Origin: a virus
Length of the DNA: 64,000 nucleotides
IMG/VR virus record: IMGVR_UViG_3300030060_004796
Span: 32,001-96,000 of that record
Reading direction: 5' to 3' (one strand)
In this document: positions 1-64,000 of the stretch, piece after piece
Layout: each line of letters opens with the position of its first letter
Position numbering within the stretch: position 1 is the first letter of the stretch
The notes under the pieces: model-generated
Seen by the model: the letters and a program-made list of their open reading frames with translations, nothing else
Told to the model about the DNA's origin: nothing
Database searches by the model: none
Program-made: the position numbers and the translations under genes

Positions 1-429
1 CAATTAAATGAAGATAACAAAGATAGAGGTATGTCATTTGGAGATAAAGCATGGGCAGGGTTTAATAGATTTATGGATAGTAAAGGTGTTCAAACATTTA
101 GTAAAATTGGACAAGGTGCAGTAAGAATAGCTAAACCTTTAAATAGTATTATAGAAAATTACAGATCAGAACAGCAAAAAGATAGTATGATGAAAAATGC
201 ATATCTATCAGACAATATGTTTGCAGCTAAAGATGCAGATATAACAGGAAGTAAAGGAGATTATGATGCTAACACAGGTATATTTAGACCAGATGATAAA
301 GTAGTAGTTGGTCAAACTTATGCAATGCATGGTGGTGAGCATATATATAACAGAGGAGGAGAGATGGAAATAGATATGAATACATATAAACAATTAGTGG
401 CCGCAGGGGCAGAAATAGAAATTATATAA
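1..429 (+). CDS. C-terminal part of a probable virion/cargo protein (frame is open to the left edge)
   Basis: No stop in frame from base 1; GDYDANTGIFRPD segment, MHGG/NRGG motifs like those in the next gene. Confidence 0.6.
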   Translation, partial: QLNEDNKDRGMSFGDKAWAGFNRFMDSKGVQTFSKIGQGAVRIAKPLNSIIENYRSEQQKDSMMKNAYLSDNMFAAKDADITGSKGDYDANTGIFRPDDKVVVGQTYAMHGGEHIYNRGGEMEIDMNTYKQLVAAGAEIEII

Positions 430-432
430 ATT

Positions 433-3400
433 ATGAAAGTAAAAATAAAAAAATTACCAAAAGGTTTTTCCATGCATGATGGAAAAGTGTACAAAGACGG
501 GGGTACAACAGGTGATCAATTTAACTATGGTTTAGTGGGAGTTCCTTCAACAGGTTCTTCAAATGCTTCTAATCCATTTAGTTCAGTTAATTATTCTCTA
601 AACCCTGTGCCTAGAGAAGAAGCAAACCTTGAAGCAGAAAAAGGTGAGACAGTATTAACAGATATGAACAATGATGGAAATTTTGAATTATACAACATCA
701 CTGGTAATAGACATAGTAGTGGAGGTACCCCGTTAAACCTACCACCACAATCTTTTATTTATTCTGATACAACTTCAATGAAGTTAGATAAATTTGAGTT
801 AGCAGAAATGGGATTAACTTCTCCAAAAAAAATTACCCCTGCTAAAGTTTCTCAAAACTTTCAATTAAATAATTTTATTGCATTACTAGATGATGATCAC
901 ACTGATAATATAACAAGAGATACTGCAGAGTATATGTTATCAAAAAATAAAAAATCATTATCTCAATTAGCATTTTTACAAGAAGCAAAGAAAAAATTTG
1001 AAGATGGTGTTCCATTAGCTGCATATCCATATCTACAAGAGAAGGGATTAAATCCTTTAGAATTTTCTCAAAAAATTCAAAATATATCACAAAAGGAAGC
1101 AGAGCAACAGATGATGATGCAACTTCCTATTGAGCAACAAATAGAAATTTTAATGGCTAAAAGACAAGCTGCACAACAACAACAAGCTATGCAACAACAA
1201 CAAGCTATGCAGCAGCAAGGTATGGTACCACCAAGTCAAGGTGGTCAAATAGGAATGCAGGGTGAAAACATTCAAGCTGAAGCTATGATGCCTCAACAAG
1301 GAGGTATGCCACCAATGGCACCACCTCAAGGAATGATGCCTCCAATGCCACCTAATATGCAACCTAACATGCAGTCTAATATGCAACCAGCTATGGCTAG
1401 ACGTGGAGGTCAGCTATCTCACCTACTACCAAAAGCTCAAAACGGACTAACAGAATTTACAGCACAAGCTCCAATATATAATGCAGTTGGTGAGTGTGTT
1501 ATGAACTGTAGACAAATAAACGTTCAACCTGTAGCTGATTTTGAAATAGGTGCTGGTATGTCTGCAGGTAAAATAGGTGATGAGTTCACAGGCTCTGGAA
1601 AACTTACATCAGGTTTTTCATTTAATCCTAATATGGGACAAGGTGGTCTTGATGCTTATATTGGTGGTAACATAGGAGGAAGAGCAACATCTGTTAATCA
1701 AGATGATGTTACTTTAAGTCCATTTGCTAATCTAGTAGCACGTGGAGGATATTCTGGTCATTTACCTCCAGTTAATTTTAGAAATAGACAAGGCTTACCT
1801 TTTGGTCTGGGAGCTTTTTATAATAAAAGCTTAATGGGTAATGAAGGTAATGTTTTTGGAGGATACGGTCAGTTAGGTAACTTCAATATTACTGGAGGAT
1901 ATAATTTTGACACTAATAGCCCACAGTTTACTGCTGGTATTGGAATACCTATTAGACAAAAAGGTGGTGAAGATTTTGAACCACATATGATGTATGATCC
2001 AAAATCAGGAAAAGGTTTTATGGCAAACACTTATGAAGATCATTTACGTATGAAAGAAATGGGCTATCTTCATCAAGAAGAAATGAGAAATGGTGGGTCA
2101 TTACCTTCTTATCAAGATACAGGAGAAACTGGTAACTGGGAAGGTGATCTTTCTTTAAACTTTGGTGATACAAATAGACCAACAGTGTTTATGTCAGGAA
2201 GAAATATAACATCAAGTGGAACAGATGGTCAAACTGGATTTGGTGATATGAATGTTGATAAATACCGTGGTTGGAATTTTGGACTTAATCCTAATGCAGA
2301 AGGAAAAATGCCATGGGGTTGGTACGATCATGATACTGATACAAGGTTTACATCAGATATGGATTTAAGTCAGTATACATTTGACAGATCAAATACTAAG
2401 ATGAATTTTGATAGAAGTATGGGTATAAATAAATATTCTACAGATCCAGGAAATAGAAGTAGAATGTATGCAGAAGGTAGACTTGGTGCTGGATGGGGTG
2501 TAGGTAATGTTTGGGATAGAGTATTTCCTAATTCTCCAGATAATAATTTAATGGAGTCAAAACATGTTCATTATTTAAATCCTTATCTAAGTGGTGAGGC
2601 TGGTATAGATATTGGTCTTAATAAGGACAATGAATCATTAGGATTAAAAGGAACATATAATACAGGATGGAGTCCATATGGAAAAGGATTTGGTATAGGT
2701 GCTAATTTTAAATCAGACAACTTTGGAGTTAATATAGGAGTTGATGATCTATTTAGAGGTAATCAACCTCAGTTTGGTATGTCATATAATTTTAGAAAAG
2801 GTGGTCAACCATTGCGTAAAGCACAAGGAGGTATGGATATTAAGTATGATATATATAATAGAAATATGCTTAATAACGTAATACCAGCTGATAAAACAAG
2901 GGTTGCAGTAAAACCTCCTATATTACCTTTAATAAATAATGATCAACCTGTAATAGAACCTGGTACTCAAGGAAGTATTAATAGTCCTATTGTTCAGAAT
3001 ACTGAACAAATTTTGGACAATATGCAATCATCATATGAAAATCAGTTAGCTACTTATCAGGCAAATTATCAGAGTCTTATGAATCAATACCAGACTCAGA
3101 TGAATAGTATGATTCCTCCAGCAAGTCAACAAGCTAGTTTACTTGGAGCAACAAACTACCCTGATGAAAGTAAGATTGCAGTTTGGGAAACTCATATTGA
3201 GAATGGTGGACCACCACCAGAGAATCCAGATATTAATTATACAACAGCGTATAAGAATGTGTATAATAAAGATTTTGAACCTGAAGAAAAAAATGATAGA
3301 TCAAATAGACCTATTAATAATATAACAAATGTATATGATCAACAAGATCCAGATGCAGGAAATCAAAGTCAAGGCCCTCCAGGAATGGGATACCCAGGAA

Positions 3401-5961
3401 CAAACCTTCCTGCAGGAAATAATAATGATGACGGAACTATAGCTGGAAGAGCAAAAGGTTTACCACTTGATTACACAAATACAGATAACCCTTATTATGT
3501 AGGTGCTAATTGGATGTTCCAAAAAGGTGGAGATATAGATTTAGCTATCCAAGTAAAAAAAGACAAAGAACTTTTAGAAAACAGTTCATGGTGGAATGAT
3601 AATATTTGGGGTCCTACAAAAAATTACTGGAATAGAAGTAGTTGGGGTGATATGATAGGTGATGCAGGTGTTGGTATGATGGCAAAAATGATGCCTGCGA
3701 CATTAATTTCAAATTTTCTTCCTAATTATGCATTTAGTCCAACATATAGAGATTATGTAAATCCTATGATTGATGGTATTAAAGATGAGTTTGTAAAAGA
3801 TAAAGGTATAAGTAATTGGGAACTAATTGAAAAGCAAAAAGATTTTCCTGAACAAAAAAGAAGAGGTGGAGGACTACCTAAAGCTCAGTATAACTTTAAT
3901 ATGGATAATGTAGCTGCGTCAGATAGTACATATGTTAATATGCCAACTGTTGGTGCATATAATATACAAACTAAGCCTACATATGAAATAGGACAGAATT
4001 ATGAAGAGTTAGTAAGTGAATATAATCCTCTTGGTACCTATATGGGTGATATGAGTAGTTACAATGCAGGAACAATTGACAGAACTGATAAAGACAAACA
4101 AATGGATAAAATGGCAATGATGAATCCTGTATCAAGTATTGGTGTAGGATTAAATGCTATTTATGATGGATTGTTTGGTAGTCAATATGGAGGATCATTT
4201 GCAGGTGGTGGTGAGCTACCAATAGCTAAAAAAGGTATTGAATACAATGGTAAAACATACAGTAAAAGAGATCTAAAGAAATTAAAAAATAGTAAAGATC
4301 CTGTAAAGATAGATTTGTATAATAAAATCATGGGTATTGATACAAGAAATCAACAAGAAATAGCTAATGACCAAACACAGAACATCAACCAGATGCGTGA
4401 AAATATTGAAGGCTCAACTACTGTAACAGACTTAACAGGTGGTACAGGAGACTGGGGTGCTTGGTATATGCAAGATGGTCAATCTGAATATAGAGATCAA
4501 AGATATGAAGCATATAAAGCTAGACGTGAAAGTAAAGGTCTAGATGTATTAGATCCAGAAGAATTCCATAATGTATATGTAGAGTTCCAAAAACAAAATG
4601 CATGGCTTGAAGCAAATTTAACTCAAGAAGAAAGAAATGAGAAGAATTGGGATCAAAGTAGAACCTATGGTAAAAATAAAAGATACCAAGAATCTTTAGA
4701 CGGTTCAGGATTTACACCTTTATCTGATGACATGATTAGTCATGTTCAATCAGGATATATTGGAGGTGTTGCATTAAATAAAATGAACGAAGATAATCCA
4801 GATGGTAACATCACTAATTATATGCAAAGTGGTGTGGATGATCAAACTGTATTTGGAATGTCTATATCTCCAGAAGATGGTGTATTTGGTAATACAACTA
4901 ATGATCAAAGAGAAAGTATTTATACAGAAGAAGTTGTAGATCCACAACAGTGTGTTAATGCAGAAGCAATGCAAGCTGCTTGTACAGAAATTGGAGGTAC
5001 ATGGACACCATTTAATGAAGAAGATGGAACAGGTTGTAATTGTGATAAGCAAATTCCACCAGACAAGATTCCACCTCCTCCAGAAAAGAAGCAAACACCT
5101 TTCTGGTTACAAGATGAGCTAGGTTTAGCTAATGCAATGGATACTAAGATGAGTCTAAAGAAACGTTATCCTTGGGCTCCAACTTATGATCAACCTCAAA
5201 TTGATGGTGTATTTAAAGATCCAACAAGAGAAATTGCTGCAATTGGTGAACAGGCTGCTATAGCATCTGAAGCTGCAACAGCATTTGGTGGACCAAGGAG
5301 AGCTATGACTGCTGCTCTTGCTGCACAAGGTAAAGCTAGTACAGCAATTGCGGATGCTATAAATAGAGTTCAAAGTGACAATGTTACTATTGCTAATGAT
5401 ATTAATACTAAGAATGCTGAATTTGAATATAAAACTCAAATGTTAAATAACAATGAGTTAAAGCAATTATATGATAATACAGTATTAACTGAAGAGAACT
5501 ATGATAATGCACTTAGAAAAGCTAATGCAAATATTACAGCGCAATTACAGAATGCTTATACTAATAGAGCAAATACAGCTAATCTAAATAGTATTTATCC
5601 TCAGTTTAGAGTAACACCAGAAACAGGTGGTTTTGTTGAAATTACAGATCCTAAAGCATTTTATGCTAATCCTAATGATGCAATAGATCCTGCAACTTAT
5701 GATGAACAATATGTAAAAACTATTGAGATGCTTAGAAAGAATAACGTTCCTGAAGATCAATGGCCAAAGTATAACAACCCTGGTTTAAATAAAACAGGGA
5801 ATACTACTTGGGCTCAACAGAATGCAGGTGCTATCACTAATTCAGGGTATCAAGGAGGAGCTCCAACAGCATCTTACGGTAGAGAAACAAGAAAAAGAAA
5901 CAGAATACTTAAAAAAGGGGGACAATTAAGAAATTGGTTTTCTCCATTAAGGGGTGATTAA
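433..5961 (+). CDS. 1842-aa putative ejected/cargo polyprotein with repeated [K/R]xGG junctions and two beta-barrel-like segments
   Basis: Position just upstream of the vRNAP cluster; N-terminal EAEKGE...G.RHSSGG motif typical of crAss-like cargo proteins; modular composition. Confidence 0.65.
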   Translation: MKVKIKKLPKGFSMHDGKVYKDGGTTGDQFNYGLVGVPSTGSSNASNPFSSVNYSLNPVPREEANLEAEKGETVLTDMNNDGNFELYNITGNRHSSGGTPLNLPPQSFIYSDTTSMKLDKFELAEMGLTSPKKITPAKVSQNFQLNNFIALLDDDHTDNITRDTAEYMLSKNKKSLSQLAFLQEAKKKFEDGVPLAAYPYLQEKGLNPLEFSQKIQNISQKEAEQQMMMQLPIEQQIEILMAKRQAAQQQQAMQQQQAMQQQGMVPPSQGGQIGMQGENIQAEAMMPQQGGMPPMAPPQGMMPPMPPNMQPNMQSNMQPAMARRGGQLSHLLPKAQNGLTEFTAQAPIYNAVGECVMNCRQINVQPVADFEIGAGMSAGKIGDEFTGSGKLTSGFSFNPNMGQGGLDAYIGGNIGGRATSVNQDDVTLSPFANLVARGGYSGHLPPVNFRNRQGLPFGLGAFYNKSLMGNEGNVFGGYGQLGNFNITGGYNFDTNSPQFTAGIGIPIRQKGGEDFEPHMMYDPKSGKGFMANTYEDHLRMKEMGYLHQEEMRNGGSLPSYQDTGETGNWEGDLSLNFGDTNRPTVFMSGRNITSSGTDGQTGFGDMNVDKYRGWNFGLNPNAEGKMPWGWYDHDTDTRFTSDMDLSQYTFDRSNTKMNFDRSMGINKYSTDPGNRSRMYAEGRLGAGWGVGNVWDRVFPNSPDNNLMESKHVHYLNPYLSGEAGIDIGLNKDNESLGLKGTYNTGWSPYGKGFGIGANFKSDNFGVNIGVDDLFRGNQPQFGMSYNFRKGGQPLRKAQGGMDIKYDIYNRNMLNNVIPADKTRVAVKPPILPLINNDQPVIEPGTQGSINSPIVQNTEQILDNMQSSYENQLATYQANYQSLMNQYQTQMNSMIPPASQQASLLGATNYPDESKIAVWETHIENGGPPPENPDINYTTAYKNVYNKDFEPEEKNDRSNRPINNITNVYDQQDPDAGNQSQGPPGMGYPGTNLPAGNNNDDGTIAGRAKGLPLDYTNTDNPYYVGANWMFQKGGDIDLAIQVKKDKELLENSSWWNDNIWGPTKNYWNRSSWGDMIGDAGVGMMAKMMPATLISNFLPNYAFSPTYRDYVNPMIDGIKDEFVKDKGISNWELIEKQKDFPEQKRRGGGLPKAQYNFNMDNVAASDSTYVNMPTVGAYNIQTKPTYEIGQNYEELVSEYNPLGTYMGDMSSYNAGTIDRTDKDKQMDKMAMMNPVSSIGVGLNAIYDGLFGSQYGGSFAGGGELPIAKKGIEYNGKTYSKRDLKKLKNSKDPVKIDLYNKIMGIDTRNQQEIANDQTQNINQMRENIEGSTTVTDLTGGTGDWGAWYMQDGQSEYRDQRYEAYKARRESKGLDVLDPEEFHNVYVEFQKQNAWLEANLTQEERNEKNWDQSRTYGKNKRYQESLDGSGFTPLSDDMISHVQSGYIGGVALNKMNEDNPDGNITNYMQSGVDDQTVFGMSISPEDGVFGNTTNDQRESIYTEEVVDPQQCVNAEAMQAACTEIGGTWTPFNEEDGTGCNCDKQIPPDKIPPPPEKKQTPFWLQDELGLANAMDTKMSLKKRYPWAPTYDQPQIDGVFKDPTREIAAIGEQAAIASEAATAFGGPRRAMTAALAAQGKASTAIADAINRVQSDNVTIANDINTKNAEFEYKTQMLNNNELKQLYDNTVLTEENYDNALRKANANITAQLQNAYTNRANTANLNSIYPQFRVTPETGGFVEITDPKAFYANPNDAIDPATYDEQYVKTIEMLRKNNVPEDQWPKYNNPGLNKTGNTTWAQQNAGAITNSGYQGGAPTASYGRETRKRNRILKKGGQLRNWFSPLRGD
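1105..1395 (+). repeat. Gln/Met/Pro-rich low-complexity coding repeat (QQQQAM x2-3; PNMQ-like x3)
   Basis: caacaacaagctatg tandem units at about 1174-1218 and ccta(a/c)atgca-like units at about 1351-1389. Confidence 0.85.
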
Positions 5962-6008
5962 ACTTTAAAAGTGTACTGATATGATATTAACAAACTATAA
6001 AAATTTAT

Positions 6009-6016
6009 TATCTTTG
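6009..6016 (+). promoter_or_regulatory. Bacteroidota sigma70-type -7 element TATCTTTG, 4 nt before the ATG of the 1138-aa gene (near-leaderless)
   Basis: Matches TAnnTTTG in an AT-rich intergenic gap. Confidence 0.55.
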
Positions 6017-6020
6017 TAAT

Positions 6021-9000
6021 ATGGCAACTTATATAAAAGGAGTAACGGATTATATACCTGTCTTGGAAGCATTCAAGCCAGACTATAAGTTCTTATCTGA
6101 TGTTTTAACAGTTAGGCAGGACAGGTATGATACAAACTATAAACAATTAAATAACTTATATAGTAAAGTTGTTCATGCACCATTATCTAGAGAGGATAAT
6201 CAAGAACAAAGAGAACAATATGCTAATACATTAAGTAACGGTTTAAAACAAGTATCAGGATTAGATCTATCATTACAACAAAATGTAGATGTTGCTAAAG
6301 GATTATTTAAACCATTCTTTGAAGATAAAGCAGTGGTGAAAGATATGGCTTTTACAAAATCATATCAAAAACAAATGCAACAAGCTAATACATTTATGAC
6401 ATCATCAAGTGAAAAGATGAGAGATAAGTATTGGCAAATAGGTGTACAAGACCTTAAGTATCAAATGGATGACTTTAAAAACAAAGATGCTAATTGGGCA
6501 TTGTCAGCTCCTATGCCTGCTTATGTTGAGAATCCTAATATATATGAAAGATCATTTGAATCATTAAAAGATAGTGGTCTTAAAATTAAACAAACTACAC
6601 TTGAGGGTGATTGGATTATAACTACACAAAATGGTACAGCTTTAACTAGACAAATTGTAGGGTATGAAAAAGGTGAAGATGGAAAGTTAGATCCAAATAA
6701 ACCTATAATTAGAAATCCTGCTGGTGAACACTTAAAGAATACTGTAATGAAAGACCCTATTGTTACTAGAGGTCTTTTAACAGAAGCTAAAGTAAAAGGA
6801 AGACAGTTCTCAGAAGATCCTGCAAACATACAAAAGTATGGAAGTTCTGAAAAAGCATTAGAATTTTGGGCTCAAGATATATTATCAACACAAACAAAAA
6901 AGGATCAAGAAGATCTTGTTGTTGCAGAACAAGAGGTGAAGTCTGAAAGTATAGCTGCAAGAAACTGGGAAAACTATAAGAAAAAGCATGGTATTATACC
7001 AGGTACACCTGAAGATGAGATGTACTTAAAAGCAATGTTTAATAAACAATTAGTTGTACAAAATAGAGATGCTTTAAAAAGTAGAGTTACAAATCAAAAG
7101 GGTCCAGCATCTGATATGGATCAACTTTTAAATAAAGCATATGCAGCTTATATGGGTAGTGTTATGGGACCTAAAATGACACAAGCTGCAATAGCTTATA
7201 GTCAAATAGATGCAGAACAAACGTTTGAAGCTAATCCATTTAAGAAAATGGAGTATCAACATAGATTTGATCTTAATAAAATGGCTATTCAGTATCAATA
7301 TGATATAGGTAAAATACAAGCTAGACATATTGCTGATATGGAGTTACAACAATTAAAAAATCAAGGAGCAGGATTAGGTGGTAATGATTTAGCAGGTATG
7401 TTAGGTATTACTGGAGGCATGCAAACAAAAGATGGTGATGCAAATATAAGTGGTAGTTTAGCAGGTGTTGATATAGATGGAGATGGTGAGATAGATGATG
7501 ATGAAAGATCATGGGTAGACGTGTTTGCTCAAAATCAAAATGATTTAACACAACTATTAAATTCAGCTGATCAAGCTGATATTTCATTTGTAGAAAAACT
7601 AATAGCTTCAAATTCAGATGACATGGTAGGTGTTGGAGGTTATTTAGGAGGTGGTCAAATTAAATACACCTACTACAAAGATGCAACTAGTGAAGGTGTA
7701 GAAAAAACAGCTGATATTGCTACAGCATTTTCAGATTTAACTGATCAAAGTAATGCAGGGTATCAAAGAAATTCTCTAGAGTTTGGAAGAATAGTTAAGA
7801 ATGTTAGAGGTAAATATGAAAACATTATACAATTAGAAGATGGTTCTGCATTAAATTATGATTTAGCAAACTTAAATATGGATTATGGTAATGCTGCACA
7901 AATTCATGAATTATATAATTCAACTAAAAATACAAGAACAAGAATAAATGAAAAGGTTGAAGAAATGAATAATGTTTATAAAACTGTTCAGGATTATCAA
8001 CTTACAAAAGATAAAAAAATATTTGCAGGTGGTAGTTATGGATATGTTGAAAATACACACCCACCAGTTCTTCTCACACAAGGTCAAATAGATATGCTAA
8101 ATAAAGGTGTAATGTGGCATGATGTAAAATATGCTTCAGACAATGGAAATATTAAAGAACCAGTTCTTGATGGTAGTGGACAACCTGTATACAGAAGAGT
8201 TTCAGAAGATGAGTATGCTACAATATTTGCTAATATGATGAATTTACAGACACATCAAAGAAACCAACTTATAGGTGGTTCACAAGATAGAGATGATCAT
8301 GAATTTTTAGTTTATGAAAATAGAGGTTTACTTGATGACTATGAAACAGAAGCTGAAAAATATTGGAATGTAGACTATGTATCATTAGCAGGTTCAGGTC
8401 AACAAGTAATGGATATGGAAGATCTAGATACTGAATGGCAATTTGACCGTGAAAAAGCATTAAAAGATGGTAGAAAAAAATACGAAACATTAAATAATGG
8501 TTTAAATGCTATTATGAGTGATAAAGGTGCTGCTGGAAGAGGGCAGACATATGATTTAAGAGCTGAGATTATTGGTCAAGAAATTACAGGTGCACCAGGA
8601 GAAACTGCATACAATCAATATACATCAGTATTTGATCCTGCTTCACCAAGTCAAGTTTCAATTGGACAACTAAGGTCATTGATTTTTGGAATGAATAACA
8701 CACCAAATCAGAATGTACTTAAAACTATTAGTATTGGTGATAATAGAACTCTCACTACAGCTGAGATAGGACACGGTAAAGATGCTGAATATGGTAATGT
8801 ATTAGCTCAAAAAATATATGATAAGTATATTGAAAGCTTAGTTACTAATAAGACAGATAAAACACAAGGAAGACCTTTTGTTGGCATATCATACGTAGAA
8901 AAAGTTAGTGGACCAGAACAACCAGATGATGAAAGAGTAGCTGGTTATCATTTAAATTTTGGAGCAGATTATGCTAATACTTTTAAAGGAATGTTTGTTA

Positions 9001-9437
9001 CATCTGATGGTAAACATGATGCAAAAGGTTTTGCTAACTTCTTACAAAATGGTATAACTATAACTCTTCCACAAGATAAAGATATTAATCCTTATAAATC
9101 TACTAATCAATTATTATCATTTACTGACTTAGCAATTAAAGATGAAGGTAATTACACAAGTACTCCTATTCTTAATGGTGGTCATTATACTATCTATAAA
9201 AACTCACAAGGTCAGTATGTACAAGAAACAACTACTTACTTATTTGATGATAATACAGGAGGTATACCAGCACAAACAACAGTTAGTCAGGTACTGCCTG
9301 TAGATCCTAGTCAATTAGACATGTTAGTTATTAATATGGATGAACGTTTATTTCAACTTCAAAAGCAAAATCTTAATAAGAAAGCTGCGTGGGAGAAAAA
9401 AAATAAAGGTAAGACAGAACCTAATAATGCTCAATAA
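6021..9437 (+). CDS. 1138-aa putative ejected (internal virion) protein with an EF-hand-like loop
   Basis: Between cargo polyprotein and vRNAP; helical N-terminus; DIDGDGEIDDDE at 7470-7505. Confidence 0.6.
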   Translation: MATYIKGVTDYIPVLEAFKPDYKFLSDVLTVRQDRYDTNYKQLNNLYSKVVHAPLSREDNQEQREQYANTLSNGLKQVSGLDLSLQQNVDVAKGLFKPFFEDKAVVKDMAFTKSYQKQMQQANTFMTSSSEKMRDKYWQIGVQDLKYQMDDFKNKDANWALSAPMPAYVENPNIYERSFESLKDSGLKIKQTTLEGDWIITTQNGTALTRQIVGYEKGEDGKLDPNKPIIRNPAGEHLKNTVMKDPIVTRGLLTEAKVKGRQFSEDPANIQKYGSSEKALEFWAQDILSTQTKKDQEDLVVAEQEVKSESIAARNWENYKKKHGIIPGTPEDEMYLKAMFNKQLVVQNRDALKSRVTNQKGPASDMDQLLNKAYAAYMGSVMGPKMTQAAIAYSQIDAEQTFEANPFKKMEYQHRFDLNKMAIQYQYDIGKIQARHIADMELQQLKNQGAGLGGNDLAGMLGITGGMQTKDGDANISGSLAGVDIDGDGEIDDDERSWVDVFAQNQNDLTQLLNSADQADISFVEKLIASNSDDMVGVGGYLGGGQIKYTYYKDATSEGVEKTADIATAFSDLTDQSNAGYQRNSLEFGRIVKNVRGKYENIIQLEDGSALNYDLANLNMDYGNAAQIHELYNSTKNTRTRINEKVEEMNNVYKTVQDYQLTKDKKIFAGGSYGYVENTHPPVLLTQGQIDMLNKGVMWHDVKYASDNGNIKEPVLDGSGQPVYRRVSEDEYATIFANMMNLQTHQRNQLIGGSQDRDDHEFLVYENRGLLDDYETEAEKYWNVDYVSLAGSGQQVMDMEDLDTEWQFDREKALKDGRKKYETLNNGLNAIMSDKGAAGRGQTYDLRAEIIGQEITGAPGETAYNQYTSVFDPASPSQVSIGQLRSLIFGMNNTPNQNVLKTISIGDNRTLTTAEIGHGKDAEYGNVLAQKIYDKYIESLVTNKTDKTQGRPFVGISYVEKVSGPEQPDDERVAGYHLNFGADYANTFKGMFVTSDGKHDAKGFANFLQNGITITLPQDKDINPYKSTNQLLSFTDLAIKDEGNYTSTPILNGGHYTIYKNSQGQYVQETTTYLFDDNTGGIPAQTTVSQVLPVDPSQLDMLVINMDERLFQLQKQNLNKKAAWEKKNKGKTEPNNAQ

Positions 9438-9448
9438 AAACCAACAGT

Positions 9449-12400
9449 ATGGCAGATCAAGAAAATTTTGATGCAAATGTAAATTCAACTGAGAATGCTT
9501 TGGATATGAATTCTATAGTTAATACTGATGATATGCAAGTACCATCATTTAACTCTGATATTGTAGACCAAGTACTTCCAGGAACTGATCATGTTATTCC
9601 AGAAGTTAAACCTTCTGTAGACATGGGCAATCCTGTGTATCCAGATATAGAAGGACCTGGTACAGGTATTGTAAACTTTGAAGAACCATATCCTGGAAAT
9701 TTTAATTATGATACAGAATTATTTGAAGATGTTGTAGATCAGGCTATTGAAATACAAGGAATGCCTAATCTAGAAATGAATCAGCCTTTCTTTGATATGA
9801 TTGACAGAGCAGCTATTGATATAGATAAATATCCAATCATGTTTTCAAATAATGACATGAATGCTGCTTATCCAGGAAGAGCTGGTACAGATTTTGATCC
9901 ATTTAGAACAAGTACAGGTATTCCAGATTTGAGTACACAAAACGGTATTAAAGCATTTTTATCTAGTGCAGTTGATGTAACAAAACAAATAAAAGGTCCA
10001 GATAAAACTCCAGGATATAGAGATCCTTTTCACTACAGTGCAAGAGACTATGACTTAGATAGATATTATAGACATCCTAGATTTTCTGATTTAGGATTCC
10101 ACCCTATGGCTGATAATGAAGCTTATTATCAAGCTAACTCTAGCAAGTGGGATAATTTTACAAGAACACGTAGTGCTTACATGGATATGTTTGGTCCAGC
10201 ATTTACTTCAGGATGGAGATCTATAGGTCAGATGTTTACAGGTGAAACTTTACAATCTGATATGATTGGAGCCATGGCTATGGATGATGCAATGAGAGTT
10301 GGTAGATCTACAAGTGGAGGAACACGTGGATTCTTTAATGATCTATTTCTTAATAGTGCATATACTATGGGTATTATATCAAGTATTGCTGTAGAAGAAT
10401 TAGCATTATTTGGAGCTGCGGCTTTACAAGGGGGTCTGAATCCTGCTGCTGATGCCGCACTTATTGGTAGAACTGGTATGAATATCGGTAGAGTTTTACA
10501 AGCAATAAAAAGAATGTTTACCGTAGGTGAACGGGGTGCTGCTGGTACTAGGATGCTTGCCAAAATGAGAAATCTTAATAATGTTAAAGCCTTTATGACA
10601 GCAGCAAAAGCTGGCGGAAAATCTACAGGTAGATTTTTTGCTCATGTATTTGGTCCAGAAACATTATATCAATATAAGAAATTTAAAACTGCTGCTAAAG
10701 CTGGTGATAATTTCACGCAAATGGCAAAAGCTGCAGGATATGCAGGTGGTTTATATAGGGACTTTAGAGCTATTAATTTAGCTTGGGCAGAATCTAAGAT
10801 GGAAGCCGGTCTTGTTGAAATGGAATTACAAAAATCACTCTATGAAGAAGTGATGGCTCTAAAGGATGGAGAAGATCCATCTGTAAAAGAAATGGAAATG
10901 ATTGTTAGTGATGCTAGAGCAGCAGCATTAACAACTTCACTTATTAATATGCCTATTATATATGCAAGTAATAAACTTGTATTAGATGGTGCATTAAGAG
11001 GATTTAAACCTTTAGGTAGGATAATGGATGAATCTTTATCTGGGCCATTTGGTAGAATACTGTTTAGAAAGGGTCTAAAGGAAAATCCATTTGTTGATAT
11101 GGGTAAGAAGTGGATTATTGGTGAGAATATGAGAAGAATGTGGAAGGCTGGTTTTAAAGCTAGTTGGAAACACATGGGTGCTACAGCATTAAGATATTCT
11201 ACAGCAAACTTTGCAGAAGGTATTCAGGAACTTGCACAAGAAGCTACATCACATGGTGTAAAATCTTACTTTACAAGTTTATATGATAGCCCAATGGGTA
11301 TAGCAAATGATGTTCATTTAGCACAAATGACACAAGCTCATCAAGCAGGTACAGAATCTATGTATGGTAATTATACACATACAGATAGAATATCAGGTAT
11401 GACAGCTGCAGAAGCTATTAGTAAAGGTGCAGCTTCACAATGGAGCGGTCAAGGTCTTCATACATTTATGTCAGGATTCTTAATGGGTGGAATTGTACAA
11501 GGTCCTCAAAGATTAATGTTTGATGTTACTCCAAATGTATTAAGATGGGGTAAGGACAAAGTGATGAAAACTACAGATTATGCTGACTATAGAGCTAAAA
11601 GAGATAAAGAAATAGGTAATGCGGTAGATACATTAAATAAAGTTTATGCAGATCCTAAGAAGTATTTTGACATAACTAAGTTAAATGCTATGACTCAGAA
11701 AGAGTTAAATAGTGCAATGTTTAAAGCAGCAGGAGCTGATGACATAACTAGCTTTATGGACTATAAAGATCATGGTGTCTTTAGTGCCTTATATACTGTA
11801 ATGGCTACAGGAAACTTAAATAACTTTACTGAACAACTTAAAGATTTTAAGAACTTAGATGACACAGCATTAAAAGAAGCTTTTAGTTCTGTTTCTTCTA
11901 CTCCAGAAAAAATTAGAGCACGTATTGATAAAATGCTTACTAGAGCAGAAGAAATCAAAAAAGGTTATAACAAAATGAAAGATGAATTTGTTAATCCTTT
12001 TAATCCTGATAGATATAAAAAAGATAGCAGATCATACCATGAAGAACAATTAAGACAAATAGCATTTGAGCATGCCAAGATGATGGCTATGTTTACGCAA
12101 ACAACTTTTGAACAATCATTAGAAAGAGCTAATGATATTTATAATACACTATCTTCTGATCCTGTACTAGGAAGTATTTCAGAGAGTGATATTAGAGCTT
12201 TGACAAGTAGAGAAGGTTTAGCAAAAGAAATAGCTCTATTAGAAAAAGAAGTAGAATTAGGTGCTAAAACAAAAGAAGAAAAAGAAATATTAGCTAGAAA
12301 GAAAAAGAAGTTAGAACTCCTTAAAAATTATTCTGAAATATTTAATGATTCAAGCAATCAAGCTTCAACCAACGGTCAAATGTATTCTGAATTATTTGAG

Positions 12401-15400
12401 ATGGATGGAAAAACATATAAAACAAAATCTATGAATATAGGTAGGTATGACAAAAGAAAGATGGGTAAATTAAAACCTGCATTTGTTGCATACCTACAAT
12501 TCTTAGCTGAAACAAATGATGATCTTGTTATTAATGATAAAATAATACCTACTTTAAAAAAGATTATAGACTTTGGATATTTAAAAGGTAGAGCTTCTGA
12601 TTATGCACAAGCTGCTAATGTTCTAATGAATCCTGGAAATCTGTATGAAATGACAGATAGATTAGCAGCCATAATGGGAGAAGCTTGGGAACAACATAAG
12701 AATAAAAATAATCTTACATTAAAACTTAAAAAATATCACGATCAAACAATACGTAGACAATTTCTAAAAGATCTTGCAGATGATATGATTCAACCTGATC
12801 CTGATCAAACAGTAGCATTCCTAGAAGAAGGTATAATGCCTACAGACTTTTATGATGGAACACCAGGCAGTGAGGGTTTAATAACTAAAAGTAGTGATCC
12901 ATTAAAGTGGGCAACTATAGAAGGACTTAAAGAAAACTATTATGAAGCAACTAAAGTAGATAAGGGTGAAACAACTGACGCTACTAAAGAAGAAAGAAGG
13001 CAGGCTGAGTCAGAAACTTCAGAAGGAACTCAAGCAGAACCTGACTTTGAAAGTGTTACAGGAAGAAGTAAATACCAACAGTTTCTACAAAAAGATAAAG
13101 ATACACGTGAGATTATAGAAAGAAAGTATAAAGAATATAAATCTACTTGGAATTCTGAGCAAGGTCCGCTTATGAGTAAGAATGAATGGGCTGCTTCACC
13201 ACAAGGTGGAAAAAATATTATAAAGTCTAGATATGAGTTAGATCAAATGTATCAAGCAGAACCTGCTGAAGTAAAAGATAAATATCCTACTCTAGAAGAT
13301 TGGATAATTGCAAATAAAAAGAATCCTTTAATTGCAGGAACAAACGGAATACTCACTAAAAATAATGTTGGTATTTCAGATGTATCTGTAAACTTATCTA
13401 AAGAAACAGGAGTACAAAGAGATAAACTTGATGGTAACCAAAAAGTAATTGCTACAGATAAGGCTACTGGATTAAGTGTTATTGAGGTAACTAACTATGA
13501 TGATAATAATAATAAAGATGTACAATATTATATATCAGATAAAGACCCACAAAATAGAGTTTGGAAAACCTATGAAAATCTAAACCCTAAAGGTAAACAA
13601 GTAATTAGATCTGGATATGTAAAAAAGACAGATGCAGTAAAAGCATATAATTATATATTAAGAAATATGCCTTCAGACACTGTGTTTGAATTTGGTAAGG
13701 ATGATCAAGGAATGCCTATTAAGTGGACAACTTCAGATATTGTACTTGACTCTGCAGATAATGAATATATTGTTAGATCTAATCCTAAGATGGTTAGAAG
13801 AAATAATAATCTTTATGTAGTACCAATTGGTAAAGCTAAAGCTAAAAAAGGAGAGGATGAAAGAGTTTATATAACAGAAGATGAATGGAGAACTCAAGGA
13901 TGGAAAAAGAAAGAAGAATCAAAACTTGATATAGGTACAACAATACAGAAACTTAGTTCATTTGAACCAGTTAAAATATATCCTTTTGACGGAAGTAAAG
14001 TATTATTTGGAAAGTTTAAAAATCATCCAGTACCAGAGGAAGGAGCAGAGTTGTCATTTGATGATGTTTTAAGGAGTTTATCAGAAGAGGATAGAAAAAA
14101 TATTACATTCCTAGTTGAAAAGAATCCAGCGTATGATCAATATTTGCAAGACTTAGAAAGTGGAAGTCTTCAGCCATATCAAGGTGATCCTAGATTTGAT
14201 CCAAATCCAGCTATACGTAAAGGACAAAATAAATATGAAGTTACTATAATGTTGGGTAATAGACCTATTGGTAAGATGATGGGTGTTGGGATAGCAACAT
14301 TAGTAGATCCTAAAACTGGACAAAAAATTGATGGACACAAAATAACTACAGAACAAACAGAAAGAATTTTCAGACTTAATGGTAGAGATGCAGCAGATGT
14401 AGCAGCAATGGTTAGAAGAAATTATGCAAAGGCTAATTTAATAACTAGAGAAATTGAAAATAGAATTGGAACTAAAAGTTCAACTGTAATTAAAATCAGT
14501 AGTTTACAAGATATTGAGTTAAATGTGTTACCTGGTTACACAGGATGGTATGTTGATAATGACAACAATCCTATTAATCCTAGATCTCCTGGTGCAAAAA
14601 AGAATGCTAAACGTGCTTCAACACCGTGGGCAGATATACCTCAATCATATAATAATTATGATGGTGAATTAATTATATATGACACAAAAAGATCAAGAGA
14701 TTCAGGAAGAAGATCTTCTACAAAAGTGTGGTCAATTGATCCAAGTAGTGCAAGAGGTAAAACAATATCTAATGAGATTACAAATTACATTCAGAAAAAA
14801 GGCTTATTATCTGTAGGTCAATTGGGATCAGGTAGATACTTACAGTTTGTGAAACTACCAAATGGTACAATTCATCATTTTGAATTAAAGTTAGATCCGC
14901 TATCAGAAGAAAGCTTAAATGATATTGCTGTTGATATTAAAAATAAACAACAGGAACTTATTGGTAAGGCATATAATGAAAAAGGAAAATTAAACAAAAA
15001 GCAAGCGGTACTTACAAGAGATAAAATTAACCAAGAACTAGCAGAATCTTTCTACATACTTTCAAATATTGTTGGGGATGATATAGAAATCTACTTTAAG
15101 GAAACAGGTGAGATGATGTTTAAAGTAGAAAGAGAAGATTCAAAAGTAACTATAGCTCTTGAAGAAAAATTCTTTGAACTTATCACAGATGGAAAAAGTT
15201 TAATAGAAACAATTAATAATGAGTTTAAAAGAGTGGAGGCAGATAAAGCAAAGAGAGATAAAAAGTTTAAGAAAACTAACTTTAATCTTACAATGGAAAG
15301 CTTTTCTCCATCTATACCAGCTAACTTAACTGATCCAACTCAACTTGTAGATTCTGGTGTTTCAGCAAGAGTTATAGCAACTGTGTCATGGGGACAATTA

Positions 15401-18400
15401 GCTGATATTAATTATACAAATGAAGTTAAGATTAAGGAAGAAATAAATGGTCCTAGTACAACAGGAGGTACAATGACACAAACAACTCCTTATGGAACAG
15501 AGCAAGGCCCAGAAGTACAGCTACCAAATACTACAAAAGAAAATGCTTATGAGATTCCAAAATCAAAGTTTACTATACCAGAAGTAACTAGTAATGAAGA
15601 TAGATTAGCATTAATAGAAGAAACTTTAACTGAAGACCATAAGCGTACAGTAGCTTTAATGCGTGAAAAAAATATTGCTCCAGAAAAAATAGAGAGTTTT
15701 ATATTTAGTAAAGCTAAAGAAACAGGTCAAGGAAATAATCTATTAGTGGATTTTGAAATGGAAGACATTTTAAATAATCCAAAAGAGTATAGTGAAGCAT
15801 TAGTAGTTAATGCTATGAGAAGAAGAATAGATGGAAGTAGTCCTATTAGTAGTGGTAGTGCTGAATCTAGAACAGCAGAAAATCTAGCAGAAATTAAACA
15901 AGATATACAACAAGGAGAACAGTTTAATAAAACTTTTAGTAATGAGAATGCTGCTGGTAGATATAGAGCTGGTGAAGGTTATGTAGCATTTCAAGGAAAA
16001 TATAGAACTGGTCAAATAGGATTGCGAAGATTGGCATATGAATCACTTATTGATTTAGGAATTCTTGAAGGTATTGACAATCTAACAGAAACTGAAATAA
16101 CAGATGAACTATGGGCAGAGTTAATGGAGCAAGAGTTTAAGAATCTTCCTGAAGGTATCTTAATGCCTATAAGAAGAAAGATTGCAAACTCTACACCACT
16201 TACACCAAGAGAAAGATTAATTATTGACGCATTAGAAAGTCAAGGTAAAAATATACTTGATGGAATAACTTCTGAAGAAGCTGCCACTCAAAAGAATGAA
16301 GATAATTTACAAGCAGAGTCAGGTAATCAAAATATATTAGATCAAATATCTAAAAAAAGAAATGAAATAGCTCAAGCTAAAGATAAAGTAGAAAGAGAAC
16401 TTACAGCTCAAATACAAAAAGCAAATCCAGAAATGTCTAAACCAGAAGTAGAAATTCAGGTTAATGAGATGATGGAGCAAGATGATGAGATTAAAAAGTT
16501 AAATACTGAATTAGCAAAATTACAATCTAAATTAGGGTATAAAATATTACCAGAATTTGATGGGAATGATGTTGAAAATATTGACAATTTTATAGACTGG
16601 GTTAAAAATAATTTACCAGAAGCTATTATGGTTGGTGATATTGATGATTTAGGTAGAAGATTAAAAGCTAATGGTGTAACTATTGGTGCGTTTGTTATGG
16701 AACTATCTAAGGTTTCTGGAGGAATAAAAGATCTTGTAGGTAAAGTATATGTAGGAAAACAATCTCCATTTAGATACCATGAGGCATTTCACGGTGTATT
16801 TAGAATGTTACTTACTGATGCTGAAATTAAAAAATATCTTGGTGTAGCTAAGAATGATGTACGTAAAAAAATGCAAAGCTCTAAAGGTTATGAAATACTA
16901 CCTGGAGTGTTTGTTAAAAATATGAATCAAGCTAGAATAACTCTAAGAGGTCTAGCAAAGTCATATGCTTTAATGGACAATGCAACATTAGATGAAAGAA
17001 TTTATGAAGAATATCTAGCTGATGAGTTTGAAAAATTCAAAACAAATCCAAGATCTTCTAAGGTAGGATCTGAAGTTAAAAGTTGGTTTACACGTTTATT
17101 AGAATGGATCAAAAATATTTTCTTAGGATATAACTCTTCAGAATTAAATGACTTATTTACAAGTATAGATTCTGGAAAATATAGAGAAGCAGGTATTCAA
17201 GAAAATGTATTTACAAGAGAAGCTATGCAAGAAATTGCTGAAGGAGGTGTAGTTACTTCAACAGCTTTGAAAGCAATTAGAAAAGGAGATCCTATTGAGT
17301 CAGTAAGGCCTACTGTTAGAAACGGGGTAGTAATTCCTGATGGAAGAACAATCTATATAAATAATTATTTTACAGCTAAAGAGACAAATGGAATAGTTGC
17401 AGAAATAGGAGCTATGTATCTCAATAGATTAGATACTCTTGCTGATGATCCTAATTTTACAGGAGAATACAATCCTTCAGCAATACTTGACCAAACAATA
17501 GATGAGTATATAGAAAGGTATAATTTTGCTAGAGCAACGGAAACTTCTGACGGAACTAAAAATTATTACTATGCTGGCAAAATAAATAGACAGACTAGAG
17601 AAAAATTAAATGAAAGATATAAGTCATTAAAGCAATATAAATCTGATGTTAAAGATTCTGTTACAGAATATCTAGAATTGTTTGATGAAGATGTTACATC
17701 TGAATTAGAAGTTTTAGAAAAAATTGATATGGATTCTGGAGGTCAAGTTAAGACAACAGAACAATATGAAAAAGATGCAAATGAAATAGGAGGATGGAAA
17801 TCATTAAGTAAAGGTGTACGTAAATTTCTTGCAACTACAACTAAAGAAGTGAAAGATGAGTTTACTGGAGAAATAGTTTCTGTTCCAGTTGATTATATTA
17901 CAGCATACAATGCGTTAATGAAATCTTTATCAGGTATGACTAATATACATAGTATGCTTGTTAAGTTAAAATTATTCTCAGAATCAAGTGAAGATGCAAG
18001 AGCAGTTATAGATGCAATCTTTACTAAAGCTAATCTTTCTAATATTACACTAGAGGATTTTATAAATGGAAATTATAAGCTTGATCAAGTAACTAATGAA
18101 GTTTTCTTCCAAGGTATTATAAAAGCATTTTCACAATTTAGAACGGATTATTATTATTTAGAAACAGATGTAGAAAAAGGACTTGTAAATATATTTAAAG
18201 CAAATCATAGAGATGATGCTCATACTCAAACTGATAAATGGCAAGGAAATTATACAAGTAAATTAGAGAATTTAAATACAAATCCTAATGCTCTTAGTGC
18301 TGCACAAGATCCTTGGGGTAGTATTGTATTTAATTCTAATAAAGAATCAATTAAAGAAGAAGAGTTAAATACAACATCAAAAAGAATTCAAAGACAAATA

Positions 18401-21400
18401 GAAAATAGTATAGGTTTTAATCTTAGTTGGATGACTGTTAAATATATGATTCTATCAAACGGTATTCAAAATAAAACAGATGCTCAAGCAAAATTCTTAA
18501 ATACATTTAAAAGTGAGATAGAATTTAATTTAGATGATGTTTCTCAAATTCAAACAGCTATTTCAAATCATGGACTTACAAAAGATAACCGTCAAACTGG
18601 AAACTTATTTTATGATATGAATGAAGTTTCTGTTGAGGAAGAAGAAAATGAAGTTAATGCAGAAGGAACAGATGTAAAATCTAGAATTAAAAAGCTAGCA
18701 AAATTAAATGCAATTTTTGATGACACAGTAGGTGCTACAGTATTTAGGAATCCAGAAGGAAAACTTATATATGCTCATCAAATGCCAACTTATGATCTAG
18801 AGAAAATAGCAGAATTAAATAGTGAAGATGCTATAGATGAGTTAATGAACAGTAACAGATTCTTAAATTCTAACTATTTATTAAATGATCCTAGATTTAG
18901 AAAACTAGCTGCGGATGGTAAGCTAAGAATATCTAGAGTAGCTGGACAAAAAATAGTAGACTTAAATACTGATAGTGAAGGTAACTTTAAAGCATCTAAT
19001 GGTATTGATCTAAGTAGAAGAGCTGTAACATTTGGAGATTCTACACCTAAAGATTTTTTATCTCAAATGATAAATCTTTATATAGCTGACTATAATAATT
19101 TAAACGGTAAAGTTCCAGAAAATACGTATAAAGCTGAAGATGATTTTGGAACAATGATAGACAAACCATTTACTACTTCATTAGTTAATGTTACAGTAAT
19201 TGCAGAATCTAACACAGCTGACTTTGTACCTATACCTATTATAACCGCAGTACAACTAAAGAATGGAAAATCTACAATAACTGATGAATATGTAGATGAT
19301 GTTATGACTGAAGTTGAAAATGAATATAATAGAATTCAACGTGAGGTACAACAAACAGAAGGATATACAGAAGACAACCTTAAAGGATATAATGAATTTA
19401 CTTCTGTTGAAGATATAAATGATGAAGATGCTAAAACAGATAGAGCAGCTAAATTTGGAACTACTGCTGAACTATTAAAAAGCAAGAAGAGAACTTCAGA
19501 AACAATTAGAGAAGTTGGAGATGGTATTGAGTTTGCTTTAGGTCCTGCTGAAGTAAAGTCAGCAAAATCCGGAACAAGTATAATACTAAGAGAAGTTGGA
19601 CATAATAATAAGAAGCTGGGTCTTAATCAAGATGAGTCAGTAAGAACTCCTATTTATACTTTAAAAAGTAAAAAAGAAACTGAAGAAACTTATTCAGTAA
19701 CATATAAAGGTGTAGTTTCTGTAGAGTCATATTCTGTAGATACTATAAAAGAAATGTTAAATGAGGATTGGTCAGAAGCAAAAGATGGTACTCATACTCA
19801 TAAAGTAAAGCTTGGTGATGAATCAATATGGGTTAGAAGTGCTAGACAAAGAGATTGGATTAATGGCAAAAAAGATCTTGAAGTATTTGAGGTTATACCT
19901 TCTTCAAAAGTAGAAACGGAGATAACAGAACTAGGTGAGGAAATAATAACAACTGAAGATAACGTATTAAAAGAACTACAAAGAATTGCAAGAACTGAAG
20001 TTGATGATAAGGGTAATCCTTTATCATTTGATGAAGCACTTAAGATGACTAAAGAAAAGACAGGAATTGATCCTAGAGCATTAGTTATTCAAAGATTAAA
20101 TCAAGAGTTTGAAGAGTTTATGGAAGTTATAGGTCCGGGACAAACAGGAGCTATCAATCAAATAGATAAAAGATTAACTAGCAAACTAACAACAGCAGAG
20201 GGAAAAACAAACAAGAATACAGAAAGATCAATGGTTCTTCTTAATCTTGAAAATAACAATACAGATAATCACAACTTAAAACAAATATTTTTTAATGATT
20301 ATCTAAATAGAATATCTATTAAACAAATTCTTATGGGTGATAGAGCTTTAGGTCTTAAGGATGTTGTGGATGAGATCAAAAGAATGAAAGCCTTAAATGC
20401 TGCTGGACCAAGTGCTGAAAGTGTTATTTATGCTCCTGAAAAAGGAGTGATGCATCCTACTAAACATATTAGTCTTATAACTATGACTGATGTTGAGACT
20501 CCTTCTAAATATAATACAAAAGGCAAAGAAGGTAAAGTTACTGAGACTGATGCTCAAATGTGGGGAACTACTAAAGGGTTTAGACATACAATGTTTGGAT
20601 TTGGAATGCTTAATTCTGCACAAGCTAAAATATTAGACAAGATAGAAGCAGGAGAAGATATTAGTATAGATGAATTTTATGGTGCTGGAGTTTCTAAAAA
20701 TGGATATAAACAATTAGGTGCTATTTTAAATTCTCAAAAACTTGTTTATTTTGATGGAGAAGTATTTCTAAAGATGTCTAATATTGTATTAACTAAGGCA
20801 TTGACTTCTGATCCACAAACTAATTTCCAAACTGCTCTTCCAGGAAGAGAAGATATGCATAATCTAAGATTAAAGCTAGAAAAGATAGAACAAGAAGGTG
20901 ATCAAACTATTGCTTTTGCTGTGCCTGAGTCTGCTTCTAAAATGGTTAAAAGAAATGTTATAGATTATACAAGAGCTTTTGATGCTAATTTAGAATTAAG
21001 TCCTGAAAATATTTCTAGCCTTGATGCACGTTGGATGAGATTACAACAAGTTAATCCATCTAATAAAGAAATCATTATTGATCCAACACAAATAAAACAA
21101 ATCATCACAAGTGAGCAAGATGATAGTGTTCAAGTAATGTTTGCTGGAGAAATGATCCCAATAGGAAAAATAAGAGAAATCTACAATGATGCTGTAAGTA
21201 ATAGAGTTGAAATTAAATATCTAGATAGAAGAAACTTAATATTTGATTTCCAAATAGGACAAGATGAATTACAAGCAAGTATTAAGAAAGGACAAGTAAC
21301 TCCTGATCTATCTGCATTCTTAGAATACGCAAAAAATAGTTTAGCAGCATCAGGTGCAAGAGCACAATTTATGGAATTATTTGAAGTGGATAAAGCTGGT

Positions 21401-24400
21401 CAGCCAAAATATGATCTAAACAATCCTATTACAATCAATAAATTCCAAGAACTATTTATGTCATTCTTCACTAAAGGTGTAATGAGTGAAAAGGTAAGTG
21501 GTGAATCAGTTGCATTAGTATCTGGGCAAGGTATGAAAGTAATTAAGAAGGTTAAACAATTAGATCCTGTAACAGGTCAACCTATTGAATGGGAAGTTAT
21601 TAGAATGCAAGACTACGCTAATCTTAAAAATAGACCAGAAATAAAGTATCTTAATTATACAGATGTTGCTAATAAGACATTTGCAGATATGAGAGTAGGT
21701 GATTTATATGTAGATGAATTAAAAGCTAATGTAAAAGAGTATGATGAAAATGGAAAGGAGACAGGACTAGTATATTCTGAAATGATGTTGCCTGCACATC
21801 ATTCATCATTAAAAAATATTAAATCAGGACAAAAGATTCCTGATGTTGTATCAAAAGCATTTGCTACACGTATTCCATCACAAGATAAACACTCTGCAAT
21901 TAATCTTAGACTTGTAGACTTTATGCCTGTATTTTATGGATCTTCAGGAGTATTCCCACCAGATCTTATTGAAATATCTGGGGCTGACTTTGATATTGAT
22001 AAACTATATGTACAATTTAAAGAGTTTTATAGACAAGATGGTGAGTTTGTTGAGTATGGAAAAACAAAAGATACTGATAAACAATATGAAGAGTACCTTA
22101 GATATAAGCAAGCAGAGTCTAAGCAAAAAGGTACATCTATGCATATGGCTGTACAGAAGTGGAATAATAGAGGAAGAATTATTGATATAGATTTAGATGC
22201 TGATGTTTCTCTTCCTTCTGAAGAAATTATTGGAGGATTAAGATTGCTAGATCTGCCAGTAACAAGAGAAGAGTTTGCAGAATACCTAAAGAAAAATAAT
22301 AATAGACTTCCATATTCTGGAGCACATAGTAATAAAGCATTGGATGCTAAGTATGCTTTATTAGGAAACGAAGGAATGACAGAAGGTAGAAATGGTAGAG
22401 ATGTTGGAATTGCTTATGAGCCAGCTGTATTAGATCCTTTAGAAGATGTATGGAGCTTTATACAAAAAGAACTTCCGGAATTAGCAGAACAGGTTCAAGA
22501 AGAAGGTGTTATAGTAGATAATATGCTTGGTATGTATAGAGCATGGAAAAACAACAAAGAAGGTGCTAATTCTATTGGAGCTATTGTATTACCTAATATA
22601 GTATTAAATTTACTTAAAGAATACAAGGTTGATTTAAGATCAAAAACTTCAAACGGCAAAAGAATTTTAGGTGGTAACTTAGAACTTAATGGTATTCAGT
22701 ATAAAAGTTTTAAAGGAGATTATGCTATAAATCCTGAAACTAAAAAACCAGATGTAAATGGTTTAAGAAAACAATTTGTAATATCTGCTTTAGTTACAGC
22801 TGCAACAGATAACGCAAAAGAAAGATTGCTTGCAAAACTTGGTTTAAATAAAGATGCATTAGCTACTGTTGGTACATTACTAAGTGTTGGTGTAGATATT
22901 AATACAGCAATATTACTTATTAATCAACCAGATATAAAGCGTATGTATGCTTTAGTTGCTAATAAAGAAAAGCCTACTGATCCAGGAATGGACTCAATGG
23001 TCAAAAGAGAACTAGAAGCAATTTTAGCAGAAGATGCATTAGCAGAAAAAAATTCTAAAAAAGTTAATGTTGATAGTGAATTATTAATAAGACACATAAA
23101 AGGTGGAGAAGTTGCTACATATGAAAGATTTGCTATATTAAAACAATTCCAAGAAGCTAGAACTTTAAAAGAAAATGTAGGCCATCTTCAAGCATTAGTA
23201 ACTAAAGTAGCAGGTTTAGGTAGAGGCATGAAAGAAATGTATGATTCTTTTGAAAGCTTTGAAAAGTTAGGATCTGAACTTAACAATGTACAATTTGGAA
23301 AAGAAGAAATTCCTTTTGACTCAAGAGAACTATTTAAAGGAAAAACATTCCAAGCAACATACTATAAAATATTCCAAAATATACAACAATTAACACCTAC
23401 TGTATTCTTAACAGAAACAGATGAGTTTAGAAAAATTACAAGTGCTATTATAGCAAACATGAAAGATCAGAGTCCAGAAAGGGTTCAGAAAGTAAAACGA
23501 GATGTTCTTTCTTATATGATTGGAAAAGGATACACAACTTATCTTGGTAAAGTAGGAAAAGCAACTCTAGCAGCATCTTTACAAAACGGAATGATATATG
23601 ATGAGTTTGCTGATGGTCTTACAATAGTAGATGTAATAAATGAAATTAAAACTCTACTAAAAGGTAAATCAAATTACTTTATAGATCAATTTGTATATGC
23701 AAAGGATACAAGAAATCCAAATAATAAGTCAGGTATTAATCAAGCTGTATCTAATACATGGGGTAGAATTGGTGCTGATCAAATGACAGTTATTCAAAAT
23801 AGTCTTAGAGAATTATATGCTGATGAAAATATTAGACACAACGTATATCACTTACTACATTATGAATTAGTTAAGAATGGATTACAATATAGTGAAGGTA
23901 CATTATTAAGTGCATTCCCAGCAGCTATGTTAGATGAATTATTATTAGTATCAGAAACTATTAAGGATACATTTAATAATGAGATTGTTACTAATGAAAT
24001 GTATAACAAATTATTTGGAATGTCTTTTGATGAATTAATTTCAGAAGTAACAGAAGGTTATTTACAGAGTAGAAGTAATGTATACTATACTCCTGAAATA
24101 AAAAAGACAAAATCTGAAGCTCTTACATATAATAAAGAAGAAGGTATATTAGATGTTAGTAGATACAGCAGACGTAAACCTAGAAGTAAGAAGAAAGGAA
24201 AACACAAAAGAAAAGGTACAGGTAAAGTATTTGATGGAGTACTTAGAAGAGCTGGTTTTGAACAACAAGAAAATGAATTTGAATTCCCTCTAGTTATTAC
24301 AATGAATGTAGGAACTAAAAGGAAGCCAGACTATAGGACTTTCAAGCTTGAAGAAGTATATTCAACTAACAAGATTGAAAAAACAGAATTATCTGATCCG

Positions 24401-25030
24401 AGTTTCACACCACAAATGATAAATGTTGATACAGACTTTGGAAAAGCTACGGGATATAGAGCAGTATATAAAGAGTTTGATACATTTGGATCTATGCAGC
24501 AAAATGGAATGGGATTCATGTGGGGTGATAGATCAACATACCAATATTTACAAGATGAAATAAACAAAACAACAAGTGCTGTTGAAGATGGAAATCAACA
24601 ACAAGATGATATGATTAATAAACTTGCTAGTCAAAAACAAAAATCTCCAATAGGCCCTGGAACAAATGTAAATATTAATGCAACAAATGATTCAGTGAAA
24701 ACATCAGATAATAATAATAATCCTGTATCTTTGTCTAAGATTCAAAAACTAAGTGAAAAGGGAGAACCTGATTTTGATGCAATCATAAAGAAGGCTGCAC
24801 CAGCAACAGGTTTAAAGAAAGAAGCAATGAGTGAAAATGCTACTCAACCTGGAGAAAATAAAGTTTTAGAAGATTTTTATAATAACTTAACAAAACTTGA
24901 TAAAGCAATGCTTGCTAAAGCAGCAGATATATCTAACATAGAAGAGTTAATAGAAGATTTTAATGATCCTAATAATCAGTATAATGAAGAGGATTTTATA
25001 GAGAATCTTAAAAAATGTTATAGTAAATAG
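9449..25030 (+). CDS. 5193-aa virion-packaged single-chain two-barrel RNA polymerase, fused to a membrane-interacting N-terminal region and a zincin domain
   Basis: RIPSQ (21869-21883) and GADFDIDKL (DFDID 21986-22000), the catalytic signature of crAss-like/phi14:2 gp66 RNAPs; HEAFH (16778-16792); Gly/Ala-rich hydrophobic helices and EGIQELAQE near the N-terminus. Confidence 0.9.
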   Translation: MADQENFDANVNSTENALDMNSIVNTDDMQVPSFNSDIVDQVLPGTDHVIPEVKPSVDMGNPVYPDIEGPGTGIVNFEEPYPGNFNYDTELFEDVVDQAIEIQGMPNLEMNQPFFDMIDRAAIDIDKYPIMFSNNDMNAAYPGRAGTDFDPFRTSTGIPDLSTQNGIKAFLSSAVDVTKQIKGPDKTPGYRDPFHYSARDYDLDRYYRHPRFSDLGFHPMADNEAYYQANSSKWDNFTRTRSAYMDMFGPAFTSGWRSIGQMFTGETLQSDMIGAMAMDDAMRVGRSTSGGTRGFFNDLFLNSAYTMGIISSIAVEELALFGAAALQGGLNPAADAALIGRTGMNIGRVLQAIKRMFTVGERGAAGTRMLAKMRNLNNVKAFMTAAKAGGKSTGRFFAHVFGPETLYQYKKFKTAAKAGDNFTQMAKAAGYAGGLYRDFRAINLAWAESKMEAGLVEMELQKSLYEEVMALKDGEDPSVKEMEMIVSDARAAALTTSLINMPIIYASNKLVLDGALRGFKPLGRIMDESLSGPFGRILFRKGLKENPFVDMGKKWIIGENMRRMWKAGFKASWKHMGATALRYSTANFAEGIQELAQEATSHGVKSYFTSLYDSPMGIANDVHLAQMTQAHQAGTESMYGNYTHTDRISGMTAAEAISKGAASQWSGQGLHTFMSGFLMGGIVQGPQRLMFDVTPNVLRWGKDKVMKTTDYADYRAKRDKEIGNAVDTLNKVYADPKKYFDITKLNAMTQKELNSAMFKAAGADDITSFMDYKDHGVFSALYTVMATGNLNNFTEQLKDFKNLDDTALKEAFSSVSSTPEKIRARIDKMLTRAEEIKKGYNKMKDEFVNPFNPDRYKKDSRSYHEEQLRQIAFEHAKMMAMFTQTTFEQSLERANDIYNTLSSDPVLGSISESDIRALTSREGLAKEIALLEKEVELGAKTKEEKEILARKKKKLELLKNYSEIFNDSSNQASTNGQMYSELFEMDGKTYKTKSMNIGRYDKRKMGKLKPAFVAYLQFLAETNDDLVINDKIIPTLKKIIDFGYLKGRASDYAQAANVLMNPGNLYEMTDRLAAIMGEAWEQHKNKNNLTLKLKKYHDQTIRRQFLKDLADDMIQPDPDQTVAFLEEGIMPTDFYDGTPGSEGLITKSSDPLKWATIEGLKENYYEATKVDKGETTDATKEERRQAESETSEGTQAEPDFESVTGRSKYQQFLQKDKDTREIIERKYKEYKSTWNSEQGPLMSKNEWAASPQGGKNIIKSRYELDQMYQAEPAEVKDKYPTLEDWIIANKKNPLIAGTNGILTKNNVGISDVSVNLSKETGVQRDKLDGNQKVIATDKATGLSVIEVTNYDDNNNKDVQYYISDKDPQNRVWKTYENLNPKGKQVIRSGYVKKTDAVKAYNYILRNMPSDTVFEFGKDDQGMPIKWTTSDIVLDSADNEYIVRSNPKMVRRNNNLYVVPIGKAKAKKGEDERVYITEDEWRTQGWKKKEESKLDIGTTIQKLSSFEPVKIYPFDGSKVLFGKFKNHPVPEEGAELSFDDVLRSLSEEDRKNITFLVEKNPAYDQYLQDLESGSLQPYQGDPRFDPNPAIRKGQNKYEVTIMLGNRPIGKMMGVGIATLVDPKTGQKIDGHKITTEQTERIFRLNGRDAADVAAMVRRNYAKANLITREIENRIGTKSSTVIKISSLQDIELNVLPGYTGWYVDNDNNPINPRSPGAKKNAKRASTPWADIPQSYNNYDGELIIYDTKRSRDSGRRSSTKVWSIDPSSARGKTISNEITNYIQKKGLLSVGQLGSGRYLQFVKLPNGTIHHFELKLDPLSEESLNDIAVDIKNKQQELIGKAYNEKGKLNKKQAVLTRDKINQELAESFYILSNIVGDDIEIYFKETGEMMFKVEREDSKVTIALEEKFFELITDGKSLIETINNEFKRVEADKAKRDKKFKKTNFNLTMESFSPSIPANLTDPTQLVDSGVSARVIATVSWGQLADINYTNEVKIKEEINGPSTTGGTMTQTTPYGTEQGPEVQLPNTTKENAYEIPKSKFTIPEVTSNEDRLALIEETLTEDHKRTVALMREKNIAPEKIESFIFSKAKETGQGNNLLVDFEMEDILNNPKEYSEALVVNAMRRRIDGSSPISSGSAESRTAENLAEIKQDIQQGEQFNKTFSNENAAGRYRAGEGYVAFQGKYRTGQIGLRRLAYESLIDLGILEGIDNLTETEITDELWAELMEQEFKNLPEGILMPIRRKIANSTPLTPRERLIIDALESQGKNILDGITSEEAATQKNEDNLQAESGNQNILDQISKKRNEIAQAKDKVERELTAQIQKANPEMSKPEVEIQVNEMMEQDDEIKKLNTELAKLQSKLGYKILPEFDGNDVENIDNFIDWVKNNLPEAIMVGDIDDLGRRLKANGVTIGAFVMELSKVSGGIKDLVGKVYVGKQSPFRYHEAFHGVFRMLLTDAEIKKYLGVAKNDVRKKMQSSKGYEILPGVFVKNMNQARITLRGLAKSYALMDNATLDERIYEEYLADEFEKFKTNPRSSKVGSEVKSWFTRLLEWIKNIFLGYNSSELNDLFTSIDSGKYREAGIQENVFTREAMQEIAEGGVVTSTALKAIRKGDPIESVRPTVRNGVVIPDGRTIYINNYFTAKETNGIVAEIGAMYLNRLDTLADDPNFTGEYNPSAILDQTIDEYIERYNFARATETSDGTKNYYYAGKINRQTREKLNERYKSLKQYKSDVKDSVTEYLELFDEDVTSELEVLEKIDMDSGGQVKTTEQYEKDANEIGGWKSLSKGVRKFLATTTKEVKDEFTGEIVSVPVDYITAYNALMKSLSGMTNIHSMLVKLKLFSESSEDARAVIDAIFTKANLSNITLEDFINGNYKLDQVTNEVFFQGIIKAFSQFRTDYYYLETDVEKGLVNIFKANHRDDAHTQTDKWQGNYTSKLENLNTNPNALSAAQDPWGSIVFNSNKESIKEEELNTTSKRIQRQIENSIGFNLSWMTVKYMILSNGIQNKTDAQAKFLNTFKSEIEFNLDDVSQIQTAISNHGLTKDNRQTGNLFYDMNEVSVEEEENEVNAEGTDVKSRIKKLAKLNAIFDDTVGATVFRNPEGKLIYAHQMPTYDLEKIAELNSEDAIDELMNSNRFLNSNYLLNDPRFRKLAADGKLRISRVAGQKIVDLNTDSEGNFKASNGIDLSRRAVTFGDSTPKDFLSQMINLYIADYNNLNGKVPENTYKAEDDFGTMIDKPFTTSLVNVTVIAESNTADFVPIPIITAVQLKNGKSTITDEYVDDVMTEVENEYNRIQREVQQTEGYTEDNLKGYNEFTSVEDINDEDAKTDRAAKFGTTAELLKSKKRTSETIREVGDGIEFALGPAEVKSAKSGTSIILREVGHNNKKLGLNQDESVRTPIYTLKSKKETEETYSVTYKGVVSVESYSVDTIKEMLNEDWSEAKDGTHTHKVKLGDESIWVRSARQRDWINGKKDLEVFEVIPSSKVETEITELGEEIITTEDNVLKELQRIARTEVDDKGNPLSFDEALKMTKEKTGIDPRALVIQRLNQEFEEFMEVIGPGQTGAINQIDKRLTSKLTTAEGKTNKNTERSMVLLNLENNNTDNHNLKQIFFNDYLNRISIKQILMGDRALGLKDVVDEIKRMKALNAAGPSAESVIYAPEKGVMHPTKHISLITMTDVETPSKYNTKGKEGKVTETDAQMWGTTKGFRHTMFGFGMLNSAQAKILDKIEAGEDISIDEFYGAGVSKNGYKQLGAILNSQKLVYFDGEVFLKMSNIVLTKALTSDPQTNFQTALPGREDMHNLRLKLEKIEQEGDQTIAFAVPESASKMVKRNVIDYTRAFDANLELSPENISSLDARWMRLQQVNPSNKEIIIDPTQIKQIITSEQDDSVQVMFAGEMIPIGKIREIYNDAVSNRVEIKYLDRRNLIFDFQIGQDELQASIKKGQVTPDLSAFLEYAKNSLAASGARAQFMELFEVDKAGQPKYDLNNPITINKFQELFMSFFTKGVMSEKVSGESVALVSGQGMKVIKKVKQLDPVTGQPIEWEVIRMQDYANLKNRPEIKYLNYTDVANKTFADMRVGDLYVDELKANVKEYDENGKETGLVYSEMMLPAHHSSLKNIKSGQKIPDVVSKAFATRIPSQDKHSAINLRLVDFMPVFYGSSGVFPPDLIEISGADFDIDKLYVQFKEFYRQDGEFVEYGKTKDTDKQYEEYLRYKQAESKQKGTSMHMAVQKWNNRGRIIDIDLDADVSLPSEEIIGGLRLLDLPVTREEFAEYLKKNNNRLPYSGAHSNKALDAKYALLGNEGMTEGRNGRDVGIAYEPAVLDPLEDVWSFIQKELPELAEQVQEEGVIVDNMLGMYRAWKNNKEGANSIGAIVLPNIVLNLLKEYKVDLRSKTSNGKRILGGNLELNGIQYKSFKGDYAINPETKKPDVNGLRKQFVISALVTAATDNAKERLLAKLGLNKDALATVGTLLSVGVDINTAILLINQPDIKRMYALVANKEKPTDPGMDSMVKRELEAILAEDALAEKNSKKVNVDSELLIRHIKGGEVATYERFAILKQFQEARTLKENVGHLQALVTKVAGLGRGMKEMYDSFESFEKLGSELNNVQFGKEEIPFDSRELFKGKTFQATYYKIFQNIQQLTPTVFLTETDEFRKITSAIIANMKDQSPERVQKVKRDVLSYMIGKGYTTYLGKVGKATLAASLQNGMIYDEFADGLTIVDVINEIKTLLKGKSNYFIDQFVYAKDTRNPNNKSGINQAVSNTWGRIGADQMTVIQNSLRELYADENIRHNVYHLLHYELVKNGLQYSEGTLLSAFPAAMLDELLLVSETIKDTFNNEIVTNEMYNKLFGMSFDELISEVTEGYLQSRSNVYYTPEIKKTKSEALTYNKEEGILDVSRYSRRKPRSKKKGKHKRKGTGKVFDGVLRRAGFEQQENEFEFPLVITMNVGTKRKPDYRTFKLEEVYSTNKIEKTELSDPSFTPQMINVDTDFGKATGYRAVYKEFDTFGSMQQNGMGFMWGDRSTYQYLQDEINKTTSAVEDGNQQQDDMINKLASQKQKSPIGPGTNVNINATNDSVKTSDNNNNPVSLSKIQKLSEKGEPDFDAIIKKAAPATGLKKEAMSENATQPGENKVLEDFYNNLTKLDKAMLAKAADISNIEELIEDFNDPNNQYNEEDFIENLKKCYSK

Positions 25031-25036
25031 GAAAAT

Positions 25037-28000
25037 ATGGCAACAAAATGTTATAATAGAAATAGTGCAGAGTATCAAAGTCTACAAGGAAAACTTGGTA
25101 AAAATATTTTTGTAGATAGTGTTATTGACAAGTGGCAAAAAAGTAATAACTCTGATATGATACCTACTGTGGAACAGGTTGATAAATTTTTAAATCAACA
25201 AAAAACTATGCTTAATCTTAAGAAGAGAGAGTATAGTGAAGCTGTTCTTGCAAACTTATCAAACAAAGGACTTATAAGTAAGTGGAATGGTGAGTACTAT
25301 ATAAATGTAACTGAGCCAGGTCAAATAGAAAGAATAGATAGAAAGGTTGCTGAATTAAATAGAATAAAAGCACTTAGATTATTAAAACTATGGGGTGTTA
25401 ATCCAGAAGCAATAACTATGGAGAGAACAGATAAAACCTATAGAGTTGATATAAATCCAAACATATTTACAAAGGGAGATCTGATAGCTCAAGATAATAT
25501 TAAAAATCATACACATGTTTTAGATATTCTTGAACACATGAGTGATTTATTTCCTCAACTAAATATTCAAGTAGCAACAGTAAAAGAAGCAAGAGAATAT
25601 TACGACAACTTAAGTGAAGAACAAAAAAGAAAAGTATCATTTGATCAGATTACAAGTTACTATGTAAAGGGTACAGTAATGATTATTAAAGGTAGAGTAA
25701 CACCAGAAACTGCTATTGAAGAAGTGTTACACCCTTTTGTTGATGCTGTATATCTAGAAAAGAGAAGTTTATTTGATGGACTCCTAAAGGAAGCAAGAGA
25801 AATGTTTCCTCAATTAAGAATGGAGGTAGATGCAGAGTATAATCAAAGAAGAGGTTTTTCTCAACGTGATAGAGATCTTGAATTAGTTACTCAAGCATTA
25901 TCTAGACATTTCAAAAGAGAATATGAAAATGAACCAACATCAAGTTGGAGAAGTAAAATAGCTCAACTATTAAAATTCTTATTAGATGTTATACAGGATC
26001 TAAGTGCTTTTGTATCTGGGAAAAGATTAGGTATATCAGCATCTATGCTTAACTCTAATAATACATTAACTAGTATTGCCAAACTTCTTAATACTCAAGA
26101 TCTACAATTTAAGTTTACAACAGATTCAGTTTTAGATACAAAAGTTAGATACTCTTTAACTCCAAAGTTAGAAGCAGCATTAAATAAATATAAAGATTTT
26201 GCAACAGAGCCAATTCAAAAACAGATAATAGATAACCTATTTCATAAAGCTCTTAGTAATAAAGAAATATTTCCTGATTTTACTGCAGGAAGTCCATTGA
26301 CTGGAACTGAAACTCCTTTAGTAGTACTTGATAAAGATACTCATGTCTATAAAAATGTAGAAACTCTTGAGGTATATGATTCAACAACAACAAAAATAAA
26401 AGGTAAGTTAGATGATGATGCTGGTTTATATAAAATCAATAGAGATATAGGTAATGACTTTGATATGATAATGGAGTTTTTAGCACTGCAAGAAGCTAAT
26501 GAAGCTGAGGCACTTGAAATTCTATTACCTAAAATGAAAGTTCTTGATAGAGATGCAACAATAAGGGCTATTTCTAAAATGGAAGATAAGCTTGCAGAAT
26601 ATAGAGAAGCAGGTGCTGTTATAATTCCACAGGTAGTAGTAGCAGATGCAGCGTCTAAAACTGCTGGTACTATAGATCTAATGGCTATTCATAAAGATGG
26701 TACAATACAAATAATAGATTTAAAGGTTAGTAAGAATTCTATTAATACAGATATGTATGATAGACTATTTCCTGTAAATGAAGGCAGTATTTGGTATGAT
26801 CCTTCACTAAAGAAAAATGAGCAATTTGGATTAACTACAAGAATGCAGCAAGGTTTGCAGGTTAATACTTATAGAAGAATGCTTATTAATATGGGATATA
26901 CAGTAGATCCTATTAGTAAAACTTTACATTTTAATGTTGATGTAACAGGTAAAGGAAAGAAACAAGAGTTTAAGGGTACCTTTAAATTTGATGGTGAGGT
27001 TAATCATCCATCAAGTCAAGCATTAACACAGGTTGATGAACTTGTTCCTTTAAATCCAGATATAAAACATAAGGAAACTATGGAAGAGGATCCTTATATT
27101 ACTGAAGATGAGGCACTTCCACAAGATGATGTAATAGAAGAAAGGATTTATGCAGCTCAAGTAGAAACTGTTAAGCAGTACAAAGACAAGCTTGTAACAA
27201 GAAGAGAGGTAATTGAACAACTATTAGATAGAGAAAAACAAACAATCTTCACTAAAAATTTACTAAACAATATAGATAGGGCTATCACTGACATTAATGT
27301 TGCTATAACAGAAGGAAGAGCTGATATTGTTTATGAAGAATTATTACAACAAAATATAGAAGAGCTAAAACAATTTATAGAATATGTAGAAACTGGTGAT
27401 AAAACTAGTTCTGAATATATTGATATGGTTTTAAAAATGGAAGATATAGCAACTACATATGCAGGATTAGATGTAGTAAGTCTTCCAGAAGGTATATCTT
27501 TAGGTAATAAAAAAGAGGCACTTAGAAATACTCTAAAAGAACTTGTTGATAAAATTAGAGGTGATGGAGCTTATACTAATAAAGGACTTGTTGATGAAGG
27601 AATTTACCAACACGTAAGAGAAATATATAAAGCAAATACAAATAGAACAGATCTTACAGATGCAGAAATAGATAAGATAATGTCTGAGATGGAAGATATG
27701 AGTTCTATAAATTATGGTACAAGTGATTTAGCTACAAGTAGAGATCCTTTATCACAGATAATGGATAAGCTATATAAAAGACAAGTTCAAAAAACAATTG
27801 ATAAAGTTGAGGAAAGAAATAGAGAACTAAGAAGGTTAGGTACAAAGCTGGAAAAGTTATCATCAGGTAAAGTTGATTTTAGTTATATGTTAAACTTTGA
27901 TAAGGAGGGTAATTTTAAAGGAACTTATGTAGAACAAATAGGACCACAATATGATGCCTTATTCAATGAAGTTAGAGCAGAGTTAACTGATGACAGAGGA

Positions 28001-30589
28001 GAATGGAAAGATTATATTGTTAAGGCTAATTTAGAAGATTACACAAAAGAAGAACTTGAATGGAATAAAAAAATAAAAGCTGCAAGAAGAAAGTATGCTC
28101 AATTAATGGAAGCAGAATCTGTTGTAGATGAAAGAAGAGTGGATGGTAAATACCATAAATATAATGCTGAATTTAGAGCTGCTAGAGAAGAGGTTTTAGA
28201 ATTTCGTTATAATGCAGATAGTACATGGGGATGGTGGCAAGCTAAAAGAGGTGTTTCATCAGTAAAAGTTAATGAGTTTTACCGTAAATACTATGAAGAA
28301 AGTGTAGTTACTAAGGTTAATGAAGACGGCTCTGTTTCACAAGTGACTTCAAAAAGGTTTCCAAAAAGAGATTATGTAGAAAAAAGAACTACATCAAGAG
28401 GTGGAAAACTTAATGATATGGTCAACCCTAAGTATGAAAAAATTATGAATCCTGATCCTACTAATTCATTGGCATTAGCACAAAAGGAGTTTTTTATATT
28501 TTTCCAAAAAGAATTTTTAAGTTTATTAGATAAACTTCCTAGTAGTGTTAGAGATCAAATGATAGGTAGAATACCTGTTGTTAGAGATAATGCTCTCACT
28601 CAAATGAAAAGAGAAGGAGGTTTAATTGCAGGATTAGCTTCTAGAGCTTCTAGAGGTTGGAAAAATTTATGGAGAACAACATCAAGACAAGAAAAAGTAA
28701 TAGTTGATGCACAAGGACAATTCATAGATACACTACCTATATTCTATGTTGGTCAACCACAAAATGAAAAATTATTAGAATCTATTGATGATGAATTACA
28801 ATTATTAGAATCACAATACAAAGAAAAGAAAATAAAAATTGATGAGTATAAAGAAAAGAAAAATGGATTAATAACAAGAAGAAATGATCTTCAGTCTAAA
28901 CCTACATTGAATCAAATGAGTTTAGATATGGTAGATAATCTATTAAGATTTTCTGCAATGGCTGAGAACTATGAAGTAATGAATGAAATCAAAGGTACTC
29001 TTTTAGCATTTCAAAAAGTTATTGAAAATAGAAATTATTCTCCTTCTGGAACAAAACGTCTTTTCTCAAAGATTAGAGGTAGAGATACTACAGTAGGTAT
29101 GGGTCAAGAATCTAATATAACTGCTAGAGCAAGAAAGTGGATGCATATGGTGTATTATAATAATGATAGGCAAACAGAAGGTGCTCTAGATAAAATTTCT
29201 AAAAACTTAATTCAATTGTCATCATTAACATATGTAGGTTTAAACTGGTGGGGTAACATTAATAACTACGCAATGGGTAGAATGAATAATGCTATTGAAA
29301 CTATTGGTGGTAGATACTTTGAACCAGAAGCAATGTTAAGAGCTACAAAAGTATTTCAAGGAGCTGCAATGCAAGATGTTGTTAAAAAAATGGGTAGCAG
29401 TTCTACTTGGGCTGGTATAACTGGAGGTAAAGGTGCTTATGAAGATTATATACCTGAAAGTAAATATAACGGATTGGTTGGATATTTTAGAATGATGGAT
29501 GATATGGCAGATCTACGTGAGCAAGGTAGAGCTAAAGGTAAGGGTGGAGTTGTTAGAGAAGCAATGTCATGGGCATATTTATTCCAAGATGGAGCAGAGT
29601 ATAATGTTCAAACTAAAGTTGGTATGGCAATTCTTATGTCAACTAAAATGCAAAAACTAGATGATGCAGGAAAAGTATTAGATGAGATGTCTTTATATGA
29701 TGCCCTTCAATACAATAATAAGACTGGTGATGTAGCTTTAAAAGACGGTTATGATACTATGGTAAAGAAGAATGGTACTAAGGTTAAGTTTGATGATAAT
29801 GCTAGATATGATCTTAGAAATAATATCCGTGAAGTAAACAAACAAATTCATGGTAACTATGCTCATGCTGATAGAATGATTATTCAACAACACTTCCTTG
29901 GTCAGTTAGCAGCTCAGTTTAAAAAATGGGTAGCTCCAGCTATTAAAGCTAGATATAGAAGAGAATACTATGATGAGAATCTAGGTTGGATGGAAGGACG
30001 TTATAGAAGTGCTTGGTCATTTGTAGGATTTCTTTTTAAGGAAAAAGCTAGCATAAATAAGACTGTTAAAAGAATGAAATATGAGTTTGGTGATGAAAGA
30101 GCTTTAAATAAGATTCAAGGTATGAAGAGAACTCTAGCAGATTTTACATTTATGATGGCATCTTTTGCAATGGCTATGATCATGGATGCATTATTTGATG
30201 ATGATGATGAAGATAAAAATGTACACAGAAAAAGATTTGAGAATGCGTTAGTCTATCAATTTAATAGACAAGCAAGAGAGCTTATGTTCTTTACTCCATT
30301 TGGACTTAAAGAACAATTCTATATGACAGATTCTCCTATTGCTGTAACAAGAATGATGGGAGATATGGGTGACGCTGTAATTGCTACATTCAAAGTACCT
30401 CTTGCATATAGTTATCAGCTAGCAAGTCCGGACTATGATATAACAAAAGATAAAGCTATATATTATCAAAGAGGTCCTAGAAAAGGAACAATGAAAGTTT
30501 CCAAAGAATGGAGTGATGTTATACCATTACTTTATACGATCAATAGATATAGAGCCTATGACACTGTTAAAGATTTCTGGGTTAAGTAA
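25037..30589 (+). CDS. 1850-aa putative ejected polyvalent protein: zincin-like domain, PD-(D/E)xK nuclease, helical C-terminus with hydrophobic segment
   Basis: EEVLH (25718-25732) plus downstream ELVTQAL; AGTIDL...IIDLK...LQVNTY nuclease motif; FTFMMASFAMAMIMDALF hydrophobic stretch. Confidence 0.7.
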   Translation: MATKCYNRNSAEYQSLQGKLGKNIFVDSVIDKWQKSNNSDMIPTVEQVDKFLNQQKTMLNLKKREYSEAVLANLSNKGLISKWNGEYYINVTEPGQIERIDRKVAELNRIKALRLLKLWGVNPEAITMERTDKTYRVDINPNIFTKGDLIAQDNIKNHTHVLDILEHMSDLFPQLNIQVATVKEAREYYDNLSEEQKRKVSFDQITSYYVKGTVMIIKGRVTPETAIEEVLHPFVDAVYLEKRSLFDGLLKEAREMFPQLRMEVDAEYNQRRGFSQRDRDLELVTQALSRHFKREYENEPTSSWRSKIAQLLKFLLDVIQDLSAFVSGKRLGISASMLNSNNTLTSIAKLLNTQDLQFKFTTDSVLDTKVRYSLTPKLEAALNKYKDFATEPIQKQIIDNLFHKALSNKEIFPDFTAGSPLTGTETPLVVLDKDTHVYKNVETLEVYDSTTTKIKGKLDDDAGLYKINRDIGNDFDMIMEFLALQEANEAEALEILLPKMKVLDRDATIRAISKMEDKLAEYREAGAVIIPQVVVADAASKTAGTIDLMAIHKDGTIQIIDLKVSKNSINTDMYDRLFPVNEGSIWYDPSLKKNEQFGLTTRMQQGLQVNTYRRMLINMGYTVDPISKTLHFNVDVTGKGKKQEFKGTFKFDGEVNHPSSQALTQVDELVPLNPDIKHKETMEEDPYITEDEALPQDDVIEERIYAAQVETVKQYKDKLVTRREVIEQLLDREKQTIFTKNLLNNIDRAITDINVAITEGRADIVYEELLQQNIEELKQFIEYVETGDKTSSEYIDMVLKMEDIATTYAGLDVVSLPEGISLGNKKEALRNTLKELVDKIRGDGAYTNKGLVDEGIYQHVREIYKANTNRTDLTDAEIDKIMSEMEDMSSINYGTSDLATSRDPLSQIMDKLYKRQVQKTIDKVEERNRELRRLGTKLEKLSSGKVDFSYMLNFDKEGNFKGTYVEQIGPQYDALFNEVRAELTDDRGEWKDYIVKANLEDYTKEELEWNKKIKAARRKYAQLMEAESVVDERRVDGKYHKYNAEFRAAREEVLEFRYNADSTWGWWQAKRGVSSVKVNEFYRKYYEESVVTKVNEDGSVSQVTSKRFPKRDYVEKRTTSRGGKLNDMVNPKYEKIMNPDPTNSLALAQKEFFIFFQKEFLSLLDKLPSSVRDQMIGRIPVVRDNALTQMKREGGLIAGLASRASRGWKNLWRTTSRQEKVIVDAQGQFIDTLPIFYVGQPQNEKLLESIDDELQLLESQYKEKKIKIDEYKEKKNGLITRRNDLQSKPTLNQMSLDMVDNLLRFSAMAENYEVMNEIKGTLLAFQKVIENRNYSPSGTKRLFSKIRGRDTTVGMGQESNITARARKWMHMVYYNNDRQTEGALDKISKNLIQLSSLTYVGLNWWGNINNYAMGRMNNAIETIGGRYFEPEAMLRATKVFQGAAMQDVVKKMGSSSTWAGITGGKGAYEDYIPESKYNGLVGYFRMMDDMADLREQGRAKGKGGVVREAMSWAYLFQDGAEYNVQTKVGMAILMSTKMQKLDDAGKVLDEMSLYDALQYNNKTGDVALKDGYDTMVKKNGTKVKFDDNARYDLRNNIREVNKQIHGNYAHADRMIIQQHFLGQLAAQFKKWVAPAIKARYRREYYDENLGWMEGRYRSAWSFVGFLFKEKASINKTVKRMKYEFGDERALNKIQGMKRTLADFTFMMASFAMAMIMDALFDDDDEDKNVHRKRFENALVYQFNRQARELMFFTPFGLKEQFYMTDSPIAVTRMMGDMGDAVIATFKVPLAYSYQLASPDYDITKDKAIYYQRGPRKGTMKVSKEWSDVIPLLYTINRYRAYDTVKDFWVK

Positions 30590-30590
30590 A

Positions 30591-30758
30591 ATGGAAAAAG
30601 ATAAAAAGTGGTATATTGATCAATATAATAGGAATAGACCCTATAAAAACCAAGTGACAAGTTGGAAAGAATTAAGAATTAAACAAAAACTTGAACTAAA
30701 TGGAAATAAAGAAGCCTTACAAACCACTACCAGATTACCTAGCAATAGGTCCATCTGA
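30591..30758 (+). CDS. 55-aa hypothetical protein (start moved to the ATG right after the upstream stop)
   Basis: ATG 1 nt after TAA at 30589; within ORF-track ORF 30513..30758. Confidence 0.4.
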   Translation: MEKDKKWYIDQYNRNRPYKNQVTSWKELRIKQKLELNGNKEALQTTTRLPSNRSI

Positions 30759-31020
30759 TATACACGGAGCAGGTATTATTGCCAAAGAAGATATACCTGC
30801 CGGAATAGATATGGGTATAACTCATGTGTATGATCCAGAATTTCAACATGACTATATTAGAACTCCATTAGGAGGATTTATTAATCATTCAGAAACTCCT
30901 AATTGTGAATTAGTGGAAGATGACAGTGATGTTAGTTATAAAAGAATAAAGACTCTACATAAAATAGAAGCTGGAAAAGAGCTAACCTTAAAGTATAGTT
31001 TATATAAACTTAATGATTAG
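30700..31020 (+). CDS. Stand-alone SET-domain protein (putative lysine methyltransferase)
   Basis: S.IHGAGIIAKEDIPAG, GFINHS..PNC and IEAGKELTLKY SET motifs. Confidence 0.88.
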   Translation: MEIKKPYKPLPDYLAIGPSDIHGAGIIAKEDIPAGIDMGITHVYDPEFQHDYIRTPLGGFINHSETPNCELVEDDSDVSYKRIKTLHKIEAGKELTLKYSLYKLND

Positions 31021-31032
31021 TTAACATAAACA

Positions 31033-31081
31033 GGGGTTACATTACGTATCTTATTTATATGAAACGTATAGATGTAACCCC
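31033..31081. terminator. Hairpin between convergent SET and RNR genes (probable terminator)
   Basis: GGGGTTACAT/ATGTAACCCC 10-bp stem plus TACGT/ACGTA 5-bp stem, 16-nt loop; TGTTT follows on the - strand. Confidence 0.7.
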
Positions 31082-31125
31082 AATAGTTTATATTGCAATA
31101 ATGATTATTGTTTTTGTTTTAGGCA

Positions 31126-32985
31126 CTATCTAACTTCACAGGCACCACCGGCACAAGCCAGTTCACCTGATAAATTAGTATTGTCATCATCTTCAGTAAC
31201 ATTGAATAAGTCAATATTCATTAAGGACTTTTCAAGTTCTATGAATTTCTTTTTTGTAATATCCTCAAATGGAGCTTGAGTATAAGTACCACCATCATAA
31301 GGTAAAACAGATAAACCATTATAATGATCCCTATTCTTCCACATCCACTCACCTGCCATATCCCAATCTTCCTCTTTAAGACTTACAGTAGCAGAGACAT
31401 TGTGAGTATTACTTCCAGATCTATGACCTGGTTTAACCCATTCAGTGGCTACCTTTTTAATTCTTTCAAGAAGTGCAAAAGGAGACTCTGTTCTAAGTAT
31501 AGATCCTTCTGGAGCTGACTGAGGTATACTAATTACAGCAGTATCATGTCCACGGAATACACAGTCTTCTATTAATTCAGGATGGTTTTCTACTAAATAA
31601 CTATAAATAGATTCATTCTTACCAACACGTATTCTTCTTACATAATAATCATTATGCCAAGCATGAATACCAGAGCTTGTTCCTAATGTTAATGAGGTTG
31701 TACCAGCAGGTTTAACTGTAGTGCATCTAGCTGCTTTTTTCACTCCTATTAACTTTGCTACTCTTGCGTTCTCTTTTTTTACTATACTTGCAGCTTCCTT
31801 CATATCCATTTGGAGCACAGCGGCACTCCCTATTCCTGTCATTGACACACCTATAAGAGCGTCTTTTTCTGTTGTTTCTTTCCATATCTCTCTTAAATAA
31901 TGAAAGTTAGTATATCCAGCTTGTAGTGTTCCAATGAAAGCAGCACCTTTAACTCTTTCATTTAAATCATCTTGTGATTCAATTGTTGACACATTTACTT
32001 CACAAAGATTACAGAATTGATAAGGACGTAAAGCTATCTCACAACAAGGATTAGTTCCCCAATCTTTATCATTGTTAAAGTATATACCAGGTTCTCCTGC
32101 TCCAGATAGTTTAACACGTTCCCATAGATCCATAAAAAATTCCTTTGTTATTTTATGTCTCATTAATACAGCAGAGTTATTAGCTCTACCACGTTGTGGG
32201 TTTAGTTCCCACCAGTTTCCAGATTTTGATGAAATCATTTCACTATCATCTGCACTAAATAAACTAATTAAAGCTGCACGTCTAATACCACCAGCTAATA
32301 CAGCATCAGCTATATAACAAACTATATCATGAACCTCTAAAGTAGAAAGATTATCTCCATCTACTTTAGAACTTAACAAACCTTCAATTTTTAAAAGACA
32401 TTCTTTAAGTGGTTGAGGACCAGGGGCTTTACCACCAGATGTTACAAGTCTAGCTCCTTTAGGTCTGATGTCTGAAAAATCAAATATAACTCTAGAAGAT
32501 CTTCCATTAAGATAAGATTTCATTAATACTTTTATTGAGTCAGCCCAACCTTCTATACTATCACCAATTAAATATCTTTTAGTTCTTTTTGGATAAGGTT
32601 TATTAATAGGAGGAAGTTTAGCAACATGATGTTTTTGAACTGAATAACCTACTCCGGTACCACCCAATAACAAAAACATACATTCATTAAAAGAATCTAA
32701 ACTATCTATAGGAAGATAAGCACAATTATATATTCTATTAGGAGAAATTTCAATTGGCTTACCACCAAACTGCATAGATCTCATAGACGGAAGAATTTTC
32801 TTATCATATACTAACTCATATACTTTTTCTATTTCATCTTTTAGTTTGGGGTAATGCTTAATATGCATTTCTTTATTTCTTGTTACAAGCTCTTTCCAAG
32901 TCTCTCTTCTTTTTAATTCTGGATTGTATTTTGCGTATTTCATATGGACAGTAATGTCACTTAGAATTTTGTTATTCAAATTCAT
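31126..32985 (-). CDS. nrdJ: Class II (adenosylcobalamin-dependent, monomeric RTPR-type) ribonucleotide reductase
   Basis: PSMRSMQFGG, YNCAY, GGIRRAALI, GEPG, GTNPCCEI, FCNLCE, TTVKPAGTTS, C-terminal ACAGGACE; no small subunit gene. Confidence 0.9.
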   Translation of the reverse strand: MNLNNKILSDITVHMKYAKYNPELKRRETWKELVTRNKEMHIKHYPKLKDEIEKVYELVYDKKILPSMRSMQFGGKPIEISPNRIYNCAYLPIDSLDSFNECMFLLLGGTGVGYSVQKHHVAKLPPINKPYPKRTKRYLIGDSIEGWADSIKVLMKSYLNGRSSRVIFDFSDIRPKGARLVTSGGKAPGPQPLKECLLKIEGLLSSKVDGDNLSTLEVHDIVCYIADAVLAGGIRRAALISLFSADDSEMISSKSGNWWELNPQRGRANNSAVLMRHKITKEFFMDLWERVKLSGAGEPGIYFNNDKDWGTNPCCEIALRPYQFCNLCEVNVSTIESQDDLNERVKGAAFIGTLQAGYTNFHYLREIWKETTEKDALIGVSMTGIGSAAVLQMDMKEAASIVKKENARVAKLIGVKKAARCTTVKPAGTTSLTLGTSSGIHAWHNDYYVRRIRVGKNESIYSYLVENHPELIEDCVFRGHDTAVISIPQSAPEGSILRTESPFALLERIKKVATEWVKPGHRSGSNTHNVSATVSLKEEDWDMAGEWMWKNRDHYNGLSVLPYDGGTYTQAPFEDITKKKFIELEKSLMNIDLFNVTEDDDNTNLSGELACAGGACEVR

Positions 32986-33043
32986 AATTTAAGTTTTTAA
33001 TAAGTTAATATAATAGTGAAACCTTCTTCCGTTTAGAGGGTAG

Positions 33044-33058
33044 TAATAATATACAGAA
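33044..33058 (-). promoter_or_regulatory. Putative phage-specific promoter motif TTCTGTATATTATTA upstream of nrdJ
   Basis: Shares TGTATATTAT with the motifs at 33262 and 39670. Confidence 0.5.
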
Positions 33059-33066
33059 TTATTCCA

Positions 33067-33237
33067 TTATAATGAAATCAAACTGTATGAAAATGTTACA
33101 AAAATTAGACCTATTGAGATATTAAATGTTGGATGCCATTCATCACTCTCTTCTAATTTTGTTTCATGTTGTGATATAGACAAACCTAATAGGCTTGTAG
33201 CTCCTAAAAATTCAAAATTAAATTGATGTCTTTTCAT
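33067..33237 (-). CDS. 56-aa hypothetical protein (not in the ORF track)
   Basis: Hand-translated MKRHQFNFEFLGATSLLGLSISQHETKLEESDEWHPTFNISIGLIFVTFSYSLISL; upstream TACTTTTG element. Confidence 0.5.
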   Translation of the reverse strand: MKRHQFNFEFLGATSLLGLSISQHETKLEESDEWHPTFNISIGLIFVTFSYSLISL

Positions 33238-33261
33238 TGGATATATTTTAGTTTTATTATA

Positions 33262-33284
33262 TTTTTTTGTATATTATAAGTGTA
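33262..33284 (+). promoter_or_regulatory. Putative phage-specific (late?) promoter TTTTTTTGTATATTATAAGTGTA
   Basis: Near-identical copy at 39670; both head + strand gene clusters. Confidence 0.6.
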
Positions 33285-33292
33285 CATAACGG

Positions 33293-33300
33293 CAAAAGTA
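33293..33300 (-). promoter_or_regulatory. Bacteroidota -7 element TACTTTTG(CC) for the small - strand ORF
   Basis: TAnnTTTG match. Confidence 0.45.
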
Positions 33301-33323
33301 CAAATTTTATATATATATACATT

Positions 33324-33623
33324 ATGGATTGGGATATTATTGGCACCATTGTTATAACAGCACTTACCGTTTTGGGTAGCAGTGAGGCATTTAAGTATTA
33401 CAAGTCTAAATTGACATTTAAAAGTAAAACTATGGATCTAAGAGAAGAACATAAAAAGGACTTACAAAAAAGAGTTAATAGACTAGAAGTTTTACTTACA
33501 GAATCAGCATCAGAGAAAGATGATCTAAGAATGTGTGTTTTGAAATTAACTGAAGAGGTTGCTACACTCCGTGAAAGAGTTAAGTTCCTTGAAGCAGAAA
33601 ATGAAAGACTAAAACTAAAATAA
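33324..33623 (+). CDS. 99-aa protein with N-terminal TM helix and coiled coil (holin/antiholin-like); start moved to MDWD
   Basis: IIGTIVITALTVLGS TM segment followed by heptad-rich tail. Confidence 0.55.
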   Translation: MDWDIIGTIVITALTVLGSSEAFKYYKSKLTFKSKTMDLREEHKKDLQKRVNRLEVLLTESASEKDDLRMCVLKLTEEVATLRERVKFLEAENERLKLK

Positions 33624-33629
33624 ATAATT

Positions 33630-34256
33630 ATGGCAAAGAAAAAAAGTAAAGGCTCAAAAAAAGCAGCCAATCATGGTAAGAACCTAGCAGGTGCAATGAA
33701 AAGTGTAAGCACTTCAACTACACCTATATCTTCATTATATCCTAAAAAAGTTACTGTAGGTAGTTCAAAGACATCACCAAGACATATGCAAAAAGGTACC
33801 AGATCTCAAAGTACATCTGCAATGCCTCAAAAATTTTTATTATCAATAACTAATCCAGGAGAACAGCCTGAAGCTCCAACACCAGTTACTAATCCAGGAA
33901 CATTGGCTAGCCCTACTAATCCTGATGTCTATGCATCATATGGTAAAAAAGGTTGGAACAAATTAGCAAAAACATATGCATTAGATCAAAAAACCTTAAA
34001 TGTTGCTATATCTAATTATAATACTTATTTAACAAATCTATCTACATATCAAGATGATTTATCAGCATATAATACAAGACTTGCAAATTATAATAGAGAT
34101 ACAATTGTAAATAATAAAAGAACTACTCAATATAGCCGTGATGTAACAAAATTTATAAGGTCATTAGGTAGTAAATCTAAAGTATCTGTAAAAAAATCAA
34201 AGTTAGCTGGAGGTTCTAGAAGTAGCAGAACTGGTAAACCAGGTGGATCAAGATAA
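33630..34256 (+). CDS. 208-aa basic protein with Lys/Ser/Arg-rich termini and a central coiled coil
   Basis: MAKKKSKGSKK..., ...KKSKLAGGSRSSRTGKPGGSR; Y..L..Y heptads. Confidence 0.65.
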   Translation: MAKKKSKGSKKAANHGKNLAGAMKSVSTSTTPISSLYPKKVTVGSSKTSPRHMQKGTRSQSTSAMPQKFLLSITNPGEQPEAPTPVTNPGTLASPTNPDVYASYGKKGWNKLAKTYALDQKTLNVAISNYNTYLTNLSTYQDDLSAYNTRLANYNRDTIVNNKRTTQYSRDVTKFIRSLGSKSKVSVKKSKLAGGSRSSRTGKPGGSR

Positions 34257-34267
34257 AATTTAATACT

Positions 34268-34783
34268 ATGAACTATAAAAGAAAATATAATAAAGGTGGT
34301 GGCACTAATTCTGTTGAAGGTGACAATTCTGTTTCTGTAGATAGTCAAAATCAAGATGTATTTCAGCGTAATAGAGATGCTCAAAATCAAATGATGCAGC
34401 AGACTATAAATTCTCAAAATCAAGCCTTGCATGTAACTAATGCAATGGGTGAGATAGAGGCAAAGAGAAATATAGTTCAGCAACAACAGTTTCAGCAGCA
34501 AATGATGATAATGCAAGCTAGACTACAAATGATGCAACAACAAAATGAGCTTCTTAAAACTAAAATTGAAAAAGATGATCTCATTAATTCAGCAAGAACT
34601 GTACCCACTCATAACCAAATGTCTATCCAGTCTCCTAAGAAAAGGGGAGGATCTACTAAGTATGGTAAAGGTGGTGCAAAGAAAAAAAGTAGAATTGTAA
34701 TTTCACAAAATATGGGAGGTGTGATGAAACATGGTGGACAATGTGGATTGCCAGGAGGAAGATACTCTAAAAAGAAAAGATAG
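34268..34783 (+). CDS. 171-aa Gln-rich coiled-coil protein with basic KxGG-rich termini
   Basis: KYNKGGG, KKRGG, YGKGGAKKK, MKHGG motifs; poly-Q/M centre. Confidence 0.65.
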   Translation: MNYKRKYNKGGGTNSVEGDNSVSVDSQNQDVFQRNRDAQNQMMQQTINSQNQALHVTNAMGEIEAKRNIVQQQQFQQQMMIMQARLQMMQQQNELLKTKIEKDDLINSARTVPTHNQMSIQSPKKRGGSTKYGKGGAKKKSRIVISQNMGGVMKHGGQCGLPGGRYSKKKR

Positions 34784-34785
34784 AT

Positions 34786-35070
34786 ATGGCTAAGGAGTTG
34801 AATGAAGAAACTGGTTTTGTATTAAGTATTAAAACTCTTATTGGAATTGCATTTGCAATTGCAACTGTTGTTGGAATGTGGTTTGCACTTCAAGCAGATA
34901 TACAAGAAGCTAAAGAATTGCCAGCTCCATTACCTCCAGATGTGACAAGAATGGAGTTTGATATGAAAGATAAGAATATAAGACTAACAATACAAAATAC
35001 AGCAGATGATGTTGAAGAACTTAAAGAAGATCTTGACAGAATTGAAGAAAAAATAGATAAATTAAAATAA
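34786..35070 (+). CDS. 94-aa TM + coiled-coil protein
   Basis: LIGIAFAIATVVGMWFAL TM segment; C-terminal heptads. Confidence 0.6.
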   Translation: MAKELNEETGFVLSIKTLIGIAFAIATVVGMWFALQADIQEAKELPAPLPPDVTRMEFDMKDKNIRLTIQNTADDVEELKEDLDRIEEKIDKLK

Positions 35071-35094
35071 ATAATAACTTTAAATTTAAGTAAA

Positions 35095-35511
35095 ATGGCA
35101 ACAGTAAATAACACAATTACACTAACATCTAATGATCTTACATCTGATGCAATATCATTAAGTGTTTTAAAATCTCTTACAGCAACTAAGGGTGGTATAT
35201 CCAGAGTTCCTTTAGCTACAACAGCTATTGCAGGTGCTACAAAACTAGCAACAGCAGCTCAGTTCACTGAAGGATCAAGAGTATGGTTATACAATCCAGC
35301 TACACGTGATGGCGCATCAAAAAATGACAGAATCTATGTTTCATTAACAGAAGCAGTAGATCCTACTACAGCAGCATTTACAACTATTATGTTAAAAGGT
35401 GGTGAATGGGCAGTATTTCCATGGTCTGGATCTACAAGAACTACAGATTTAGACCTTGAAGCATATGGATCATCAGGTGCAATGGTAGTAGAGTTTGGAA
35501 TTTTTCAATAG
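35095..35511 (+). CDS. 138-aa beta-rich protein, paralog 1 of a 4-member family (probably structural)
   Basis: VWLYNP...LKGGEWAVFPW...VVEFGIF. Confidence 0.65.
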   Translation: MATVNNTITLTSNDLTSDAISLSVLKSLTATKGGISRVPLATTAIAGATKLATAAQFTEGSRVWLYNPATRDGASKNDRIYVSLTEAVDPTTAAFTTIMLKGGEWAVFPWSGSTRTTDLDLEAYGSSGAMVVEFGIFQ

Positions 35512-35538
35512 TAAATAACAATTAATAAATAAATAATT

Positions 35539-35931
35539 ATGGCAACGTTAAATTTAACATCAAATATCAACGCAGCTGGTTTAACAACAGATACAATATC
35601 ATCTACAGTATTATTAACTAATGCTAGTATTACTACAGGTGGTATATCTAGAGTTAGTACTACAGCAGTAGTAGGTAGTAAGGCAGTCTTATTAGATGCA
35701 TCAACATTTCCTGATCCTACAGATACTACAAGTGTATATGTATATATTAAGAATGCTGGTCCAAATGTATTAAGACTATCTGTTATAAACAATACAGCAT
35801 CTAATGCTGAAGATGAAATGTCTTTAGCATCAGGAGACTGGGCAATGTTCCCTTGGGCAGCAGCAACAGATATAACAATGTATCAAGCATCTGCTGGTAC
35901 TACTGTTGTTGAGTATGGAGTTTTTGCATAA
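35539..35931 (+). CDS. 130-aa beta-rich protein, paralog 2
   Basis: YVYIKNA...LASGDWAMFPW...VVEYGVF. Confidence 0.65.
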   Translation: MATLNLTSNINAAGLTTDTISSTVLLTNASITTGGISRVSTTAVVGSKAVLLDASTFPDPTDTTSVYVYIKNAGPNVLRLSVINNTASNAEDEMSLASGDWAMFPWAAATDITMYQASAGTTVVEYGVFA

Positions 35932-35935
35932 AGAA

Positions 35936-36292
35936 ATGAAAGATCCAGTTTGGAAAATATTCTTAAGCTATCTTATTTTTTTATGTTTTATGACTTTAAG
36001 CTCAACAGCTTTTGGGCAAATTACTGTAGTTCAGTATAATGCTGGATGGAATGATGCAAATAAAGTTACTTGGTTAAACAAACTAAGTGATGTAGATAAA
36101 GTAAAATACGTAGATATAGCTACTGATATTAAGGCTCAAAAAAAGCATGAAATAGTAGTTGTACCTACTATTATTATATTCAAAGATGGTGAAGAAGTAA
36201 AAAGATACCAAGCTGATATTTCATTTAGTATGAAAGCCACTAAAGAAGAAATACAAGAAGATATAGACGAACTATTAATGGAAGATTTTTAA
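35936..36292 (+). CDS. 118-aa secreted thioredoxin-fold protein lacking CxxC (start moved to MKDPV)
   Basis: Signal peptide ending AFG|Q; YNAGWN in place of FxAxWCxxC; VDI..., IVVVPTIIIFKDGEEVKR thioredoxin C-terminal motif with cis-Pro. Confidence 0.75.
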   Translation: MKDPVWKIFLSYLIFLCFMTLSSTAFGQITVVQYNAGWNDANKVTWLNKLSDVDKVKYVDIATDIKAQKKHEIVVVPTIIIFKDGEEVKRYQADISFSMKATKEEIQEDIDELLMEDF

Positions 36293-36293
36293 C

Positions 36294-38588
36294 ATGAAAA
36301 AATTATTATTAATTTTACTATTACTACCTACCTTACTTTTAGCACAAAATTCTTATATAGTTATTGAAGCTCAATATGATTCATGGGGACCTCAAGAATC
36401 AGAGTTTTATATTACTGATGCTCAAAGTGATACAATATATCATCATCAACCTACAGTTCAAAGTGAATATTTATTAGATACATTATGGGTAAATGCTCAA
36501 CCTCTTACTGTTATTTTATTAGATCAATTTGGAGATGGTTGGCAAGATACAGGTCAACAAGGTTACTTTAGAACATGGAATAACTGTCAAGACACTATAG
36601 TAGAGTTTATATGTTCACCAACAAATTACTTTGCTACAGAAATTATAAACTTTAATTTAGGACCATGTTTACCTAATGGACCACCTCCAGCACCATGTTT
36701 TCCTGCTGCCGTTATTATTAATTTAGATCAGTATCAATCAGAAACATCTTGGGAGATAACTGATTCTTTAGGTTTAGTAGTAGCATCAGGAAGTGGTTAT
36801 GGATCACAACCAGATTATGCAACTATAACTGTACCAGTATGTTTACCAGAAGGAGATCTTAATTTTACAATTTTTGATTCATATGGTGATGGTCTACAAG
36901 GGTCACAATGGCAAGGCCAAGATGGTTCTTATTTTGTTAAACAATGTAATGATACATTAGTATATGGAACAGATCCTGCTTTTGGTAACGATACTACTCA
37001 TGTATTTACCATAGGTGAATGTCCTCCTATATATGGATGTACAGATGATGATTATGTAGAATGGAATCCTTTTGCAGATACTGATGATGGTAGCTGTCAA
37101 ACATTAAAAATATTTGGATGTATTGACTCAACAGCATTTAACTATGACTCTACTGCAAATACAATGGATCTTATTCCACAATGTGAATTTACGTTAGTGT
37201 TGCATGATTTGATGGGTAACGGTTGGGTAGGATCACATCTATCTTTAGATTTACCTGACACTTCTTTCTCCTTTACACACACTGGAGGTTTTAATGATGA
37301 ATATCAATTTACTATAGACGCTCCAGATCCTGCTGTGTTTAGATTTCATATATCCTCACAAGCAGCACTAACAACTATAGAGTGTGGTTTTACATTAATG
37401 AATCCAGAAGGTGATACATTAATTAGTGTTCAACCACCATTTATACAACCTTTATTTCCTTATGCTTTTGTTACTAATTGTGGTAATACATGTATAGAAA
37501 AAGTATTTGGCTGTATAGATAGCCTTGCTTTAAACTATGATGATGAAGCTAATACAGATGACAGTTCTTGTTATTATGTAGCTGGATGTATGAATCCTTT
37601 GTATTTAGAGTATGATGCTGCTGCAGACTTTGATAATGGAAGTTGTAGTACTTTAATAGTTTTAGGGTGTATGGATTCTACTGCATTAAACTATGATCCA
37701 TTAGCAAATGTAGAAATACCTGGATCTTGTATAGCAGTTGTAGAAGGTTGTACTCAACTTTTAGCATTTAATTATAATCCTAATGCCAATGTAGATGACG
37801 GAAGTTGTGTACCTTTTATATATGGTTGTACTGACCAAACAATGTGGAACTATGATTCATTAGCAAACACTGATGATGGTTCTTGTATACCTTTTGTATA
37901 TGGTTGTATGGACAGTACTATGTTTAACTTTAATCCTTTAGCAAATGAACCAGATAGTTGTATTCCTTTTATTTATGGCTGTACTGATCCTAGTATGTTT
38001 AACTATGATGCCTCAGCTAACACAGAAGATTTTAGTTGTATTCCTTACATTTATGGTTGTACTGATAGTACTGCCCTTAATTATGATCCGTTGGCTAATA
38101 CTGAAAACGGTTCTTGCATTGAAGTGGTTACAGGGTGTATGGACCCAGATGCGTACAACTATAATTCATTAGCAAATGTAAGTGACTCAGCTTGTGTTTA
38201 TGATGCTGGTTGTATAACAGGACCTGGTAATCCTTATTGGTTAAATGACGGATGTTATGCTTGGGTTATTGATGTAGATGTATACTGTTGTGAAAATGAT
38301 TGGGATGCTTCATGTCAAACAATGTATGATTATTGTCAACTTGGTTGGCCTACTTCAATAGATGAAACAGCATCAAGTTCAATAGTTGTTTATCCTAATC
38401 CAACAAGTGGAATTTTAAATATAGATACAAGATTAGATATATCTGTAGAAGTATATGATATTAACGGTAAACTAATGATTGAAAAAAATTCTAAAAGAAT
38501 TGACTTTTCTGATTGGCCGGTAGGCATATATAATTTAATTATAAGAAAAGATGAACTAGTAATTACTAAAAGAATAATAAAACAATGA
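36294..38588 (+). CDS. 764-aa T9SS cargo protein: signal peptide, D-x-x-GDG beta-domains, 11 Cys/Asp repeats, type A C-terminal sorting domain
   Basis: MKKLLLILLLLPTLLLA|Q; C-terminal VYPNPTSG...VEVYDINGK...GIYNLII...KRIIK matches the Por secretion tail pattern. Confidence 0.88.
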   Translation: MKKLLLILLLLPTLLLAQNSYIVIEAQYDSWGPQESEFYITDAQSDTIYHHQPTVQSEYLLDTLWVNAQPLTVILLDQFGDGWQDTGQQGYFRTWNNCQDTIVEFICSPTNYFATEIINFNLGPCLPNGPPPAPCFPAAVIINLDQYQSETSWEITDSLGLVVASGSGYGSQPDYATITVPVCLPEGDLNFTIFDSYGDGLQGSQWQGQDGSYFVKQCNDTLVYGTDPAFGNDTTHVFTIGECPPIYGCTDDDYVEWNPFADTDDGSCQTLKIFGCIDSTAFNYDSTANTMDLIPQCEFTLVLHDLMGNGWVGSHLSLDLPDTSFSFTHTGGFNDEYQFTIDAPDPAVFRFHISSQAALTTIECGFTLMNPEGDTLISVQPPFIQPLFPYAFVTNCGNTCIEKVFGCIDSLALNYDDEANTDDSSCYYVAGCMNPLYLEYDAAADFDNGSCSTLIVLGCMDSTALNYDPLANVEIPGSCIAVVEGCTQLLAFNYNPNANVDDGSCVPFIYGCTDQTMWNYDSLANTDDGSCIPFVYGCMDSTMFNFNPLANEPDSCIPFIYGCTDPSMFNYDASANTEDFSCIPYIYGCTDSTALNYDPLANTENGSCIEVVTGCMDPDAYNYNSLANVSDSACVYDAGCITGPGNPYWLNDGCYAWVIDVDVYCCENDWDASCQTMYDYCQLGWPTSIDETASSSIVVYPNPTSGILNIDTRLDISVEVYDINGKLMIEKNSKRIDFSDWPVGIYNLIIRKDELVITKRIIKQ
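37029..38201 (+). repeat. About 26-aa coding repeats GC[TM]Dx(2-3)AxNY[DN]PxANxDDGSC (2 dispersed + 9 tandem from 37503)
   Basis: Counted from the translation. Confidence 0.9.
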
Positions 38589-39664
38589 AAAATAAATTAG
38601 GATATTTATTTGTATTAGTATTTTGGTTAGTAGCTACAACTGCTTTTGGTCAAGATGAAAATAAGTTTAAAAAGAATTTAAAGAAGACTTTTAAGTTTGC
38701 AACATTCTATGGAGGAGTTAATGGTGGTAATTCTATATCTGATGTAGATGTATATTCAGTTACAAATGGATTAGAGACAAGTATAATTGAAACCCCATTT
38801 GATTACTCAATTACTTTTGGTATAAGAAAGATAGCTAGATTTGGATACGAGAATAGAGCTAATACATTCTATGATGGTACAGAGAAGTCATATAGTGATG
38901 CAGCAACTTTAGGTAAAGTAAAAGGATTTGAATTTCTTTTTGAATTAGATTACGCTAGACAACAAGGCACAGACTTTTTTAATCAACAACACTTTTTACG
39001 ATATGTAGCTAATAGATGGATAGCTAAGATGGAGTACGTTCAAGATGGATTTGCGGATATTAAATACTACGAGTCATCACAAAGATACAGACTTAAACTT
39101 GGCAATAAATTTTCATTTAATTTAGGTGCAGTACAAAGACTATCTGAACCATATGGATACGATCCACTAGAAGACTGGATACTTGAAACAGGAGACATAC
39201 ACTACACAAACCTTGCTCTAGAAGAAGGGTACAATGTAGAATTTGATGGCTCAGGTGTAGTAACTTATCTAGATCCCAATGGTGCCGTTGTAGCAGAAAA
39301 CACACAGGTATGGGAAGCTGTAGTTATACCTGGCGTATTAGCAGACTATACAGAGAAAAAAAGAAATGAACTACCAACGCAATGGAACCATTCTTTAGTT
39401 ATTGGTTTTGATTACTATCACTTTACAAAAGACTTTTGGGTCCACAGTTGGGCAAACATTATGCCTTATCACTATAATAATGGTGGTGAGTTTTCATATC
39501 ATAAGTTTAACAATGATGACCAATGGAATGATTACTCAGGAGGTTTAATTTTTGGATATAGATTTAATAAACACTTAGGTTGTTTCATTGAGGGTAGGTA
39601 CGCAAAGTACTGGAACCGTGAATGGCATGACTTTAAAATAGGTGTTAATTATGTTATATTTTAG
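38585..39664 (+). CDS. 359-aa putative outer-membrane beta-barrel protein
   Basis: Signal peptide ending AFG|Q; alternating aromatic/polar strands; C-terminal FKIGVNYVIF with terminal Phe; ATGA overlap with the T9SS gene. Confidence 0.75.
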   Translation: MKNKLGYLFVLVFWLVATTAFGQDENKFKKNLKKTFKFATFYGGVNGGNSISDVDVYSVTNGLETSIIETPFDYSITFGIRKIARFGYENRANTFYDGTEKSYSDAATLGKVKGFEFLFELDYARQQGTDFFNQQHFLRYVANRWIAKMEYVQDGFADIKYYESSQRYRLKLGNKFSFNLGAVQRLSEPYGYDPLEDWILETGDIHYTNLALEEGYNVEFDGSGVVTYLDPNGAVVAENTQVWEAVVIPGVLADYTEKKRNELPTQWNHSLVIGFDYYHFTKDFWVHSWANIMPYHYNNGGEFSYHKFNNDDQWNDYSGGLIFGYRFNKHLGCFIEGRYAKYWNREWHDFKIGVNYVIF

Positions 39665-39669
39665 GAGAA

Positions 39670-39691
39670 TTTTTTGTATATTATAAATGTA
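39670..39691 (+). promoter_or_regulatory. Putative phage-specific promoter TTTTTTGTATATTATAAATGTA
   Basis: Near-identical to 33262-33284. Confidence 0.6.
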
Positions 39692-39711
39692 TAACGTTAA
39701 ATAAAAACATT

Positions 39712-39894
39712 ATGATTAATTGGATTAACAGCTGGAAAGCTGGAAACAAAAAAGAAAAATATCAAATAGATATTAGAATTGGTAAACTAACTGTATTAGA
39801 AGTTATGTTTTGCCCATGTGAATTTTGTGAGAATGAAAAAACTTCTTGTTCAAGATTTAGATTTATGATTTTTAACTTAGGATTTGAACTGTAA
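39712..39894 (+). CDS. 60-aa hypothetical Cys-containing protein
   Basis: A-rich leader, CPCEFC...C, stop overlaps the next start. Confidence 0.55.
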   Translation: MINWINSWKAGNKKEKYQIDIRIGKLTVLEVMFCPCEFCENEKTSCSRFRFMIFNLGFEL

Positions 39895-40274
39895 TGGCAA
39901 CAAAAACTTTAAATGTAACATTAGGATTATCAACTACATCCACTATTAATGGGATCTTTACACTTAATGCAAGTGAATCAGATGCTATTAGTTATGATGA
40001 TACTGCAGCTTCTAGCGCAACTATAACTGTTGCTACAGGATCTGCATCACAGTTAGTTGACAAAACGGTGGTTACAAGTAAAAGTACATATGTTTATATA
40101 AAAAATCTAGATACAACAAATTTTGTAGCATTATATACTGATGATGCAAACCTTTGGGGAAAGATTCTTCCAGGAGAGTTTGCTTTTTTTCCAGTTGCAC
40201 CAGGAGCAGGATTTGAAGTTAAGGCTGATACAGCTGCCTGTGTAGTTGAATATGCTTTATTTGAACAACCATAA
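39894..40274 (+). CDS. 126-aa beta-rich protein, paralog 3
   Basis: YVYIKNL...ILPGEFAFFPV...VVEYALF. Confidence 0.65.
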   Translation: MATKTLNVTLGLSTTSTINGIFTLNASESDAISYDDTAASSATITVATGSASQLVDKTVVTSKSTYVYIKNLDTTNFVALYTDDANLWGKILPGEFAFFPVAPGAGFEVKADTAACVVEYALFEQP

Positions 40275-40301
40275 ATTATAAACCATTAAAAAAATAATAA
40301 G

Positions 40302-40529
40302 ATGAATTTGGAAAACATAAAAGGATTAAAAAATGTAAATGTTTCAGACAACAAAGCTGAGATGACATTCTGCGCTAATTGTAAATCATGTCCAGCAATT
40401 GACATTTCTGCTGACTCAGATAGAGTTGTAGTAGGAGGTGATGATGAAGGATACACTGAGTTTACAAAAGATCAGTTTGCATTATTTATGGATGTTGTAA
40501 AGTCTGGAGCCTTTGACAAATACCTATAA
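40302..40529 (+). CDS. 75-aa hypothetical protein with CxxCxxC
   Basis: FCANCKSCP. Confidence 0.55.
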   Translation: MNLENIKGLKNVNVSDNKAEMTFCANCKSCPAIDISADSDRVVVGGDDEGYTEFTKDQFALFMDVVKSGAFDKYL

Positions 40530-40531
40530 AA

Positions 40532-40834
40532 ATGGCAAGAAGAAGAAGAACATATGGAGGTGGTGGTGAAACAGACACTCAACCTGGAGGTGGAAGAAGA
40601 GGTGATAACTCTGGAAACAGTGGTGAAAGCAACTCTCAAACTATGAATGCTGTAAATGCTTCTGGCTCTATCACTAATGCTAATGGGAAATCTTCTAATA
40701 AATCTGCAGATGCTAATAGATCTACAGTTAAAAGAAAAAAATCTTGTAAAAGTTTAACAGGTATTACAAGAGTTAAATGTGTTCTTTCTAAATATAAAGG
40801 ACAAAGTGGGCCTGTTGGTCCAAATATGTTATAG
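40532..40834 (+). CDS. 100-aa basic Gly/Ser-rich protein ending GPVGPNML
   Basis: ORF with A-rich leader; shared C-terminal motif. Confidence 0.55.
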   Translation: MARRRRTYGGGGETDTQPGGGRRGDNSGNSGESNSQTMNAVNASGSITNANGKSSNKSADANRSTVKRKKSCKSLTGITRVKCVLSKYKGQSGPVGPNML

Positions 40835-40836
40835 TC

Positions 40837-41034
40837 ATGGCAAAGAATTGGATAAAAGGTGCAATAAAAAGACCAGGAAGATGCACTCCATTTCCAAACC
40901 CTGATTGTATGCCGGGAACACCACAATATAATCTTGCTAAAAGATTTAAAAGTGGAGACCTTAGTAAAAAGAAAAGAGGTGGTCAGGTTGCATCATGTGG
41001 ATATGGTGCAGTAGGACCAAATAAAATATTATAA
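40837..41034 (+). CDS. 65-aa basic protein (MAKNWIKGAIKRPG...) ending GAVGPNKIL
   Basis: Small basic phage-type protein; KRGG and GPN motifs. Confidence 0.6.
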   Translation: MAKNWIKGAIKRPGRCTPFPNPDCMPGTPQYNLAKRFKSGDLSKKKRGGQVASCGYGAVGPNKIL

Positions 41035-41036
41035 TT

Positions 41037-41429
41037 ATGAGTATATTAGGACAAATATTTTCAGGAGGAGCTAAAGATTTAGTAGAAGGTATAGGTGGAG
41101 TTGTAGATAACTTACACACTTCTAAAGAAGAAAAGCTTGAAGCTAAACAAAAAATGAAAGAATTAGTTGCTAACTATGAAGTAGAGATGGAAAAGCAAAT
41201 CACTTCTAGATGGGAAGCTGATATGAAATCTGACTCATGGTTAAGTAAAAACGTTAGACCATTGGTTTTAATATTTTTAGTTGTTAGTACCGTGCTATTA
41301 ATATTTATTGATGCAGGTGTTATCAACTTTGTTGTTGAAGCAAAATGGACTGACTTACTACAATTAGTATTAATCACTGTGATAGGTGCTTACTTTGGTG
41401 GTAGGTCCCTTGAGAAGACAAAAAAATAG
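41037..41429 (+). CDS. 3TM holin-like protein (GTA_holin_3TM type)
   Basis: TSKEEKLEAK...RWEADMKSDSWLSKNVRPL followed by TM helices and YFGGRSLEK. Confidence 0.8.
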   Translation: MSILGQIFSGGAKDLVEGIGGVVDNLHTSKEEKLEAKQKMKELVANYEVEMEKQITSRWEADMKSDSWLSKNVRPLVLIFLVVSTVLLIFIDAGVINFVVEAKWTDLLQLVLITVIGAYFGGRSLEKTKK

Positions 41430-41434
41430 AAACT

Positions 41435-41731
41435 ATGCCAGGATATATGAAAACCCCAATGGATATGATGGGTATGAGAGATAAAAATCTCATGAAAAGA
41501 AAAATGATGATGAATGCAAAAATAGGTAAAGAACTTAAAGAAGTACCTGGTGGTAAAGATGGTGCTGGTTTAAGAGCACTACCTAAATCAGTACGTAATA
41601 ATATGGGTTACGCTAAATATGGAGCATCTGTAAAAAAACCTAGAACTATGAAAGAGTACTATGGTGGAGGTTCCCCTTCTATGGACAAAAGAGGAAGAAG
41701 AATTCCTGGGATGTTTGATGGAATGATGTAA
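41435..41731 (+). CDS. 98-aa basic Met-rich protein
   Basis: AKYG, YYGGG, RRIPGMF motifs shared with the next gene. Confidence 0.55.
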   Translation: MPGYMKTPMDMMGMRDKNLMKRKMMMNAKIGKELKEVPGGKDGAGLRALPKSVRNNMGYAKYGASVKKPRTMKEYYGGGSPSMDKRGRRIPGMFDGMM

Positions 41732-41751
41732 AATTAAAAAAAAAAGAAATT

Positions 41752-42144
41752 ATGCCAGCAAATATAAAAAACAAAGGAAAAAAATACGGTAAATCAGGAA
41801 TGGTTGCCTATAAATATGGTGGACGTAAAGTCCCAGGAATGTTTAAAGCTCAAACTGGATTTGGTGATCCTGGGTCAAGGCCAGCAATACCAACTACAAG
41901 ATTTAATCCGTATACACACTTTAAAACTGAACAGGACTACAATGCTTGGGTTAACTCTGGATCACCTGACATTAATACATACGTACCTCCAAGGAATCCA
42001 AATATATTTAATATGAGGACACCAAGGCCTGATATGGGGAGTATGGACAGAGGTATACCACCAACAAGACCAGTAGATACTACAAAGGTTAAAAAACCAA
42101 TAATAAAAAGAGGTGGAAGTACAGGACCAAATGGAATGTTATAA
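41752..42144 (+). CDS. 130-aa basic protein with KYGG...KAQTG and a C-terminal KRGGSTGPNGML
   Basis: Shares junction motifs with the 1842-aa protein and its neighbours. Confidence 0.6.
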   Translation: MPANIKNKGKKYGKSGMVAYKYGGRKVPGMFKAQTGFGDPGSRPAIPTTRFNPYTHFKTEQDYNAWVNSGSPDINTYVPPRNPNIFNMRTPRPDMGSMDRGIPPTRPVDTTKVKKPIIKRGGSTGPNGML

Positions 42145-42278
42145 TGGCAAAAGTAAAAATATATACGTATACTAAGCCTTCTAGAAAGAAGAGGCCTGGT
42201 GTGCATGCAAAGACTAAAACAAGTAAAAGTAAAAATTCTAAGTTCTACAAGAAAGCATACGTAGGACAAGGAAAATAA
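42144..42278 (+). CDS. 44-aa highly basic peptide (not in the ORF track)
   Basis: Hand-translated MAKVKIYTYTKPSRKKRPGVHAKTKTSKSKNSKFYKKAYVGQGK; TAATG stop/start overlap. Confidence 0.6.
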   Translation: MAKVKIYTYTKPSRKKRPGVHAKTKTSKSKNSKFYKKAYVGQGK

Positions 42279-42289
42279 AATATAATGTT

Positions 42290-42658
42290 ATGGCATCAAC
42301 AATAAACTCAGTATTTACACTAGCAAGTTCTACAGGAACTGATCCTTTATCTATAAGAATAGCACCAACTTTTGCTATTGGTGATCCTACTGGCTCAGGA
42401 TCAATAACAACTAGTGCAACTACATCTGAATCTATTCTTAGTTCAGCACAAAGTGTAGATACTTATGTATTTTTAAGAAATACAGGTGCAAGTTCTGCAG
42501 GAAATGTTTTAGTAACAGATGGTGGAACTCCAGCTAATATTGCTTTACTTAAACCACAAGATTTTATGTTCATGCCTCTTAAGGGTGGAACAGGACTGAG
42601 AATTAATTACGATACAGCAACAACAACTCTAGATTGGTTTTACTGGACTAGAGGTTAA
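42290..42658 (+). CDS. 122-aa beta-rich protein, paralog 4 (most divergent)
   Basis: YVFLRNT...LLKPQDFMFMPL...LDWFYW. Confidence 0.6.
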   Translation: MASTINSVFTLASSTGTDPLSIRIAPTFAIGDPTGSGSITTSATTSESILSSAQSVDTYVFLRNTGASSAGNVLVTDGGTPANIALLKPQDFMFMPLKGGTGLRINYDTATTTLDWFYWTRG

Positions 42659-42669
42659 TACTTTTAGTT

Positions 42670-44268
42670 ATGCCAGTACCACAAATACCAAATCCATTAC
42701 CAGGAAGTCCAGGAGGTAATTATCCAGGATTCATTCCTAACTATATGTATTACTTTAAACAAAGTGCTACAGTAGAACAATATTATCAAGCAAGAAATTT
42801 ATTAGGTTTTGGTTATGCATCTTCTTCTGTATTAAATGTTTATTTTCATGGAGCTCATGATGTAAACGCAGTAGATGTTGTGGCAATTACCTTATCTGCA
42901 GGAACAACACACTCTGATGCGGCAGAATATATATTAAATTCTGTTGTATATCAACAAGTTCATCCAACTTATCATCATATAATTAGAGTTTGTGTAACTG
43001 GTGGGTCTTCATTTAGACCTGAATTTGTTTCTTGTACTATAACATATGGAGAATGTTGTGGAGGTGGTAGAAGTACAATGGATTACTGGATACTAAGTGA
43101 TGGATCTACTACACAACAAGTTGACAATACTGAAACTGTAACATTTGCAGATGGTACCTTTATAAATAATGTTGTCTCAGCAACAAATACTGTTACAACA
43201 GATTTATCTGCTGTTGATGGAACTGCTGTAGCAGGTACAAGATTTCTAAGTAAGGATAATACTTGGGATGTTCCAATTACTGGTGTATCAGGAACACTTA
43301 ATCAAATTCCTAAATTTACATCTACAACTGCTATAGGAGATAGTAGTATGGCAAATCCAGTAGATGGGGCTGTAACTATTACTGGAACAACTACCCCTTC
43401 ACTTTCACTTTATAAAGCATCTAATGAAAGACTTTTAATTAATGCTTCTGATTCCTATAGTCAATTCACTAATAAAGCTACTAGTCATATGTTATTTAAA
43501 ACTAGTGGTGGTACTAATGCTCTAACAATTCAAGAATCAAATGACCGTGTTGGTGTAGGAACAACAGGTGCACTTAGTGAATTCCATGTTGTAGGAAATA
43601 TAACAATGGTTGATGGAAACGAATCTGCTGGAAGAATTTTAACTTGTGATGCAGCTGGTACAGGATCATGGGCCGCACCAGCAGCAAGTGGTTGTGCAGA
43701 TGTATATAAAACAATAACTAATGGATCAGCTCCTTTTAGTGCTTCAGGTTGTACTGATACATTAACTATAGAATCACCTAATGGCAGCATTAGTGTAAAT
43801 ACATCAACTCAAGATACTGTAAAATTAGAATTAGATAAAGGTAAATATGAGGCTATGACTATAACTCTAACTGATGAAAATAGAGTTATGACAGATGGTA
43901 TAAAATATCAATTTAGAATGCCTTATGCTTTTACTTTAGCTGATTATCACACTGTTGCTTCTAATTGTGGAGATGCTGTAACTGCGCATATTAATGTGGC
44001 TCCTTCCGGTGGTGAAGAAGGAGCTTTTCAAGTAAAAATAGATTATAGTACACATACAAGTGGTGCAGGATCTTGGACTGCTTTAACAAGTACAAATATA
44101 CATATTGATCATAGTGAATTAACATCCCAAACTGCAGCAACACAACCTGTTTTATCCAAAACTACTCTTGCTTGTGGTGAATGGTTAAGATTTGAAGTAA
44201 CACAGTCTACTGGTGCAGAAAGAGGGTTAAAAGTAAATCTAGTTGGTTATCAAACAGCTTTAGCATAA
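42670..44268 (+). CDS. 532-aa tail fibre / receptor-binding-like protein
   Basis: T/G/S-rich; DGSTTQQVDNTETVTF and RVGVGTT...FHVVGNITMVDGNE.AGR.LT.DAAG.GSW fibre-type modules. Confidence 0.6.
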   Translation: MPVPQIPNPLPGSPGGNYPGFIPNYMYYFKQSATVEQYYQARNLLGFGYASSSVLNVYFHGAHDVNAVDVVAITLSAGTTHSDAAEYILNSVVYQQVHPTYHHIIRVCVTGGSSFRPEFVSCTITYGECCGGGRSTMDYWILSDGSTTQQVDNTETVTFADGTFINNVVSATNTVTTDLSAVDGTAVAGTRFLSKDNTWDVPITGVSGTLNQIPKFTSTTAIGDSSMANPVDGAVTITGTTTPSLSLYKASNERLLINASDSYSQFTNKATSHMLFKTSGGTNALTIQESNDRVGVGTTGALSEFHVVGNITMVDGNESAGRILTCDAAGTGSWAAPAASGCADVYKTITNGSAPFSASGCTDTLTIESPNGSISVNTSTQDTVKLELDKGKYEAMTITLTDENRVMTDGIKYQFRMPYAFTLADYHTVASNCGDAVTAHINVAPSGGEEGAFQVKIDYSTHTSGAGSWTALTSTNIHIDHSELTSQTAATQPVLSKTTLACGEWLRFEVTQSTGAERGLKVNLVGYQTALA

Positions 44269-45137
44269 TGAATAATTCAGTAATAAATGGAATGACATTC
44301 TATAGTGGAAACAATCATACATTAGAAGTTGATGGTGTTAATGATCATTTAGATTGTGGTGCAACTACAAATTTACATTTCAGTAGAGCTAACATTGCTA
44401 GCCATGGTTTAACAATAATGGTTTGGTATTATGGTAAAGGAGGTGCTCACACAGGTCCTTTTATAAATATTGGTGGAGCAGGCGGTGCAGATAATAACTA
44501 TTATGGAATTACTGTTGGTATAAATGGTAGTAATCAAGCATACATGCATACAATGGGAAACAGTACTTCTCCAGGAGCTGGTTATCAACAAAGAAATACT
44601 AGAAAAATGAGTGGCACTGTATCAGGTAATCAATGGAATCAATTAATATATGTTTTTGCTGATGCTAATACAGCAAATTGGAAAATTTATCTTAATGGAG
44701 TTAGTCAAACTTTAGCTACTTGTACAGGTACTTCATGTGGTACATCCACCACTTCTCCTGTTTATTATAGTAGCCCTAAAACTGTTATAGGGTGGAATGG
44801 TAGATCTACTAGTGCAGATTATCTTGATCAGGGTTATATAGGTGATATAGCTATTTGGAAAAGAGATATAGGTGCCGGTGGAGCACAATCTTTATATACT
44901 GTAGCAACTACTGCTCCTGCTACTAATGGTGTTGATTTATTAGCACAAAATATTTATTATCTTGAAAATGATGCTTTAGATCTTGTTGCTTGGTGGAGAA
45001 TGGGAGACCCTTATGGACCAGACACATACCCTTGGATTAATGATGAGTGGTCAGTAAATAGTGACGATACTAGATATACTGCCACAATGACTAATATGAC
45101 TAGTGGTGATATAGTAACAACAAATAAGTGGGGATAA
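44268..45137 (+). CDS. LamG/concanavalin A-like jelly-roll protein (tail or adhesion)
   Basis: LEVDGVNDHL, TIMVWY, WNQLIYVF, KIYLNG, GYIGDIAIW, LVAWWRMGD. Confidence 0.8.
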   Translation: MNNSVINGMTFYSGNNHTLEVDGVNDHLDCGATTNLHFSRANIASHGLTIMVWYYGKGGAHTGPFINIGGAGGADNNYYGITVGINGSNQAYMHTMGNSTSPGAGYQQRNTRKMSGTVSGNQWNQLIYVFADANTANWKIYLNGVSQTLATCTGTSCGTSTTSPVYYSSPKTVIGWNGRSTSADYLDQGYIGDIAIWKRDIGAGGAQSLYTVATTAPATNGVDLLAQNIYYLENDALDLVAWWRMGDPYGPDTYPWINDEWSVNSDDTRYTATMTNMTSGDIVTTNKWG

Positions 45138-45373
45138 TGAAATATTATTATATAGTTGACATATCAGATTTAAATAATATAGTTTGGGATGAGGTGGTAG
45201 AAAACAAAGATACTATTAGATATAATGTAGCTAAAGATAAATTTTTAGTTAAACATGAAGGAAATAAACCTGCTTGTTTAAATGATTATTCTTCTTATAC
45301 TAGAGAAGAAATAACAACTATTATTAATAATGAAAGTAATGGTTGGTTTGTTAGTTCAGAAGATTGGAACTAA
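45137..45373 (+). CDS. 78-aa hypothetical protein following LamG (start moved to MKYYY)
   Basis: TAATG overlap; TIRYNVAKDKFLVK motif. Confidence 0.55.
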   Translation: MKYYYIVDISDLNNIVWDEVVENKDTIRYNVAKDKFLVKHEGNKPACLNDYSSYTREEITTIINNESNGWFVSSEDWN

Positions 45374-45411
45374 AAAGAGCCAGCAGGAAATGGAAGTAAA
45401 CCTGCTGACTC
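45371..45411 (-). terminator. Intrinsic terminator of the - strand arm at the convergence point
   Basis: On -: GAGTCAGCAGG / CCTGCTGGCTC stem (one G.U), 13-nt loop, then TTTT. Confidence 0.7.
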
Positions 45412-45444
45412 TATCTAGATAAATATAAAATGTTGGTTTTATAT

Positions 45445-45765
45445 TTATTTTTCTATTCTCTCTTTAAGAAGCCCTTCCATAATGATCAGGTAATTAATAG
45501 CATCACCAAATTTTTCATTAATTAATTTTTCAGAAGGAAGTTCATCAGGAAGTTTTTTAATCATAGATTGAATTGACTCAAGATGTTTACAAGCATATTC
45601 ATAGGCAACTTGTTCAGGTTCATTATGAATTGAAAAAGCTACTCCATTTCTTAAGTTTGCAAATACGTCTTGATCATGTGAGTATTCATCTCTTTTTTTA
45701 TTAAATACTCTTTCAGTCCTATTAAAGACTCCCTGTAAAAGACATTTAAATCTACTTAGATTCAT
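45445..45765 (-). CDS. DUF1599/Nmad1-like (MazG-fold) nucleotide-modification-associated protein
   Basis: KRDEYS...FANL...KHLESI...EKFGDAINYLIIM. Confidence 0.55.
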   Translation of the reverse strand: MNLSRFKCLLQGVFNRTERVFNKKRDEYSHDQDVFANLRNGVAFSIHNEPEQVAYEYACKHLESIQSMIKKLPDELPSEKLINEKFGDAINYLIIMEGLLKERIEK

Positions 45766-45916
45766 TTGTTTTATCCGCATTTACAATTGTAGATGCATTA
45801 TTTCTAATAATACTATTTTGATCAAGATCTACATTGTTTAAGTTTGGTTCTTGATCCATTTTTACATTTGAAAGATTAGGCTCTTCCTGGGCCATTGGTT
45901 TTAAATTTTCATTCAT
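45752..45916 (-). CDS. 54-aa hypothetical protein with a short internal repeat (EPNLSNV/EPNLNNV)
   Basis: Hand-translated; fills the intergenic gap and overlaps the next start by 14 nt. Confidence 0.45.
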   Translation of the reverse strand: MNENLKPMAQEEPNLSNVKMDQEPNLNNVDLDQNSIIRNNASTIVNADKTNESK

Positions 45917-45943
45917 TTTTTTGAAATTTTAAAGGGTTAATAA

Positions 45944-46495
45944 TTAATACTCAAACTCTAAATTTAAAGTTTGTCTTTTTCCAGATGAAGGATAAGCACC
46001 ATGCCAAAGCCAAGTTGGCATTAGTATTATAAGTCCTTCTCTAGGTGCAATAGTTTTATATCTGATATAATCATTACCTTTTTTATATACGTAATAAAAA
46101 TATCCTGGATAATCTATTGATGTTTTTTCAGGAGTTTCTAAATATATAACTACTGATATTGAATTTTCATCAAATAAAGGATTATGTTGATGTAGTTTAT
46201 GCCATCCAGTTTTTTCTGCTAAAACTGTCCAAGCATTGTTTAATTTAAGATCAACATTATCTGTTTCAAATAACTTACTATATTTACTTAATACTATTTT
46301 CTTAAGAGTTTTTAATAAATCATTATCAATATACTCTCTTAAATTATATTGAATAGAATCCCCTCTTGTGCTAAGTTTTTTAAGATCAGCTTTTTGTAAG
46401 TCTTCTAAAGTAGATTTTATTTTACTCTTTATTTTGTTTAAGTTGGACGGAACTACTAGTCCTTTTATCAGCCAGTCTTCCATATTTTCTGTCAT
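45944..46495 (-). CDS. 2OG-Fe(II) oxygenase family protein
   Basis: HxH (HQH), ISVVIYL, MPTWLWHG, RQTLNLEF double-stranded beta-helix pattern. Confidence 0.8.
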   Translation of the reverse strand: MTENMEDWLIKGLVVPSNLNKIKSKIKSTLEDLQKADLKKLSTRGDSIQYNLREYIDNDLLKTLKKIVLSKYSKLFETDNVDLKLNNAWTVLAEKTGWHKLHQHNPLFDENSISVVIYLETPEKTSIDYPGYFYYVYKKGNDYIRYKTIAPREGLIILMPTWLWHGAYPSSGKRQTLNLEFEY

Positions 46496-46613
46496 AATTT
46501 TCCATGTTTTGTTCTAATTTTTTATTTTGCTCAAGTGCAATTCCTTCTCTAATAGCATATCTAGCTAAATAGAAAGTACCAACACCAACTGCTATTAATA
46601 TAAATGTACTCAT
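46422..46613 (-). CDS. 63-aa single-TM protein
   Basis: FILIAVGVGTFYLA; overlaps the oxygenase start. Confidence 0.5.
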   Translation of the reverse strand: MSTFILIAVGVGTFYLARYAIREGIALEQNKKLEQNMENYDRKYGRLADKRTSSSVQLKQNKE

Positions 46614-46615
46614 AA

Positions 46616-47452
46616 TTAAAATATATATCTGATTGTTTTTAAATTAAAATATTTACTATATAACTTTTTAAAATTATCTAATGCTCTTGCTTTTTTTCTT
46701 ACTGGATACCTAAGTGTACCACTAAGATTTTTAGGTTCATCAGAATATTTCATAAGTTCACGGGCTTCTTCACTTGCTTTATTCATTTGAAATACATGAT
46801 TAGTAAGTGCTATAACTTCACATTTATTTTCACCTGCATATTTTTTTACAAATCTAAATAAATTATCATACTCAATACTCCATCCAGGATAAAATATTAA
46901 AGGTGAATAATTTAGATGAACTTCCCAACCTAGATCTTTAAGTCTATTTACATCTTTTATTCTAGATAATATATTTTGCATTTTAGGTTCAAGTATATCT
47001 GAATACTTTTGAGGCATCAAACTTACTCTTATTCTTGGTTTTTTATTAAAATGATTTACATCTAGCTTTAACAAACCTGGATACTTAGTAGCCATAGTAC
47101 TATTTAACCTAGGATGATCATCAAATCTTTTAAGATAATCATGCAATGATTCAGGCATATGTTTTTGCATTAAAACTAAATCTGAATTACATGCTATATC
47201 TACCATTGTATATACTGGATCTTGTTGATTAGGAACTTTAATATACCCCGCCTCCCATGCAAGAACAGAATTAAATATGTCATCAACGTTTGTGTTAATA
47301 TAAACTCTTTTACCATTATATCTTGACATATAACAATATGTATTTACACAACCACCAAAGCATCCATAAATTATATTTGGTGCAATACAATCAGAGCTAT
47401 TATTATTTGTTTTAGTTATTAAAGTTTTGGTCTTTTGTTTTTTTATAGCCAT
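46616..47452 (-). CDS. Spore photoproduct lyase (SPL)-like radical SAM protein
   Basis: D.IAPN..YGC...C..YCY, DIACNSD, TMATKY, RIRVSLMP, YEVHLNYSP-like motif (WEVHLNYSP) of SPL-family proteins. Confidence 0.75.
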   Translation of the reverse strand: MAIKKQKTKTLITKTNNNSSDCIAPNIIYGCFGGCVNTYCYMSRYNGKRVYINTNVDDIFNSVLAWEAGYIKVPNQQDPVYTMVDIACNSDLVLMQKHMPESLHDYLKRFDDHPRLNSTMATKYPGLLKLDVNHFNKKPRIRVSLMPQKYSDILEPKMQNILSRIKDVNRLKDLGWEVHLNYSPLIFYPGWSIEYDNLFRFVKKYAGENKCEVIALTNHVFQMNKASEEARELMKYSDEPKNLSGTLRYPVRKKARALDNFKKLYSKYFNLKTIRYIF

Positions 47453-47474
47453 ATAATTTTTTAATTAAAGTGAA

Positions 47475-47519
47475 AAGAACCTGTATAACTAGATACTATA
47501 AAAAGTTATACAAGCTCTT
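47475..47519 (-). terminator. 16-bp hairpin after the DUF932 gene
   Basis: On -: AAGAGCTTGTATAACT / AGTTATACAGGTTCTT (two G.U), 13-nt loop, then TTCACTTT. Confidence 0.6.
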
Positions 47520-47537
47520 AACACATTCTGACATGAC

Positions 47538-48413
47538 TCAGATTTTAAATTTACCAAACATTTCATCTTGTGCCTCTAGATCTGCAGCATAATTAAATGA
47601 TTTGTTTTCTAATTCATCAATTATAGATAGTTGACGTGGATCTATTTCATCTACATCAGCTATAATATTTTGATCAGAATTGTGCAATCTTGATTGACTC
47701 AACAATTCTGCCGTCATAAATTCATGAAACTTTTGTTGATCACTCATCCAAGATCTAGGATGTGTTTTCTTAAGTGCATGAGTTACATGATTATAAAAAG
47801 TCCATGCATTATCTCTATCAGCTTCATATGTATAAGATGGTTTTTTAATTTCATTCTTAATACAAGACATTTGAGTTGCATCCACTAATTCTTTTTCCAT
47901 AAATAGTCTACCTGCTAATTCTGATTGCTCTTTTACGCTTAATGAAACTTTTTTTAATTCATCTTTATCAGCTATTAATTTATCAAAATGTAAATCAGCT
48001 TTTTTTATTTGTGACATTATATGGTTAAATGCTTCTGAATCAGCATTACCTGTATGTTTTCTAGCATATGTAGACATATCTCCAGAAACCATTCCATTAT
48101 TACATACAAATACATAGGCTCCAATACCACATTGGAACCTAACTTGTTTATTGTAACTATTTGTCCAGGCAAACATCATACCTAATTCTGAATCTTTAGT
48201 AGATTGAATATGATATATCCCTTGAGCTATATTACAGTCTCCTGTTGCTCTATATACTTCATTAGTAATATTAAACCCGTGAGTAGCTAATATACTTTTG
48301 CTAGCATCAATTAAAAACTTATGACGTATTACTGTATATGTTTCTCCATGATTAGGAAATGCAGCTTGAGACAATATATTTGCAGTTGTCTCTCTTGGTT
48401 TTTTGTATCCCAT
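47538..48413 (-). CDS. DUF932/DUF945-like phage protein
   Basis: TY.VIRH, NSYNKQ...G..V.VC.NGM...RKHTG pattern. Confidence 0.7.
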   Translation of the reverse strand: MGYKKPRETTANILSQAAFPNHGETYTVIRHKFLIDASKSILATHGFNITNEVYRATGDCNIAQGIYHIQSTKDSELGMMFAWTNSYNKQVRFQCGIGAYVFVCNNGMVSGDMSTYARKHTGNADSEAFNHIMSQIKKADLHFDKLIADKDELKKVSLSVKEQSELAGRLFMEKELVDATQMSCIKNEIKKPSYTYEADRDNAWTFYNHVTHALKKTHPRSWMSDQQKFHEFMTAELLSQSRLHNSDQNIIADVDEIDPRQLSIIDELENKSFNYAADLEAQDEMFGKFKI

Positions 48414-48433
48414 TTTTTTTGATTTTATTGTTA

Positions 48434-48441
48434 CAAATTTA
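48434..48441 (-). promoter_or_regulatory. Bacteroidota -7 element TAAATTTG
   Basis: TAnnTTTG about 20 nt upstream of the 48413 start. Confidence 0.55.
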
Positions 48442-48451
48442 ATTAATTTTA

Positions 48452-50359
48452 TTAAAATAGCAATAGTTGATTTGACTTAATTCCTATAATATTATTTATT
48501 TCTTTTTCTATTGCATCAAGATAATATTTTTCATTAATATTATATGATTTCCATTCTTTTACTTCAGCATCATTATAGATTGTTTGCATCCATCTACCTG
48601 ATTCTAACTGTATTTCCCGGTTATCATTTTTATTAACTTTAATTATCTTAACACCTTTATTTGAAATAAAATATCTATTTATTTTTTGAAGTTCATCTTC
48701 ACAACCTTGACCATCTTTAACATACCTAGCAACTTGTTTCCAGTTACCTTTAGATTTACCACCAATACAATAATCTAAAATATTTCTATTATGTTTTATT
48801 GTATCTTCTGGTAAAGTACCATCAACAAAGTAGGCGTATATAGCTTTTGGTATAATAAGTTTAGACTTATTCTTATGAAGGGCTAAGTTTTCAAATTCAA
48901 ACCGTCCCTTACATTTAGCTTTACCATTATTATCAATTGCTATATAGTTATTTACATCTGCTAATATTAATTTTTTATATTGATCATGTTCAAGAACAAG
49001 ATTAGTTATCTCTTCCCATTTCTTGCATACTTCCATATATAAATCAATTTTAGATCTAGGTATAATTGTCTCAACACCATCTGTATTTTGTAACAAAGGT
49101 GTTGCTTCAGGAATTGCTTCCATAATCATTTCATAAAGCATCATTAGAGTAAGTTGTCCATTAACTGTAATAAACATAGTAAACTGAGGATCATATAGAA
49201 ATGAGTTTTTATCATTAGAAAGACCATATGTACTATTAAGAATAATTTTATATACATAATTCATAGGATTACTTTTAGGAATCTTTTTTCTTTCTGTGAA
49301 AAACCATTCATATAGATGACAGAATGCTTTTTTATCTAAATGTGCAGGTGCAATTTTATTCATAATAGCAAGATTAGGATAAAAACTTGCAACATCTGAA
49401 GACATTATAACGTTCTCATCATCAGACTCATACACTCCTGGCTGCATTGCTCCATGAGCACCACCTAGTCCAAAGTGTGTTTTTATTCCTTTATACTTTA
49501 CATTATATTTAAATCCACCTTTTGTTTGATTAGGGTTAATTTCTACTGTCTTAAATTTCTCAAGTAAATTATTAAATTCAGGTGTCTCAAACTTAATGTA
49601 ATCAAGAATAAGATCCTTAATTTTAATAACATTTCTAAAAGTTCTTAATTTTTTAAGATCATATTTAGGAATTCCTAATTCCTTACTAAGATAATAAGCA
49701 AACAACTCTTTACTTATACGTGGTTCAGATGCATTGTAAAGATTTATATTATATTCATTTGTTAAATTCTTTCTTAAAGCTATTAATGGTTTTGATCTTT
49801 CAAAAATTTCTTTTGTTGATTCAACATCATTAACACAGTATTTAATAATTAAATCTAATTGTTTTTGATTATCTATATTTGTAGTATGTTCAATAGGCAT
49901 ATCTATGATATTATCCCAGTCCATACTATATTGTATCCATTTTAAACTAGATAACTTAGCCATATTATCCCAATGATTAAGTTTAAAGACATCTATTTGC
50001 TTAATAGTCATATGCCACTCAGCAAAAGTTTGAAACTCTTTATTACTAGATCTTCTAATAGCTTCTTGAGCATAACCATATATCTCTTCTGCTATACTTT
50101 CTCCATCCATCAAGAGCAAGTTTTCATGGTCTTTTATTATATTATGAGTTATTTGGGCATCAAACGCTAGTCCGTTATAAGATATATGCCACTCATTATT
50201 TTCAAGATTTTCTTTTAAGAATTCTGAAAACTTTACATAATCATTTTGCAATTTGCAAATTGAAAATATATGTGTCTCATCTGTTTTGTAGTGTTTAAAT
50301 ACTCCAACAAAACAATTTGACAAAGTTTCATAATCCATTACCCAATGGTTCATAGTCAT
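48452..50359 (-). CDS. polB: Family B DNA polymerase (crAss-type), start placed at MTMNHW
   Basis: Exo I DYET, Exo II SYNGLAFD, SSDVASFYPN, YKIILNSTYG, QNTDG, DVNNY, KCKGRF. Confidence 0.92.
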   Translation of the reverse strand: MTMNHWVMDYETLSNCFVGVFKHYKTDETHIFSICKLQNDYVKFSEFLKENLENNEWHISYNGLAFDAQITHNIIKDHENLLLMDGESIAEEIYGYAQEAIRRSSNKEFQTFAEWHMTIKQIDVFKLNHWDNMAKLSSLKWIQYSMDWDNIIDMPIEHTTNIDNQKQLDLIIKYCVNDVESTKEIFERSKPLIALRKNLTNEYNINLYNASEPRISKELFAYYLSKELGIPKYDLKKLRTFRNVIKIKDLILDYIKFETPEFNNLLEKFKTVEINPNQTKGGFKYNVKYKGIKTHFGLGGAHGAMQPGVYESDDENVIMSSDVASFYPNLAIMNKIAPAHLDKKAFCHLYEWFFTERKKIPKSNPMNYVYKIILNSTYGLSNDKNSFLYDPQFTMFITVNGQLTLMMLYEMIMEAIPEATPLLQNTDGVETIIPRSKIDLYMEVCKKWEEITNLVLEHDQYKKLILADVNNYIAIDNNGKAKCKGRFEFENLALHKNKSKLIIPKAIYAYFVDGTLPEDTIKHNRNILDYCIGGKSKGNWKQVARYVKDGQGCEDELQKINRYFISNKGVKIIKVNKNDNREIQLESGRWMQTIYNDAEVKEWKSYNINEKYYLDAIEKEINNIIGIKSNQLLLF

Positions 50360-50372
50360 GTCATTTAAATCC

Positions 50373-50399
50373 AAAAAAAAAGGAGCACAAGGCTCCTTT
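50373..50399 (-). terminator. Intrinsic terminator between the 151-aa gene and polB
   Basis: On -: AAAGGAGC CTTGT GCTCCTTT then a T run. Confidence 0.7.
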
Positions 50400-50418
50400 A
50401 ATCTTGGAAGGTTAGTAA

Positions 50419-50874
50419 TTATACTTTTTCTAATATAGGTGTACTTGCCGTTGCACCTACAATATCTAATCCAGCTTCATCTAAAAAGAATTCATCTAGA
50501 TCAAGTGCATCAGGATTAACAGCAAACATCTTAATCATTTCTCTAATTTCTTCTTCAGTGACTACATAATGTTCTGAACAAGTATCCATTGCTCTTCTTT
50601 CTTCTCTGAAGTCTTTACCATTTGGTCTTGGTTTTCCTTTAACAGGAAGTTGATCTCCATTATCATCTAGTCTAGGGACCATGTGATAAGATGTCTTCAT
50701 AAATTTAGAGATTACTACCATAATTTTTTCACTTGGTGAGAATAAACATTCTACATAAGGACAGTCATTATGAATAGGAATCATTTTAAAACTTTTCATA
50801 GAGCCAAATGCACTTTTAATTAGTAGCATTGTTTTTGGGTTTTCCTCTACATACTTTTTTGCTTTCTTTGTCAT
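50419..50874 (-). CDS. 151-aa hypothetical protein
   Basis: ORF with its own promoter and terminator. Confidence 0.65.
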   Translation of the reverse strand: MTKKAKKYVEENPKTMLLIKSAFGSMKSFKMIPIHNDCPYVECLFSPSEKIMVVISKFMKTSYHMVPRLDDNGDQLPVKGKPRPNGKDFREERRAMDTCSEHYVVTEEEIREMIKMFAVNPDALDLDEFFLDEAGLDIVGATASTPILEKV

Positions 50875-50896
50875 ATCAATTAGTTTTTATTATTTG

Positions 50897-50904
50897 CAAA
50901 TATA
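50897..50904 (-). promoter_or_regulatory. Bacteroidota -7 element TATATTTG
   Basis: TAnnTTTG about 22 nt upstream of the 50874 start. Confidence 0.6.
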
Positions 50905-50909
50905 TAAAA

Positions 50910-51467
50910 TTATTTTGTTTCTTGTAATACTGCTAGATCTTTTTTAAAATCTTCTTTTTCTAAATCTGGTACACTACATAGTTCACCAACTTTTTGTAGA
51001 TCATCAATATTTACATTAAGTATCTCTGAATAATCTTCATAGTAAAAATCTGGATATAGATAACTTTCAACATATTCAGATATAGTTCCAGTTTCTCCAA
51101 AAAAATTCATTATAATTTCTTTAGTTCTTTTTGTAAATTTAGAATATTTGCCTTTTTTAAATTTGTTAATATCTCTTTTAAAAGTTTCTAAATCAAATAT
51201 ATATAAAAAATTCAGATCATCAATTTTATGTTTTTCTTCAAATAATACATTTGTTTCCAAGAATAATTCAGCAAACATTTCAAATTCTTTAGTCCAATTA
51301 TTCTCCACTGTATAAAAGCATAATAATTTGTTCTTGTCTTTTGGATATATATCATTCCAAGATATATATGTTTGGACAGGAACAAATCTTACACCTTTCT
51401 TTATTCCCAGTAGAGGATAAAGAAAAACTTTACTTTTTTGAAAATATTCTCTGTATAATTTCTTCAC
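50910..51467 (-). CDS. 185-aa hypothetical protein
   Basis: ORF abutting the exonuclease; aromatic/charged composition. Confidence 0.65.
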   Translation of the reverse strand: MKKLYREYFQKSKVFLYPLLGIKKGVRFVPVQTYISWNDIYPKDKNKLLCFYTVENNWTKEFEMFAELFLETNVLFEEKHKIDDLNFLYIFDLETFKRDINKFKKGKYSKFTKRTKEIIMNFFGETGTISEYVESYLYPDFYYEDYSEILNVNIDDLQKVGELCSVPDLEKEDFKKDLAVLQETK

Positions 51468-52460
51468 TTACAATGTTACATTATTTTTAGAAAACTCATA
51501 TGGTAAACTATATTCTCTTTCACTATAATGATAATCAGCAATGTTTAATATTTCTACAAAAGCATGATTCCATTCTTGCATAGTTTCATTACTTACATCA
51601 AATACATAAACTTGATCATAATTATCAATAACTGCAAACTTAAAATTAATTTTGTAATCTTGAACCTTATCTTCTGAATTTTTTATCACCAGAACACTGT
51701 AAATAACTGCTTGCATCCAATATTTATAGTAATCCACTGTTTCTGCAAATTTCTCTAAACCTTTAGATGTAGTTTTTAAATCTACAATAGTAATTTCTTT
51801 TGAGTCATGGTCAATTATATATCTATCAATATATCCTTGCAATCCAAACTGATAATTTAATAGTTCACACTTAAGATATTTTTCATTATGAACCTCAACT
51901 GGATCCATTTCAAAATCTGTAACAGTGTGCTCCATTAAAGACATAACATTTTTATTAGCTTTAAGTATTTCTACTCTCTCAGTTGCTTTAGCCAACATAT
52001 CATTATCTATAATATCTTTACCACTTTCAAGTAAAAATTGAAAATACTCTCCGTTTTCAATAGTTTGAATTTTGCTTAGTCTTTTTTCATCTTCTTTAAA
52101 AGATTGGTAAAGATTGTGTTCTTTTAATACTTCAAGTATCTCTGGACCTAAATCATCTAATATTATAACTAAGTTACCTACTATTCTTTTTTTTAAATCA
52201 TTTAAGACTTTACGAACATTATCTGAGGGTATTTTACTAGGTACGATACTAAATTCATCATGAAGCTTCTCAGGCTCTAATAACAATAAATGAAGTAATT
52301 TACCTTCAATTAAATGTTTATCAGTCTTGAGTTCCCTTTCTTTAAGAATATAATCTATGTAAAATAGTTTTGGACTAAAAAGTAATTTGTTTAATGAGGT
52401 GTAGCTAAAGTTATAGTCCTTGTTGTAAAACTCTTCCTCTTTGATTGGGTCTTTTCTCAT
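51468..52460 (-). CDS. PD-(D/E)xK exonuclease (RecE/DUF3799-like)
   Basis: FSYTSL, G.LLHLLLLEP, E...LQGYIDRY...IVDLKTT...YWMQAVIY. Confidence 0.8.
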   Translation of the reverse strand: MRKDPIKEEEFYNKDYNFSYTSLNKLLFSPKLFYIDYILKERELKTDKHLIEGKLLHLLLLEPEKLHDEFSIVPSKIPSDNVRKVLNDLKKRIVGNLVIILDDLGPEILEVLKEHNLYQSFKEDEKRLSKIQTIENGEYFQFLLESGKDIIDNDMLAKATERVEILKANKNVMSLMEHTVTDFEMDPVEVHNEKYLKCELLNYQFGLQGYIDRYIIDHDSKEITIVDLKTTSKGLEKFAETVDYYKYWMQAVIYSVLVIKNSEDKVQDYKINFKFAVIDNYDQVYVFDVSNETMQEWNHAFVEILNIADYHYSEREYSLPYEFSKNNVTL

Positions 52461-52477
52461 TTTTTTAATTTTTAAAG

Positions 52478-52536
52478 TGTATGAGAAGTACGGGCTTCCA
52501 CAAGATATTTTTACCTTACCCGTACTCCTGCATACA
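52478..52536 (-). other. Long intergenic hairpin with 24-nt loop
   Basis: On -: TGTATG-C-AG-GAGTACGGG / CCCGTACTT-CT-CATACA. Confidence 0.6.
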
Positions 52537-52551
52537 GCTGGTTTTGTTTAC

Positions 52552-53823
52552 CTAAAAAGGTAAATCATCATGGCCTACTCCAGCTACTTCAGTTAATACT
52601 TCACTTAATTTGTTATCATTCTCATCTACAAGTTGATCTTCATATTTACTCTTTAGTTTTAAATCATCTGCAGTAATTGTAAATACACAATCTTTTGTGC
52701 CTACACCTAAATGTGATTCTATAACATTTTTAAACATCATATTTGAAATATATCTAGATCCCCACATTGTTAGACAATCATCTTTTATTAGATATTCTAA
52801 TAAATTATTATATGCTTGTCCCCAATTAGATAAAGTTAAATTAATATAATTATCAAATATTTTTCTAAGATATTTAAAATTAACATGATTCCAAACCTTT
52901 CTTCCTTTCATATTCTCAGAATGATTTGCAAATAATAAAGCTAAATACAATTTAGAATCTTCAACATTACAATTAGCCATCATAGTTAAACCTATATTAA
53001 CATTTTCCTCATCTTGTGATGAAACTAAATTATCTAATTGTTCAAATTCAGTTATACCAAGAGTTACAGAATCTTGAACACAAAGCTTATTAAGCACAGT
53101 ATCTTTAACAAGTTTATCCTGATTGTTATAAATCCATGTATATAAATCATAAGAATCAGCTTTTATATAAGTAGTATAAGAAGCCTCAACTGCAGATTTA
53201 CAACCAAGATCTGTTTTCTGTACAATCTTTTGAAGAAATGAATTTATACTTTTTTCACGGTCATTACTAGCATCTTCTGCCCAATAATAACTATAAGTGT
53301 TTAATCCAACATATATATTTTCTCCAAAAGTATCTGCAATACTATTTATAAAATCAATTATAATATTTTTATCATCTTGATCAATAGATGATAATGACAA
53401 TAAATTTAAAACAGCACTCTTCCAAACATTATAATCAAATACATCTTTATAAGTGCTTTCTGTCATTTTGTTTAATGTATTTTCACCTATAACTGCAATA
53501 TCTGCTTTATCTTTATCTCTTATCACATTAAATCCACATTCATCTTTAAAGTTTGCTAATTTATCTCTTGATAAGGTAAGATTTGGTAATCTATATAAAG
53601 TGCTAACACTATTGATGAAATAATCTTTATCATATTTTTCATCATTTATATTTTCAAGTATTTCATATTCATTTGATCTTCTATAATGACTATGTGATGC
53701 TCCTGCATAAACACCTAATTCTGATGCTCTGAAACATCCTTTAACATTATTGTGTCTAATAAATTGGTTTTCTCCCTCATTTACATCTAAATATTTTATT
53801 TCTATATTAATTATTTTCTTCAT
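52552..53823 (-). CDS. 423-aa hypothetical protein, paralog of the upstream 351-aa gene (BRCT-like N-terminal segment)
   Basis: LYRLPNLTLSRDKL...GFNVIRDKDKADIAV; SQDEENVNIG. Confidence 0.55.
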   Translation of the reverse strand: MKKIINIEIKYLDVNEGENQFIRHNNVKGCFRASELGVYAGASHSHYRRSNEYEILENINDEKYDKDYFINSVSTLYRLPNLTLSRDKLANFKDECGFNVIRDKDKADIAVIGENTLNKMTESTYKDVFDYNVWKSAVLNLLSLSSIDQDDKNIIIDFINSIADTFGENIYVGLNTYSYYWAEDASNDREKSINSFLQKIVQKTDLGCKSAVEASYTTYIKADSYDLYTWIYNNQDKLVKDTVLNKLCVQDSVTLGITEFEQLDNLVSSQDEENVNIGLTMMANCNVEDSKLYLALLFANHSENMKGRKVWNHVNFKYLRKIFDNYINLTLSNWGQAYNNLLEYLIKDDCLTMWGSRYISNMMFKNVIESHLGVGTKDCVFTITADDLKLKSKYEDQLVDENDNKLSEVLTEVAGVGHDDLPF

Positions 53824-54862
53824 ATTTTAAATATTTTTTATATTCTGGTTTAACTTCTACTTTAAATACATAAAGATCTCTGTTATCTATTCTTATTTCT
53901 TTTCTAACAATAGGTTCTAAGTATTTAAAAGCTGTTTTATCTAATTGATCACGGTCTTCTAAAAACTTGATCATATCTAATGCACTTTTATGATAATAGT
54001 CTTCTACGTTAGAAATTTTTTTCCAATAGTCTACATCTTTATTACGGCTTATTCTATAAATATTAGATCCAATTTCTTGTCCAAGCTTCCACATTAAATG
54101 TTTTTTCTTAGTATAATCAATTGTAGGTAATATTTTTCCTGCCATTTCAATGTTTTCATCATCATAAGAACTTAACATAGTTACTATTTGCTCTATAAGT
54201 TCTTCTGTAATTTCAACTTTGTTTGCACTACTATGTAATACACTTTCAACATCCATTGTAGTTGCTTCACCTGTATCAATTCTATGTGCAATATTAACAG
54301 CCATACCGGTCATCATCCATGCATCATAAGGCATTGCATAAAAATCTGTATTATATCTACTAACCCAACCTTCACATTTAGGATCATAAACAACTCTTGC
54401 AAGATTACCGCCTCTGGCATTTTCTTCACAATAAGTATCTATTGTATTACAACCACTCTCTACTGCTTCATAATTCCAAAGATGATTTAATAAAAACCTT
54501 GTACTTATGTTTTCACTATTTTCAGAACTTGTAGCAATAAAATCATGTGTTATATAAATTTCAGCTTTCATATAATCACTGGTTAATACAACTCCGTGTT
54601 CTTTTAATGCAGATTTTACTCTGTCAGCAGAAACTCTACAGTTAGGTAGTAAATATGCCTTTTTGTAAGAAGATAGATTTGTAGTTTTTGAGCTTTCAAG
54701 TATATCTTCTATTTTGTTATATATACCGTCAGACTCATCTAAATATACTGTTTCTATTGTACCATTTGTAGCACTAGTCATGACCCCATAGGGATCACAA
54801 CTAATACCAAAATGTGCAATAGCATCATCATTAAATTTTTGAAATATTGATTTGCTTGCCAT
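53807..54862 (-). CDS. 351-aa hypothetical protein (BRCT-like N-terminal segment)
   Basis: AYLLPNCRVSADRV...GVVLTSDYMKAEIYI; SYDDENIEMA. Confidence 0.55.
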   Translation of the reverse strand: MASKSIFQKFNDDAIAHFGISCDPYGVMTSATNGTIETVYLDESDGIYNKIEDILESSKTTNLSSYKKAYLLPNCRVSADRVKSALKEHGVVLTSDYMKAEIYITHDFIATSSENSENISTRFLLNHLWNYEAVESGCNTIDTYCEENARGGNLARVVYDPKCEGWVSRYNTDFYAMPYDAWMMTGMAVNIAHRIDTGEATTMDVESVLHSSANKVEITEELIEQIVTMLSSYDDENIEMAGKILPTIDYTKKKHLMWKLGQEIGSNIYRISRNKDVDYWKKISNVEDYYHKSALDMIKFLEDRDQLDKTAFKYLEPIVRKEIRIDNRDLYVFKVEVKPEYKKYLKYEENN

Positions 54863-56124
54863 TATTTAATTGTCATTTTAATGATGTCCGGATTCATCAT
54901 CATCTTATTAAACTTTTGTTTATTACCATTAAAAATTGTACGCACAACTAAATACTTAAGATCATCAGTAAAATAATCTTTAGTACATAGTGCAATTAAT
55001 CTATCAGTAATTTTTTGATTTACAGTATTCTCTTTAGAGTACACTACAGCATAGTTTGCTAATCTTGTAGCTAACGTTGATGCAATATCTGCTCTATAAG
55101 AATCACCTTGACCAATACAACTTCTCAGTTCTCCAAGAATATATTGCTCATTATCATGTGTCAATAGATCTGTAGGAGTTACTAACTTATCCAATTTGTT
55201 ATTAATGAAAGTAGTGAACATAGATGCAAAAGCATCTCCCACTGAACCTTCACCAATCATTTGGATCATAGTTAAATTATCCTCAAAAGATTCAAAACTA
55301 GATATAGCATTAAAGAATGCTGTAATAGATCTTGCATTGGTCTCCTGTGTTACTAATTCCGGGTTTAGTAATAAGAAGTTAATACATCTAGTATCTATTC
55401 CTGCTTCTTCTGCCCAACGTGCCCAAACATTTACATCAAACTTTAGATTTGCTGTAATATATCTAGTTTTTTGTGCTGAGTCAATAGAATTAACCATATA
55501 ATCACCATTGTCTGGGTTAGATGTTAGAATTATATGCCAATCTTTTGGAAGACTCCAAGATATGTATTGCTGTCTGTCCACTAATTCCATAACTGCTTGA
55601 ATAAATCTCATATCAGCACGGTTCCAGTCATCAAGAAGAAGAATACCACCCTCTTTCTTATCTGAAATCCATTCAGGTGCACAATAAGACATTCTATTCT
55701 TACCTGTTACTTTCCAACCTTGTCTTAGATATTCTTCTACTGCAAGTTCATCAACCCATTGACCAACTTTTTTAGTGATAGTTGCATTTCCTACTTGTGC
55801 AGCCGCTGCAGCTTTTTGTGCTGCTGTATATTGAAGATCATCTATTTTCTTTTGTACTTGCTTTTCCTTATACATTTGAAATTGACGTACAGGGAAACCA
55901 ACTAAATCACCTAACTCCTCTATTTGTGCTAAGTTTAACTTAACAAAATTTAATTTATGTTCTTTAGCAATATCAATAACTGCAGATGTTTTACCAATTC
56001 CTGATTCACCTACAATTTCTACTGCTACTGGATTTTTACCACTCTCCTGTAAGAATCTATTATTCTTAATGATGTGGTTTGTAAAATCCTTTACTTCATC
56101 AATGTTTAAATTTACTTGTGCCAT
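54862..56124 (-). CDS. MoxR-like AAA+ ATPase
   Basis: Walker A GESGIGKT, LNLAQ...GDLVGFP, Walker B LLLDDWNRA, HIILTSNP. Confidence 0.85.
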   Translation of the reverse strand: MAQVNLNIDEVKDFTNHIIKNNRFLQESGKNPVAVEIVGESGIGKTSAVIDIAKEHKLNFVKLNLAQIEELGDLVGFPVRQFQMYKEKQVQKKIDDLQYTAAQKAAAAAQVGNATITKKVGQWVDELAVEEYLRQGWKVTGKNRMSYCAPEWISDKKEGGILLLDDWNRADMRFIQAVMELVDRQQYISWSLPKDWHIILTSNPDNGDYMVNSIDSAQKTRYITANLKFDVNVWARWAEEAGIDTRCINFLLLNPELVTQETNARSITAFFNAISSFESFEDNLTMIQMIGEGSVGDAFASMFTTFINNKLDKLVTPTDLLTHDNEQYILGELRSCIGQGDSYRADIASTLATRLANYAVVYSKENTVNQKITDRLIALCTKDYFTDDLKYLVVRTIFNGNKQKFNKMMMNPDIIKMTIK

Positions 56125-56129
56125 TTTTT

Positions 56130-57290
56130 TTAATTTATTTGAATTTTTAGTCCTGGTAACTCTTTATTTATCTCACAACGAGAACTGTGTACCCATAACG
56201 TATTCTTGGGACAGTTTTCTGGAGTGTATGCTTCACCATCTGTTAAATATATAAGAGCTGTATAAACTCCTTTCTTTTTATTAAATAGATCTATAACTGG
56301 TTGAAAGTCTGTACCACCTCTACCTTTGATCTCCCAATCCTTTCTTGGATTGAATTCTTCTACTGAATTTATTTGAGTGTCACATTGGGCAACTGTAATC
56401 TTATGACCAGTTTTATGCATATGTGTTAACTCATTCATAAATTCTTTTAATTCACTGTTAGATACTGATCCACTTGTGTCAACACCAACAAGAATATTAT
56501 TTTTAAACTTAATTTTAAGACCCGGATTTTCTACATACCTCTTGTTATACTTACGTCTTAACTTTTTAGTATATGATACACTAGAGTTACCAACAAATCT
56601 TCTAAGATAACCTTTCCAATCAAATGATGGAGGTTCTATAGTTCTGAGCTTACTAATAAGTTCTGCTAATTCCCCTGGTATATTACCACGTCTTTTTTCA
56701 GTTTGTTCTGCAGTTTCTTTTAACTGATGCTCAATTTGCTTTTGTACTAATTTTTTATCTGCTTCAGTTAATTCATCAAACTCATCCCATGTTTTATGAT
56801 CATATTGACTATCACCATCCATCTGATCTAAAAGTGATTGTAGTGTTTGACACTGACCATTTTTATCAGCTTCATCAAGTTTTTCATAGTAATATGTAGT
56901 ACCTGCCCTAGGCTCTAGATTTAAATCTTTAAACATGTCCATAGTAATACCACCTTCAGGTAAATGATCTGAATCTATATATTGATTTATTTCCAAATCT
57001 GCAGCTATATTAAATAGTTTTTTATTTGGAAACCTATCTCTCATAACTAAATGACCAAATGATATATGAAGTAATTCATGTTTAAGCAATCCTATTCTAT
57101 GTAAATCATTTAAGTTATCAAAGAATTCAGGATTAACTGCTAATTGCACTCCTATACCATGTTTACTCACACCTGCTGTAGGTATGTCTTTTCTAAAGGT
57201 TTTATTTAACCCAATCAAAAAGAGCCCGTAGAAGGGCTCCTTTAATATTAATGTTTTACCGGCTCTTGCCAGGTTGTCTGCTGTTACCAT
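56130..57290 (-). CDS. DUF2201-type metallopeptidase + VWA domain protein
   Basis: KHELLH (HExxH), NIAADLEIN, MIDAS DTSGS, GRGGTDF, YLTDG. Confidence 0.85.
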   Translation of the reverse strand: MVTADNLARAGKTLILKEPFYGLFLIGLNKTFRKDIPTAGVSKHGIGVQLAVNPEFFDNLNDLHRIGLLKHELLHISFGHLVMRDRFPNKKLFNIAADLEINQYIDSDHLPEGGITMDMFKDLNLEPRAGTTYYYEKLDEADKNGQCQTLQSLLDQMDGDSQYDHKTWDEFDELTEADKKLVQKQIEHQLKETAEQTEKRRGNIPGELAELISKLRTIEPPSFDWKGYLRRFVGNSSVSYTKKLRRKYNKRYVENPGLKIKFKNNILVGVDTSGSVSNSELKEFMNELTHMHKTGHKITVAQCDTQINSVEEFNPRKDWEIKGRGGTDFQPVIDLFNKKKGVYTALIYLTDGEAYTPENCPKNTLWVHSSRCEINKELPGLKIQIN

Positions 57291-57679
57291 GCTAATTCTA
57301 AATTTATTTTTTTAATAAATCCTTTTTTACCTTCAGTAATAGTATCCAAATAAAGATTAGCTATTTCATATTCTATTATTTGTTTATCTATTTCAGTGGA
57401 TTTTTTCTTTACATCCTTAAATAATTCCATCCAAGGTTTACAGTTATCTGATAATGTCATTAATCTTAAATTTACTTTATCTGCATCATCAAACTCAGAT
57501 TCTGCCACTAAACGCAAGAAGTTAGTTCTTCTATGTCCATTTAAAGATTTAGCTAATGCTATTATCCCTACCTCAGTAATATTTGTATTCATTATATTGG
57601 AAACACCTATTGCTAAGTCATCTGCTGATCCTAATAATTTTTTATTTTTTAAATAAAATTTTAATGTTAATTCAATCAT
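57284..57679 (-). CDS. 131-aa hypothetical protein
   Basis: ORF overlapping both neighbours. Confidence 0.55.
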   Translation of the reverse strand: MIELTLKFYLKNKKLLGSADDLAIGVSNIMNTNITEVGIIALAKSLNGHRRTNFLRLVAESEFDDADKVNLRLMTLSDNCKPWMELFKDVKKKSTEIDKQIIEYEIANLYLDTITEGKKGFIKKINLELAW

Positions 57680-58019
57680 TTATTTTTGATGTTTTAAGTG
57701 CCCATACAGGCATTTTGTTACTAGACATTATATCTATCCATTCTTTAGCAGTAGGTATGTAATTATTACAGTCCTCCTTTACATGTTGTTCACCAACATA
57801 TCTTGTATAGACGGTTTTACCATCTGAGTTAGTAAAGCTTTTACCAAATCTTTTTTCACATTCAAAAATACCCTCAGAGTGATGCCTAAACATTCTATGC
57901 ATCATAGTTGCTAACCAACCTTTACTCTCATCAAACCATTCATGTATGTGATTATAATCTTCAACTTTACCTCCCCATTTTCTAACTGATGATTTACTAT
58001 GTAGTAACGGGTGAGCCAT
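57672..58019 (-). CDS. DUF6915-like protein
   Basis: MAHPLLHSKSSVRKWGG...IHEWFDESK...RHHSEGIFECE..FG...EQHVKED. Confidence 0.7.
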   Translation of the reverse strand: MAHPLLHSKSSVRKWGGKVEDYNHIHEWFDESKGWLATMMHRMFRHHSEGIFECEKRFGKSFTNSDGKTVYTRYVGEQHVKEDCNNYIPTAKEWIDIMSSNKMPVWALKTSKIND

Positions 58020-58407
58020 CTTTAATTTGTTCTGAAAAAATTTCTAAAGCTTTTCTATTTTCATCATAATGATAGTCTTCTATATGTCTTTGTGAATGAT
58101 CTATTGTTACATCTCCATTTTCAACATTAATAGTAAGACATCCATAACCACCTTCATTATTTACCCAATCCCATTCAATAACTGAAGAAAGTAATTCATA
58201 TATATAATCATCAAATGCATCAGCAAAAGATGTAACAGATATATCATGGCTATATCTTTCTTCACCGTTTTGATCTATTGTATATACACCCCAATTATCT
58301 ATACATCCATCATCTCCACCACCACTATAAGATATTTCAAGTTTGCTTACGTTTAGATCTCTTAGCTTTTTTAATTCTAGTTTTTGTTTTATTGTCAGAT
58401 TTTCCAT
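57997..58407 (-). CDS. DUF6878-like protein
   Basis: ISYSGGGDDG...WVNNEGGYG; adjacent to the DUF6915-like gene. Confidence 0.65.
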   Translation of the reverse strand: MENLTIKQKLELKKLRDLNVSKLEISYSGGGDDGCIDNWGVYTIDQNGEERYSHDISVTSFADAFDDYIYELLSSVIEWDWVNNEGGYGCLTINVENGDVTIDHSQRHIEDYHYDENRKALEIFSEQIKDGSPVTT

Positions 58408-58771
58408 TTTTTAAAATTTTAATTTCTACACCTGGTTTCTCCTTATTATACTCATAAGGTTCAAAATGAGGAATAATATATGTCATATTATCATCCTCAA
58501 TCCAACCGTGTTTCACCATATCATCCTGTACAGTTTGTGCAGGGTTTATATAGTCAAATTTATGTCTACTTCCTCTGAAAAATTTAAAAGATATTATAAC
58601 AGGTAGGTCATATTTGACCAATTCTTTCTTAAAAGAAGCAGCCAGCTTCTTGTAGATTTTAGTAGTATCCTTACGATACTTCATTACAGTCTTGCTTGAA
58701 ATCAAATATTTACCTGTCCATCTTTTTCCATTTTTACTACTTGGCACATTGCCCGGTATAAACCATTTCAT
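58337..58771 (-). CDS. RusA-like Holliday junction resolvase
   Basis: IPGNVPSSKNG...DYINPAQTVQD...GWIEDDN. Confidence 0.7.
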   Translation of the reverse strand: MKWFIPGNVPSSKNGKRWTGKYLISSKTVMKYRKDTTKIYKKLAASFKKELVKYDLPVIISFKFFRGSRHKFDYINPAQTVQDDMVKHGWIEDDNMTYIIPHFEPYEYNKEKPGVEIKILKNGKSDNKTKTRIKKAKRSKRKQT

Positions 58772-59745
58772 GATCTTAAAGTTTTAATTAATAACTCTTT
58801 TAATTCATGATGCACTTTATCAAAGCCATAATCACTTACAGCATCTGATATATCTTTACTTAAAGTTAGGTGACAACCATCAATATTAAACATTTGTTTA
58901 TATTTATCTATTGCGTTGACTCCTGCTGCATCATTATCAAACAAAGTTATAACTTTTTTGTATTTAGACTTAAGATTTTCAATTATATATGGTTTAATTA
59001 CAGTATTTTCTGAGTCAGGTGCAATAACTTCTACATTGTATCCAAATGATTTTAGACACATTGCATCTTTTAATGAAGAACATATAACAAGATATGGTTC
59101 ATTATATTGTAACTGATCAAATCCCTGTAGATGAGCTTTTACCTTGATGAATTTATATTTTTTTTGACTTGGTTGATATATTTTATAAATATTATCATCT
59201 TTATCAAAGTATCCATATAATTTAGGCTGTTCAATCTTAATAGATTTAAGACCCTCATCATCTTCTTTAGACATTTTATAGTATTCTAAAGGTTTTACAT
59301 TATACTTAGTAAGCATCTTTTTGCCAATATTAAACTTTAACCAAAATACTTGGTCAAGTCTATTCCACTCCCGTGGATGACAATAATCTACTTTATACTT
59401 AGCATGATTTTTAACCTCTATAGAATACTTACCCTCTTCTAGAGTAAACTTATTGTAATCATTTATTATTTTAAATATTGCTTTTGAGAAGTCTAAATTA
59501 AACAACTCCTTCACAAGATCTATTTTATTACCATAGTTTCCAGTAGAAAAATCTTTATACTTATATTCCCTTGTTCCATTGTCTACAAATACCCACATAC
59601 TAGGTGTTCTCTCACCCGGATTAAAAATAGAATGTATTCTAACATTCTGTCCTGTTAATCTTTCTGGTAGATCTAAATAGTATTGGAATACCCAAGCACT
59701 AGGAACATTATTCTCATCAAGTTCTAAGTTCTTTGTACTTATCAT
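58768..59745 (-). CDS. DNA primase (Toprim)
   Basis: ERTPS...YKYKDFSTG, LVICSSLKDAM, LFDNDAAG, KDISD. Confidence 0.8.
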   Translation of the reverse strand: MISTKNLELDENNVPSAWVFQYYLDLPERLTGQNVRIHSIFNPGERTPSMWVFVDNGTREYKYKDFSTGNYGNKIDLVKELFNLDFSKAIFKIINDYNKFTLEEGKYSIEVKNHAKYKVDYCHPREWNRLDQVFWLKFNIGKKMLTKYNVKPLEYYKMSKEDDEGLKSIKIEQPKLYGYFDKDDNIYKIYQPSQKKYKFIKVKAHLQGFDQLQYNEPYLVICSSLKDAMCLKSFGYNVEVIAPDSENTVIKPYIIENLKSKYKKVITLFDNDAAGVNAIDKYKQMFNIDGCHLTLSKDISDAVSDYGFDKVHHELKELLIKTLRS

Positions 59746-59752
59746 AATAAAT

Positions 59753-59773
59753 GAGGGGGCATTACACCCCCTC
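59753..59773 (-). terminator. Hairpin terminator after the SSB gene
   Basis: GAGGGGG / CCCCCTC stem, followed on - by ATTTATT. Confidence 0.6.
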
Positions 59774-59779
59774 TATTAT

Positions 59780-60487
59780 TTATAGTTCAAAGTCAGAACC
59801 ACTTCCAGTTGTTCCTTCAAATGAAGAATCAGCTTTTGGCTCTTCTTTTCTAACTAAAGCTTTAACATGTGTATTCTTATCAAAAGTCATTAATCTAGAT
59901 TTTGTAGCATCTACATCAATTGCTTCAACAGGAACACCATCTTTAGATACTCTTGGTAAGTAAAGGTCATTATTAATATAACCTTGATTACTTTCCCATT
60001 CTCTTGATCCTACACAAGCATTAAAGAATTCAGTGTTACTAAATACCTTAGCAACTTGATTCATAAAATCTTCAATTGTGTCAGCCTCAATAGCATCTAA
60101 TTGATCTCTTTTACCTAATTGCTCAGATAAGAAAATCATAGATTTTAAAACTTCTTGATCTCTATTTACTTCTCTCCCGCTTGGAAGTGTAGCATCTTTA
60201 TAAGGATAAGGAGTCATTCTAACTCTACCAACTTGACCTTCATATCTACCTTTAGATTGATCATTCATGTCTTTATAGAAACCTTCAAATTCACCTTCTA
60301 CAGGCTCAGTTTCTACATGTAACATGATATTATACGCTTCAGAATCATAAGGAGTTTTGTCAAATGTTACAGAGTTAATTCTGATTACATTATTCCCTGG
60401 TCCCATCACTGGTTTCGGTCTACCACTTCCTGCAGACATGTCTTTTGTGTTAAACATAGCTTTTGTTTTTAAATTTAATTCACTCAT
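59780..60487 (-). CDS. Putative single-stranded DNA-binding protein
   Basis: Position between Sak4-like ATPase and primase, beta-rich, acidic/aromatic tail SGSDFEL, followed by a terminator. Confidence 0.5.
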   Translation of the reverse strand: MSELNLKTKAMFNTKDMSAGSGRPKPVMGPGNNVIRINSVTFDKTPYDSEAYNIMLHVETEPVEGEFEGFYKDMNDQSKGRYEGQVGRVRMTPYPYKDATLPSGREVNRDQEVLKSMIFLSEQLGKRDQLDAIEADTIEDFMNQVAKVFSNTEFFNACVGSREWESNQGYINNDLYLPRVSKDGVPVEAIDVDATKSRLMTFDKNTHVKALVRKEEPKADSSFEGTTGSGSDFEL

Positions 60488-60499
60488 TTCTAATAATTT

Positions 60500-61192
60500 T
60501 TAATTTTCATATTTGATTATACAGTCCTTTACAAACTGTAGATCATTTTGTATAAAGGGAATTTTAAACATTCCCATTGGTGACTTACATGTATTTTCCC
60601 CATTATTGACAGTATCAAATCCATATTCTAAATTGTTTGGATATTCATCCTCTGTCTTTCTTACTCTACCAAATAACACGATAGAAAAGAGTCCTTCCAA
60701 AGTCAAAGTATTATCTATCATTTTACCAATAGTTTTAGCTTTAACTTTTCTATGGCCATTTACATCTGTTGATTCTTCAGAGTGAGTTAAAAAGAATATA
60801 GTTAAATCTTCTCTCATGTCTTTAGGCATCTTAGCAACTTGTGCTAGGTTAGCCGCAATTTGAGTAAATTTATCATAACCCTTTTCACTTGCTCTATCAA
60901 AATATTCAAATGAACTCATATACTGCCAGTCATCAATAACTAATGTCTTGATCTGTGGCATTTTTTCATTAACATGATTCATTGCTTTAATAATTCCAGC
61001 CGCTGAAGAAGTTGAAGTCATGTTACCTTTTGGATTTTCTTTTGAAATGTTTTTGTAATTTCCTTTCCATCCTTTAAACGGTAGTGGTTTATTAGCAATG
61101 TTAATAATGAAAGTCTCTTTTGGATCTAGATTTCTGATTGAGGTAGACTTTCCTGTACCTGAATCTGCAATAATCAATACGCTTTGTGCCAT
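60500..61192 (-). CDS. Sak4-like (AAA_24) ssDNA-annealing ATPase
   Basis: ADSGTGKSTS, LVIDDWQY, GYDKF, LTHSE, KTIGKMID, EGLFSIVL, TCKSP. Confidence 0.8.
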   Translation of the reverse strand: MAQSVLIIADSGTGKSTSIRNLDPKETFIINIANKPLPFKGWKGNYKNISKENPKGNMTSTSSAAGIIKAMNHVNEKMPQIKTLVIDDWQYMSSFEYFDRASEKGYDKFTQIAANLAQVAKMPKDMREDLTIFFLTHSEESTDVNGHRKVKAKTIGKMIDNTLTLEGLFSIVLFGRVRKTEDEYPNNLEYGFDTVNNGENTCKSPMGMFKIPFIQNDLQFVKDCIIKYEN

Positions 61193-61194
61193 TT

Positions 61195-61737
61195 TTATTT
61201 ATTTAATTTATTACTTATACTTAATAGTGCTCTCTCAATTCCTTTTAACACATCTAGCATATCTCTTTCTGTTTCTGGATTAGGTAATGTAAAGTCATCT
61301 ATTTTTAATTGTTTTGATTTTACATCTTCAACTTCAATGATACTTTTATCTCTATCAGTAACATCATTCATTACTTTTAATTCAGATACAGGAATTATGT
61401 GTCTTTCAAATCCTGAGCTACTTGTAATTAATTCATATTCTTCTTTCCAATGAGGATTATGTTTAATTAAATACAAAGTTCTTTTAGGATCTTCTGATTC
61501 ATAGCTTATACTTACAAATTCAGTATAGATGTCTCTTCCCTTTTCTAGCTCACTAGGAAAAAATGAAACATGTAAATCATCTTTACCTGTTGGTCTGTAT
61601 GCCATCTTTGGTATATATAGTGCATTAATTATTCCAGCACTTTGGAAATAATCTTCATGCTCTTCTCTAAGCTCTTTTACTTTTGCTTTACGTTCTGCTG
61701 GAGTCATAATATTACATTTTATTTTAGTATTTATCAT
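61195..61737 (-). CDS. 180-aa hypothetical protein
   Basis: ORF in the replication operon. Confidence 0.65.
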   Translation of the reverse strand: MINTKIKCNIMTPAERKAKVKELREEHEDYFQSAGIINALYIPKMAYRPTGKDDLHVSFFPSELEKGRDIYTEFVSISYESEDPKRTLYLIKHNPHWKEEYELITSSSGFERHIIPVSELKVMNDVTDRDKSIIEVEDVKSKQLKIDDFTLPNPETERDMLDVLKGIERALLSISNKLNK

Positions 61738-61739
61738 AA

Positions 61740-62687
61740 TTATCTTCTTTCTTGTTGAGGAGGGGTGTCCATCTCAACTATTTTCATTTGCTCAAACTGA
61801 GCTTTAAAGAAACTCATCCTAGTATCACCATTTCTTGCTTTAAGAAAATGTAATACTAAAGTTTTGTCATCTTGTATAATATATCTATCAGGTCCATAGA
61901 ATCTAATCTTTTGTTTAGCAGGCCGGTTAATACCAATTAAAGTATCTGCATGCTGTAACATTGCATCTGAACCAAATATATCTGATTCTAATACATAATT
62001 ACCATACTTACCATCCACTGCTCTGTCAGGATTATCTATATTTCTATTTAATTGTGATAAACATATAAACATACAAGGATATTCACGTTTAGATTGTGTA
62101 AAGAATTCACCTAATTCAAATAACATATCTAATCTGTTATTTTGATATGGTGCTCTCTTAACAAGTATACTATGATCCAGAGTTATAATAGTTTTTTGAC
62201 CCTTATGCTCCTCCATATACATATCTATTTGTTCACGCATTTGATTAACTGTCATTGGTGTGCTTATTATATCAACAGGGCTTTTAACTCTATCTTTTGC
62301 ATACATATGACATTTCTCAAATACATTATGCTCTAATACACTTCCTGCACTACACAATTCCTTATATGTTTTACCTGTAATAGAACTAAATTCTCTTAAT
62401 GCTGAGGTTCTACCCACCATTTCAAATTGAAATTCTAAAACTCTATAGTCTTCTGCAGGATTTAATACAAAAGATTCCCTTATAATTTGATCTTTAATTA
62501 ATGTTTTACCTGATCCAGGTCTACCACCAATAACAGTAAGAGTATTCCACTCTAATCCATCTGTTACAGCATCATTAAATTTAGGCCACGGAGTTTGTAT
62601 TGATTTCTCTTTACCACTCTGCCTATCAAGCATGTATTTAAGGGCTTCATTAAAGGATTGATATTGTCCATTCCATGCTTTACTCAT
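61740..62687 (-). CDS. dnaB: DnaB-like replicative helicase (ATPase domain only)
   Basis: GGRPGSGKT, FEM, ITLDH, LSQLNR, DIFGSD..LQHAD, LKARNG. Confidence 0.85.
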   Translation of the reverse strand: MSKAWNGQYQSFNEALKYMLDRQSGKEKSIQTPWPKFNDAVTDGLEWNTLTVIGGRPGSGKTLIKDQIIRESFVLNPAEDYRVLEFQFEMVGRTSALREFSSITGKTYKELCSAGSVLEHNVFEKCHMYAKDRVKSPVDIISTPMTVNQMREQIDMYMEEHKGQKTIITLDHSILVKRAPYQNNRLDMLFELGEFFTQSKREYPCMFICLSQLNRNIDNPDRAVDGKYGNYVLESDIFGSDAMLQHADTLIGINRPAKQKIRFYGPDRYIIQDDKTLVLHFLKARNGDTRMSFFKAQFEQMKIVEMDTPPQQERR

Positions 62688-63268
62688 ACTACTTTTTCTT
62701 TAAAATGACTATCTTCTGGTTCAACACCATCTCTAATCATATCACAGTAATCTGCTAAGTCTGAGGATTTAACTTTATTCTTTCCTTCTTTTGCTATAAA
62801 ATATTGACTTGTTTTCATATACATATATTCTCTATCTCTATATTCATTAACATACATTTTTGTTGCATCAATAACTTCATCCCAACTAAAGTCATAATTT
62901 TCAAAGAACCATCTAAACGAGTTCTCTAGTGTTTTGATATTTACTCTTGCTGGTTTACCACTTGGTAATTTACCTGCAGGAAACACTTCTCTATATTCAT
63001 TTAATCTGCTAGCAAAGCTTTTACCCATTAATTGGATACTTGTTCTTTTCTTTGCTTTAATAAAATAATTTTCAAATCTTATTATTATTTTCTTTCCCTT
63101 GACAGTTAGAGATCCATCAGATTCAAGCATTCCAATTTGCTTTAACTGATTAACTTCATCTTTGTTATTTGGCAACGGTAATGATAGACTCTTCTTTATC
63201 CCGTAGAGCACTAAGAATTGATTTGGTGTCATCTTTTCCTTCAATATCTGCTGAAATAATTCCCACAT
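62684..63268 (-). CDS. 194-aa hypothetical protein, possibly a helicase loader/initiator (wHTH-like N-terminus)
   Basis: Overlaps the helicase start; LKQIGML...LTVKG; YMKTSQYFI. Confidence 0.5.
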   Translation of the reverse strand: MWELFQQILKEKMTPNQFLVLYGIKKSLSLPLPNNKDEVNQLKQIGMLESDGSLTVKGKKIIIRFENYFIKAKKRTSIQLMGKSFASRLNEYREVFPAGKLPSGKPARVNIKTLENSFRWFFENYDFSWDEVIDATKMYVNEYRDREYMYMKTSQYFIAKEGKNKVKSSDLADYCDMIRDGVEPEDSHFKEKVV

Positions 63269-63677
63269 ATTCTTTTATTTTTTTTATTACTAATTTATAT
63301 GCTTCAGTCATATCTCTTTCACCATATCCCAATAGATTTTCTACTGTCTTATGCCTATGTATAACTGTTGCGTGATCTCTTCCTACAGATCTACCTACAT
63401 AGGATTTACTATATCCTAGCTCTACACCTAAATATGAATGTATTTGCATCCATAATAATATTGATCTCCTTCTTGTTTTCACATTTTTAAATGCTTTAAC
63501 ATGTTGAAATTCTGGGTGTTTTATATACATTGCGTCTATTATTAGTGACTCTAACACTTTTAATTTGCAACCATTTACTTGAAGAGTATTTACATCTTCA
63601 TCTATTATAACTACTTGAATTTTTTTATCATATTCATCTTTAATTTCTTTGATGAATGAGTGAATTTTTTCTTTCAT
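63165..63677 (-). CDS. DnaA C-terminal (domain IV)-like HTH protein
   Basis: SYVGRSVGRDHATVIH matches the DnaA signature IG..FGGRDHTTVIH. Confidence 0.75.
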   Translation of the reverse strand: MKEKIHSFIKEIKDEYDKKIQVVIIDEDVNTLQVNGCKLKVLESLIIDAMYIKHPEFQHVKAFKNVKTRRRSILLWMQIHSYLGVELGYSKSYVGRSVGRDHATVIHRHKTVENLLGYGERDMTEAYKLVIKKIKEYVGIISADIEGKDDTKSILSALRDKEESIITVAK

Positions 63678-63699
63678 GTTTTGGTTTTAAAATAGTTTA

Positions 63700-63707
63700 C
63701 AAATATA
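63700..63707 (-). promoter_or_regulatory. Bacteroidota -7 element TATATTTG
   Basis: TAnnTTTG about 22 nt upstream of the 63677 start. Confidence 0.6.
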
Positions 63708-63713
63708 AGAAAA

Positions 63714-63875
63714 TTATCTTTTTTTTCTATGTTTTCCAGCTAAAAAATCATCCATATCTATATAATATTCTTTCTCTAATTTTTTAAGATAATCTTTTTG
63801 TTTATATTCTTCAATGAAGTTTTTTACTAATGCTTTTCTTTCAGCATTTTTTGTTTTTTTATTTTTGTCAGTCAT
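63714..63875 (-). CDS. 53-aa basic hypothetical protein (not in the ORF track)
   Basis: Hand-translated MTDKNKKTKNAERKALVKNFIEEYKQKDYLKKLEKEYYRYMDDFLAGKHRKKR. Confidence 0.5.
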   Translation of the reverse strand: MTDKNKKTKNAERKALVKNFIEEYKQKDYLKKLEKEYYIDMDDFLAGKHRKKR

Positions 63876-63889
63876 TTGATTTATTTTTA

Positions 63890-63897
63890 TATATTTG
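63890..63897 (+). promoter_or_regulatory. Bacteroidota -7 element TATATTTG for a divergent + strand gene
   Basis: TAnnTTTG 4 nt before ATG 63902, the same geometry as 6009. Confidence 0.5.
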
Positions 63898-63901
63898 CAT
63901 T

Positions 63902-64000
63902 ATGATTATAACAGAAGATTATAAAATTATTTTAACGGTACCCTCATTTCAAAAGTATAAGGTTAATATTAGACCTGAATTATTAAAATTTTTAAATTAT
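63902..64000 (+). CDS. Start of a + strand ORF running off the window
   Basis: MIITEDYKIILTVPSFQKYKVNIRPELLKFLNY... with no stop. Confidence 0.4.
   Translation, partial: MIITEDYKIILTVPSFQKYKVNIRPELLKFLNY

Follow-up and report, generated by a model that had tools for sequence, protein, structure and literature searches.

The cargo-block gene and its two modules

The window is a 64,000-nt stretch of viral DNA (positions 32,001 to 96,000 of IMG/VR record IMGVR_UViG_3300030060_004796) from a marine, crAss-like phage with a genome of 120 kb. Close to its start lies ORF P0001, whose product holds two glycine- and aromatic-rich modules on either side of a small third one (Table 1). Three genes upstream of P0001, a 2799-aa ORF matches the crAss_MUZ family (PF25731; E 1.3e-26); the 2042-aa ORF directly after this muzzle ORF carries three LysM domains and one YkuD domain, and a giant ORF of 5193 aa is found two genes beyond P0001. 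Such a placement, in a post-muzzle block among giant multi-domain genes, is that of crassvirus cargo and polyvalent proteins, and the order of the giant genes is kept in the genomes of relatives. Going by gene order alone, the product of P0001 is probably packaged in the virion and ejected. In phi-crAss001, cargo genes are likewise placed after the muzzle gene, and extrusion in a partly unfolded state has been proposed for the cargo proteins (PMC10172136).

P0001 matched no PHROG family, nor any in Pfam at E up to 0.1. A search of PDB sequences with P0001 returned no match, the solved crassvirus cargo fragments included; the last 3009 aa of the 5193-aa ORF, used as a query, gave none either. 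The protein has no signal peptide, its N-terminus being basic and devoid of a hydrophobic stretch, and no hydrophobic helix (highest 19-residue Kyte–Doolittle mean, 1.1); the barrel-like modules are therefore its sole membrane-compatible parts.

Table 1. Features of P0001 and of its modules, in window coordinates.
Feature	Position	Strand	Remarks
ORF P0001	433–5961	+	1842 aa; cargo-block protein holding both modules
Upstream linker A-R-R-G-G-Q-L-S-H-L-L-P-K-A-Q-N-G	1396–1446	+	basic-GG-x-LPKAQ junction before module 1
Module 1 (aa 339–507)	1447–1953	+	Conserved, all-beta; predicted meander barrel
Cys355-x3-Cys359 pair	1495–1509	+	Long first loop of module 1; low-confidence region of the model
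Last strand and conserved tail S-P-Q-F-T-A-G-I-G-I-P-I-R-Q-K-G-G	1918–1968	+	End of module 1; per-column conservation
Small His/Met-rich module, contains P-H-M-M-Y-D-P	1969–2091	+	Between the two barrel-like modules
Second junction M-R-N-G-G-S-L-P-S-Y-Q-D-T-G	2083–2127	+	Before module 2
Module 2 (aa 566–787)	2128–2793	+	Conserved, Gly/Asn/aromatic-rich; alignments A3, A7
Last strand Q-F-G-M-S-Y-N-F and junction R-K-G-G-Q-P-L-R-K-A-Q-G-G	2770–2832	+	End of module 2

Strand-like alternation and conserved endings

The initial annotation had read the two segments as outer-membrane-barrel-like domains within an ejected polyprotein, each ending in a beta-signal directly before a KGG junction. The positions and strings that it gave are exact, and the glycine- and aromatic-rich, strand-like alternation that it described is borne out. 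Segment 1 consists of 18.3% G, 10.1% N and 7.7% F, segment 2 of 14.9% G and 11.3% N. Their two-residue hydrophobic periodicity exceeds that of composition-preserving shuffles with z = 4.2 and z = 4.4, respectively (the observed value was reached by 0 of 2000 shuffles in either case), and when 617 windows of 160 aa, taken from every ORF of the genome, are ordered by it, these segments fill the top two places.

The last strands are TAGIGIPI (aa 500–507, nt 1930–1953), followed by RQKGG, and QFGMSYNF (aa 780–787, nt 2770–2793), followed by RKGG. Taken alone, a match to the beta-signal regular expression is weak evidence: the pattern has 12 matches in P0001 and occurs 3.4 times per 1000 aa genome-wide, and some 0.6% of shuffled segments end in it. 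We take the endings as real because they are conserved across homologues. G-x-G-x-P-[ILF]-[RK]-x-x-G-G is present in 29 of the 32 module-1 homologues with a readable end, and all seven module-2 homologues end in [T/Q]FG[A/M][S/T]YxF-x-x-GG. Since [FWY]-x-x-GG also occurs at other junctions, the terminal Phe of module 2 could have been a mere part of the junction motif; we rejected this, the entire last strand being conserved in the seven homologues.

Mobility and distribution

The two segments are separate, swappable modules, each bracketed by basic-GG-x-LPKAQ linkers; this motif precedes module 1 in most homologues for which upstream sequence was read. In a TARA orthologue (L008), the flanks are near-identical to those of P0001 and module 1 has only about 39% identity. 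Another phage, that of locus L016, carries modules 1 and 2 in separate cargo genes, while P0152 contains module 1 twice, in tandem. A profile–profile comparison of the two modules gave a probability of 6.6% and aligned no more than the final 48 columns, junction included; there is no real similarity between them.

More than 30 homologues of module 1 were found in phages, always in clusters of giant genes with LysM, YkuD, PG_binding_1 or ART-PolyVal domains. Neither module is present in 50,697 GenBank phage records, and a search of viral contigs yielded only one relative. Screening genome contigs with a degenerate DNA pattern brought up one true relative, on a phage-genome-like contig of 120 kb labelled as a Rickettsiales MAG, as well as a chance match in Aquimarina; no cellular homologue was found with this narrow pattern. 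The representative library gave 486 significant matches, the majority of them to the short His/Met-rich module, which is also matched by the Methylophilales phage Melnitz. Neither segment has a model in the ESM Atlas, whose nearest named clusters are composition-level leads only.

Predicted folds

An AlphaFold2 run on module 1 with a 36-row alignment (A6) gave an all-beta meander (pLDDT 75.7, pTM 0.67), with pLDDT above 80 for most strands. The predicted strands comprise aa 339–350, 368–381, 384–397, 405–421, 425–443, 456–466, 474–481, 484–491 and 496–504. The first five connections between them measure 17, 2, 7, 3 and 12 residues, a long/short/long/short/long order that is OMP-like; the DSSP strand count of nine is odd and misfits a standard barrel. 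One Cys of the pair in the first loop (C33 in query numbering) is nearly invariant among homologues.

In a VIA-align search, the top matches of the model were mostly small transmembrane barrels (TMB10, OpcA, OprF, NspA, PagL and OmpA; Z 9.4–11.2), led by the designed TMB10 (Z 11.2, rmsd 3.1 over 127 residues), OpcA (Z 10.9) and the OprF barrel (Z 10.6, rmsd 2.9 over 114 residues), below which came KdgM, pOmpT, NspA, PagL and OmpA. Foldseek produced no match at E 0.001 or better, its highest-probability rows being the TamA and EspP barrels. Eleven module-1 members scanned at E up to 1 gave no match to Pfam outer-membrane-protein families, and OMP_b-brl (PF13505), run against the whole genome with the same cutoff, had none either, while the controls did respond; PDB sequences gave no match of note. 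The model predicts for module 1 a fold like that of small bacterial outer-membrane barrels.

Module 2 contains eight alternating runs (aa 572–578, 613–619, 657–662, 683–691, 722–730, 752–760, 763–769 and 780–787), which are short, at 6–9 residues. The only model that takes it in, a single-sequence AlphaFold2 prediction of aa 327–795, is unusable (pLDDT 34.5; values of 60–75 are confined to the His/Met-rich module). The barrel-like character claimed for both segments is supported for module 1 by its AlphaFold2 meander, its VIA-align matches and its family statistics; for module 2, the sequence features and the conserved terminal motif are confirmed. In our preferred reading (below), module 2 is probably also a barrel of this general type.

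Membrane barrel or soluble barrel

A soluble fold, which the initial annotation itself had set against its reading, has matches of comparable strength: soluble barrels reach Z 9–10 in the same structural search as the membrane barrels (2q03, 10.0; Rv2717c, 9.1; RsfG, 8.8; 2ooj, 8.5; nitrobindin, 7.7). The modules could be soluble beta-barrels of the lipocalin, nitrobindin or DUF3224 kind, periplasmic or in the particle, with the hydrophobic face as their core; they might then bind lipid, lipopolysaccharide or peptidoglycan fragments or serve as compact packing units. The hydrophobic/polar two-residue pattern suits such a barrel equally, the lack of Pfam outer-membrane-protein matches agrees with it, and it spares the capsid the storage of a lipid-facing surface. 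We nevertheless consider it less likely than the membrane type, on account of the rmsd, which is lower for the membrane barrels in VIA-align (2.8–3.1 Å against 3.1–4.9 Å), of four strands of 14–19 residues, a length that is long for a soluble barrel, and of the make-up of the two strand faces.

The strict two-residue pattern runs throughout 28 non-redundant module-1 homologues, and a charged residue fills just 6 of the 1189 alignment cells that fall on hydrophobic positions. The hydrophobic class is Tyr-rich (Y 18%, L 17%, F 14%) and 34% aromatic, with the aromatics mostly near strand ends, while the other class consists of 30% Gly together with N/T/S and conserved charges. This Gly/polar face is the more conserved of the two (entropy 1.45 versus 1.85, p = 0.014). 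A conserved Gly/polar face and a variable hydrophobic one correspond to the lumen and the lipid-facing surface of a membrane barrel, the opposite of the relation between core and surface in a soluble protein. In a soluble barrel, the conserved glycines, many of them invariant, would sit on the exposed strand face, and that face would be more conserved than the core. The sequence statistics of module 1 favour the membrane type of barrel, in which the hydrophobic face would point outward.

The initial annotation had also proposed that the released barrels form a channel for DNA or protein, or else block superinfection. Barrels of the size of OmpA, OmpX or OpcA are too narrow for double-stranded DNA, and a DNA channel is not supported for a monomeric barrel of 8–10 strands; superinfection blocking by the modules is pure speculation. 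The channel idea would be rescued if the monomeric model were an artefact of modelling one copy and cargo copies each contributed hairpins to one large shared outer-membrane barrel, wide enough for proteins or DNA. Weak Foldseek rows that include the C. perfringens beta-toxin pore and Epx4 point in that direction, as does the presence of the phi-crAss001 cargo protein C1 in 12 copies (PMC10172136). Such a pore is improbable: all five AlphaFold2 models of the single chain are similar in confidence (71–76), the strong VIA-align matches are monomeric barrels, and self-association is without positive evidence. Least probable, and already disfavoured, are largely disordered Gly/Asn/aromatic-rich spacers whose biased composition yields barrel model and beta-signal likeness as by-products: the Gly/Asn-rich composition, the low-confidence single-sequence model, the loose beta-signal pattern and language-model neighbours that include the Gly-rich insect peptides attacin and gloverin (scores of only 0.80–0.83) would fit them, but more than 30 module-1 homologues at 30–45% identity show position-specific conservation with invariant G, P, N and Y columns, the periodicity stands about four standard deviations above shuffles of the same composition, and confidence rises above 80 in most strands once an alignment is used.

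The GG junctions

The sequence shows the xxGG motif and its position at the module borders; cleavage there, as at the di-glycine sites of viral polyproteins (adenain, pS273R and PLpro type), would be hypothetical. GG-specific proteases known to us cut after GG. Processing of that kind would keep a basic tail on the last strand and leave the beta-signal unexposed, so that the cleavage at IPI|RQKGG and YNF|RKGG assumed by the initial annotation is not supported. In module 1, the [RK]xxGG tail belongs to the module itself and is conserved even where the module ends the protein (P0017 and P0020), which is compatible with a processing signal without proving one.

Comparison with known systems

One likeness is to small bacterial outer-membrane barrels (OmpA/OprF N-terminal domain, NspA, OmpX/Ail, PagL, OpcA and omptins), with which module 1, as modelled, would share the meander and long strands (Z 9.4–10.9, rmsd 2.9–4.2 Å), as well as the two-residue hydrophobic pattern, strand-end aromatics and a Gly-rich conserved face; the last strand of the modules also fits the polar-x-G-x-x-hydrophobic-x-hydrophobic pattern. 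As in OmpA, further domains follow the predicted barrel in P0001. Unlike these proteins, the modules have neither a detectable sequence relation to them nor a Sec signal, start in mid-protein (at aa 339 and 566 of 1842), and have internal endings, the last strand being followed by a conserved tail ([RK]xxGG in module 1, xxGG in module 2). Module 1 closes with Pro-Ile instead of x-Phe; its last strand has an invariant Pro at position -2 and a final Ile in place of an aromatic residue. Their route to the membrane would start from an ejected polypeptide, not from the Sec/Sur/BAM pathway.

Barrel-type proteins are encoded by other phages, such as lambda Lom and stand-alone phage outer-membrane proteins. 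Lom is a free-standing small protein, equipped with a signal peptide and synthesised in infected or lysogenic cells, whereas the predicted barrel described here is a signal-less cassette within a presumed virion cargo protein. Phage-encoded BFVD barrels (“porin domain”, “OMP beta-barrel” and “cyanophage OMP-like barrel”) are weak structural neighbours (probability 0.21–0.87, E 0.25–0.76).

By gene position and presumed timing, P0001 resembles the outer-membrane components of podovirus ejectosomes (T7 gp14, P22 gp7*/gp20 and N4 gp52). Podovirus internal virion proteins are expelled before the DNA and must engage the host outer membrane; among them, T7 gp14 is helical. The pore of P22 consists of 36 transmembrane helices (bioRxiv 10.64898/2026.09.03.749273), N4 gp51 and gp52 are predicted elongated helical proteins (PMC13434306), and T7 gp14 is the outer-membrane channel (PMC13434306; PMC8954989). 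No beta-barrel component is described in the literature that we checked on the P22, N4 and T7 entry machines.

P0001 is also akin to phi-crAss001 gp45/gp46 and to the polyvalent proteins (Iyer et al. 2017) in being giant, multi-domain and encoded after the muzzle gene or beside virion genes; ART-PolyVal, LysM and YkuD domains in module-1 homologues add to the likeness. For both groups, delivery together with the DNA, and possibly processing, has been proposed (PMC10172136; PMC5512222). In phi-crAss001, the cargo is reported to be alpha-helical, and gp45 has a predicted transmembrane helix (PMC10172136); the survey of polyvalent proteins makes no mention of barrel, porin or outer membrane (PMC5512222). 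We found no published description of outer-membrane-barrel-like modules in a phage cargo protein.

Proposed role and significance

Our preferred reading, to which we give a probability of roughly 45%, is that the modules belong to a virion cargo protein, that module 1 is an up-and-down, outer-membrane-type barrel of 8–10 strands, module 2 probably likewise, and that they act as membrane anchors. The cargo protein would be stored unfolded or partly folded inside the particle and extruded through the tail at infection, whereupon the modules would fold within or up against the outer membrane of the host. Following the logic of OmpA, in which a barrel is joined to a periplasmic domain, they would there keep the entry complex, and adjacent modules that act in the periplasm, fixed where penetration takes place, without themselves being the conduit for DNA. 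More tentatively, we suggest that unfolded, signal-less barrels of outer-membrane type are delivered as cassettes of ejected cargo and assembled in the outer membrane while the phage enters, be it spontaneously where the puncture is made or with the help of the host BAM machine through the conserved beta-signal-like last strand, with the [RK]xxGG tail as a processing or targeting signal; this is a doubtful proposition.

The modules constitute two new protein families without a Pfam or PHROG model, confined, within the searches made, to marine crAss-like phages, and travel between cargo genes as cassettes bounded by the GG-LPKAQ linker. P22 and N4 cross the outer membrane with alpha-helices; if the modules are membrane barrels, phages would gain a second, beta-barrel way of engaging that membrane. 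Should they also assemble there from ejected cargo, no phage ejectosome before would have had a beta-barrel component, and outer-membrane proteins would be seen to assemble without passing through the Sec pathway; this would raise the question of whether an ejected, unfolded polypeptide folds into the membrane alone or via BAM. Crassviruses, which have to cross the Bacteroidota envelope, are among the most abundant phages known.

A putative cargo protein with two alternating segments

The two segments belong to P0001, a protein encoded three genes downstream of a 2799-aa ORF with a match (E 1.3e-26) to PF25731, the crassvirus muzzle family. The ORF next after this muzzle-type ORF specifies 2042 aa with three LysM domains and a YkuD L,D-transpeptidase domain, and downstream of P0001 are ORFs of 1138, 5193 and 1850 aa. 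In phi-crAss001, the genes that follow the muzzle gene specify the virion RNA polymerase as well as the cargo proteins; all of these are stored in capsid and tail, and they are thought to leave it in a partly unfolded state (PMC10172136). By its place behind the muzzle gene, P0001 belongs to a crAss-like cargo block; from gene order only, we infer that it is in the virus particle. P0001 yielded no match in Pfam, PHROG or a PDB sequence search, and neither a signal peptide nor a hydrophobic helix was found in it. It has six cysteines, of which four cluster at aa 1507–1537; the other two, the close pair Cys355/Cys359 in the first loop of module 1 (segment 1), are conserved across the module-1 family, as would be expected of a metal site or of a disulfide that forms once the protein is out of the cytoplasm.

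The ORF translation reproduces exactly all coordinates and strings of the initial annotation, which had described both segments as Gly/aromatic-rich with strand-like alternation. Gly, Asn and aromatic residues are indeed abundant in both, and the two-residue hydrophobic periodicity lies 4.2 SD (segment 1) and 4.4 SD (segment 2) above same-composition shuffles, with 0 of 2000 reaching the observed value. Both rank above all others among 617 windows drawn from every ORF in the genome. The third-highest strand-like alternation occurs in the N-terminal 180 aa of the 2042-aa protein. These end in G-G-L-N-I-N-F, after which come Q-D-G-G and a linker, and they may form a third, shorter beta module of like style. 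The beta-signal pattern claimed for the segment ends is present, and a shuffled segment ends in it ~0.6% of the time, but it is loose (12 matches in P0001; 3.4 per 1000 aa genome-wide) and has little weight alone.

Features and compared regions; genome coordinates are those of the 120,198-base IMG/VR virus record, which holds the window at bases 32001–96000
Feature	Location	Remark
P0001 ORF	window 433–5961 (+)	1842 aa
Module 1	window 1447–1953	P0001 aa 339–507
Cys355/Cys359 pair	window 1495–1509	
Small His/Met-rich module	window 1969–2091	P0001 aa 513–553, between modules 1 and 2
Module 2	window 2128–2793	P0001 aa 566–787
Recurring GG-x-LPKAQ linker	window 433–5961; genome 22204–32429	ORFs of 2042 and 1345 aa, largely ahead of the window
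Alternating N-terminal segment	genome 22204–22740	in the 2042-aa protein
Module-1 exchange comparison	L008:2501–3154 vs window 1411–1980	near-identical flanks, ~39% identity inside
Modules 1 and 2 in the L016 phage	L016:4295–4834; L016:7699–8379	separate cargo genes
Neighbour upstream of P0156	L018:1–3940	2289 aa

Two independent modules and their junctions

When 1.84 billion representatives were searched exhaustively with phmmer, aa 331–516 of P0001 matched ~25 proteins of 160 to 1761 aa, within which the position of the match varies widely; further searches added extra homologues. One protein, P0152, carries two copies in tandem. Segment 1 is a conserved, mobile module. Since the TARA metagenome orthologue (L008) has flanks nearly identical to those of P0001 and only ~39% identity in module 1, it looks like the product of a cassette swap in a gene that is conserved elsewhere. 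Where we read the gene neighbourhoods of homologues, on contigs of sufficient length, the neighbours are clustered giant phage genes that carry LysM, YkuD, PG_binding_1 or ART-PolyVal domains. The neighbour upstream of P0156, at locus L018, combines an ART-PolyVal ADP-ribosyltransferase domain with a faint PG_binding_1 match; this ties the cargo blocks to the polyvalent-protein theme. With a narrow degenerate DNA pattern, we found no cellular homologue of module 1: the sole “bacterial” match, contig CBDHFF010000001.1 (120,283 bases, close to the length of this phage genome; labelled Rickettsiales MAG; 36% identity, E 9e-29), probably comes from a crAss-like phage and was wrongly binned with bacterial sequence. 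GenBank phage records did not contain the module.

Module 2 has seven homologues including that of the window (the others: L008, L016/P0005, L020, P0157, P0158 and P0159), some in proteins without segment 1, and shows no detectable relationship to module 1. In the phage of L016, the gene order is kept (LysM/YkuD protein, two cargo genes, a 1131-aa gene, a 5155-aa gene), and the two modules occur in different cargo genes (1052 aa and 1363 aa), so segment 2 is an independent module. Its alignment displays eight alternating runs of 6–9 residues with polar loops between them, and all seven endings read [T/Q]FG[A/M][S/T]YxF, then x-x-GG and an LPKAQ-like linker, apparently a close fit to the classical beta-signal.

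Module 1 begins a few residues past a GG-x-LPKAQ linker. Of 32 readable homologues, 29 close with G-x-G-x-P-[ILF]-[RK]-x-x-G-G, and the [RK]-x-x-G-G tail is kept even where the module is the end of the protein (P0017, P0020). Cleavage before RQKGG and RKGG, proposed initially to expose the beta-signals, is not supported; the tail is part of the conserved module. The known GG-directed proteases cut after GG, so that the released end would be a basic tail instead of ...IPI or ...YNF; moreover, cleavage is unneeded, since OmpA too bears a domain after its barrel.

In three successive proteins of the cargo block, modules are delimited by an [aromatic or basic]-x-x-G-G-x-L-P-K-A-Q linker, with an aromatic residue three positions before GG at many junctions; the linker may serve for processing, or it may be a joint left by recombination. 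The small module between modules 1 and 2 (E-D-F-E-P-H-M-M-Y-D-P ... G-Y-L-H) draws most of the 486 significant representative-library matches, including stand-alone proteins of 57–100 aa and a match in Methylophilales phage Melnitz; it may bind metal, to judge by its conserved His and Met residues.

Module 1 as a predicted barrel

AlphaFold2, run with a 36-row alignment of module 1, returned a pLDDT of 75.7 (71 to 76 across all five models) and a pTM of 0.67, with nine strands as a meander, four of them 14–19 residues long. Foldseek against the PDB gave no significant match, the highest-probability rows being the TamA and EspP barrels, and BFVD gave a single one, a homologue from Virus NIOZ-UU157 (E 2e-14, TM 0.80). 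In VIA-align against 48,161 representative chains, the leading matches were for the most part transmembrane barrels of small size: designed TMB10 (Z 11.2, rmsd 3.1 over 127 residues), OpcA (Z 10.9) and the OprF barrel (Z 10.6, rmsd 2.9 over 114), with KdgM, pOmpT, NspA, PagL and OmpA lower. The meander and these matches uphold the barrel-like nature claimed for module 1, which is modelled as an up-and-down barrel. Soluble barrels follow closely (2q03, Z 10.0; Rv2717c, 9.1), so geometry alone does not tell the kind of barrel.

We judged the outward face from the statistics of 28 non-redundant homologues, in which two position classes strictly alternate along the strands. The hydrophobic class (Y 18%, L 17%, F 14%, A 14%, I 12%, V 9%; 34% aromatic) has its aromatic columns mostly near strand ends and its aliphatic ones mid-strand, and is charged in 6 of 1189 cells. 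In the other class, Gly makes up 30%, alongside N, T, S and conserved K, R, D, E and H; its side chains are small (46 vs 95 cubic Å) and its conservation is higher (mean entropy 1.45 vs 1.85, p = 0.014). The lumen of a narrow barrel would be expected to have a conserved face of small residues rich in Gly, and a surface turned to lipid a hydrophobic one that is variable, Tyr-rich and aromatic at its ends; in a soluble barrel, the conservation of the faces is normally reversed. The first five inter-strand connections of the model are long and short by turns, as with the extracellular loops and periplasmic turns of outer-membrane barrels. Together, sequence statistics and model favour a membrane-type barrel for module 1, against which stand an odd strand count (DSSP), an invariant Pro in the last strand and the lack of a match to the Pfam outer-membrane-protein models.

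We lean, tentatively (probability about 0.45), towards both modules being outer-membrane-type barrels by which the cargo protein, once ejected, would be anchored at or within the outer membrane of the host. The main rival, soluble barrels, draws on the VIA-align scores and sits poorly with the conservation of the faces; we regard it as rather unlikely. An oligomeric pore is improbable, and a disordered spacer more so.

A predicted barrel fold in a new setting

Of the functions first proposed for the barrels, a DNA channel fails on size, as a monomeric barrel of these dimensions cannot pass DNA, and superinfection exclusion found no support. The P22 pore has 36 transmembrane helices (bioRxiv 10.64898/2026.09.03.749273), and for N4 gp51 and gp52 an elongated, helical shape is predicted (PMC13434306); both of these podovirus ejectosomes engage the outer membrane with helices. 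In T7, gp14 forms the outer-membrane channel (PMC13434306, PMC8954989). The polyvalent-protein survey lists no barrel, porin or outer-membrane domain (PMC5512222), and in our full-text literature search no paper described barrel cassettes within the cargo of a phage. The initial interpretation is partly supported, in that module 1 is predicted to be barrel-like; the two modules would represent an outer-membrane-type barrel fold in a new setting, signal-less and inside virion cargo, where anchoring by the barrel modules would take place next to the peptidoglycan-acting modules of the same gene block.

What the first reader, a model, noticed from the sequence alone, without database searches (positions are those of the whole stretch)
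35936..39664. Phage-encoded host-envelope operon: periplasmic thioredoxin fold + T9SS cargo + outer-membrane barrel
Seen: three tightly coupled genes (1-nt gap, then ATGA overlap), each with a Sec signal peptide followed by Gln (AFG|Q, LLA|Q, AFG|Q). The middle protein carries a type A T9SS CTD and about 40 Cys; the third ends in a barrel-type terminal Phe. Established: T9SS exports CTD proteins to the Bacteroidota surface; Gln+1 is the Bacteroidota pyroglutamate rule. Inference: the phage uses host Sec/T9SS/BAM to build a surface structure on the infected cell. The thioredoxin fold would chaperone the disulfide-rich cargo and the barrel would anchor or partner it. Possible roles are receptor masking/superinfection exclusion, adhesion or aggregation, grazer avoidance, or carrier-state fitness. 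This is the strongest candidate for an undescribed system here.
Basis: partly seen in the sequence, partly recalled or inferred. Interest (0 to 1): 0.88.

Follow-up and report, generated by a model that had tools for sequence, protein, structure and literature searches.

The report
Phage envelope module beside lysis genes
An uncultured marine phage of Bacteroidota carries a conserved, phage-only set of exported proteins (outer-membrane barrel, inner-membrane coiled coil, inactive thioredoxin, cysteine-rich secreted protein tagged here for type IX secretion) that travels with the lysis genes and matches no described system, so its role at the host envelope is still open.

Summary
Three coupled genes, each with a signal peptide followed by Gln, lie at 35936-39664. 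The middle one has a type A T9SS sorting domain (E 2e-12) and 38 Cys. The third models as a 12-strand-type outer-membrane barrel.

The reading needs revision.
2. The thioredoxin fold is redox-dead: WNDAN replaces WCxxC and the mature protein has no Cys.
3. Barrel, coiled coil and thioredoxin co-occur in 63 of 63 fully flanked phage loci. The T9SS domain occurs in only one clade (29/30 against 0/33). The closest 120-kb relative has a short unrecognised tail instead.
4. Most loci without the T9SS domain (27/33) carry a small Cys-rich secreted protein, usually starting 2-4 nt after the barrel gene.
5. A holin or endolysin lies within 8 kb in 51 of 63 loci, and in some the module sits between the two.

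The barrel family appeared only on phage-like contigs, and no paper found describes the module. I favour a late envelope device that pairs the barrel with a Cys-rich surface protein (0.4). A spanin-like role is the main rival (0.25). This scan has already noted the same module on other DNA.

The parts
34786..35070 (+). tm94: 94-aa bitopic membrane protein (TM about residues 17-34, Pro-rich linker, conserved TRMEFDMKD motif, C-terminal coiled coil). In this window it is separated from the Trx gene by two inserted paralogous genes.
   Evidence: Translation. It is 66-90% identical in L001-L011 beside the barrel. It is present in 63 of 63 fully flanked loci. Alignment A5. No Pfam family above cut-off; phrog_1009 (unknown function) at E 2e-4.
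35936..36292 (+). Exported thioredoxin-fold protein (signal peptide 1-27, AFG|Q). It is redox-dead: WNDAN replaces WCxxC, the cis-Pro (VPT) is kept, and the mature chain has no Cys.
   Evidence: weak single-sequence Trx hits. (family profile against solved thioredoxins, E 4e-11). (WNxxN in all 31 aligned members). (the only Cys is at residue 17, inside the signal peptide).
36294..38588 (+). Cargo, 764 aa. It has a signal peptide (1-17, LLA|Q), three small beta-sandwich domains with DxxGDGW motifs (about residues 20-400), about 11 two-Cys repeats (GCxDxxAxNYxxxANxDDGSC), a Cys-rich knot, and a type A T9SS CTD.
   Evidence: Model me09fc9c6fad8 has pLDDT 76.5. Only generic beta-sandwich matches: best Z 6.9 to a Ca-dependent carbohydrate-binding module and ferlin C2 arrays in Foldseek.
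38388..38585 (+). Type A T9SS C-terminal sorting domain of the cargo (residues 699-764).
   Evidence: PF18962 E 1.7e-12 and TIGR04183 E 2.4e-12. It is the only PF18962 match in the 120-kb genome.
38585..39664 (+). Outer-membrane beta-barrel, 359 aa (signal peptide 1-22, AFG|Q; terminal ...GVNYVIF). It belongs to a family seen only on phage-like contigs and has no Pfam, NCBIfam or PHROG family.
   Evidence: no family. (12-strand-type barrel). (3640 homologs in metagenomes). (339 representatives at 50% identity). (only 6 loci in 185,579 species genomes, all on MAG contigs).
39712..39894 (+). sm60: 60-aa beta-rich peptide, a frequent neighbour of the module. Its role is unknown.
   Evidence: Homologs beside the module in 13 of 30 and 13 of 33 fully flanked loci. 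No family.
41037..41429 (+). Holin-like protein (3 TM), 1.4 kb downstream of the barrel. It is the lysis gene that stays linked to the module in this genome.
   Evidence: phrog_3427 holin E 3.2e-31. Pfam GTA_holin_3TM E 4e-5, 24.5 bits against a cut-off of 24.8. The same gene follows barrel-tm94-trx in most set B loci.

Best explanation
The three genes belong to a four-part phage envelope module that puts one protein in each layer of the host envelope. The parts are the inner-membrane coiled-coil protein tm94, a redox-dead periplasmic thioredoxin fold, a 12-strand-type outer-membrane barrel, and a Cys-rich secreted partner.

Shown here:
- The parts and their export signals are present.
- Barrel, tm94 and Trx co-occur without exception.
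- The barrel gene is usually translationally coupled to a Cys-rich secreted protein.
- The module is linked to lysis genes.
- The barrel family was found only on phage-like contigs.

Inferred working: the module is made late in infection, together with the lysis genes. All four proteins leave the cytoplasm through Sec, and host BAM inserts the barrel. In this window the host T9SS carries the Cys-rich partner to the cell surface through its type A CTD. In relatives a short C-terminal tail would take that place. The partner is then held at or by the phage barrel, much as PorP/SprF barrels hold type B T9SS cargo. The tm94-Trx pair, whose genes usually abut or overlap, would act as a membrane-tethered, non-catalytic holdase for the Cys-rich chain.

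The likely purpose is to remodel the surface of the dying cell around the time of lysis, for example by masking receptors on the cell and its debris. That purpose is conjecture.
For: Anatomy.

Co-inheritance across unrelated phage backbones and at least seven gene orders. Barrel, tm94 and trx are present in 30/30 and 33/33 fully flanked IMG/VR loci.

Cys-rich partner:
- The full cargo is present in 30/30 close loci, with an ATGA overlap to the barrel here and in L006.
- In the divergent clade, 27/33 loci have a small secreted Cys-rich protein. In 38 of 46 cases it starts 2-4 nt after the barrel stop.
- The L160-type mini protein shares the DSYGDGW beta-sandwich and the short tail with full-size cargos.

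The best structural matches of the barrel include autotransporter translocator barrels, which hold a passenger (Z 14.2, rmsd 4.1, 188 aligned).

Bacteroidota host: every exported member follows the Gln+1 rule, in both clades. Phage-encoded type A CTD cargo has a precedent in Cryophage (PMC7468147).

The two-Cys repeats also occur in proteins without a signal peptide: one in this genome (G000:C1:3598-5976) and the large proteins of L100 and L155. A cyanophage gene annotated as a virion structural protein carries them too. This is compatible with a decoy or mask built from virion-type binding modules.
Against: Six of 33 divergent loci have the trio and no detectable Cys-rich partner nearby, so the trio can exist without one.

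The barrel shows no sequence relation to PorP/SprF. Pfam gives no hit, and hhalign gives 18% probability over the signal peptide only.

The short tails are not recognisable as T9SS CTDs: there is no PF18962 match at E up to 10, and hhalign gives 4-12%. How those partners would reach the surface is therefore unknown.

The role of tm94 is not explained by anything measured. The holdase role of a Cys-free Trx is inference. No expression, localisation or binding data exist.

The link to lysis genes fits a lysis function at least as naturally as a surface one.
Confidence: 0.4

Rival explanations
1. Outer-membrane step of lysis. Barrel, tm94 and Trx would form a spanin-like or otherwise OM-destabilising device of Bacteroidota phages. 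tm94 plays the i-spanin part, the barrel (with or without the small Cys-rich protein) replaces the o-spanin lipoprotein, and Trx is an adaptor. The T9SS cargo is then a clade-specific add-on.
For: A holin or endolysin-like gene lies within 8 kb in 32/33 divergent and 19/30 close loci.

In several architectures the trio sits inside the lysis cassette: endolysin-tm94-trx-barrel-holin in L164, and barrel-mini-tm94-trx-Peptidase_M15_3-holin in L134. Canonical cassettes keep their spanin genes in this position.

tm94 has the i-spanin layout of an N-terminal TM segment plus a coiled coil.

In this window the phrog_3427 holin is 1.4 kb downstream.

The barrel fold also resembles the OM lipid-acting enzymes LpxR (Z 11.9) and OMPLA (Z 10.8).
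Against: No OM lipoprotein is a constant member, and the barrel has an SPase I type signal.

The part of tm94 after the TM segment is only about 55 residues. By my own estimate that is too short to span a periplasm alone.

Sequence conservation is unusually high for spanins: the barrel is 60-81% identical across different backbones.

A Cys-rich partner with a T9SS CTD makes little sense for a periplasmic bridge.

In this genome the endolysin candidate lies 35 kb away.
Confidence: 0.25
2. Two unrelated things share a late transcription block. The T9SS cargo would be an independent, hypervariable accessory gene, such as an adhesin, glycan binder or receptor mask, as in Cryophage. The barrel-tm94-Trx trio would have a separate envelope function, such as lysis timing or superinfection sensing, with no physical link to the cargo.
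For: The trio occurs with no PF18962 anywhere in five divergent-clade phage genomes, four of them at least 97% complete.

Cargo length and repeat number vary widely (730-1226 aa), while the trio is conserved.

The position of the cargo relative to the trio differs between architectures.

Metagenome contigs show many alternative joints inside the repeat region.
Against: The cargo is present in 30/30 close loci and never far from the trio.

The cargo-barrel ATGA overlap recurs in different backbones.

Most CTD-less loci still have a small Cys-rich secreted protein 2-4 nt after the barrel.
Confidence: 0.2
3. Host-derived moron, that is, a lysogenic-conversion type outer-membrane protein like lambda Lom or Bor, captured from a flavobacterial genome together with a neighbouring T9SS substrate.
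For: Phage-borne OM proteins of that kind exist (own knowledge: lambda Lom and Bor). The cargo uses host-type sorting signals.
Against: A scan of one genome for each of 185,579 species found only 6 loci. All are MAG contigs with mutually inconsistent taxa and phage gene content.

The barrel family has no Pfam or NCBIfam model.

The genome looks like a large virulent crAss-like phage, and no integrase was noticed in the ORFs read.
Confidence: 0.04

Closest known systems
T9SS cargo with a cognate outer-membrane barrel (type B CTD proteins with PorP/SprF-like partners, e.g. SprB/SprF of Flavobacterium johnsoniae; own knowledge)
   Same: A large secreted surface protein is encoded next to, and translationally coupled with, a roughly 300-360 aa OM beta-barrel. 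The setting is Bacteroidota, with a Sec signal followed by Gln.
   Different: The cargo here has a type A CTD, not type B. The barrel is not a PorP/SprF member (no Pfam hit, hhalign 18%). The pair is phage-borne. It always comes with an IM coiled-coil protein and a redox-dead Trx, and it persists where no CTD is detectable.
Phage-encoded type A T9SS cargo ('Cryophage' variable genes, Bellas et al. 2020, PMC7468147)
   Same: A phage gene with Por_Secre_tail, variable between related phages, presumed to use the host T9SS.
   Different: The Cryophage cargos are enzymes or a PA14 protein, with no barrel, Trx or coiled-coil companions reported. Here the cargo is a non-enzymatic Cys-repeat protein embedded in a conserved four-gene module.
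Two-component spanins (lambda Rz/Rz1 type)
   Same: The module sits in or beside the lysis cassette. One member is a small membrane-anchored coiled-coil protein and another is an OM protein.
   Different: There is no OM lipoprotein and no embedded or overlapping gene pair of the Rz/Rz1 kind. The OM member is an integral barrel. A Trx fold is added. The periplasmic part of tm94 is short. A recent survey reports only unimolecular spanins for Bacteroidetes phages (PMC12596118).
Phage-borne outer-membrane barrels (lambda Lom; cyanophage OMP-like barrel, Pfam PF24653)
   Same: A phage-encoded OM beta-barrel made during infection. The language-model search lists a PF24653 cluster among look-alikes (score 0.93).
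   Different: There is no sequence match to PF24653 or the Ail/Lom family at E up to 1. The strand number and companions differ. This family is tied to tm94 and Trx.
Autotransporter and FapF-type 12-stranded translocator barrels
   Same: These are among the best fold matches: EstA Z 14.2, NalP 12.9, FapF 10.8. The model has an N-terminal helix before the first strand.
   Different: There is no fused passenger, and the partner is a separate polypeptide. No sequence similarity. A translocation role is untested.

Membership tests
T9SS type A CTD cargo (TIGR04183 / PF18962) | C-terminal domain scoring above the curated cut-off | tested here: met
   47.9 bits against 27 (Pfam) and 46.7 against 23 (NCBIfam), residues 699-764.
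T9SS type A CTD cargo (TIGR04183 / PF18962) | N-terminal Sec signal peptide | tested here: met
   MKKLLLILLLLPTLLLA|QNS, read from the translation. No SignalP tool was available.
T9SS type A CTD cargo (TIGR04183 / PF18962) | Secretion depends on a host T9SS (SprA, PorV, GldKLMN) | not testable with these tools
   The host is uncultured and unidentified. The closest relative L011 carries a short non-CTD tail instead.
Thioredoxin (PF00085) | Thioredoxin fold with conserved cis-Pro | tested here: met
   The family profile hits solved thioredoxins at E 4e-11. VPT is invariant.
Thioredoxin (PF00085) | CxxC active site | tested here: not met
   WNDAN here, and WNxxN in all 31 aligned members. The mature protein has no Cys.
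Two-component spanin | i-spanin: N-terminal TM segment plus periplasmic coiled coil | tested here: inconclusive
   tm94 has this layout by sequence, but the part after the TM segment is only about 55 residues and its topology was not tested.
Two-component spanin | o-spanin: small OM lipoprotein with lipobox, gene embedded in or abutting the i-spanin gene | tested here: not met
   There is no lipoprotein among the constant members. The barrel has an AFG|Q signal without a lipobox Cys. A lipoprotein appears only in some relatives (L002, L016).
Two-component spanin | Location in the lysis cassette | tested here: met
   51 of 63 loci have a holin or endolysin-like gene within 8 kb. L164 and L134 have the trio between endolysin and holin. 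Here the holin is 1.4 kb downstream.
PorP/SprF (PF11751) | Sequence membership | tested here: not met
   No Pfam hit at E up to 1. hhalign of A1 against five PorP/SprF proteins of a Flavobacteriales MAG gives probability 18% over 39 columns of signal peptide.
PorV / FadL-like T9SS shuttle | 14-stranded FadL-type barrel | tested here: inconclusive
   FadL-type chains match only at Z 8.6, below the 12-stranded barrels at Z 12-14. No PorV chain appeared in the lists.
Cyanophage OMP-like barrel (PF24653) | Sequence membership | tested here: not met
   No Pfam hit at E up to 1. There is only a language-model look-alike at 0.93 with 151 shared features.

The most novel reading that the evidence does not exclude
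The barrel, the membrane-anchored coiled coil and the Cys-less thioredoxin form a previously unknown phage machine for the outer membrane of Bacteroidota. It could be a new class of outer-membrane disruptor that replaces spanins. It could instead be a phage-supplied split-autotransporter-like export and anchor device, which takes Cys-rich proteins to the surface with or without the host T9SS.
Probability: 0.3. Interest if true: 0.85.

Novelty: new variant of a known kind. Interest (0 to 1): 0.7.

Why it matters
How phages of Bacteroidota breach or remodel the outer membrane is poorly known, and few spanins are recognised in them.

This module is abundant. It is conserved across unrelated phage backbones and was seen only on phage-like contigs.

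If it handles the outer membrane at lysis, it would fill a gap in the lysis paradigm for a major marine and gut phylum. If it displays a Cys-rich protein, it would be a phage-borne surface-display system that plugs into T9SS. That would bear on superinfection, on particle attachment of infected flavobacteria, and on engineering surface display.

The redox-dead WNxxN thioredoxin is a clean case of a catalytic fold turned into a binding module.

Tried and rejected
- **Complex prediction** of barrel (23-359), tm94 (36-94) and Trx (29-118) with alignments: no verdict, ipSAE 0.00 in both runs. This is no evidence either way.
- **Expression:** no RNA holder is listed for the stretch, so nothing can be said on expression.
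- **Promoters and terminators:** the sigma-70 promoter scan, the terminator scan and the Bacteroidota -7 motif TANNTTTG show no useful enrichment. The transcription unit is not defined beyond co-directional tight packing.
- **Deposited phage genomes (INPHARED):** no blastn or tblastn match for the region, the barrel, the divergent barrel P0253 or tm94. The cargo matches only through its two-Cys repeats.
- **Library scans:** PHROGs, Pfam and NCBIfam give nothing for the barrel.
- **Cargo fold:** the N-terminal domains match only generic beta-sandwiches (Z at most 6.9), so no ligand can be assigned.
- **Short C-terminal tails against the type A CTD:** hhalign gives 4-12% probability, with only the 'xDxxGRxV' piece aligning. 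The relation is unresolved.
- **tm94-like protein of L016:** an N-terminal extension looked like a T2SSE_N/MshEN domain by eye. Pfam does not confirm it, so I dropped it.
- **Catalytic site in the barrel:** I looked for an OMPLA or PagL-like Ser/His/Asn site. Conserved S270, H287 and N355 exist, but I could not read model coordinates, so this was not pursued.
- **Assembly chimera:** rejected.
- **Literature:** searches for this module found nothing.


Full report
**What is there**

The window is bases 32001-96000 of a single 120,198-base virus record rated 100% complete. The record carries phage replication genes: ribonucleotide reductase, a DNA polymerase of phrog_1252, and a primase. It also has giant ORFs of 1842, 1138, 5193 and 1850 aa.

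The three genes of the finding are as described:
- 35936-36292, 118 aa
- 36294-38588, 764 aa
- 38585-39664, 359 aa

The junctions read TAA-C-ATG and ATGA. All three signal peptides end just before a Gln.

The middle protein scores well above the curated cut-offs for the type A T9SS sorting domain. It is the only such match in the genome. It has 38 Cys, most of them in about 11 two-Cys repeats. Its first 420 residues model as three small beta-sandwiches that match nothing specific.

The first protein is a thioredoxin fold by profile (E 4e-11 to solved thioredoxins). WNDAN replaces WCxxC, and the mature chain has no cysteine.

The third protein has no family in Pfam, NCBIfam or PHROGs. It models as an outer-membrane barrel whose best matches are 12-stranded barrels: EstA Z 14.2, KdgM 13.7, NanC 13.2, NalP 12.9.

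**A fourth member**

I compared the window with loci that encode close homologs of the barrel. The same 94-aa protein always travels with it. This protein has an N-terminal membrane segment, a Pro-rich linker, a conserved TRMEFDMKD motif and a C-terminal coiled coil.

In this window it lies at 34786-35070. Two inserted genes of a paralogous ~130-aa family separate it from the thioredoxin gene. A 60-aa peptide at 39712-39894 is a frequent but not constant neighbour.

**Distribution**

The barrel has 3640 homologs and the thioredoxin 2972 in public metagenomes, mostly marine. At 50% clustering the barrel family shrinks to 339 representatives.

A scan of one genome for each of 185,579 prokaryote species found six loci. 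All are MAG contigs assigned to unrelated taxa (Parvibaculum, Nitrosopelagicus, Rickettsiales, Maricaulis, Flavobacteriales). Where the flanks can be read, they carry phage genes.

No deposited phage genome matched. The family therefore appears confined to uncultured phages. The host phylum is inferred from the CTD and the Gln+1 rule. That rule holds for every exported member in both clades.

**Synteny test**

I fetched two sets of 80 IMG/VR loci:
- Set A has barrels 60-81% identical to the window's.
- Set B is a divergent clade about 34-45% identical.

I built HMMs for each module part and counted only loci with at least 6 kb on both sides of the barrel.

| | Set A | Set B |
|---|---|---|
| tm94 and Trx present | 30/30 | 33/33 |
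| Full cargo | 30/30 | 0 (no cargo-size neighbour with a CTD) |
| CTD detected | 29/30 | 0/33 |
| Holin or endolysin-like gene within 8 kb | 19/30 | 32/33 |

Five set B phage genomes, four of them at least 97% complete, have no PF18962 match anywhere.

Gene order differs in at least seven ways. The backbones also differ: they include genomes with T4-like replication genes, a 145-kb genome with sugar-modification genes, and the crAss-like genome of this window. The linkage is therefore not one inherited arrangement.

**The cargo question**

Earlier notes of this scan concluded that the trio is separate from the cargo. That holds for the T9SS domain. It needs a qualifier, though.

In 27 of 33 set B loci there is a small secreted Cys-rich protein:
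- In 22 loci it is a 148-310 aa protein with 9-10 Cys. It usually starts 2-4 nt after the barrel stop.
- In five loci it is a 180-aa protein made of one DSYGDGW beta-sandwich and a short tail, placed after the thioredoxin gene.

That short tail (…ITDLLGRPxK…LLFYIYDDGxVxKK…) also ends many full-size cargos, including the cargo of L011. L011 is the 120,283-base relative with the same gene order as this window.

Pfam does not recognise the tail as a CTD, and profile comparison is not significant. So the C-terminus switches between a full type A CTD and a short tail within one phage lineage. A Cys-rich secreted partner of the barrel is common but not universal: six loci lack one.

**Link to lysis**

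- The gene at 41037-41429 is a holin by PHROGs (E 3e-31).
- The 206-aa protein at genome position 107885-108505 matches an endolysin PHROG (E 2e-14). In many loci a 2-TM 71-aa protein sits directly in front of it.
- L164 reads endolysin-tm94-trx-barrel-holin.
- L134 reads barrel-mini-tm94-trx-Peptidase_M15_3-holin.
- In this window only the holin is near. The endolysin candidate lies 35 kb away.

**Interpretation**

Shown:
- There is a conserved four-part envelope module found only on phage-like contigs.
- Its thioredoxin is redox-dead.
- It is linked to the lysis genes.
- Its Cys-rich partner is variable, and in this window that partner is a T9SS substrate.

Inferred: the barrel is the outer-membrane partner or anchor of the Cys-rich protein, and tm94-Trx is a tethered non-catalytic holdase. 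The device would act late, at about the time of lysis. I put this at 0.4.

The main rival is a spanin-like or other outer-membrane-disrupting role for the trio (0.25). Its position in the lysis cassette and the i-spanin-like layout of tm94 favour it. Against it stand the lack of a lipoprotein, the short periplasmic reach of tm94, the unusually high sequence conservation and the surface-directed partner.

A third reading treats cargo and trio as unrelated neighbours (0.2). A host-derived moron (0.04) and an assembly artefact are nearly excluded.

**Comparison with known systems**

Phage-encoded type A CTD cargo has been reported once, in Cryophage (PMC7468147). The Gln+1 rule has been noted for P. 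gingivalis phage genes (PMC10367356). A survey of lytic proteins reports only unimolecular spanins for Bacteroidetes phages (PMC12596118).

The module fails a defining feature of each family I considered:
- no CxxC, so not a working thioredoxin
- no lipoprotein, so not a two-component spanin
- no sequence relation to PorP/SprF or to the cyanophage OMP family

It works most like a T9SS cargo with a cognate barrel, but it is not a member of that family. Literature searches found no description of the module.

This scan has already noted the same module on other DNA. I tested the earlier claims about the trio and its lysis neighbourhood. They hold, with the qualifier about the small Cys-rich partners.

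**Limits**

- There are no expression, localisation or interaction data.
- The complex prediction gave no verdict.
- The barrel model has mean pLDDT 73.7, with a poorly modelled but highly conserved loop at residues 84-111.
- The loci in each set are related to one another, so the counts are not independent events. The variety of gene orders and backbones is the better argument.

Noticed in passing
window 35095-35511, 35539-35931, 39894-40274, 42290-42658: Four diverged paralogs of about 125-138 aa (MATxN... start, ...VVEYGxF end, no signal peptide) are interleaved with the module. Two of them split tm94 from the Trx gene. Similar genes sit between trx and the endolysin candidate in L100. They have no family and are probably small virion or accessory beta-proteins.
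   Followed up: partly
window 40532-42144 and G000:C1:105778-106586: Small, very basic proteins end in GPNxxL (GPVGPNML, GAVGPNKIL, TGPNGML). Another copy, ending ...QIGPNNIL, lies beside the 2-TM/endolysin cluster outside the window. The shared C-terminal tag is unexplained.
   Followed up: no
G000:C1:3598-5976 (L099:599-2977), outside the window: A 792-aa protein without a signal peptide, in the structural gene region, carries the same two-Cys GCxDxxAxNY...C repeats as the secreted cargo. Large proteins without a signal peptide in L100 and L155 carry them too, as does a Synechococcus phage S-CAM3 gene annotated 'virion structural protein'. The cargo may reuse virion-type binding repeats.
   Followed up: partly
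L011:5320-7575 against window 36294-38588: Cargo orthologs in phages with the same gene order end either in a full type A T9SS CTD (window, L019, L021) or in a roughly 40-aa tail that Pfam does not recognise (L011). About half of the 120 best cargo homologs listed lack a PF18962 hit.
   Followed up: partly
window 37000-38300: Metagenome contigs laid on the repeat region of the cargo show many alternative joints that skip 74-872 bases. This suggests repeat-number variants or cross-mapping between repeat units in related phages.
   Followed up: no
L002:9009-9326; L016:9640-10254: In some relatives a lipoprotein lies inside the module: a 105-aa Pro/Asn-rich one between trx and cargo in L002, and a 204-aa one before the tm94-like gene in L016. 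These could be o-spanin-like partners. No equivalent was seen next to the module in this window.
   Followed up: no
L151:12764-13183; L153:12708-13115: In loci that lack any Cys-rich partner, a 135-139 aa secreted protein lies about 1 kb after the holin. It ends ...FRFGLLYKL or ...FKLGVSYKF and has weak OMP_b-brl and DUF5777 hints (E 0.03 and 0.008). It may be a second, small outer-membrane barrel.
   Followed up: partly
G000:C1:106589-108505 (L098): Outside the window, a 2-TM 71-aa protein, a PhoH-like ATPase (E 8e-50) and the endolysin candidate form a second lysis-related cluster 35 kb from the module. In many other phages the 2-TM gene and the endolysin directly abut the module.
   Followed up: partly
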